Assembly (NCBI GenBank): GCA_003056265.1
Contig: NBVN01000002.1
Coordinates: 150,001 to 182,000 of the forward strand
Length of the DNA: 32,000 bases
Origin: Zestosphaera tikiterensis
GTDB taxonomy: Archaea; Thermoproteota; Thermoprotei_A; Sulfolobales; NBVN01
Direction of reading: 5' to 3'
Positions 1-32,000 of the stretch are shown piece after piece. Both the position numbers and the translations under genes were made by a program. Below the pieces are notes generated by a model that saw only the letters and a program-made list of their open reading frames with translations, searched no databases and was not told the DNA's origin. Numbering within the stretch: position 1 is the stretch's first letter; every line of letters starts with the position of its first letter.

Positions 1-2
1 AG

Positions 3-1658
3 ATAGCTACGCCTATATATGTAGATCCTCATCAGCTTAAGGGCTATAGTAGAGGTAGGCTAGCTGATAAACCATACATGAATTATCCAAACCCGTGGAA
101 AGGCGGTTGGTGGAGGCTTTCAGACATAGTTAAACAGCAAATTGAGTCTTCCTTAGCTATATTAACGCTTGCTGCGAAACATAAAGGAGAGCTACTCAAG
201 AACTCTTACTTGAAAGCCCTAAGGAGCATTATCAAAGGGAGAGAAAATCAACCCTACGCCTTCTTAATACCTAATGAACAGCACGACCCTCTAACAGCTC
301 TAAAGCTGATAGACCTACTTCTTAAGTTGGGGGTTAAAGTCTTCAAAGCTACGCAGCAAGTTAAAGTAGGTGTTGCGACTTATGACGCAGGATGCTTTAT
401 CATACCGTTATCTCAACCTAGACGGGCTTTAATAAGGAAGCTGTTGGAGCGGTTCCTATATCCAGATGATGAAACTACGAGAGATAGGGATGGTAAGCCT
501 TTAAGGCCGTATGATATAGCTACCGATACAGTATCTGAGTTTATGGGCGTTAATGTCATTAGAGTTGATGAACCTCTAGAGAACGTTATGGTAGAGCCTA
601 TAGCATACGTGTCTTTACCTGAGGTTAAATTAAATGAAAACGCTCGTGGATATCTTCTTGATCCAAGACTTAACGATACCTACGCAGTAGTTAATAAACT
701 CTTAAGCTTAGGTATCCAAGTATATCGACTATTCGATAAAGTAAGCGTTAACGGAGCTAAACTGCCTGAAGGGGCTTTCTATATAGAAAAAACCAATGAA
801 GCTCTGCAGGCGTTGCGTGAGGTGGCAAAGCCTTTAGGAGTTCAACCAATATCCGTTACGGAAAGCCTGAACGCAAACGTTAGGGAAGTTACCGTAGCTA
901 AGGTAGGTATTTATCAAAGATTTTACGGAGGTAATATGGAAGAGGGTTGGATTAGATTCTTGCTAGATAAGTATGGTTTTCCATACATCTCTGTGAAAGA
1001 CGACTTAGTGAAAAGCGGTAAGATATCCGAAGAGCTTGACGTACTGCTTTTCCCCAACGATTTACTTCCATACATAACAGGCGAGAATATAGAGGAGGAG
1101 TTGAGTAAGAGGTTAGCTAGGCCTGTGAAATTACCTCCATGGCCTCCAGAATTTAAGAGTGGAATAGGTAGGGAAGGGCTGGATAAGGTAAGGGAGTTCG
1201 TCGAGAAAGGCGGTACTTTAGTGACTATGGGGGAGTCCGTTGAGTTAGCGATTAAAGCTTTAAACCTACCCGTAAGGGATCTTACAGAAGACTTAAAAGA
1301 TCCTAAGCAATACTTCTGCCCCGGCTCGACCTTAAAGATATTAGTGGATACTAAGCATCGGTTGGGTTTAGGCATGCCAGCTCAAGCGCTAGCTATGTTC
1401 ATTGACAAACCGATCCTTGAAGTGATTCCCTCATACCTAAATGAGAAGTTTAAAGTTGTAGCCAGATTCCCAGAGAAAGACATACTCCAGAGCGGATGGT
1501 TAATAGGTGAGAATTTCCTAAGTAGGAAACCAGCAGTTTTAGAAGCAGAAGTTAATAAAGGAAAAGCCGTTATGTACGCTATAAGGCCAGTATTCAGAGC
1601 GCAGACACATGGAACGTTTAAACTACTATTTAACGCGCTTTATAAATACAAATCCTAA
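3..1658 (+). CDS. 5'-truncated large protein. It resembles the C-terminal non-catalytic part of M14 carboxypeptidase-family proteins, but the family call is tentative.
   Basis: Frame 3 has no stop between position 3 and the listed ATG at 78, so the gene begins left of the window. The ORF is uninterrupted to TAA at 1656-1658. The antisense ORF 923..1375 is a shadow. Confidence 0.55.
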   Translation: MATPIYVDPHQLKGYSRGRLADKPYMNYPNPWKGGWWRLSDIVKQQIESSLAILTLAAKHKGELLKNSYLKALRSIIKGRENQPYAFLIPNEQHDPLTALKLIDLLLKLGVKVFKATQQVKVGVATYDAGCFIIPLSQPRRALIRKLLERFLYPDDETTRDRDGKPLRPYDIATDTVSEFMGVNVIRVDEPLENVMVEPIAYVSLPEVKLNENARGYLLDPRLNDTYAVVNKLLSLGIQVYRLFDKVSVNGAKLPEGAFYIEKTNEALQALREVAKPLGVQPISVTESLNANVREVTVAKVGIYQRFYGGNMEEGWIRFLLDKYGFPYISVKDDLVKSGKISEELDVLLFPNDLLPYITGENIEEELSKRLARPVKLPPWPPEFKSGIGREGLDKVREFVEKGGTLVTMGESVELAIKALNLPVRDLTEDLKDPKQYFCPGSTLKILVDTKHRLGLGMPAQALAMFIDKPILEVIPSYLNEKFKVVARFPEKDILQSGWLIGENFLSRKPAVLEAEVNKGKAVMYAIRPVFRAQTHGTFKLLFNALYKYKS

Positions 1659-2102
1659 ACTCTTAAATAAATAGGTTGGGATGTGAACGATACATCAATA
1701 ACTGGAACTGGTATGTTGAAGGTTTTTAACTGACGATAAAAATCTTAGAACGTCTGAAGCTGTGGTTAAAGTTCTTTTAATAGAATCTATAGCTAGACGA
1801 TGGGCTTATGCCCGTAAGCGTATGTTCAAGTCCTTACTTAGGAGATAAAGAAAGAGCATCATGAGCGTTTGTTAAGACATTAGATGCTTCATCTTAGAAA
1901 GCGTCTGAGCATAATACACTGATATTTGTTGAGAGTTTCGAGGCTCTGTGAGCTTTGAAGCAAGGTCAGAAGAGGACCAACATACATTGGAAGTCATCAT
2001 GCATCTAAGTCCGTACTTATGAGTGGTTTCCAGAGTTCTTAAGTAGTGAATATTAATAGATTTAACCTTCCCACAGCTCTAGCAGTGAGTGTTGTGAGTT
2101 AG

Positions 2103-2792
2103 TTAAAGCATGTGCTTGCAAGTTTTTTCGTATTCTTCACGTAGTTTTCTCTCGATAACATCTCCTTTAGGAGCTAATTCTTTAAAGGTTTTTGTCCTAT
2201 ACCTATATACTTTGACTTTCTTGTTTAACCAACAATCCGGTTCCATCCCAGCCTTTAAGCAGGTCTCAGCTAGGAACGTTTCGTTATCCCAGCAGTACTC
2301 AACGGGAACTTCAGGCAAAAGTATGCCGTGGTAAAATCCATACTCAATCATGAGGCCGTCCCTCCCTATGTATATAGACTTAACCCTCAACTCCGGTTCA
2401 TCAGCTAGTTTCTCCATCTTAGATAATATTGAAACCTCAAATATGACTTCATCTAATTCTTCATGTCTTAACGGTGTAAATCTGGGATCTTCTGTAGCGG
2501 CTGCGATGGCTGCGTGTATTACATTACTTACTAAAGGCTCTACAGGTTTTACATAACCTATGCATCCCCTTAAATCCAGCTTTTCATCATCAACACGTTT
2601 AAGTATGGTGACGAAGGAGGCACCTAATCTATATAGCTTAATAGGCGTGTCTTCAGGCGGTTCTATCACAACACCATTAACTAAGTAGTTCTCTACAGCT
2701 TTTCTAGCTAACTTAACTAGGAATGTCCCTTCAGGGAGGTTTACGTCTTCAGGATCTACGTATTGAGTTTCAAAATCTTTACTGTTTTCCAT
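2103..2792 (-). CDS. AMMECR1 domain protein
   Basis: 229 aa with the LRGCIGY core motif typical of AMMECR1. It overlaps the upstream gene by 14 nt, which suggests an operon. Confidence 0.8.
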   Translation of the reverse strand: MENSKDFETQYVDPEDVNLPEGTFLVKLARKAVENYLVNGVVIEPPEDTPIKLYRLGASFVTILKRVDDEKLDLRGCIGYVKPVEPLVSNVIHAAIAAATEDPRFTPLRHEELDEVIFEVSILSKMEKLADEPELRVKSIYIGRDGLMIEYGFYHGILLPEVPVEYCWDNETFLAETCLKAGMEPDCWLNKKVKVYRYRTKTFKELAPKGDVIERKLREEYEKTCKHML

Positions 2793-3303
2793 TAGACGTT
2801 AACCCCGCTTTAAGTCTTAAGGCTTCATCGAGAGTTTCGCTTATGGTTTTCCAGTGATTGCCTTGCCAGTATATCTTCCTACATTTAGGGCATCGCCAAA
2901 AATCTTCATACTTAACCCCTAAGTCTTTAGGAAGTAGCGAAAGCGCTTCTGCTTTATTCATTCTCTCAAGTAGGGTATTGCATTTAGGGCATCTCGTATT
3001 TGAAGGATTAAACTTAAGTTCCACACCAACCTCGAGAGATAGTTGAGCCAGCATTTTCGAGACGTCATCGGTAGATATTAAAACGGCCTCCAACCCCTTC
3101 TTCCTCGCTTTCCTAAAGAGACCCACATCTCGCGTAACTATAATACGGCTTGATTTCTCAGCCACCCTAAGGATGCGCCAATCCTCAGCCTTCCTCGAAT
3201 AAAGAGTATCGTAACCTAACATCCTCAACCAACGCGCGAGATTCCCCAACATAGCATCAACAACAAACTTCATTAAACCTCTCAACCCACAATTACAAGA
3301 CAT
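2779..3303 (-). CDS. Mut7-C / DUF82 PIN-like RNase domain protein with a C-terminal zinc ribbon
   Basis: The N-terminus FVVDAMLGNLARWLRMLGYDT is the DUF82/Mut7-C signature. The C-terminus has CPKCN...CPKC (a 4-Cys ribbon). Confidence 0.75.
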   Translation of the reverse strand: MSCNCGLRGLMKFVVDAMLGNLARWLRMLGYDTLYSRKAEDWRILRVAEKSSRIIVTRDVGLFRKARKKGLEAVLISTDDVSKMLAQLSLEVGVELKFNPSNTRCPKCNTLLERMNKAEALSLLPKDLGVKYEDFWRCPKCRKIYWQGNHWKTISETLDEALRLKAGLTSNGKQ

Positions 3304-3462
3304 TATAAGAAAGATAATAAAGCTTATCCGTTACAATTCAAGCACATCACGCTAAGGTTAACTAAAGCAAACTAGCTTAAGACCTAAACCTCTCTTAATA
3401 CCCTCACTTAATTTAGTTAATAAAGGAAAGTTTTTAATTTATGAAACTAAATCCCTCTTGAG

Positions 3463-6400
3463 GTGTTTGCCTTGATAAGGCAAGCCTACGCGTTCTTCCT
3501 GCTGACCGCTATAGCTTTAGCTTTACTACCGACTTTAAGTATGTTTCACGCGGAGGTTTTAACTGAGTATAAGCTAGTTAGAACTCCTGAAGATGTTTAC
3601 TCAGGGCAACCCGTACTTATCTTTGCCTACGTCCCCAGCGGTGGAGACGTTGAGTTAGAGGTGTCGATATCTCTTGAGGCTAAAGTAGGAGCTCGTGAAT
3701 ATACACCTTCACCTGTAGTGCATAGAGTTCCTATGATTCCTATCCCATGGGCTAGTGGGTGGTATGTAGTTCAGATACCTGGGTTGCCTGCGAAGAGCTG
3801 GAGCTTTCAACAACTAGGGATTACAATAGGGATTACCGTAGCTAGTAAAGTTACGTATAAGCTAGTTGTGGATGGAGCTGTAGTTGCGTTTGACAGCTAT
3901 GTCGTTAAGGAAGGGGAGATATCTAAATATATGCCGCCGTTTACTTACGCATTTATCTACGACGTCCTTAAAGACCCAAGTATCGTAAGTGAGACGCTTG
4001 GTTTAGGTCCTCACGGCTGGGTTGTCGGAGGTGGTGAAAACGTCAAGATCATGGTGTTAGCTTTCGATGAGAAGTCTCAACCAACGCTGAGGTTTGAGTA
4101 TAGGGTGGGTGGAGCGTCTTGGGCTGAAGTTTCGGTTGGTGACAGTCCCTTCATGGAGAAGTTGAACTCCTTAGTAAGCTATGTCAACACAGCTCTTAAG
4201 TCTGTGGAGAATTGGGTTAAGCAGTTCTATAAAGACATAACCATCCCAGAACCTAAGCTAACGATTAAAATAGCTGAAGCAGTCATACCGCCTCAAAACT
4301 TCGGTACATACGTTATGTTTAAAGCTACCGCTAAAGACGTCGATGGAAACACCATGACTTCACCCACAGGTTTTTACTACGTAGTTAATAAAGTAAGTAC
4401 TACGAAGGTTTTAATAGTAGATCCACATGTGTGGTTATGGCTTCTTAAAGAAAACGTTAATCAAGTGTTTAACACGTCTAAACACATCGTTAGTTATGAA
4501 ATCCCTGAAGACGTTATAGCGCCGTTAAGATATGTTTGGAATGTTTCAAAAACTATAGTTAACTATGGGTTAGTACTATTCCACCACTGGGAGTACTTAG
4601 GTAAGTACTACAACATATACATATCCTGGCCGAATAGGGATGTAGCTACGATACTCAACACGTTTAAACCGAACGTGATCATCTTAAGTAGCTTAGGTCT
4701 TGGCTTGAAGGATGGGGGGTTATGGAATTGGGATTTAAGAGATGTTAAAGTTGATGGGGGAAGCCTATTAGATCGCTTAACATCATACGTTAAAGAAAAC
4801 CACGCTGGGTTAATAGCTACACACGCTACACTCAGCGATGAGATCCTGTGGACTAGTTGCGAAGATAGAGTTAAGGTGGGGACTAGAGGGCATGTAGGCT
4901 ACGACCTAACAGACGTTAACATATTAAGTGAGTCTACAGTGGCAGCACTTCTTGGAATGCCTGAGTTAGCTTTATGGGAGTATGTAAGGGATGCCGTTGC
5001 TAAAGCTTTATGTAGCTACCCGCAAACACAGCCTATAGGGATGCTCGTCGGCTCCACCCCCCTTCAAATACCGCACGTGCCTTGGGATGGGGTTTTAAAG
5101 CTTACTTTAGAAGCTGGAGGGCTTGGGTGGGACTTACCGCAGGAGTTTACTGTAGAGATGCCGACGTTAGCTAGAGAGTATGGCTTTAAAGCATATACTG
5201 AAGTTGGTTGGCAGCTCGCACTACCTAGGGCGTTAGCTTACGTAGCGTGGGATTCAGCCTCTAAAGCTGGAGCGGAATTCACCATAGTTAAGGATAGGGT
5301 TGCTTCACTATACAACAACATCACTAAGGGCGTTGTTAAAACGCCTGAGTTAAGTATGTACTTAGATAAAGCCCTCGATCATGTTATAGGGGATTTCTAT
5401 AAGGCGTTAAACTCAGCAAGAATTAGAGGTACTGCTTTAAATATGTCAATAGCTATTGCTGAGGTCGGTAAGCCCCTCAACATATCTGTAGACGTCGGTA
5501 AGGAAGCGTTGATTAACTTAATGCAGAAAATGCCCGTTAAGATAGTTGCGTTATCACCTAAAGGATTGGCTGGCGTTATTACTTACGATAAGTTCTGGGA
5601 TTCTAACGGCTATAGAGCCGTGTACTTCAGTTTTGAAGTGGAGGCTGCTGAAGGTGAGGTAGTTGAGAAGCTCTTAATCAACTCTGTTGAATGGGTGAGG
5701 AAGTGGCGGTATTTAGATATTACGGAACTTTTAGGAGGTCTCGTGAGAATACCTAAGGATACAGCATCTAGGTTTAAAGAAGTTGTAGCTAACGCTCCAG
5801 GGAAGGAGTTACTCTCCAACGGGTTAATGCTTAACGAGGAAGGCGGTGCGGAAGTAAAGCTGGATTTAACGCCTGGAAGGCTATACCTAGTTATAGCACA
5901 CCCAACAAGCGACGTCTCCGTAGGAGTTGCTGAAGGACCGGCTAAAATCGTTAACATAACTAAGACCGACAACCACATAACGCAAGTAGCTATAGAGGTT
6001 GAAGGCTATGGAAGTGTAGTGATATCGTTGAAAGCAGGGTCTGAAGCGTCGTTAAACCCAGCATACTTAACAGCGAAGTTCGAGTCCTACCCAACCTTAA
6101 CAGAAACAACTACAGCAACCACCGTTACAACTACAGTAACTGTAACTAAAACAACAACAGTAACGATTACGGAAGTTAAAACAACAGCAGCTCCCGCAAC
6201 TACAGTTACTGAAACTAAAACAACTACAGTACCTACAACTATAACTACTGTAAGACCTACTACAGTAGTTACTACTGAGGTGAAGACGTTAACAACAACT
6301 ACAGCGATACCTATCACAATAGTTCAAACACAAACATTAACACAAACCACAACAACACAAACAACAATAACAATAACAACACCAAAAACAGAAACAACAA

Positions 6401-6501
6401 CAGCAACACAAACAATAACAGACTGGACAACAACAGGAATAGTAGCTGTAGTATTGTTGGTTATAGGTATAGCTTTAGGGTACTTCATAAAACGAAAGTA
6501 A
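3463..6501 (+). CDS. Large secreted, membrane-anchored surface protein (probable glycoprotein), function unknown
   Basis: 1012 aa. It has a hydrophobic N-terminal signal-like segment, a ~115-aa Thr/Val-rich stalk, then a single C-terminal TM helix ending in KRK. GAGGTG at 3460-3465 suggests the true start may be the in-frame TTG at 3472. Confidence 0.7.
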   Translation: MFALIRQAYAFFLLTAIALALLPTLSMFHAEVLTEYKLVRTPEDVYSGQPVLIFAYVPSGGDVELEVSISLEAKVGAREYTPSPVVHRVPMIPIPWASGWYVVQIPGLPAKSWSFQQLGITIGITVASKVTYKLVVDGAVVAFDSYVVKEGEISKYMPPFTYAFIYDVLKDPSIVSETLGLGPHGWVVGGGENVKIMVLAFDEKSQPTLRFEYRVGGASWAEVSVGDSPFMEKLNSLVSYVNTALKSVENWVKQFYKDITIPEPKLTIKIAEAVIPPQNFGTYVMFKATAKDVDGNTMTSPTGFYYVVNKVSTTKVLIVDPHVWLWLLKENVNQVFNTSKHIVSYEIPEDVIAPLRYVWNVSKTIVNYGLVLFHHWEYLGKYYNIYISWPNRDVATILNTFKPNVIILSSLGLGLKDGGLWNWDLRDVKVDGGSLLDRLTSYVKENHAGLIATHATLSDEILWTSCEDRVKVGTRGHVGYDLTDVNILSESTVAALLGMPELALWEYVRDAVAKALCSYPQTQPIGMLVGSTPLQIPHVPWDGVLKLTLEAGGLGWDLPQEFTVEMPTLAREYGFKAYTEVGWQLALPRALAYVAWDSASKAGAEFTIVKDRVASLYNNITKGVVKTPELSMYLDKALDHVIGDFYKALNSARIRGTALNMSIAIAEVGKPLNISVDVGKEALINLMQKMPVKIVALSPKGLAGVITYDKFWDSNGYRAVYFSFEVEAAEGEVVEKLLINSVEWVRKWRYLDITELLGGLVRIPKDTASRFKEVVANAPGKELLSNGLMLNEEGGAEVKLDLTPGRLYLVIAHPTSDVSVGVAEGPAKIVNITKTDNHITQVAIEVEGYGSVVISLKAGSEASLNPAYLTAKFESYPTLTETTTATTVTTTVTVTKTTTVTITEVKTTAAPATTVTETKTTTVPTTITTVRPTTVVTTEVKTLTTTTAIPITIVQTQTLTQTTTTQTTITITTPKTETTTATQTITDWTTTGIVAVVLLVIGIALGYFIKRK
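6094..6437 (+). repeat. Low-complexity ACN-codon (Thr-rich) tract encoding the stalk of the surface protein
   Basis: Runs of aca/act/acc/gta/gtt codons, for example acaacaacacaaacaacaataacaataacaacacc. The antisense ORF 6087..6317 is an artefact of this tract. Confidence 0.85.
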
Positions 6502-6512
6502 TTTTTCTCTGA
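6502..6512 (+). terminator. Oligo-T tract immediately after the surface-protein stop
   Basis: The sequence is taa-tttttctct. Archaeal termination typically uses T-runs. Confidence 0.35.
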
Positions 6513-7388
6513 AACAAGCCTAAGATATTTAATGTTTTAATATAGCTTAAGATCCCAGCCATAGCTTCCCTCATAAATAAAAGCTCTTAAAGACTCCCTC
6601 ACTTCAAATACCCTCATCTCTCTAAACTAGTAGAACTACTCACGATATTCGATATTATAATTATAGTAAAAGATTGGCTTCGGACGGGATCTTTCTAGGT
6701 AGTCTTAAACCTAAAAGAAGAAATGTTTCATCCCTAGATAATCTATTCCCTAAAGTTGAGGAAGTAGCAAAACTCCCCTCCGAAACGTAAAAATAGACGT
6801 ACCTAGCACCCGCTGAAGCTCCTAAAAGCCGTGGGCTCCAGCTATAGGGTTTAAGTATGGATTTAACCTTTCTCGCACTCTTTACAAAGAAAGTGATTTA
6901 AAGCCTAATGAGGGAACTCAATATAACCCATACTAGAAACTAGAAAATCTACGCAGAGTTTGGACTAGTCTAAACTTTCTTTAAGGCTGTGTTGCTTAAG
7001 TAGGCGTTAGCTTCTAGCGTAGTTTCAAGCGTGAAGGTAAGCATACGCTCTGCTTAAGTGTAAATTTACACTCACAAAGGAATTAGCTTTTCAGGTATCT
7101 CTAATACCTCATAAAATCTAATCCCTGCGTGAATCAGCTTCTCTAGGCTTACCCCTGGAAATCTACTTTCAGGGACTAACCTCAATTAGGTTCTTCAATC
7201 CCTTTATCGTGAATTAGATCTTCTAAGGGATTAGCTTTCCTAGGGGGTTATCGAGGACTAGACCTCTTGGGTTCTAGGATCTTAGGAGTGAGGCAGTAAG
7301 AAAAAGTTCAATGTTCTTAATGAAGTTGAATTAAAAGAATCGTTATGCAGAATTGGAAGCAATTGAGTTAATGCGATGACCTAGTTGC

Positions 7389-8546
7389 TTACTTTTTCTC
7401 TAATTGTAGTAGGATTGGGATTGTTGCTAGGAATAGTATTAGGCTTGTTAGGTATGGTAGTGTTGGGTGTAGTGTTGCTAGTAGCCCAGCTGTGAGGGGT
7501 GCTATGAGGCCTATTATTCTCTCAAAACTCGATACCCCAGCTAGTATGCTGCTCGCTTTATCGCTTGGTATCTTGCTAAATATCCATGATCTGTAGAAGG
7601 GTAGTGATAGGGTATTGCCAAACTCAGCCATGATGTTAGCTGCTAGTATAGCGTAGAAGTTGGGGATTAGAAACATTATCAAAGCCCACAACGTTCTCAA
7701 TACAAAGTATAGGGATATGACCTTGAATCTATGCCTAGGGTGTATACGCTCAGATAGGTGTGTCGCAGGTAGCGATGCTAGAGTTGATAAAGCTACTACA
7801 AGCATTATCTGAAAGAAAGACATCTTGAGATCTATCATCATGTAGTTTATTAAGACTATCTCAGGTGCTAGATATAGCGCAAGAATCTCCAGAGCCTCTA
7901 TAGCGAGTATAGCCCTGAACTCTCTATCGAACCTAAAGGTAAATACGTCGCCTATCCTCTCCCCAACATCAAGTCTAGGCAGGTACTTAACCAAGTACGT
8001 AACCGTGAATATTGAGGAGCCCCCTATAGCTATAAAGCCAATTGCATAGTGTATTGGCTTAGGGAATAGTACGCCAAAGATGTATCCTAACACAATGAAG
8101 CTTATAGCCTCGCTCAGCAACGGTAATCTCATATGCCATGCATACACTTCCTCAAGCCTATCCTTAGGGTAGAGTAGCTTCTCAGCAGCTTGATACAGTG
8201 GGTAGAAGACCCTAGAGATCTTACCCACGAGTAGACCTAGAGAAATCATTAGAGGCCCTAGAAAGCTGTACGACAACCCGTAGAGAACGTTCTCCACACT
8301 ATCCAACGCATCTATCAGGATAAGGCCGTGCCTAATCGCTACTCTATCAAACAGCTTACCGATGAAGTAGGTTAAGGGAACCGATAGAATGTTTATGACA
8401 GTAAAGAGTAGCCCTATCTCAAGTATAGAGTAGCCAGTCATGAGCATGTACGCTGGCAACATATACCAAGTAATGAGGAGAGGAGATATGATCGTGTGGT
8501 AGATTATATACCTACGAACACCTACAGGTATATCCCTCCACCTCAA
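7389..8546 (-). CDS. MFS-type transporter
   Basis: 385 aa and hydrophobic throughout, with about 10-12 TM segments. It carries the MFS motif-A-like loop GKLFDRVAIRHG between early helices. Confidence 0.7.
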   Translation of the reverse strand: MRWRDIPVGVRRYIIYHTIISPLLITWYMLPAYMLMTGYSILEIGLLFTVINILSVPLTYFIGKLFDRVAIRHGLILIDALDSVENVLYGLSYSFLGPLMISLGLLVGKISRVFYPLYQAAEKLLYPKDRLEEVYAWHMRLPLLSEAISFIVLGYIFGVLFPKPIHYAIGFIAIGGSSIFTVTYLVKYLPRLDVGERIGDVFTFRFDREFRAILAIEALEILALYLAPEIVLINYMMIDLKMSFFQIMLVVALSTLASLPATHLSERIHPRHRFKVISLYFVLRTLWALIMFLIPNFYAILAANIMAEFGNTLSLPFYRSWIFSKIPSDKASSILAGVSSFERIIGLIAPLTAGLLATLHPTLPYLTSLILFLATIPILLQLEKK

Positions 8547-9049
8547 AGTTCATCACCATGACCGTTCGAAATTAAGGGCTATCCCTACTATGCCTTTTCT
8601 ATCTAGATCTAGCAATATAGTGAAACAGAAACCTTAATAAGCCTCGATAAGCTAAGCAAAGTGAATTGAAGAAAACGTATTGAAACTTTCTCTCCTTTTA
8701 ATACCTGTAAAACCGTATATCCTAGTATATCCGTTAGAGTATCTATAACCACTTAAAGGACACCATTAATAACTATTGTAGAATTTCTTTAAGTTTCACA
8801 CGCCACTAAGCAATTAACTATATCTTTGTTAGCGTCAATTATACATCTAGTGAAGCAAAACATATAAAGTTCGTAGTTAATGTCATATGCAGACGTGGTA
8901 GTTGTGGTTAAGTATGCTAATGCCCTATATCTTTATGCAACAATGGATTTAAAGAAAGTAACAGAAACCTTAGGTATACTATATATCCTTACCCTAAGAA
9001 CGAGCTTTAACGACGGTAATGGTTGATTTACGCGTTACTTACTTCTCTT

Positions 9050-9631
9050 TTAAGTTTTTAGTAGGGCGTTCCAATTGTCTTCGTATTTAGATTTTTCTTT
9101 TGTGCTTATTCTAAATTTTCTCATGCCTTTACATTCCTCGTCTACTCTTTTAATGTATTCTTCTAACGTTAGCTCTTTACCTTTATAGCTGATTTTATTT
9201 GTTCCTTTTTTCTTCATGGCTTCTCTAGCTTTATCCTCTCTATGCCTTAGATAGCGTTTATGTTCTTCTTTGACGTATTCAGCTACTTCTTTACTTGGAA
9301 CTATGAAAAACCTGGGGAGTTCGTTGACTCTCCTAAGTAGGACGAAGCAGTAGAATAGGTTAGGATCCACTATATTTTCGTGTTTTTCATGCATTATCCA
9401 CTCGTAGTTTTCACCGAAAAGCTTTGACTTCTTTTTAGCGGTTTCTTCTTGGGTTGTTTTAACTTCAATAATAACCCTCCTACCTGTTTCTGGATGATAA
9501 ACAAGAATATCAACGTGTTTCGTCTTCCCTAAGGTCGGCGTAGCTACGAAACCGCGCTGAAATAGCTGAGCAACCACGTAAAACTCACCTGCCAATGATA
9601 TCATCTCGCTATCTACCTTCTTTTCATTCAA
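9050..9631 (-). CDS. PD-(D/E)xK nuclease-fold protein with a Lys/Glu-rich C-terminal tail, function unknown
   Basis: The triad pattern is E16 ... D41(ILVY) ... E56-V-K58 in beta-strand-like context (HVDILVY / VIIEVKT). The gene and flanks are about 23-32% G+C in the lines I counted. Confidence 0.5.
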   Translation of the reverse strand: MNEKKVDSEMISLAGEFYVVAQLFQRGFVATPTLGKTKHVDILVYHPETGRRVIIEVKTTQEETAKKKSKLFGENYEWIMHEKHENIVDPNLFYCFVLLRRVNELPRFFIVPSKEVAEYVKEEHKRYLRHREDKAREAMKKKGTNKISYKGKELTLEEYIKRVDEECKGMRKFRISTKEKSKYEDNWNALLKT

Positions 9632-9963
9632 AACACTTCACTAATATCAGCTCAGCTTAAGCTATATTAATAATTAATAATTATAATTAATACCCGCATC
9701 TACGAAAACCTTTCTAACAACGTCAAATACTATGATTAAAGCTAAACAACAAATGATGCACATGAGAAAATACGCAAGACTTGGTGTTTTTATAGATAAC
9801 TTACGTAGGGTCTCTTGGGTAGGGGGTTTGGTAGATATGCTTCTGCAGTTATTTAGATTTGGGGAAGGCGTTGTTTAGTTGGGAAGGGATGTTTACCACA
9901 GTGTTGGTGTGTTTTTAATGCCACAGTTCGTGAATGCTTTAAAGCTTTGATGGGGTGGTATAG

Positions 9964-10218
9964 ATGATTGTGTCTATGGTTTTCTACAGGGTTAGGAAGG
10001 TAACATATAAGGGTACGACGTACTACTACCTCTATAAGGAATGGTATGAGCCCGAGACAGGTAGAAGACGTAGTAAGTCTTTAGGAAGGTGCGACCTACT
10101 CGAAGAACAGATTAGGTGCGGGGGGTGGGATTCGAACCCACGCAGGCCTACGCCATCGGGGCCTAAGCCCGACCCCTTTGACCTGGCTCGGGCACCCCCG
10201 CCGAAAATAAAGGGATAG
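9964..10218 (+). pseudogene. N-terminal fragment Int(N) of an SSV-type (partitioning) tyrosine integrase, reading antisense through tRNA-Leu
   Basis: Residues 1-51 (..RKVTYKGTTYYYLYKEWYEPETGRRRSKSLG..) resemble the SSV1 integrase N-terminus (..[25 protein letters not shown]..). From 10117 the ORF is simply the antisense translation of the tRNA (GGWDSNPRR is the T-arm). This parallels ADPPGFEPG in SSV1 Int. Confidence 0.7.
10117..10201 (-). tRNA. tRNA-Leu (anticodon UAG), no intron, CCA not encoded
   Basis: Hand-folded. Acceptor GCGGGGG/CCCCCGC; anticodon stem TCGGG/CCCGA with loop CTTAGGC (U33, UAG, G37); long variable arm; T-arm GTGGG-TTCGAAT-CCCAC; A73. Confidence 0.93.
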
Positions 10219-10222
10219 CTGA

Positions 10223-10230
10223 ATTTATAA
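10223..10230 (-). promoter_or_regulatory. TATA box for tRNA-Leu
   Basis: TTATAAAT on the minus strand, centred about 25-26 nt upstream of the tRNA 5' end. Confidence 0.55.
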
Positions 10231-10236
10231 GGTTTA

Positions 10237-11400
10237 TTAAAGGTCCAACGATAAAGGTATTTCTAAATGCTGTTCTTTAGATATTTCAATTAACTCTTTT
10301 AACACGTTTTTATGGATTGGTATGCCGAGCTTCTTCCTAGTCTCCATTGTTAGCCAGGATTTCTCACCGGGGATCCAAACCTTATACGCTTTAGGGTGTT
10401 TTTTAAGTTCTTTAATTTCCTTAATGTACTTCGATATCCTTTCGTAGAAGGTGTTTTTATCCATGAAGAACTCTATATTTAAAGCTATGAAGGCATGTCC
10501 TACGTTGGCTTCCTTAACTGTTGTGTATCCTACATGAGGACCCCAAGCAGCACCTGATAAAATGCCTGATATAATATCTATAACTAATGACAGGCCTGAG
10601 CCTTTATGACCACCGAATTCCTCACCTAACCCTCCTAAAGGCAGTATTGAAGCCCGATGATTTTTAATAGCTTTTAAAACTTCCGACGCGTTACCCTTTA
10701 AGTAATTACCCTCGCTATCTATAACCCACCCCTCGGGGATTTCCCTCCCTAACTTAGCGTATATCTCTACCTTACCTACGGGAACAATGCTAGTGGCGGC
10801 ATCGAAAAGTATCGGCGGCGGTGTTGGCGTAGGTACAGCCACGGCTAGAGGGTTCGTACCTAAAAACCTACCTAACGAGTTTACGTAAGACACTAAAGCT
10901 TCAGAGTTAGTCATTGAGACGCCTATAAAGCCTTTATCAACAGCTTTTAAAGCATAGTAGCCGGCGATGCCGAAGTGATGGCTTCTTCTAACTAAAGAGA
11001 TGCCAATACCGTAGCTCTCGGCTTTAGCTATAGCTAAAGCCATAGCCTTAACCGACGTTGGATGCCCTAATCCATTATCACCATCGACTAACGCAGTAGC
11101 TCCTCTCTCAACAACTTTAATTTCTGGTTTCGGATTAACAGCACCGACTTTAATGCCGTCAACATATCTTTTAACTCTCTGAACGCCATGGCTTGAAATA
11201 CCCATTAAATCAGCTGTTACTAAAACGTCGGAAATTACCTCCGCATCCTCACTACGTAAACCTAAAGAAACGAAGATTTCCGTAACCCAAAATCTCAGCA
11301 GTTTATGATCTATACGTACATACTCCTTAGGATCAACTAGAACCTCTTTTTCAAACATGGTTAGGTCTGACGTCAGGAATACACACCCATTAATAAACAT
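10237..11400 (-). CDS. Ldh_2 family (malate / L-lactate / sulfolactate-type) 2-hydroxyacid dehydrogenase
   Basis: Signature MGISSHGVQRV..Y plus HHFGIAGYY. The true start is probably the internal ATG at 11358 (MFEKEV...). Confidence 0.8.
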   Translation of the reverse strand: MFINGCVFLTSDLTMFEKEVLVDPKEYVRIDHKLLRFWVTEIFVSLGLRSEDAEVISDVLVTADLMGISSHGVQRVKRYVDGIKVGAVNPKPEIKVVERGATALVDGDNGLGHPTSVKAMALAIAKAESYGIGISLVRRSHHFGIAGYYALKAVDKGFIGVSMTNSEALVSYVNSLGRFLGTNPLAVAVPTPTPPPILFDAATSIVPVGKVEIYAKLGREIPEGWVIDSEGNYLKGNASEVLKAIKNHRASILPLGGLGEEFGGHKGSGLSLVIDIISGILSGAAWGPHVGYTTVKEANVGHAFIALNIEFFMDKNTFYERISKYIKEIKELKKHPKAYKVWIPGEKSWLTMETRKKLGIPIHKNVLKELIEISKEQHLEIPLSLDL

Positions 11401-11503
11401 GTTTAAACACCTTAAATCTTAGAACTTGGTCGCAACGGTAAGTAGTAATCGATTATTAACGTTTTTATATTTCCACGTAGATAATCTCTTGGTGTGATAG
11501 GTA

Positions 11504-11818
11504 ATGAATAAAGACAAGATGGTAGGTATAACCCTCTTAATAGGTTCTATCGTCGTCATACTCGTTTACGGATGGCTCGTGTTCCTATCCGAATATTGGA
11601 AGATAGTACTTCAGTTAACAGGTTTCATAGCCGTAGCAGGAGTTTTCGGAATTTTAGCCTGGATAGGCTATACGTTAGCGACGACCCCACCGCCTAAGCC
11701 CATCGAGGAGATAGAAAAGGAGATTGAGGAAGAGTTGAAGAAACTTGAAACTGAAGGTAAGGTATCGACTCAGCAAGGCGTAGGAACTACAGACGTTAAC
11801 AAACAAGAGAGGGTTTAA
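11504..11818 (+). CDS. Small membrane protein (2 TM) with an acidic coiled C-terminus, function unknown
   Basis: 104 aa with two clear hydrophobic helices. GGTG lies upstream of the ATG. Confidence 0.55.
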   Translation: MNKDKMVGITLLIGSIVVILVYGWLVFLSEYWKIVLQLTGFIAVAGVFGILAWIGYTLATTPPPKPIEEIEKEIEEELKKLETEGKVSTQQGVGTTDVNKQERV

Positions 11819-11917
11819 ACCTTCTAAACTTGAAGTGGCGGTTAACCTGACGTCTTTGATTTAGGTGAACATATTCATAGCAGCAACAATTATGGATATG
11901 TAGTTAAACCCAACACT

Positions 11918-11924
11918 TTAAAAG
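11918..11924 (+). promoter_or_regulatory. Candidate TATA box of the uL3-uL4-uL23 operon
   Basis: TTTAAAA about 60 nt upstream of the rpl3 ATG, followed by GGTG/GGAG SD motifs at 11975-11984. Confidence 0.4.
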
Positions 11925-11984
11925 TATTTAAGCATCCACTTACGTCATGTTTTAGGATTGAAGTTTGGTGTTTAGGTGTAGGAG

Positions 11985-13004
11985 ATGGCTAGGAGGAAGC
12001 TGAAAGCGCCGAGGCGTGGTTCATTAGGTGTTAGACCTAGGAAGAGAGCTGAGGAATTTGTGCCTAGGGTTAAGTCATGGCCTGAAGTAAGTTTAGAAGT
12101 GCCTAAACCTTTAGGCTTCCTAGGATATAAAGCCGGAATGACACACGTGCTGATGATTGACGATCGTGTTGGGCGAGCAACTTACGGCCAACAAATATTC
12201 GTTCCAGTAACCGTTATCGAGACTCCACCCATGATACCTTTAGCCGCTAGATTTTATGAAGCCACCGTAGGTGGTTTAAAAACCTTAACTGAAGTTTGGG
12301 TTACGCCACCTGAGGAACTTGAAATACATAGAAGGATAAAAACATTATCAGTAAGTACAGACGCTTTTGAAAGAGCTTTAAGAAAGGTAGAGTCGGAGAA
12401 GCAGAATATAGCTAGGGTTTCTTTGATAATGGCCTCTCAACCTAAACTTGCTGGTGGTTTAAGCAAGAAAGTGCCGGATATCATAGAGGTTAAAGTTGGT
12501 GGAAACAGCCTTGAAGAGATTATTAAATATGCCTTAGACGTTTTAGGCAAGCCAGTTAGGGTTAACGACGTTTTTAACGTAGGGCAGTTCATCGACGTCA
12601 TAGGAGTTACTAAGGGGAAGGGCTTCCAAGGAGTTATTAAGCGATTTGGTGTGAAGGAATTGCCTAGATGGCATAAGCATAGGAAGGGGTCTAGAAGGGT
12701 AGGTTCCAGAAGCCCCACCATGGGAGCTATAAGCCCAGTGCCACAACCAGGTCAAATGGGATTCCATAGAAGGACGGAACTGAATAAGAGGATATTGATT
12801 ATAGGCGATGACGGAAGTAAGATAACCCCTGTAAGTGGTTTCCCACATTATGGAATAGTGAGAAGTGATTACATCGTTGTTGCTGGTTCAGTTCAAGGCA
12901 CGCCTAAAAGACCTTTAGTGCTTAGATGGGCGATAAGACCGCCGACGTGGTCGCCTAAAGAACCGCCTAAGATCACTTATATAAGCCTTGAGAGTAAGAT
13001 CTAG
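11985..13004 (+). CDS. rpl3: 50S ribosomal protein uL3
   Basis: N-terminus RRGSLGVRPRKRA and motif GVTKGKGFQGVIKRFGV. 339 aa is the archaeal size. Confidence 0.95.
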   Translation: MARRKLKAPRRGSLGVRPRKRAEEFVPRVKSWPEVSLEVPKPLGFLGYKAGMTHVLMIDDRVGRATYGQQIFVPVTVIETPPMIPLAARFYEATVGGLKTLTEVWVTPPEELEIHRRIKTLSVSTDAFERALRKVESEKQNIARVSLIMASQPKLAGGLSKKVPDIIEVKVGGNSLEEIIKYALDVLGKPVRVNDVFNVGQFIDVIGVTKGKGFQGVIKRFGVKELPRWHKHRKGSRRVGSRSPTMGAISPVPQPGQMGFHRRTELNKRILIIGDDGSKITPVSGFPHYGIVRSDYIVVAGSVQGTPKRPLVLRWAIRPPTWSPKEPPKITYISLESKI

Positions 13005-13020
13005 CTTTAGGTGAGGATGA

Positions 13021-13833
13021 ATGGCGCATAAGGTAATGCTTTTAGGTCAGATAGAGGCGAAGACCGTACCGTTACTAAACCTAAACGGTGAAGCAGTTGG
13101 TGAGGTAGTCCTCCCACCCATATTTAACTACCCGCTACGTAAGGATTTAATTAGAAGGGCTTTCCACGCAGCACACACAGCTAGTTTACAGCCTAAGGGT
13201 AGGGATCCCCTTGCAGGGAAACGAAGAGTTGGTGAGTCTTGGGGGTTAGGACATAGCGTTGCTAGAGTGCCTAGACTTGATAACGGTCGTGCTGTATTCG
13301 CCCCTATGGTTAGGGGTGGGAGGTTAGCCCACCCGCCTAAGGTGGAGAAGGTTATTAAGGAGTTAATAAACAAGAAAGAACGTGTCAGGGCTTTAATTTC
13401 AGCTATAGCCGCAACTGCTGACATCACCTTAGTTAAGGCTAGAGGGCATTTATTCACGGCATCGCAACTACCTATCGTGGTCGTGGACGACTTAGTCAAC
13501 GTCGGTAAAGCCTCTGAAGCTAAGGAAGTCCTTAAGAAACTTGGTGTATGGGATGACGTGGTTAGAGCCGCTGAAAGAACTAGAATTAGAGCTGGGAAAG
13601 GCAAGATGAGGGGTAGAAAGTACGTAACGCCTAAGTCTGTCTTAATAGTCACGCATGAAGATCTACCCAACGCATATAAAGCTTTTAGGAACTTACCTGG
13701 CGTTGATGTCGTCCCTGTAAGGTTGTTAAGCGTTATCCACCTAGCTCCGGGTGGATGGCCTGGAAGGCTTACTATATACACGAAATCCGCAGTTGAAGCT
13801 TTGAAGGAGAGGTTTGAGGTGGTGCGCGGATGA
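13021..13833 (+). CDS. rpl4: 50S ribosomal protein uL4
   Basis: Motifs [12 protein letters not shown] and [23 protein letters not shown] lies 6 nt upstream. The position is correct for the operon. Confidence 0.93.
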
Positions 13834-14093
13834 AGAACTTTGGTGAAGTTATCAAGAGAGCGTTAGCTACAGAAAAAGCGTTAACCCTTATAGAGAAGCA
13901 GAACACTTTAACCTTCATAGTTGATCTTAAGTCAAGTAAAGGTGAAATCAAAGAAGCTGTTGAGAAAGCATTCGGAGTTAAGGTTGAGGAGGTTAGGACT
14001 CTAATAACACCTAAGGGTGAGAAGAAAGCATACGTTAAACTAGCTCCAGAGTTTAAAGCTAGCGACATAGCTACTAGATTAGGTCTTATTTAG
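13830..14093 (+). CDS. rpl23: 50S ribosomal protein uL23
   Basis: 87 aa, coupled to the rpl4 stop by an ATGA overlap. It follows the canonical operon order and has a typical uL23 sequence ([14 protein letters not shown]...K.EIK.AVEK.F.VKV..V.T). Confidence 0.9.
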
Positions 14094-14100
14094 CTGCTGA

Positions 14101-14250
14101 CGGCCCCTGCTGTTTATGGCAGGGGTTCTCCCCCTAGGGCTTCCATCACCTCTCTGGAGCCCCTCACCGGGAGTGCATCACCCATCAGCTCCCGCCGTCA
14201 ACTCCGGGAAGGTGTGGGTCTCATCCCAAGCTACGGTTGCCCACACCCAA
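14101..14250. other. G+C-rich hairpin-rich element X. It may be a structured RNA or a repeat element; strand and family are unresolved.
   Basis: About 65% G+C over 14101-14220 by my count. Hairpins: 14104-14110/14119-14125 (7 bp), 14168-14173/14189-14194 (6 bp), 14211-14218/14240-14247 (8 bp). Palindrome CCCTAGGG at 14132-14139. No tRNA T-loop is present. Confidence 0.5.
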
Positions 14251-14274
14251 CCCAATATCTATTAAGTTAGAGAA

Positions 14275-14308
14275 AGCTTATAAACATTTACCCCGCCTTA
14301 AAAGGCGG
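14275..14308 (+). promoter_or_regulatory. Promoter P1: TATA block AGCTTATAAAC plus inverted repeat CCGCCTT-AA-AAGGCGG over the expected transcription start
   Basis: TATA at 14278-14284 and palindrome at 14293-14308. SD AGGTGA at 14319-14324 lies 5 nt before GTG 14330. The block is near-identically duplicated at 15202-15238. Confidence 0.6.
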
Positions 14309-14329
14309 AGCCTCAAACAGGTGATTTAG

Positions 14330-15046
14330 GTGTTTAGATTTGGTGTTGAAGGTTTCGATGAGTTATTAGGTGATGTTTTAAGTCCTGGCACTTTATTTGT
14401 TATCGCGGGGTATCCGGGGTCTGGTAAGACCGTATTCGCTGTTTCTACGTGTTACGCTAACGCTGTTAGAGGGCATCGATGCGCTTACGTTACTTTTAAC
14501 GAGGATAGGGTTAAGCTTTATAGGTTTATGAAGAATTTTAACATGGATTTAGAGAAGCTTGAGTCTGAAGGGTTGTTTAGCTTCCGTAAGTTGCCGGTTG
14601 TTAACGATCCTGAGATAGTTATGAATGAGTTAAGTAATGTAATGAATTCAGTTAAACCTGAGGTTTTAGTCATTGATAGCGTAACGCCTTTAATTAAGGC
14701 TATGAAAGACCGCTTAGAGAGTAGGGCAGTTCTTCAAAACTTTTTCTACGAGTTAGCAACCTTCTCTAAGGGTTTGGTAATTCTCATAGTTGAGAAACCC
14801 CTATACGGTGAACTTGAAGATTTAGGGGATATCGAATTCGTTGCTGACGTAATCGTGGAATTCACGTATAACATAACAGCAGGCCTTCTAAGTAGGTTTT
14901 TAAAAGTAGTTAAAGCAAGGAGTAAACACCTAACGATGGTTGAACTACCCTTCGCTATAACATCAGGCAAGGGAACTGAAATGACCCTCTCCCCGCCTTT
15001 AAAAGCGGGGTTTCACTGCTGGGTCTTAAGCGATACCCCTCCTTAA
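14330..15046 (+). CDS. Single-domain KaiC/RadC-like RecA-superfamily ATPase (Walker A and B intact)
   Basis: The N-terminus GVEGFDELLG is followed by Walker A GYPGSGKT and Walker B EVLVIDSV. The C-terminal RFLKVVKARSKH...FAITSGKG is typical of COG0467 proteins. The last ~18 aa are encoded by repeat element Y. Confidence 0.8.
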   Translation: MFRFGVEGFDELLGDVLSPGTLFVIAGYPGSGKTVFAVSTCYANAVRGHRCAYVTFNEDRVKLYRFMKNFNMDLEKLESEGLFSFRKLPVVNDPEIVMNELSNVMNSVKPEVLVIDSVTPLIKAMKDRLESRAVLQNFFYELATFSKGLVILIVEKPLYGELEDLGDIEFVADVIVEFTYNITAGLLSRFLKVVKARSKHLTMVELPFAITSGKGTEMTLSPPLKAGFHCWVLSDTPP

Positions 15047-15199
15047 GGGGGTTACGGGACACCTCCATCAATCATCGACCTCTAAGGGCCTCAAACTTCA
15101 TGTGGGAGGCATTGTATGGGTTATGTGCTTTAGTTGATATTGTTTGAGGTTTGCCTCCCACACACATTAAACATCATCACCAAAAATAAACTAAGAACA
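14991..15199. other. Element Y, a diverged paralog of element X. It overlaps the 3' end of the first ATPase gene.
   Basis: Hairpin 14991-14996/15005-15010, palindromic CCCCTCCTTAAGGGGG at 15036-15051, CCATCA at 15065-15070, and a 10-bp stem 15101-15110/15153-15162. These occur in the same order as in X. Confidence 0.5.
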
Positions 15200-15201
15200 A
15201 C

Positions 15202-15994
<793 letters not shown>

Positions 15995-16007
15995 AAACCT
16001 TTTTAAC

Positions 16008-17108
16008 TTAAGTCTTAAGTACGTTGATAGCTTTCGGGTTCTTAACCCTTAAAGTTAAGGTCTCCCAAACCCTATATTTATGTTCATCTGCTTCAGGACC
16101 TATGTAATCAACTACGGTATCTGCGGCTACGACCAAGTCTATATAGTGTTTATTAGTTGATACTATAACCGCTACGTCATCGCTTAATTGAGGTATTTGA
16201 ACAACGTCTGAAACTAACACCTTAACCCTCTCCAACTCCAGAACCCCTGCTCTTTCGTGATATCTAAGTAGCTTAGAATACCTTCCAGGACTTAAGAACA
16301 GTACGTAAGGCGGGGCCACGCCTTCGTTAAGCATTGCCTTAACAGCTTTAGCCACCTCCTCAACAGCACTTCCCGGCTCGGACCAATCGCTTACGGGGGT
16401 TTTGAGGGAACCTTCACATGTTAAAAGCCCTGGAATGCCTAAGTCTGCCTTACCTTCAAGAACGAATGAATCTTCCTGAAAAGCTAGTTTAACCGCCGCG
16501 TTTGAAGCCGTAGGTAATTCAAGCTCTAAACCCGCCTTACTTAAGTAGTCTAAAGTCCTTACTTTAACGTTAAACTCAACGCTGATTTCATGCATGGGTA
16601 AGTACTTAAGGTGTTTTGTCTTGATGACGTCGCCGGTCGTGTCAACAACCTCCACTAGGACGTTCTCCACACCTCTGCCTACGTACGTTACCGGTATGTA
16701 GTGGCGGAACTTACGGGTTTTATCGGCGTATTCTCTAACCTTATCAGCTATTTTGCTGGTTAAACCCTCCTCAACTTTAACGTTGCTTTCTCCAGGCGGG
16801 TCTTTAGCTTCGATCCCTGTTAACGCCTTAACCTCCTCAGCACCAGCTGCTAACTCGGCCACCTGCTCCGGGTCTAAACTCTTTAACAGCGTTAAGAACT
16901 CCCCAACATGCGTTTTCTCTTCTTTAGCTATGTCTTCAAATACTTTACGATACCTCTCATCCTCTACATACCTAGCGAATTGAAGGTATAGGTTTATAGC
17001 GTCTAACTCAGCTATAACTGAAAGCCTTAAAGCTTCAGCAAGCTCTTCCTTACTAAACTTCCTTAAAGGAGGTAGTTCTAATGGATGCTTACCTAGCAAA
17101 GACACCAC
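16008..17108 (-). CDS. Encapsulin (HK97-fold, linocin M18-type) shell protein with an N-terminal fused ferritin-like (EncFtn/Flp) domain
   Basis: The N-terminal ~95 aa carry E..AI..Y and EEKTH (ExxH) di-iron motifs. The remaining ~270 aa are shell-like. The architecture matches the Pyrococcus furiosus PfV-type fusion. Confidence 0.75.
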   Translation of the reverse strand: MVSLLGKHPLELPPLRKFSKEELAEALRLSVIAELDAINLYLQFARYVEDERYRKVFEDIAKEEKTHVGEFLTLLKSLDPEQVAELAAGAEEVKALTGIEAKDPPGESNVKVEEGLTSKIADKVREYADKTRKFRHYIPVTYVGRGVENVLVEVVDTTGDVIKTKHLKYLPMHEISVEFNVKVRTLDYLSKAGLELELPTASNAAVKLAFQEDSFVLEGKADLGIPGLLTCEGSLKTPVSDWSEPGSAVEEVAKAVKAMLNEGVAPPYVLFLSPGRYSKLLRYHERAGVLELERVKVLVSDVVQIPQLSDDVAVIVSTNKHYIDLVVAADTVVDYIGPEADEHKYRVWETLTLRVKNPKAINVLKT

Positions 17109-17305
17109 CTTGATTATATATTCTTAAGCCCTAATTAAGTTTAAGGGTTAAGCATTAACTTACGTCATTTATGGAAGGCCTTCCCTGAAGTTACGCCTCA
17201 ACTTAAGTAAATAATTAATAAATGAAGTTAACCTTCGCGGTTTACACGCCTTACATGAGGTTAACTATTTAAGCATACCTTACATATAGGTTTTGGTGTT
17301 GTGTA

Positions 17306-17806
17306 ATGGATTACGTGAGTGAAGCAGTTAAGGAAGTCTCTAAGCTTATGGTTTTATCGGCGATTACAGCACCTAAAGCTAGAGGTAAAGATAACTTAGT
17401 GATTAAAGTCCTTGAAAGTAGGGAGGAGCTGGAGTCTTTAGCTAAGAAAATGGAGGAGTTAGCACCGATTTACGGTGATTTCTTCGCTAGAGACGCTGTT
17501 AACGTAAGGCAAAGCGATGCCGTAGTTTTGATAGGGTGTAAGTTAATTGATATAGGGCTTAAAACGCCTAACGCTTGGAAAGCCGACGTTAACTTAGCAT
17601 GTAGCTTAGTAAACTTAGGCATAGCGGTAGGCTCCGCAGTTAAAACAGCATCCCTTCTAAACGTAGATAATAGGGTTATGTTCACCGCTGGTGTAGCAGC
17701 TCAGGAGCTATGTCTTATAGACGCTGACGTAGCTTTAGGAATACCTTTAAGCGCTACAGCTAAAAACGTATACTTTGATAGAAGGTGGCCTCCACCTAAA
17801 CCTTAA
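17306..17806 (+). CDS. Conserved hypothetical protein, DUF2148-like (tentative)
   Basis: 166 aa. The SAITAPKARGKDN motif resembles the TAPKxxGxD signature I associate with DUF2148. I cannot verify this without a profile search. Confidence 0.4.
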   Translation: MDYVSEAVKEVSKLMVLSAITAPKARGKDNLVIKVLESREELESLAKKMEELAPIYGDFFARDAVNVRQSDAVVLIGCKLIDIGLKTPNAWKADVNLACSLVNLGIAVGSAVKTASLLNVDNRVMFTAGVAAQELCLIDADVALGIPLSATAKNVYFDRRWPPPKP

Positions 17807-17860
17807 GAAATAGCTAACTAACGTTTATTAAATCCCTTACTCGATTCTCAGACTAACGCC

Positions 17861-18610
17861 TTAAGCTATTTGATAGTCGGTTGGTTTCCCATACCATTTT
17901 ATCACTTCAAATAGTCTCTCTGGGTTTTTACTGTAGAGCCTGTATTTAAGGGATGTCCTACCTGATTTTTGAATTATGTCTACGTACTTTCTTTTATTAT
18001 TGAAGAGAACCCTATACTTACCGCTTTCCAACGGGAAGGACAGTACGATATTTGAACTTACTAACCCTCTGTCGTAAACCTCATATGAGTTAAGCACTTG
18101 AACGAATTCTTTAACGGATCTCCTACTAAGCTGATTTACTACATTAATTAAGACGTAAGGAACTTCATAACCTATTAAGTACATGAAAGCTTTATACGTT
18201 AGGTCTACACCCTCACCCAATAAAGCGTTGACGTAAGGGAAGTATATGTAGTACCACACGAAAAACAACGGTAACGTAATTAAGCTAATCATAGAAAGCC
18301 GTAACATAGGTTTTAACTCGTTAATTAACTCCACATCATTTCTTTGAATTTCTGAAACCTCACTGAAGTCAGCTTTATATAGAAGCCTACCGCTTTTAAT
18401 CTCGCTTAAAGGTACTTTACTAGCGCTTCTTGACTTACGCATCATGTAAGTTGTGAAGATTAAAGCGCTGATGAAAAATAGGATGAACGTATACGTGTAG
18501 AGTTCCGGATGAAATACGTTAACAACAACCAATACAAATATTAAGAACTGGCTGTAAAGAATTGAAATCAGCAACTGCCTTCTACTCTGGTAGTAAGCCA
18601 TCCTCAACAC
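17861..18610 (-). CDS. Integral membrane protein (about 4 TM) with a C-terminal soluble domain, function unknown
   Basis: 249-aa ORF with two pairs of hydrophobic helices. I recognise no motifs. Confidence 0.5.
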   Translation of the reverse strand: MLRMAYYQSRRQLLISILYSQFLIFVLVVVNVFHPELYTYTFILFFISALIFTTYMMRKSRSASKVPLSEIKSGRLLYKADFSEVSEIQRNDVELINELKPMLRLSMISLITLPLFFVWYYIYFPYVNALLGEGVDLTYKAFMYLIGYEVPYVLINVVNQLSRRSVKEFVQVLNSYEVYDRGLVSSNIVLSFPLESGKYRVLFNNKRKYVDIIQKSGRTSLKYRLYSKNPERLFEVIKWYGKPTDYQIA

Positions 18611-18715
18611 TCACAATCTAATTAAATCCAACCCTTATAAGCAAAGTTTAAGTACACCCCTATTAAGGTAGGGCCTTTTTAGGTAATTTAACCTAAGACA
18701 AAACACGGTGGTTAA

Positions 18716-19036
18716 ATGATTAACAAGGACTTCGAGCTTAAGCAGTTAACCATACTTCAAGTCCTCAGTAGGTATAACGCAACAGTTAACTTGCTAGATC
18801 TTCATAAAGTAATTTACGTACTTCAAAATAAAGGTTTAGTTAAACTTAAGTACGACTTCATCAACTACTCGTTCGGGCCGTACTCCAAAGAACTTGAAGA
18901 AGATCTCAATACCTTAGCTAGGTTAGGCTTAATCGCGGTGGAGAGGGACGGCAGAAGCATGTCGGTAAGCTTAACTAAGAAAGGTAAGGAAGTAGTTATA
19001 AGCTTAAACGACTTAAGTAATTCCATCAGACATTAA
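18716..19036 (+). CDS. Small YwgA / Panacea(DUF4065)-like winged-helix protein (tentative)
   Basis: 106 aa. The pattern LHKVIYVLQ...Y.F..Y.FGPYSKELEEDL..L..LGLI matches the LQKL.YL ... YGPYS..L..DL pattern of that family. Confidence 0.35.
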   Translation: MINKDFELKQLTILQVLSRYNATVNLLDLHKVIYVLQNKGLVKLKYDFINYSFGPYSKELEEDLNTLARLGLIAVERDGRSMSVSLTKKGKEVVISLNDLSNSIRH

Positions 19037-19050
19037 CGCAATACTTAAGC

Positions 19051-19818
19051 ATGAACATATATTTATCTATCAATCTACTTTATCTTGGGGGTTTAATGGG
19101 TAAAGCCTTTAAAACGTTTAGAGGTAGCGGTAAGAGCTTAATCCTAGCTATTAATGACCCTACGTTCAACCTTCAGCAACTTACGGACTTACTTAGTAAA
19201 GCGCCGGAGGAGTTGGGAGGTGTTAAAGTAGGCCTACCTTACATGTTGAGATACGGGGTTAGGCAGTTAAGAAGTGTTTTTCAAGAATACCCATCATTTT
19301 ACTACCTAGCAGATCTTAAGCTCGCAGACTTAGGTGAGGTTATGGCTTTAAGCGTTAATGAGCTAATTAATTCAGGCTTTGACGGCGTAGTAGCTCATGC
19401 CTTCATAGGCGTTAAAGGAGCTTTAGACGTATTAAAGAAGACCCTCGAGGACGTAGGTATGGATTTATTCCTTCAAGTATCGATGCCGCACCCAGGATCT
19501 GAGGAGGTCATAGACACTACATACCTTAGAGTTAAGAACGTCATAAACGGCGTTAACGCTGAGGGAGCTGTAGTCCCAGCTAAGAAGAGCTACTTAATCA
19601 AAGACTTAAAGAACACCTTCCCCTCAATTGTAATACTGGCTTCAGGAATATTGAGGCTAGGCGCTCAACCCGGTGAAGGCCTCTGTTATGGAGCCGACTC
19701 TGAAGTCGTCGGCAGGGCAATAACCTTAGCTACTAACCCCTCAGCTATGGCTAAAGACGTAATTAACATGCAACGTGATTACCTAGTGAAGAACAGAAAT
19801 ATTTGCGTTAAAGGTTGA
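19051..19818 (+). CDS. pyrF: Orotidine 5'-phosphate decarboxylase
   Basis: DLKLADLG (the DxKxxD motif) and C-terminal GADSEVVGRAIT. The likely true start is ATG 19096 (MGKAF..), preceded by GGGGG. Confidence 0.85.
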   Translation: MNIYLSINLLYLGGLMGKAFKTFRGSGKSLILAINDPTFNLQQLTDLLSKAPEELGGVKVGLPYMLRYGVRQLRSVFQEYPSFYYLADLKLADLGEVMALSVNELINSGFDGVVAHAFIGVKGALDVLKKTLEDVGMDLFLQVSMPHPGSEEVIDTTYLRVKNVINGVNAEGAVVPAKKSYLIKDLKNTFPSIVILASGILRLGAQPGEGLCYGADSEVVGRAITLATNPSAMAKDVINMQRDYLVKNRNICVKG

Positions 19819-19981
19819 AAGAACGATATGCCAAAACAAAGTAGAGCTGTGTTTAATGTCAACATAGCGGAAGCTATAGCAAGTTATTAAGCTTCTCATA
19901 TGAAATGAAGCTTTATTGAAGCTTTTAGCTCCGCGTAATCGAACGTGTTTTCCTTAAATTGATTTAGCGAATATGTCTTAG

Positions 19982-20797
19982 GTGGTAAGTGTGTTACCGC
20001 CGTATCTAACGCTGAATTTTAAAAAAGCGGAGGATGTTATAACTGCGTTCATCCGTAGTAAAGTTAATGAAGCTGGAGCTTCAGGTGTTGTAGTCGGTGT
20101 TTCAGGCGGTGGTGATTCAGCCGTCGCTACCGCCTTAGCTGTTAAGGCTTTAGGTAGGTCTTCAGTTTTAGCTGTTCATATGCCTGAAATAGAAAGCGAT
20201 AGATACGCTACGGTATTAGCGAGTAAAGTAGCGGATTACTTAGGTCTTGAATTGAAGATAATCGACATAACCAAGCCTGTCTCCACAGTTCTTGAGTCGT
20301 TAGGTTTAAGCTACTCATCGTCTAAGAAAATCGTTAGAGGAAACGTTAAAGCTAGGGTTAGGGCGGTACTCTTATACGCCATAGCAAACAATGAAAACCT
20401 ACTCGTGTTAGGAACTAGTGATAGGTCTGAATGGCTTATAGGTTTCTTCACTAAATGGGGTGACGGCGCTGCCGACCTATACCCTATAGTAGGACTTTAT
20501 AAAAGCCAAGTCAGGGAGTTCGCGAAGTATTTAAACCTACCAGCTGAGGTAATATCTAAACCACCCGCTCCAGACCTATGGCCAGGACATACAGCAGAAG
20601 GAGAGTTAGGCCTTACATACGACGTTATCGATGAAGTCCTCTACCGTTACTTCGATGAAGGAATTCCAGCGGAGCAAATACCTAAAGTAACTGGTATATC
20701 TAAAGAAGCCGTTAATAAAGTGCTAGAGCTATATAGAAAATCACAACATAAAAGAACACCGTTACAAGCACCGTTTACATCCTTTAAAGAACTTTAA
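19982..20797 (+). CDS. nadE: NH3-dependent NAD+ synthetase
   Basis: PP-loop GVSGGGDSAV plus FTKWGDGAADL. SD TAGGTGG at 19979-19985 favours the in-frame GTG at 19991 as the start. Confidence 0.88.
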   Translation: MVSVLPPYLTLNFKKAEDVITAFIRSKVNEAGASGVVVGVSGGGDSAVATALAVKALGRSSVLAVHMPEIESDRYATVLASKVADYLGLELKIIDITKPVSTVLESLGLSYSSSKKIVRGNVKARVRAVLLYAIANNENLLVLGTSDRSEWLIGFFTKWGDGAADLYPIVGLYKSQVREFAKYLNLPAEVISKPPAPDLWPGHTAEGELGLTYDVIDEVLYRYFDEGIPAEQIPKVTGISKEAVNKVLELYRKSQHKRTPLQAPFTSFKEL

Positions 20798-20928
20798 ATA
20801 CTTCTAAGTGTTATACCCTATGTTACGTATCTTCCTTAAGGGTTTAAGCGTACTTCAATTAGCTTAAGCCTGCAGCAGGTCGTTAAGCTTTGATAAAACC
20901 TAGAGGGTTTAACTGAGTTTTAAGATTC

Positions 20929-22290
20929 TTAGCGTTTGATTAGTTTATATCTTTCGTAAATCATTATTATGTCTTTTTCATTCTTTATGAAGAATTCCAC
21001 AGGCACTTTACCCGCCAACGTGAGGATGTGGAAGAGGGCGTAGTTTTCCTCTATTTTATGGGGTATTAAAGGCGTTAAAGTTTCGCCTTCCTTATCTTTC
21101 TCAACCAAGAATAGCGTATCACCGGACCTTCTTATGCGTAACTCTACGGTTTTCATATACCCTTCGTACGTACCCTCCAATTTCTTATATAAACGATCTA
21201 AAACAACGTAAGGCAGTTTCTCCGGGTCTTCTCCAAGTAGGTATGTAAGTATGTAAGCACCTACTAGAGATAGAGGTTTGCTTGAGGCATTGGCAAGTAA
21301 AACCACGCCTAACTTTCTGCTTGGGATGTAACCCATGTAGGCTGTGTAGACATATACAGATCCGCTATGCCCTATAAGCTTATAACCTAAGAAGTTCTCC
21401 TTCACGGTTAACCCATACCCGTAAGCATCGGATGTAAATGACTCGTAAGGTAATTTAACGTGAGGTTGCTCCATAATTTCCAACGACTCTCTACTTAAGA
21501 TCACTTCGTTGTTTAACGAGCCTCTATTGATTAGCGTTAACACATACTTACTTAAGTCGGATGCGTTGCTGAAAAGACCTCCGTCTGCGGTGATTCCGAA
21601 AATAGGTTTGGTTAGTTTTAACCCATCCTTCGTTATTATGTAGGGAGTTGCTTTATTACCATCATTTAAGTAGTCAGCGATGCTGAAGTAGCTTCTGCTC
21701 ATACCTAACTTACTTAATATGTTTTTACGTACGTACTCTTCATAGCTTATCTTAGAAACCTTCTCTATTACCTTTCCTAAGATCACATAACCTTCGTTTA
21801 GATAAAACCACCTAAGACCCGGTTTATACATTACCCAACGCTCGTAATCTTTCATAAAGGTAAGCACGTCGTCTGGGGACGTTATAGGTAGCCAAACATC
21901 TCTAATTCCGTAGTAACTATCGATTAAAGCTTCGGCGTAACCTAACGCAGGTATCCCTGAGGTATGAGTTAAAAGGTTATGAATAGTGATCTCCTCGTCG
22001 AAAGCTTTAAGGTTTAAATCTACGTATTTACCTACGGGGTCCTGAAGATCCAGTAAGCCTTTCTCATATAACTGCATTACAGCTATGGCTGTGAAGGATT
22101 TAGTGACAGAACCTAAACAATATGAAGTTTCGGGAGTAGCTGGTAAGGAAGACTCCACATCTCTAAATCCAAAACTTCTTAAATACTTAATGACGCCGTC
22201 CTCAACTATACCTAACGAAATACTTGGGAATCTACCTTCAGCTACTACCTTTAGGATATAACGTTCTATTAGATCAAAATCTACATCCAA
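20929..22290 (-). CDS. Family S12 beta-lactamase / DD-peptidase-like serine hydrolase with a C-terminal extra domain (Pab87-like architecture)
   Basis: SVTK (SxxK), YLN (YxN) and HSG (HxG) motifs occur in the correct order. An additional C-terminal domain of about 90 aa follows. Confidence 0.75.
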   Translation of the reverse strand: MDVDFDLIERYILKVVAEGRFPSISLGIVEDGVIKYLRSFGFRDVESSLPATPETSYCLGSVTKSFTAIAVMQLYEKGLLDLQDPVGKYVDLNLKAFDEEITIHNLLTHTSGIPALGYAEALIDSYYGIRDVWLPITSPDDVLTFMKDYERWVMYKPGLRWFYLNEGYVILGKVIEKVSKISYEEYVRKNILSKLGMSRSYFSIADYLNDGNKATPYIITKDGLKLTKPIFGITADGGLFSNASDLSKYVLTLINRGSLNNEVILSRESLEIMEQPHVKLPYESFTSDAYGYGLTVKENFLGYKLIGHSGSVYVYTAYMGYIPSRKLGVVLLANASSKPLSLVGAYILTYLLGEDPEKLPYVVLDRLYKKLEGTYEGYMKTVELRIRRSGDTLFLVEKDKEGETLTPLIPHKIEENYALFHILTLAGKVPVEFFIKNEKDIIMIYERYKLIKR

Positions 22291-22428
22291 TTTAACCTAC
22301 CAAAAACATAAGGCTTCGCTAAAATTAAAAACTATCAATCAAGCCCGAGTTAAGCTCGTAAACCCCAAGTTAAAAACCTCCGCATTAACTTCTATTAACT
22401 CCCTTAAGAATATAGTTTTGGTTCGGTA

Positions 22429-23598
22429 TTGATAATGTTTGACGTCGTTAAGTATGTGGCTGTGATAAGGCCCGATTCGGTTAGGGTTTGGAAGGACAGA
22501 CATATTTTGGAGAAGCTCTCATGGTATGTTAAGGTCATGCGTGGTGTAGCTCCACCTAAATACGTGTTAGTTAAGAACTTACCTGCTGAGTTGAGGTTAA
22601 GTGAGTTAACTCAAATGAGTTTCGAAGATTTAATGAACTACCATACGAAGTTGCAAAACAGTTTTAAGAGCTTCTGGCTTGAAGTCATGAATTCATCGAA
22701 TCCTTGGAAAGGTGTTAAGTTGGAAGGACTTAATGAAACAACGTTTTTAGACGTTAAGATCGAATTACTTAATAAAGTCTTGAACCGTTGTGAGTTATGC
22801 GAGTGGAGGTGCGGCGTTAACAGAAATAAAGGTGAGGTTGGTTTCTGCCGAGTTGTGGGTTCCGATGCTTACGTAGATAATTACTTTCATCACGTAGGTG
22901 AGGAAGCACCTTTAGTTCCTTCAGGAACTATATTCTACGTGGGATGTAACTTCAGATGCGTATATTGTCAAAACTGGTCAATAAGTCAAAGAAGTCCTAA
23001 TCCCGTAGAACACGTTGATGAGGTAAGCCTCGCTAACATTCAAGAATGGTTAAGCACGACAGGCTCTAAAAACATAAACCACGTTGGTGGTGAACCCACG
23101 CCAAACATGTTAACGATAATTAAATCCTTAAAACACCTAAAGATTAAAACTCCTCAACTATGGAATAGCAACATGTACATGAGCATGACAGCCATGAAGG
23201 TTTTAGAGGACGTTATAGATATATGGCTTCCAGACCTTAAATATGGCAATAACGAATGCGGTCTTAAATACTCCCTCGTTAAAAACTATTTCGATATAGT
23301 GACGAGAAACATAAAGGAAGCGCATGAAAACGGGGATATGATAATAAGGCATTTAATCCTACCCGGTCATGTAGAGTGCTGCACTAGGAAGGTTCTTGAA
23401 TGGACTTCAAACAACGTTAAAAGAGCTATAGTCAACATAATGGATCAATATAGACCTGAGTACCTAGTGCTTAAATACCCCGATAGGTGGAGGGAGATAA
23501 ACCGTAGAATATCTCTGGAAGAACTTAATAAAGCATATAACATAGCTAGGGAATATGGCTACGAAGGCCCCGTCGAGGACTTATGGTATATTAGATAA
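22429..23598 (+). CDS. Radical SAM protein, PflX-like (activase-like)
   Basis: A CNFRCVYCQN (CxxxCxxC) cluster, preceded by a Cys-rich CELCEWRC..C segment. The start may be ATG 22435. Confidence 0.75.
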   Translation: MIMFDVVKYVAVIRPDSVRVWKDRHILEKLSWYVKVMRGVAPPKYVLVKNLPAELRLSELTQMSFEDLMNYHTKLQNSFKSFWLEVMNSSNPWKGVKLEGLNETTFLDVKIELLNKVLNRCELCEWRCGVNRNKGEVGFCRVVGSDAYVDNYFHHVGEEAPLVPSGTIFYVGCNFRCVYCQNWSISQRSPNPVEHVDEVSLANIQEWLSTTGSKNINHVGGEPTPNMLTIIKSLKHLKIKTPQLWNSNMYMSMTAMKVLEDVIDIWLPDLKYGNNECGLKYSLVKNYFDIVTRNIKEAHENGDMIIRHLILPGHVECCTRKVLEWTSNNVKRAIVNIMDQYRPEYLVLKYPDRWREINRRISLEELNKAYNIAREYGYEGPVEDLWYIR

Positions 23599-23737
23599 CG
23601 TCGTTTAAGATTGTTAAACAACTCAACCTATACCACTTTAAGGCATGAGAGCTTAACACATAAAACGATAACCACCGCTTCTCAAACCCTTAACTTACTC
23701 TTAAAAACCAAGTACTTTGTTGAAGTTAAAGCTACGA

Positions 23738-24523
23738 TTACATAACTTCCCTACTTTCTTTAGTTTCCCGCCTAGCTACTTTAGTCATTTGAGCTATGGT
23801 TGCGTTTATCCTATGCTCTACAACCGTAGCTAAAGATGTTAGAGGCTCCGGATCTACGTTCATACTCAGATACTTATTCAGTAATGAAATCACTGCTTTA
23901 ACAGCTCTGTAATCAGTTTCGTCGAATTCAACAATAGCGGACCAGGTCTCTCCTAAAGCTACAGCCCCTTTTATTCCGTAGTAACCAGCCCAACCTACGA
24001 TAACGCCGTTTACCCCCGTTATCACTCCTTCATTAAGTACCTCCCCACCAAAGCTCTTTAACTCCTCTATGAAGTCTGCTTGATTTCCAGTTATGAAGAC
24101 CTTCCTCTCCTCATTAAATTCTGGAACTACGTAAGCTGCCGTAGCTATTACTGAGTTGAGAGTACCTTTAGAGGTTAAGTAGTTAAGCAGAGCATCACAT
24201 AATTCGTTCTGTCCTTCAGGGCTTTGAGGTTGGGCATCCCCTGTGAAGATGAGGAACTTCCCCGCATCATATATCCTACCCACGAAAAGCGTTGAAAGAC
24301 CTCCCTTACCAACCAATAGTTGAGGTGGGAATGCCGTCGAATAAACCTCAGCTACTAGCTCTCCTCCAACGCGCGATAGGAGGTAGTTCACCGAAACGTA
24401 GCCTACCCTACCCATGCCAGGCAAACCAACGATCAACGGCTTATTATCTACGTTGAACTCTTTTATCGTTTTTATCTTAGTCACCACGCTTACCCGCCTC
24501 AACCTATCTACGTTTTTAAACAA
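23738..24523 (-). CDS. PAC2-family proteasome assembly chaperone (PbaA/B-like)
   Basis: PLIVGLPGMGRVGYVSVNYL N-terminal signature. 261 aa. Confidence 0.75.
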   Translation of the reverse strand: MFKNVDRLRRVSVVTKIKTIKEFNVDNKPLIVGLPGMGRVGYVSVNYLLSRVGGELVAEVYSTAFPPQLLVGKGGLSTLFVGRIYDAGKFLIFTGDAQPQSPEGQNELCDALLNYLTSKGTLNSVIATAAYVVPEFNEERKVFITGNQADFIEELKSFGGEVLNEGVITGVNGVIVGWAGYYGIKGAVALGETWSAIVEFDETDYRAVKAVISLLNKYLSMNVDPEPLTSLATVVEHRINATIAQMTKVARRETKESREVM

Positions 24524-24614
24524 TTATAAAGTTATGCTCTTACTCTTATTTTAATCAACTTACCATTTACCATTAGCTTTAAGACCGCATCCTTTAACGC
24601 GGGAAGGAAGTCAG

Positions 24615-25403
24615 TTAACTAGACATTGCGTATACGTTTAAGCTAACCTCCTCTTCAGGATCTAAGCTATAGAATTTCTTAAGCGCTGGAACACCTAACA
24701 ACCGTTCATTCGTACTCCATGAGACGAAAGAAGGCGTGTATTCACCACTGTCTAGATTAACACCTATTGAGAACATCCAATCTCTACCAAGGACTGAAAC
24801 AACGTACTTACCGCTTTTATACTTAACCTTTAAACCCTCTAAAAACTCCTCCAAACTAATTATATCGCCTAACTTTGTCGACGTCCTGAAAACTACGGGA
24901 TATTTAAGTACGGCTTCAGATAAAGTTACTTCAGCAAAGCCGTCTAATATCGAAGCATATACGTCACTAACTACAAACGACGGAGACTGCACCTTAATCA
25001 CGTCGTTGACTGCACTACGGCTTAATCTTGACTTAATGACATCGTAACCCCTTCTTAAGGAGTTGAAGACCGCATCACATAAGTTGCTTAACCTCTCATC
25101 AACGCATTCCCAGAAAACACCATCACTCTCTATGTGGAGCTTACCGAAGATAATGTTTTCAAAAACGCCTTCGCCACTAGCCGAGAACACTACGACGTCT
25201 TTACCGCCGCCTCTAACGAACCAATACTTAACAGAGTAGTTTTTAGTGGTTTTTCTTAATAAGCCTTCACTAACGCTAAAAAGTAGCTCACCTAATATGT
25301 TGGTTTTAACGCCGCCTGCTGAAATAATCTTAAGCAAGCTATCTGAAGATTTAAACACGTCAACGTCACTACTGACTTTCTTAAGCTTCACTGCCCGCCA
25401 CAC
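24615..25403 (-). CDS. Hypothetical protein with no recognisable motif
   Basis: 262-aa ORF with normal composition. The antisense ORF 24736..25047 is a shadow. Confidence 0.5.
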   Translation of the reverse strand: MWRAVKLKKVSSDVDVFKSSDSLLKIISAGGVKTNILGELLFSVSEGLLRKTTKNYSVKYWFVRGGGKDVVVFSASGEGVFENIIFGKLHIESDGVFWECVDERLSNLCDAVFNSLRRGYDVIKSRLSRSAVNDVIKVQSPSFVVSDVYASILDGFAEVTLSEAVLKYPVVFRTSTKLGDIISLEEFLEGLKVKYKSGKYVVSVLGRDWMFSIGVNLDSGEYTPSFVSWSTNERLLGVPALKKFYSLDPEEEVSLNVYAMSS

Positions 25404-25592
25404 CTAAGAATGTCTTAAGTTACAAACCTTTTAAATAACGCTGTTAAAGACTTACTACTTAAAACCAGGAGTTAAGTAGCTTAAGTTACGTGAAAATTTT
25501 AAATATCCTCAACAGTTGATGTAGTTTTAAACTGCGATGTTTTTCAGTTAAAGTTTAAACTTACGTCTTGAAATTAATTTAGGTGTTGAGTA

Positions 25593-26600
25593 GTGGTTAA
25601 GGTTCTAGCCTCAGCACCTGGTAAGGTTACTTTGTTTGGAGAGCACGCTGTCGTTTATGGTTACCCAGCCATAGTTACAGCTATAAATAAAAGGGTTTAC
25701 GTAGAAGCCGAACTTAGAAACGATAATGAGATTAAGATTAACGCTCAGGATTTAAGGGTTCCAGGTCTTATAGTTTCCATCGGCGAGGGCGAGGTCGTAG
25801 TAACTACAGACTACGGGAGATCATTAGCCGCTATGAGCTACTTAAGTAAAGCGATTGAGGTAACTTCTAAGTTCTTAAATGAGAGGAAAGGTGTGAACCT
25901 AGTAGTAACTTCTGAAATGCCTGTGGGAGCTGGTTTAGGGACTTCAGCTGCGGTTTCAGTTGCTACGATAGCTGCGTACGCAACGTGTTTAGGTCATGAG
26001 TTAAGTAGTGAGGTTATAGCTCAGTTAGGTTGGCAAGTTGAGAAGGAAGTTCAAGGCATAGCTTCACCTATGGATACGACCATATCCGCTTTAGGCGGGA
26101 CTTTAAAGCTGTGGTATGAAGGAACTACAGTACATAAGACACCACTAGCGTTAAGTAGTGAACTACCTTTAGTAATTAGTTACGTGGAAAGAGAGAAAAC
26201 AACTAAAGAGATGGTGGCTAAGGTTAAGGAGTTGAGGAATAGACATAGCGAGCTAGTTGATGAAATAATGAAGAGCATAGGCTTCGTAACTAATAAAGCC
26301 GAGCAGGCATTACTTAAAAACGACTTAAGTGAGGTTGGCTTATTGATGAACGTAAATCACGGGTTACTTGACGCTTTAGGTGTTTCTACGCGGAGGCTTA
26401 ACGAGCTGGTTTACCTAGCTAGGTCTTCAGGTGCTTTAGGATCTAAATTAACTGGAGCTGGTGGCGGAGGTGCGACTATATCATTAGTTCAAAACAGTAA
26501 AGCGGAACTCGTATTAAACGTCTTAAGTATGTTTAGCCTCATGAGCTTTAAAGCCGTGATAAACACAGAAGGCGTTAAGGTTAAGGTCTTAGCTAAATAG
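25593..26600 (+). CDS. mvk: Mevalonate kinase
   Basis: Motifs APGKVTLFGEHAVVYG, PVGAGLGTSAA and KLTGAGGGG (GHMP kinase motifs). SD AGGTG lies 7 nt upstream of the GTG. Confidence 0.9.
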   Translation: MVKVLASAPGKVTLFGEHAVVYGYPAIVTAINKRVYVEAELRNDNEIKINAQDLRVPGLIVSIGEGEVVVTTDYGRSLAAMSYLSKAIEVTSKFLNERKGVNLVVTSEMPVGAGLGTSAAVSVATIAAYATCLGHELSSEVIAQLGWQVEKEVQGIASPMDTTISALGGTLKLWYEGTTVHKTPLALSSELPLVISYVEREKTTKEMVAKVKELRNRHSELVDEIMKSIGFVTNKAEQALLKNDLSEVGLLMNVNHGLLDALGVSTRRLNELVYLARSSGALGSKLTGAGGGGATISLVQNSKAELVLNVLSMFSLMSFKAVINTEGVKVKVLAK

Positions 26601-26694
26601 CCACAACTCAAGCTAAGTCACGCTTAACATCTAAGGGTGGGCTGCAGTTTCTATTGTAAAGGTTTTTAAAGGTTTTTGTAGATTGTTTTATTCT

Positions 26695-26901
26695 GGGGCG
26701 TGAGACCGCTTCCGTGATGGGCGGTGTCTGGAGGAGCGGGTCGGAGCCTAGGGCATGCTCCGTAGATGTGAGCCCTGTGCCGTTAGGCTCGAAGGGTGTC
26801 CATGACCCCCGTGTGGAGTGGTCTGTGGCCACCGTGAAGCACGAGGCAGAGGCACAACCCGCCCTAGCAAGACCTACAATAACCTAGGGCGGGAAACGGT
26901 C
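26695..26901. ncRNA. Candidate structured ncRNA (G+C-rich island), family not identified
   Basis: About 60-67% G+C per 60-nt line. Termini pair (26704-26713 GACCGCTTCC with 26892-26901 GGAAACGGTC, 9 of 10). Perfect 10-bp hairpin 26858-26867/26884-26893. TTTTTAAA at 26663-26670 lies about 25 nt upstream if the RNA is on the + strand. The overlapping ORF 26608..26832 has an implausible composition. Confidence 0.5.
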
Positions 26902-28294
26902 AGTAAAAACTCTTAAATTCTTGATTACCTTCAAACGTCGACTTAACTAGGCTTCTAAAGGTATCTATGTAACTGGCGTATTTATCTCTTACGTAGACTC
27001 TAAGGAACGCTAGTTCTGTAGGCATAAGACCAGCTAACGTCTCTCTAATTAATACGTTCCTTAAACTTCCATCCGGTTCCTGTATATAGACCTCAGACTC
27101 TTCAAACATGGGGTTTGTAGGTAGTTTGGGGGTGTCAACGAATATCGCGTCCTTCACGTTTTTCAAGCTGGGGTGTAAGTTACTGAATTTCTCCTCGAGT
27201 ATGTTCTTTATCGCTTCCTTACTCATTAAGACAAACCTCTTCGTCTTAGGGTCTAAAGGTATTACAGCTTGGTAGACGGCTTTATATGGCACTACCCTAT
27301 TTAAAAGGTATTTAGCTTCGTCTAACTTCCTAACCTCTGGATGCGAGAGTACGTGCTCATCATCTAACGTAAGGTATTTACTGACGTCGTCGAAAGCTTC
27401 ACCGTAGTTGAATATGGGATCAGCTTTAATGAGTAACTCACCAGCTATCTTATCGAAAGCCCTTACTGTCTTATGATAGTATACGGTCTTAAACATGAAG
27501 AGCCTAGCTATTAACAGATGATCTAATACATCCTTAGCTTTATAGTTTAAAACTAATTTATTCCCTATTAAGTGGGAGTGATAAGCTAGCCTCTGCCAGT
27601 CAAGTCCTAAGCCGTAGTTAGCGCCCGTATATAGCGAATCTCTTAAAAGGTAGTCTATAATGTCCGCGCTGTAGGCACCGCGGATTATATAGAAAAGCGT
27701 CTTCTCAGTAACGCCCTCACTTATGCTGGAGGTTAGGGGCCATGATTCAATATTCGGCGTTTCAATTAACTTACCCATTAACTCAGCTGAGACGCCGTAG
27801 CTTTTCTCTATCTCGTCGTCGAAGCACTTAGAGATGTCTGGAACTTCCGTAACGATCTTCCCGCCAAGCACTTCATGATTTATTCCGTAATTTACTAGGA
27901 CATGATCCTCGAATGTGTGTGAGAAGGGGCCGTGTCCTATGTCGTGAAGGAGACCTATAAGTCTAGCGATGGCTACAAGCCTCTTAAGCTCGGAGTGGTT
28001 TAGGTTTAGGCTGGAGTATAGATATTCAGCGAAAACTCCGGCTACGTGAGCTACACCTAAAGAGTGTGTGAACCTCGTATGGACAGCACCTGGGTACACT
28101 AAGTGTGTAGTAGCTAGCTGTTTTAACCTTCTTAACCTTTGAAAAGGTTGTGATGACAACACACATATCTCATGCTTTAAAACCCTTATGTATCCATGTA
28201 CAGGGTCTTTAATCAATATGAATTCCTTATCCATTAACCCCCCTAAAGAAATAACTTTAAAGTCAGTATTAAATGAATGACGGGTGTTAAACAT
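26900..28294 (-). CDS. HD-domain phosphohydrolase of the SAMHD1 / dGTPase-like (COG1078) type
   Basis: Motifs RFTHSLGVAHVA and GLLHDIGHGPFSH. The likely true start is ATG 28234 (MDKEFILIKDPVHGYI). Confidence 0.85.
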   Translation of the reverse strand: MFNTRHSFNTDFKVISLGGLMDKEFILIKDPVHGYIRVLKHEICVLSSQPFQRLRRLKQLATTHLVYPGAVHTRFTHSLGVAHVAGVFAEYLYSSLNLNHSELKRLVAIARLIGLLHDIGHGPFSHTFEDHVLVNYGINHEVLGGKIVTEVPDISKCFDDEIEKSYGVSAELMGKLIETPNIESWPLTSSISEGVTEKTLFYIIRGAYSADIIDYLLRDSLYTGANYGLGLDWQRLAYHSHLIGNKLVLNYKAKDVLDHLLIARLFMFKTVYYHKTVRAFDKIAGELLIKADPIFNYGEAFDDVSKYLTLDDEHVLSHPEVRKLDEAKYLLNRVVPYKAVYQAVIPLDPKTKRFVLMSKEAIKNILEEKFSNLHPSLKNVKDAIFVDTPKLPTNPMFEESEVYIQEPDGSLRNVLIRETLAGLMPTELAFLRVYVRDKYASYIDTFRSLVKSTFEGNQEFKSFY

Positions 28295-28351
28295 TACGTC
28301 ATTATAGCATAGTTAATATCGTTTAAAACTCACGTTTAAATAAATAATGTA

Positions 28352-29314
28352 GTGATGGGGTTGAGCGCCAACGTTGTAGTCACGCATGGGGATTGCGATG
28401 GGATAATATCGGCTTACCTATATATAAAGCATTTTATGCGTGATTCCTGGCCGTCTAAGATATCGATTATTTTCACACAGCCTTGGAGAGCACATATAGA
28501 TTTGAGGAAAAGCCCTAGCGAAGTTGATGAAGTAGTTCTCCTTGACCTGGCTTTAAGTAGGGAATTAAGCGTTGTTCTTACTGAGATGGCTGGAAAGACT
28601 CGTAAGCTAACATTTATTGACCATCACATAAGCTCTCTTGAATTCGTTAACGAGTTAAGGAAGTTAAGCTCTAGTAAGATAATATGTGAGAAGGCCCAGT
28701 CCTGTCCTAGACTTATGAGTCAAGCACTTAAGATTTCGTTAAATCCTTACGAACAACTACTTATAGATGTTGCTGACGTTTGTGAAGGAAGCGAAGCGCA
28801 AAATCCGGAAGTCGCTAGGCTTGCCGACATAATAAAGCTTTCCATAGCGAGGGATCCGGGGGATTACGCGTTCATGAGTCACTTAATTAACGTGTTCATG
28901 AATAGTAAAGACGTAGCTAGCGACGCAATAACAAGTCATAAATATAGGGTGGCTAAGTTCCTACTCTCACGCCTACTTAAAATCATGAGTGAGAGGGCGT
29001 TATCTTACGGAAACTTCAAAATAGTTTCGCTGACTTTACCTGAGTCAAGAATCTTCGCGGGTCTTTTAGGCATAGGCACAACAGAATTTGCTAGGTTAAG
29101 TAGGAATGACGTAATACTCATTAGAAGGGAGGAGGATAAAGTCGTAGTTACCGCTAGAACTTTATCGGATAGAGCCTTTAGAGTATGTAGAGAGATAGCT
29201 AAGCTAGGTAAAGGTAGGTTCGGAGGTCATGCTGAAGCTGCTTCAGCAACCCTTCCGGATATGTCAATACAAGATGCTGTAAACTTAACTGTACAAGCGA
29301 TAAAGAACCTCTAA
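28352..29314 (+). CDS. DHH/DHHA1-family phosphoesterase (NrnA/RecJ-like core)
   Basis: THGDCDG (motif I), LLDLA (motif II), IDHH (motif III) and FGGHAEAAS (the GGGH-type DHHA1 motif). Confidence 0.8.
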   Translation: MMGLSANVVVTHGDCDGIISAYLYIKHFMRDSWPSKISIIFTQPWRAHIDLRKSPSEVDEVVLLDLALSRELSVVLTEMAGKTRKLTFIDHHISSLEFVNELRKLSSSKIICEKAQSCPRLMSQALKISLNPYEQLLIDVADVCEGSEAQNPEVARLADIIKLSIARDPGDYAFMSHLINVFMNSKDVASDAITSHKYRVAKFLLSRLLKIMSERALSYGNFKIVSLTLPESRIFAGLLGIGTTEFARLSRNDVILIRREEDKVVVTARTLSDRAFRVCREIAKLGKGRFGGHAEAASATLPDMSIQDAVNLTVQAIKNL

Positions 29315-29323
29315 ACGGCACGT

Positions 29324-29773
29324 TTAAGATGCTGTAAATAAGTAATCCGACCTAAACCCTCTACTACTTACAACTCTTAACACGTAAGCATATCCAGGAT
29401 TTAACTTCACGTTACTTAATGTAACGCAACCATACGTTTCAGAACAAGTAACTTTGCCTGGGGGTAGGGTCACCTGCAACGATGTGTTTAAGTCTATTAA
29501 GTTCCCATAAGTATCGAGTATATACACAGCCACTATAGTTGTTTCCACAGACCCTATATTCCTTACGTAAACTGAAACGTTATACATCCCGCCAGATCCT
29601 TTAGACAGTTTCACAGCCTCTATGTTAAGGCTTTCTTCAAAGCTTACATGCCTAGCTAAACTTCTTGAAGTGAATTCATTAACCCAAATCCACAATATAA
29701 CACCTGATGCGACGGCTATCAAAATCAGCAACACAGTCGCTACGACCGGGGAAACGGCCTTATTGATACGCAT
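29324..29773 (-). CDS. Archaeal type IV pilin-like protein (class III signal peptide, DUF1628-like)
   Basis: The N-terminus MRINKAVSPVVATVLLILIAVASGVILWIWV is the canonical prepilin-peptidase substrate pattern. A beta-rich C-terminal domain follows. Confidence 0.75.
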   Translation of the reverse strand: MRINKAVSPVVATVLLILIAVASGVILWIWVNEFTSRSLARHVSFEESLNIEAVKLSKGSGGMYNVSVYVRNIGSVETTIVAVYILDTYGNLIDLNTSLQVTLPPGKVTCSETYGCVTLSNVKLNPGYAYVLRVVSSRGFRSDYLFTAS

Positions 29774-30102
29774 TAATTACCCCAAATGATAGACATGTTT
29801 GCTTATTTAAACATTAGCGTTTAAAACGTCCTTTTATGATGGTTTAACTAGCTACTGACAATTAAGAGAATTTTTATTTAAAGAACTTCTCTAGCCTTAA
29901 TTTTAGCTGGTTATCTTAATTAATTTTGATTTACGTAAACACGACTTAATTAACGTCTAGACAGACATAGTTTTCGACTATCAACAAAAAGAAGCGGTTT
30001 AATTTTAAACTACTAAATATTAAATAACGCGTAATTTGTTTTAACGTTACTTAAGGTTTTATAGTTGATTTCTGTTCCGTCAGCGATAAGACGATACCAT
30101 AG

Positions 30103-30176
30103 CGCCGGGGGGAGGATTTGAACCTCCGACCACCGGGTTAACAGCCCGGCGCTCTACCCGGCTGAGCTACCCCGGC
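30103..30176 (-). tRNA. tRNA-Asn (anticodon GUU), no intron, CCA not encoded
   Basis: Hand-folded. Acceptor GCCGGGG/CCCCGGC; D-arm GCTC..GAGC; anticodon stem CCGGG/CCCGG with loop CTGTTAA; T-arm GGAGG-TTCAAAT-CCTCC; G73. Confidence 0.93.
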
Positions 30177-30337
30177 ACCTCCTATAGTTAAAGTTAATAC
30201 TTCCTTTTTAATCTTTTCTTCTTAAGATCGTTGAAAGTATGCTTTCAAAGTTATGTGGCGTACAAGCTATATTGTTTTAGGAGGATAGGGAAAACTTTAT
30301 AAGGTTTGACGTGAAGTGTAGTGTAGTAGGATGAAAC

Positions 30338-30670
30338 ATGAGTAAGAAGGATAAAGTTGACATAATATCCCTTTGCGGAGGCCTACCTGAAGAACTCTGC
30401 GTTCAGTTAGGTGCCGAGCAACAACTCGTTAAGATTAAGCTGGAGAAGAGGAAATTCGGCAAGGAAGTTACGGTAATCGAAGGTCTCGATCCTTCAGTAT
30501 ACGACTTAAAGAAAGTCGCTTCAGTACTTAAATCTAAGTTAGCCACTGGAGGAACAGTTAAAGATAATCATATAGAGGTTCAAGGGGACCATCGACATAA
30601 GGTGAAGCAGATCTTAGTTAATGAGTTTGGCATACCGGCGGATAGCGTTATCTTCATAGAAACTGAGTAG
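30338..30670 (+). CDS. Translation initiation factor aSUI1 / eIF1
   Basis: 110 aa. [19 protein letters not shown] ... [21 protein letters not shown] is the SUI1 fold signature. Confidence 0.9.
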
Positions 30671-30711
30671 AAGAGAAAACTTGAAGATCGATTATTATAT
30701 TTAAAAACTCC

Positions 30712-31653
30712 CTACTCTTCCTCAGGTACTTGAATGTTTAAATACTGCGTTATTTCTTTATATCTATTCCTAACGGTAACTTCAGTAACTCCAATCACTT
30801 GAGCGATGTCTTTCTGAGTTTTTCTCTCCCCATGTAATTGGGCAGCTATGTAAACGGCTGCAGCCGCTAAACCTGCTGGATCCTTACCCGCTGTAACGCC
30901 TTTCTTCCTCGCTTCTTCAAGAATTTCAATAGCTTTAGCTTCTATCTTACCACCTAATCCCAACGCTGAAACAATCCTAGGTACGTAATCAGCAGCACCT
31001 GAAACAGGTATTTTAAGGCCTAACTCCCTAACTAATAACCTAAAACATCTAGCTACGTCTTTCTTAGGTGCTTTAGTGTATTCTACGATTTCATCTAACG
31101 TTCTAGGTATTTTGTAAATCCTGCAGGCCGCGTATAGAGCTGCCGCAACAACAGACTCTACCGCCCTACCTCTAACAACGCCTTTCTCAACGGCTCTCCT
31201 ATATATAGCGGCGGCTTCCTCCTTAATGTTTTTAGGCAGTCCTAACTGTTCTGTAATCCTTTCTAACTCGGTAGCGGCTTGAGTTATGTTTCTATCTATG
31301 CTATCCTGTATTCTAGTCCTTATCTGCCATTTCCTCATCCGCATAACTTCCAATCTTCGTTGAAACTCAAGCTTCTTACCTGAGGCATCTCTATCACGCC
31401 AATCAATCATAGTTGCTATACCGCTATCATGTATTGTAGGAGATAAAGGCGAGCCTGAACGCGCTCTTTTATCTCTTTCCTCAGGCGTGAAAGCCCTCCA
31501 TTCAGGACCTTGGTCAACAACCTTATCCTCTATAACCTCCCCAGTTTCCGTGCAGATATACTCTCCCCTAACTTCATCGTAGATGATCTTATCTTGAGGG
31601 CACTTGGATTCGGACTCAACATCCTTTTTTTCTTCGCGCACGATCTCTCCCAT
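30712..31653 (-). CDS. tfb: Transcription initiation factor TFB (TFIIB homolog)
   Basis: DQGPEWRAF linker, two cyclin-fold repeats and a C-terminal HTH ([21 protein letters not shown]). The N-terminal ribbon has only 2 of the usual 4 Cys. Confidence 0.9.
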
Positions 31654-31745
31654 AGTAAACCTTAGAATACTTTCTTAGGGGGTTAATAAGCTTTTATTCT
31701 TGAATAAATCAACACTTTCACCCGTGGCTTTCATGGAATATCAAT

Positions 31746-32000
31746 TTAAGGTTTAACTAAGGTTAAAACCTTTAACAGCGTCCCGTTCGTTAAATCATAC
31801 ACTTCAGCTTTAACTTTGTTTCCTTCAATTGACAGAATAGCGTAACTCTCCATCGAAGTTAAATATCCTGAAAGAGCTCCCGGGTTTAAAACCAGACAAT
31901 CATTAACTAAGCTTAAATCATACATATGCGTATGCCCATATAATACGATATCATAGTAGCGTTGTGTGGAAGTACATAAACTATAGACTATCTTCTTAGT
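31746..32000 (-). CDS. 3' end of a YfcE/MJ0936-type metallophosphoesterase (5' end lies outside the window)
   Basis: My minus-strand translation from 32000 is ..DIVLYGHTHMYDLSLVNDCLVLNPGALSGY..SYAILSIEGNKVKAEVYDL.. with stop TAA at 31746-31748. The GHTH and NPGS-like motifs are diagnostic. This ORF is not in the supplied track because it lacks a start. Confidence 0.7.
   Translation of the reverse strand, partial: TKKIVYSLCTSTQRYYDIVLYGHTHMYDLSLVNDCLVLNPGALSGYLTSMESYAILSIEGNKVKAEVYDLTNGTLLKVLTLVKP

Follow-up and report, generated by a model that had tools for sequence, protein, structure and literature searches.

The omega RNAs (reRNAs) of TnpB are encoded where the 3' end of tnpB runs into the right end of the transposon (PMC10640517, PMC10097598). 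Cryo-EM of ISDra2 has shown its omega RNA to have four stems and a pseudoknot in which the 5' part of the scaffold pairs with the nucleotides immediately before the guide, itself 16 nt long (PMC10097598). A cycle by which the element is retained has been demonstrated for both IS605 and IS607 elements (PMC10055086, PMC10690162), the latter being characterized by a GG core dinucleotide and a TGGG target (PMC10690162). PATEs are reported to carry, in many cases, an omega RNA that depends on TnpB supplied in trans (PMC10055086), and bacteria are known to have domesticated TnpB-guide pairs that act as transcriptional repressors (PMC10705468). The descriptions of SMN elements in PMC3839810 and PMC3718332 call them MITE-like and make no mention of a guide RNA; SMN2 elements hold small putative ORFs (PMC3839810), and work cited in PMC3718332 reports that SMN1 was mobilised in S. 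islandicus REN1H1. Here, we analysed a 32-kb stretch of archaeal DNA (hereafter the window) and provide evidence that a G+C-rich island within it is very probably a miniature, gene-less derivative of a tnpB insertion sequence (IS200/IS605-IS607 group) that has kept its omega RNA scaffold. The element is SMN/PATE-like and non-autonomous, and thus of an already known kind; the archaeal lineage in which it stands is new.

The whole window has a G+C content of 41%, and the island at ~26695-26901 reaches 62-68%; 100-nt windows across the island lie at 0.62-0.64 G+C against 0.41 for the whole window, and the stretches with G+C of at least 0.68 number four, namely the island, two tRNAs and a stretch called element X. 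The island sits between the stop codons of two convergent genes that are both outside the element: mvk on the + strand (25593..26600), identified by its GHMP kinase domains and by homologues named mevalonate kinase, and an HD-domain phosphohydrolase gene on the - strand (26900..28294), identified by the Pfam domains HD and HD_assoc_2, whose stop codon abuts the right end of the element. Judged by its mvk homologues, the host belongs among uncultured Desulfurococcales/Fervidicoccaceae/Zestosphaera-like archaea. An initial annotation had proposed a structured RNA on the + strand behind a BRE/TATA-like box, a proposal borne out by a conserved fold with compensatory changes in homologues, and re-reading the letters recovered each of its motifs in its place as well as the G+C richness of the island relative to the window.

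Folding energy gave z-scores of -1.95 (+ strand) and -1.67 (- strand) against shuffles, which taken alone is weak evidence for structure, and the unconstrained MFE fold of the island differs from the fold that homology supports. At the gathering score, Rfam recovered two tRNAs only in the whole window and nothing at the island, and at E <= 10 over 26550-27050 it gave only a chance mir-27 match outside the island. The Rfam check called for in the initial annotation, extended over RNase P types A and T, SRP, H/ACA, C/D and HgcC, thus came back with no family covering the island. ARAGORN reported neither a tRNA nor a split tRNA at the island, and a scan for bacterial sigma-70 promoters and terminators was uninformative, the host being an archaeon. 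A repeat search of the 32-kb window returned the island as a single copy. The 8-mer CCTAGGGC, previously noted at 26747, 26883 and, within element X, at 14133, is indeed present at all three positions, and the link to element X that was drawn from it and from other short shared words extends no further than those words; as a second copy, element X was rejected, since it matched neither the covariance model described below (R1) nor the phage collection nor any of the compared loci.

Comparison between relatives showed that the island is not a fixed part of this locus. In the closest relative (contigs L002-L004), mvk is 92% identical and the convergent arrangement of mvk and the HD gene is the same, with a spacing of 22 bp between the two stop codons versus 299 bp in the window. 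The element is absent from the mvk/HD locus of L002, L003 and L004, and the alignment of L002 to the window resumes exactly at the HD stop codon. The island and the A+T-rich stretch upstream of it therefore form an indel; because the empty site in L002 has diverged and has no GG at the junction, insertion and deletion are inseparable there and the exact target is not reconstructible. In L006, a more distant relative, the mvk/HD spacer is filled by unrelated sequence, and a JGI metagenome holds a copy of the window locus, island included, at 100% identity (L235). The organism is present in samples JGI 3300005801 and SRR17771679. Among the loci listed from the mvk-linked regions of 80 genomes, mostly haloarchaea and methanogens, a homologue was found in L015 only. 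With such a pattern of spacers across relatives, the island does not behave as a housekeeping RNA gene.

The limits of the element emerged from a second copy, L113, which represents the same miniature element at an unrelated locus and is 82% identical over 272 nt (window 26632-26900). Its identity to the window, together with the absence of the element from L002, L003 and L004, delimits a unit of ~265 bp at 26635..26899 on the + strand, preceded by a native intergenic spacer (26601..26634, unstranded) that runs from the mvk stop codon to the left end, the similarity to L113 beginning at ~26632-26635. The element opens with GGGTGGGCTGCAG (GGGTGGGCTG..) on the left and closes with GGGAAACGG on the right, flanked by ..ATCTAA on the left and TCAGTA.. 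on the right; reading the junctions of the window element revealed neither terminal inverted repeats nor a target-site duplication. The right limit is sharp: seven close copies all finish ..AAACGG / ..GGGAAACGG and then diverge, which places the right end at 26899 and the start of the predicted guide at 26900. A transposase gene is absent from the element, and its only gene remnant is a relic ORF.

Within the left end, a BRE/TATA-like box, AAGGTTTTTAAA (26659..26670, + strand), can be read directly, is identical in L113 and stands ~25 nt before 26695; boxes of the same type (TTTTTATAT, CTTATAAA and GTTTATA) occupy the equivalent place in other miniature subfamilies, and from this recurrence we infer that the box may serve as the element's own BRE/TATA-type promoter. 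The initial annotation had correctly recorded the upstream box as TTTTTAAA at 26663-26670, 25 nt before the GGGGCG at 26695, and had allowed that its T-runs might be the terminator of mvk. As the same A+T-rich AAGGTTTTTAAAGG (26659-26673) recurs in L113 at an unrelated locus, the T-runs are part of the mobile unit and not an mvk terminator. Downstream of the box lies a 5' module (26695..26761, + strand) made of the relic tnpB 5' leader and first codons, the hairpin of which (CCGCUUC at 26706-26712 with GGAGCGG at 26733-26739) is kept in L113 as CCUGCUCC/GGAGUAGG and has equivalents of the form ..(G/A)UGAUGGGAGC..GCUCC.. in other miniature subfamilies. The old tnpB start codon (GTG ATG, 26714-26719) is near the apex of this hairpin. 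The shorter K-loop-like hairpin suggested earlier for the same region, ACCGC (26705-26709) with GCGGT (26721-26725) around GTGATGG, can be formed in the window, but L113 conserves the longer 5' hairpin and not this one; GTGATGG itself belongs to the relic start region of tnpB, and the K-loop reading was dropped.

The origin of the remainder of the island was revealed by blastn against phage and archaeal-virus records, which matched the 3' ends of genes labelled 'IS605 ORFB family protein' in STSV2, STSV4, STSV3 and STSV1 on the gene sense strand (73-75% identity over ~100 nt, E = 6e-10 to 2e-9). Pfam identifies OrfB of STSV2 as a TnpB from its Cas12f1-like TNB and RuvC domains. Window positions 26762-26899 (138 nt) are homologous to the last ~115-125 nt of tnpB plus the transposon right end, and we assign this segment as the omega RNA (reRNA) scaffold (26762..26899, + strand) on the grounds of this homology and of the covariation given below. 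Across the 5' module and the scaffold runs a collapsed tnpB frame of 57 codons (26714..26887, + strand), in which a short N-terminal segment is fused to the last ~40 codons of tnpB. The mini-ORF matched residues 376-415 of STSV2 OrfB by BLASTP (60% identity, E = 2e-13), a tblastn search with the L169 TnpB matched the island at E = 1.7e-14, and L113 is fused at the same junction, ..EP..CSVDVSPVPLGSKG... Searched at the protein level, the 57-residue ORF returned three short proteins and no full-length TnpB, and supplied the relatives L113 and L114. A weak tblastn match of the TnpB zinc-ribbon region at ~2881-3113 was rejected, that locus being a Mut7-C RNase gene. For ORF 26608-26832, the protein-level conservation of which the initial annotation had held up as evidence against an RNA, no conservation was seen; it is a minus-strand frame, and all matches to the island are on the + strand.

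The fold of the scaffold was read from an alignment of 35 non-redundant scaffolds (A3) and then tested. It consists, all on the + strand, of S1 (26770-26775 with 26785-26790), a pseudoknot in which the S1 loop CCGUU (26780-26784) pairs with AACGG (26895-26899) directly before the guide, the long-range helix S2 (26796-26800 with 26851-26855), a variable hairpin S3 within 26806-26848, and S4, a perfect 10-bp hairpin (26858-26867 with 26884-26893); the fold is supported by covariation over the 35 homologues, with the pseudoknot paired in 35/35. S4 had already been spotted as the perfect hairpin CCCGCCCTAG/CTAGGGCGGG. Counting four helices, pseudoknot included, standard pairs fill 97% of cells versus 82% in shuffles, and the covariation score is 0.365 versus 0.098, a value that none of 500 shuffles reaches; sliding the partners by 1-3 columns lowers pairing to 23-55%. 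Alignment with relatives, which the initial annotation had named as the way to look for covariation, thereby revealed 13 of 22 pairs changed on both sides. In the related STSV2 and STSV4 the pseudoknot reads CCUUG:CAAGG, a switch that was probably one evolutionary event and is therefore modest evidence alone. As noticed earlier, GACCGCTTCC (26704-26713) and GGAAACGGTC (26892-26901), near the two ends of the island, are complementary at 9/10 positions; the helix they could form uses AAACGG, which is taken by the pseudoknot in 35/35 homologues, making it unlikely as a working fold. Because the scaffold is partly coding in the parent element, some of its conservation is inherited from protein constraint, but protein constraint cannot account for the compensatory changes. 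The predicted topology matches that of the ISDra2 omega RNA, and the island is rich in G+C because a thermophile requires its RNA fold to be stable. R1, the covariance model built from A3, matched only the island within the window, at 104 bits, which, the window sequence being in the training set, shows only that the window has no second copy.

Beyond the right end, the predicted guide segment TCAGTAAAAACTCTTAAATT (26900..26919, + strand) is the flank just past the element and differs between copies, its length of ~16-20 nt being taken by analogy; no oligo-T terminator follows it.

Relatives of the window element took several forms. An nhmmer search of the mvk-linked loci led to L015, which shares with the window the motifs GTAGATGTG-N7-TGCCGTT-N-GG-NN-CGAA-N6-CCATGACCCC and ..CCCTAG..CTAGGG..AAACGG and the first hairpin of which shows compensatory changes relative to that of the window. 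A first viral scan with the shorter motif GTAGATGTG-N7-TGCCGTT gave 21 matches, all of them chance. In Sulfolobus monocaudavirus SMV1, a motif scan over viral contigs turned up a pair of identical 256-bp copies lying in inverted orientation, labelled in GenBank as 'transposon: MITE-SMN2', a Sulfolobus miniature noninverted repeat transposable element. L169, L114, L167 and L229 are tnpB elements with a right-end 138 nt that is 83-90% identical to that of the window; in L114 the tnpB gene runs off a contig end and is represented by its C-terminal end, and copy B of L229 is a truncated, decayed right-end fragment of the omega RNA element family. Among the matches listed in a scan of hot-spring metagenomes (121 in 120 stretches), 66 were miniature, that is, had fewer than 60 in-frame codons upstream, 25 were full-length, 18 were cut by contig ends and 12 were intermediate, and the flanks among these listed matches were highly varied (94 distinct in 107 copies). 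The tnpB elements share only their right end with the window subfamily, the left end of which was seen in L113 only, and no full-length element with that left end was recovered. In the L015 subfamily, a sister of that of the window, one half of the miniature element corresponds to the left end of a full-length element (L122 5900-5950) and the other half to its right end (7249-7428); the full-length element lies in another stretch of the same 292-kb contig as miniature copies of that subfamily.

The type of parent can be read from the genes and junctions of the full-length relatives. In L169, L158, L182 and L188 a gene upstream of tnpB overlaps it; Pfam shows HTH and Resolvase domains in L169 and L158, and L182 and L188 have the same upstream ORF, so that these four elements have the IS607 arrangement. 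No serine-recombinase gene lies upstream of tnpB in L122, L161, L174 or STSV2, and a serine-recombinase TnpA is absent from the window itself. In the window and in the family copies, left ends start with GG(G) and right ends finish with CGG, and at the 40 distinct sites among the matches listed, the left end is preceded by T (21 sites), A (11), G (6) or C (2). This junction pattern agrees with the GG core and TGGG target of IS607, and the likely target motif is W-GG, which represents a statistical preference in the flanks and not a measured TAM.

We propose that the left-end promoter would transcribe an RNA of ~225 nt from ~26695, comprising the leader, the scaffold at 26762-26899 and the guide from 26900. 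Neither tblastn nor Pfam found tnpB or tnpA in the 32-kb window, and with only a 57-codon relic in the element itself, TnpB would have to act in trans; it could be supplied by a full-length element elsewhere in the genome and bind the omega RNA. TnpA, also in trans, would excise the element scarlessly, after which the TnpB-RNA complex would cut the emptied site, recognizing W-GG followed by a match to the guide, and recombination with the sister chromosome would restore the element at the cut. In the window, the emptied site would read ..ATCTAA-GG-TCAGTAAAAAC.., and the occupied site would presumably be spared by virtue of the base before GG, which is C there (..AAACGG) where empty sites have T or A. 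The chances that the window element is currently active in trans are evenly balanced. It is possible, though doubtful, that the miniature elements are not passive debris but guide-RNA-only parasites, each a promoter joined to an omega RNA, which would home and persist by means of the TnpB nuclease and the transposase that full-length elements supply, and that the window copy is an active guide gene transcribed on its own. If the elements do live in this manner, the guide of the window copy also happens to be antisense to the 3' end of the HD gene.

The strongest of the rival explanations holds that the island is inert, either a tnpB pseudogene in decay or a miniature element now dead, which is no longer transcribed, bound or mobilised and has merely inherited its structure. 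Such a fate would fit the lack of tnpB and tnpA in the window and the single copy found in 32 kb by R1 and the repeat search alike, and truncated, decayed right-end fragments of the family do exist, copy B of L229 being one. We nevertheless regard it as unlikely, given that the window copy has kept all of its helices and the pseudoknot intact, with a 104-bit match spanning the full length, and that it shares the promoter box and both ends with L113 despite 18% divergence. An identical locus in the JGI metagenome and the status of miniature copies with intact scaffolds as the commonest form among the metagenome matches listed also argue against decay.

Two further explanations are much less probable. 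In one, the functional product would be not the RNA but the 57-residue peptide of ORF 26714-26887, in keeping with a frame that is open in the window, in L113 and in the SMN2 copies, is predicted by gene callers and has a dN/dS of 0.38 between the window and L113, a ratio that is not decisive, since RNA constraint overlaps the same bases and is itself expected to keep dN/dS low. The peptide, however, is the C-terminal tail of TnpB only, its N-terminal segments vary between subfamilies (16-55 in-frame codons upstream), compensatory changes at paired positions alter its residues, and conservation runs past the stop codon to the right end, and we consider a peptide function very improbable. Equally remote is an exapted regulator, an RNA with a 3' guide complementary to the 3' end of the HD mRNA that would exert antisense or RNA-guided control of the HD gene. 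The predicted guide from 26900, TCAGTAAAAACTC.., is exactly complementary to the last codons of the HD gene and its stop codon, and the bacterial domesticated TnpB-guide repressors (PMC10705468) offer a precedent; against this, the guide in the omega RNA element family is always the flank at the landing site, the relative manages without the element, and a nuclease-dead TnpB is not nearby. Finally, a host housekeeping or L7Ae-type RNA (minimal RNase P, SRP-like, H/ACA or HgcC-like), which the initial annotation had listed as candidates on the strength of a G+C-rich island with a promoter-like box in an A+T-rich thermophile genome and of the GUGAUGG motif and hairpins in it, is scarcely credible for a sequence that has no Rfam match at the gathering score or at E <= 10, is absent from the locus in the nearest relative, does not conserve the K-loop hairpin in L113, has homology both to the coding part of tnpB and to a sequence annotated as a MITE, and is found at unrelated loci and in viruses.

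Recognition of the island as a probable miniature tnpB derivative with a retained omega RNA scaffold removes a false lead, in that the island is not a missing RNA of the RNase P or SRP type, and shows that G+C islands in thermophiles can be guide-RNA scaffolds of transposons, the one in the window being missed by current Rfam models. It also ties the long-known MITE-like SMN elements of Sulfolobus to TnpB omega RNAs and extends the SMN/omega RNA family to a Desulfurococcales-like lineage. A thermophilic archaeal omega RNA whose pseudoknot is supported by covariation is now defined by alignment A3 and model R1, which should help both in annotating genomes and in matching guides to compact, thermostable TnpB nucleases. 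That copies with a promoter but no gene exceed full-length ones (66 vs 25 among the matches listed) hints that guide RNAs can spread alone.

Set against the known systems, the window element shares with the omega RNAs of IS200/IS605 and IS607 elements (ISDra2 and the S. islandicus SisTnpB1) its derivation from the tnpB 3' end plus the right end, and with TnpB omega RNAs in general a conserved scaffold, a variable 3' guide, and about four stems with a pseudoknot (PMC10097598; PMC10640517). Unlike the IS605 and IS607 omega RNAs, it has no tnpB in cis and is predicted to be transcribed from a left-end promoter and not from within tnpB; its scaffold has no sequence similarity to that of ISDra2 and belongs to no Rfam family, and the likely target motif of its family is the IS607-like W-GG as opposed to TTGAT or TTTAA. 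The PATEs of bacteria and haloarchaea are alike in being gene-less derivatives of IS200/IS605 elements that keep the left and right ends. PATEs, however, go with the Y1 transposase (IS605), have subterminal hairpins in their DNA and use a target of 4-5 nt, whereas the full-length relatives L169, L158, L182 and L188 carry a serine recombinase and the junctions of the family are GG. A further likeness is to SMN2 and SMN1 (SMV1, HG322870; plasmid pMGB1), which at 250-320 bp have no transposase, no terminal inverted repeats and a small relic ORF. SMN2 has the same layout of a GG-initial left end with a TATA box, a collapsed tnpB frame and an AAACGG right end, and its core follows the same order as that of the window (..AGAUGUG-hairpin-CGAA..CCAUGACCC..hairpins..AAACGG), with 86.7% nucleotide identity over 45 nt and a fit of both to the same covariance model. 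The window element differs from SMN2 in belonging to another subfamily, with a left end, S3 and S4 that are unrelated in sequence, and in its host, an uncultured Desulfurococcales/Fervidicoccaceae-like archaeon where that of SMN2 is Sulfolobus.

Matches to the element family on a single 292-kb Desulfurococcales-like contig, of which the comparison loci L184 and L122 are two stretches, lie at 586-765, 8199-8520 and 11078-11478 of L184 and at 5900-7428 and 9159-9480 of L122. They comprise no fewer than three miniature copies, which share 78-100% identity with the element of the mvk-linked locus L015, together with one full-length tnpB element (L122 5900-7428) and one further right-end match. The presence of these miniatures and a full-length tnpB element on the same contig shows that the L015-type element has proliferated inside a single genome. 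Assemblies typically break at repeated sequence, and L001, a Logan short-read contig with an identical mvk, stops inside the miniature element at window position ~26737, which hints at additional copies in the genome behind that contig.

The relative L006, whose mvk is 65% identical to that of the window, carries a different G+C-rich spacer of 285 bp between mvk and the HD-phosphohydrolase gene (L006 5003-5286). This spacer contains a hairpin, GGTCTTGGG...CCCAAGACC, followed by AATACA in an H/ACA-like arrangement, and a GATGAGG...CTGA stretch. The finding suggests that the mvk-HD intergenic spot is home to other small RNAs in other lineages.

A second unassigned G+C-rich island in the window, element X, lies between rpl23 and rpl2 (14094-14262; G+C up to 68%); it is G-rich on the minus strand, which also carries TTTATAAG ~30 nt upstream of the island. 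Element X matched neither R1, our covariance model of the omega RNA scaffold, nor any phage record, nor any of the loci retrieved for comparison. In Rfam it showed only sub-threshold resemblance, on the minus strand, to C/D-box sRNAs (sR58, 13.9 bits, E = 1.8); it may represent tandem C/D sRNAs. Elsewhere in the window, a minus-strand ORF at 16008-17108 encodes a rubrerythrin/ferritin-like domain fused to an encapsulin shell domain (Linocin_M18), and imperfect ACA/ACT-rich repeats at 6099-6439 probably encode a Thr-rich linker of a surface protein. These repeats comprise eight copies of a 41-nt unit, with 63-76% identity to the reference copy, and lie towards the 3' end of ORF 3463-6501 (1012 codons).

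Two miniature elements of the type annotated as MITE-SMN2 in Sulfolobus virus SMV1, found in loci L176 and L155, carry in their left end, in the region some 40-190 nt upstream of GATGTG, an additional insertion of ~85 nt flanked by repeated CACATTA, which may be a nested tiny insertion within these SMN2-type elements.
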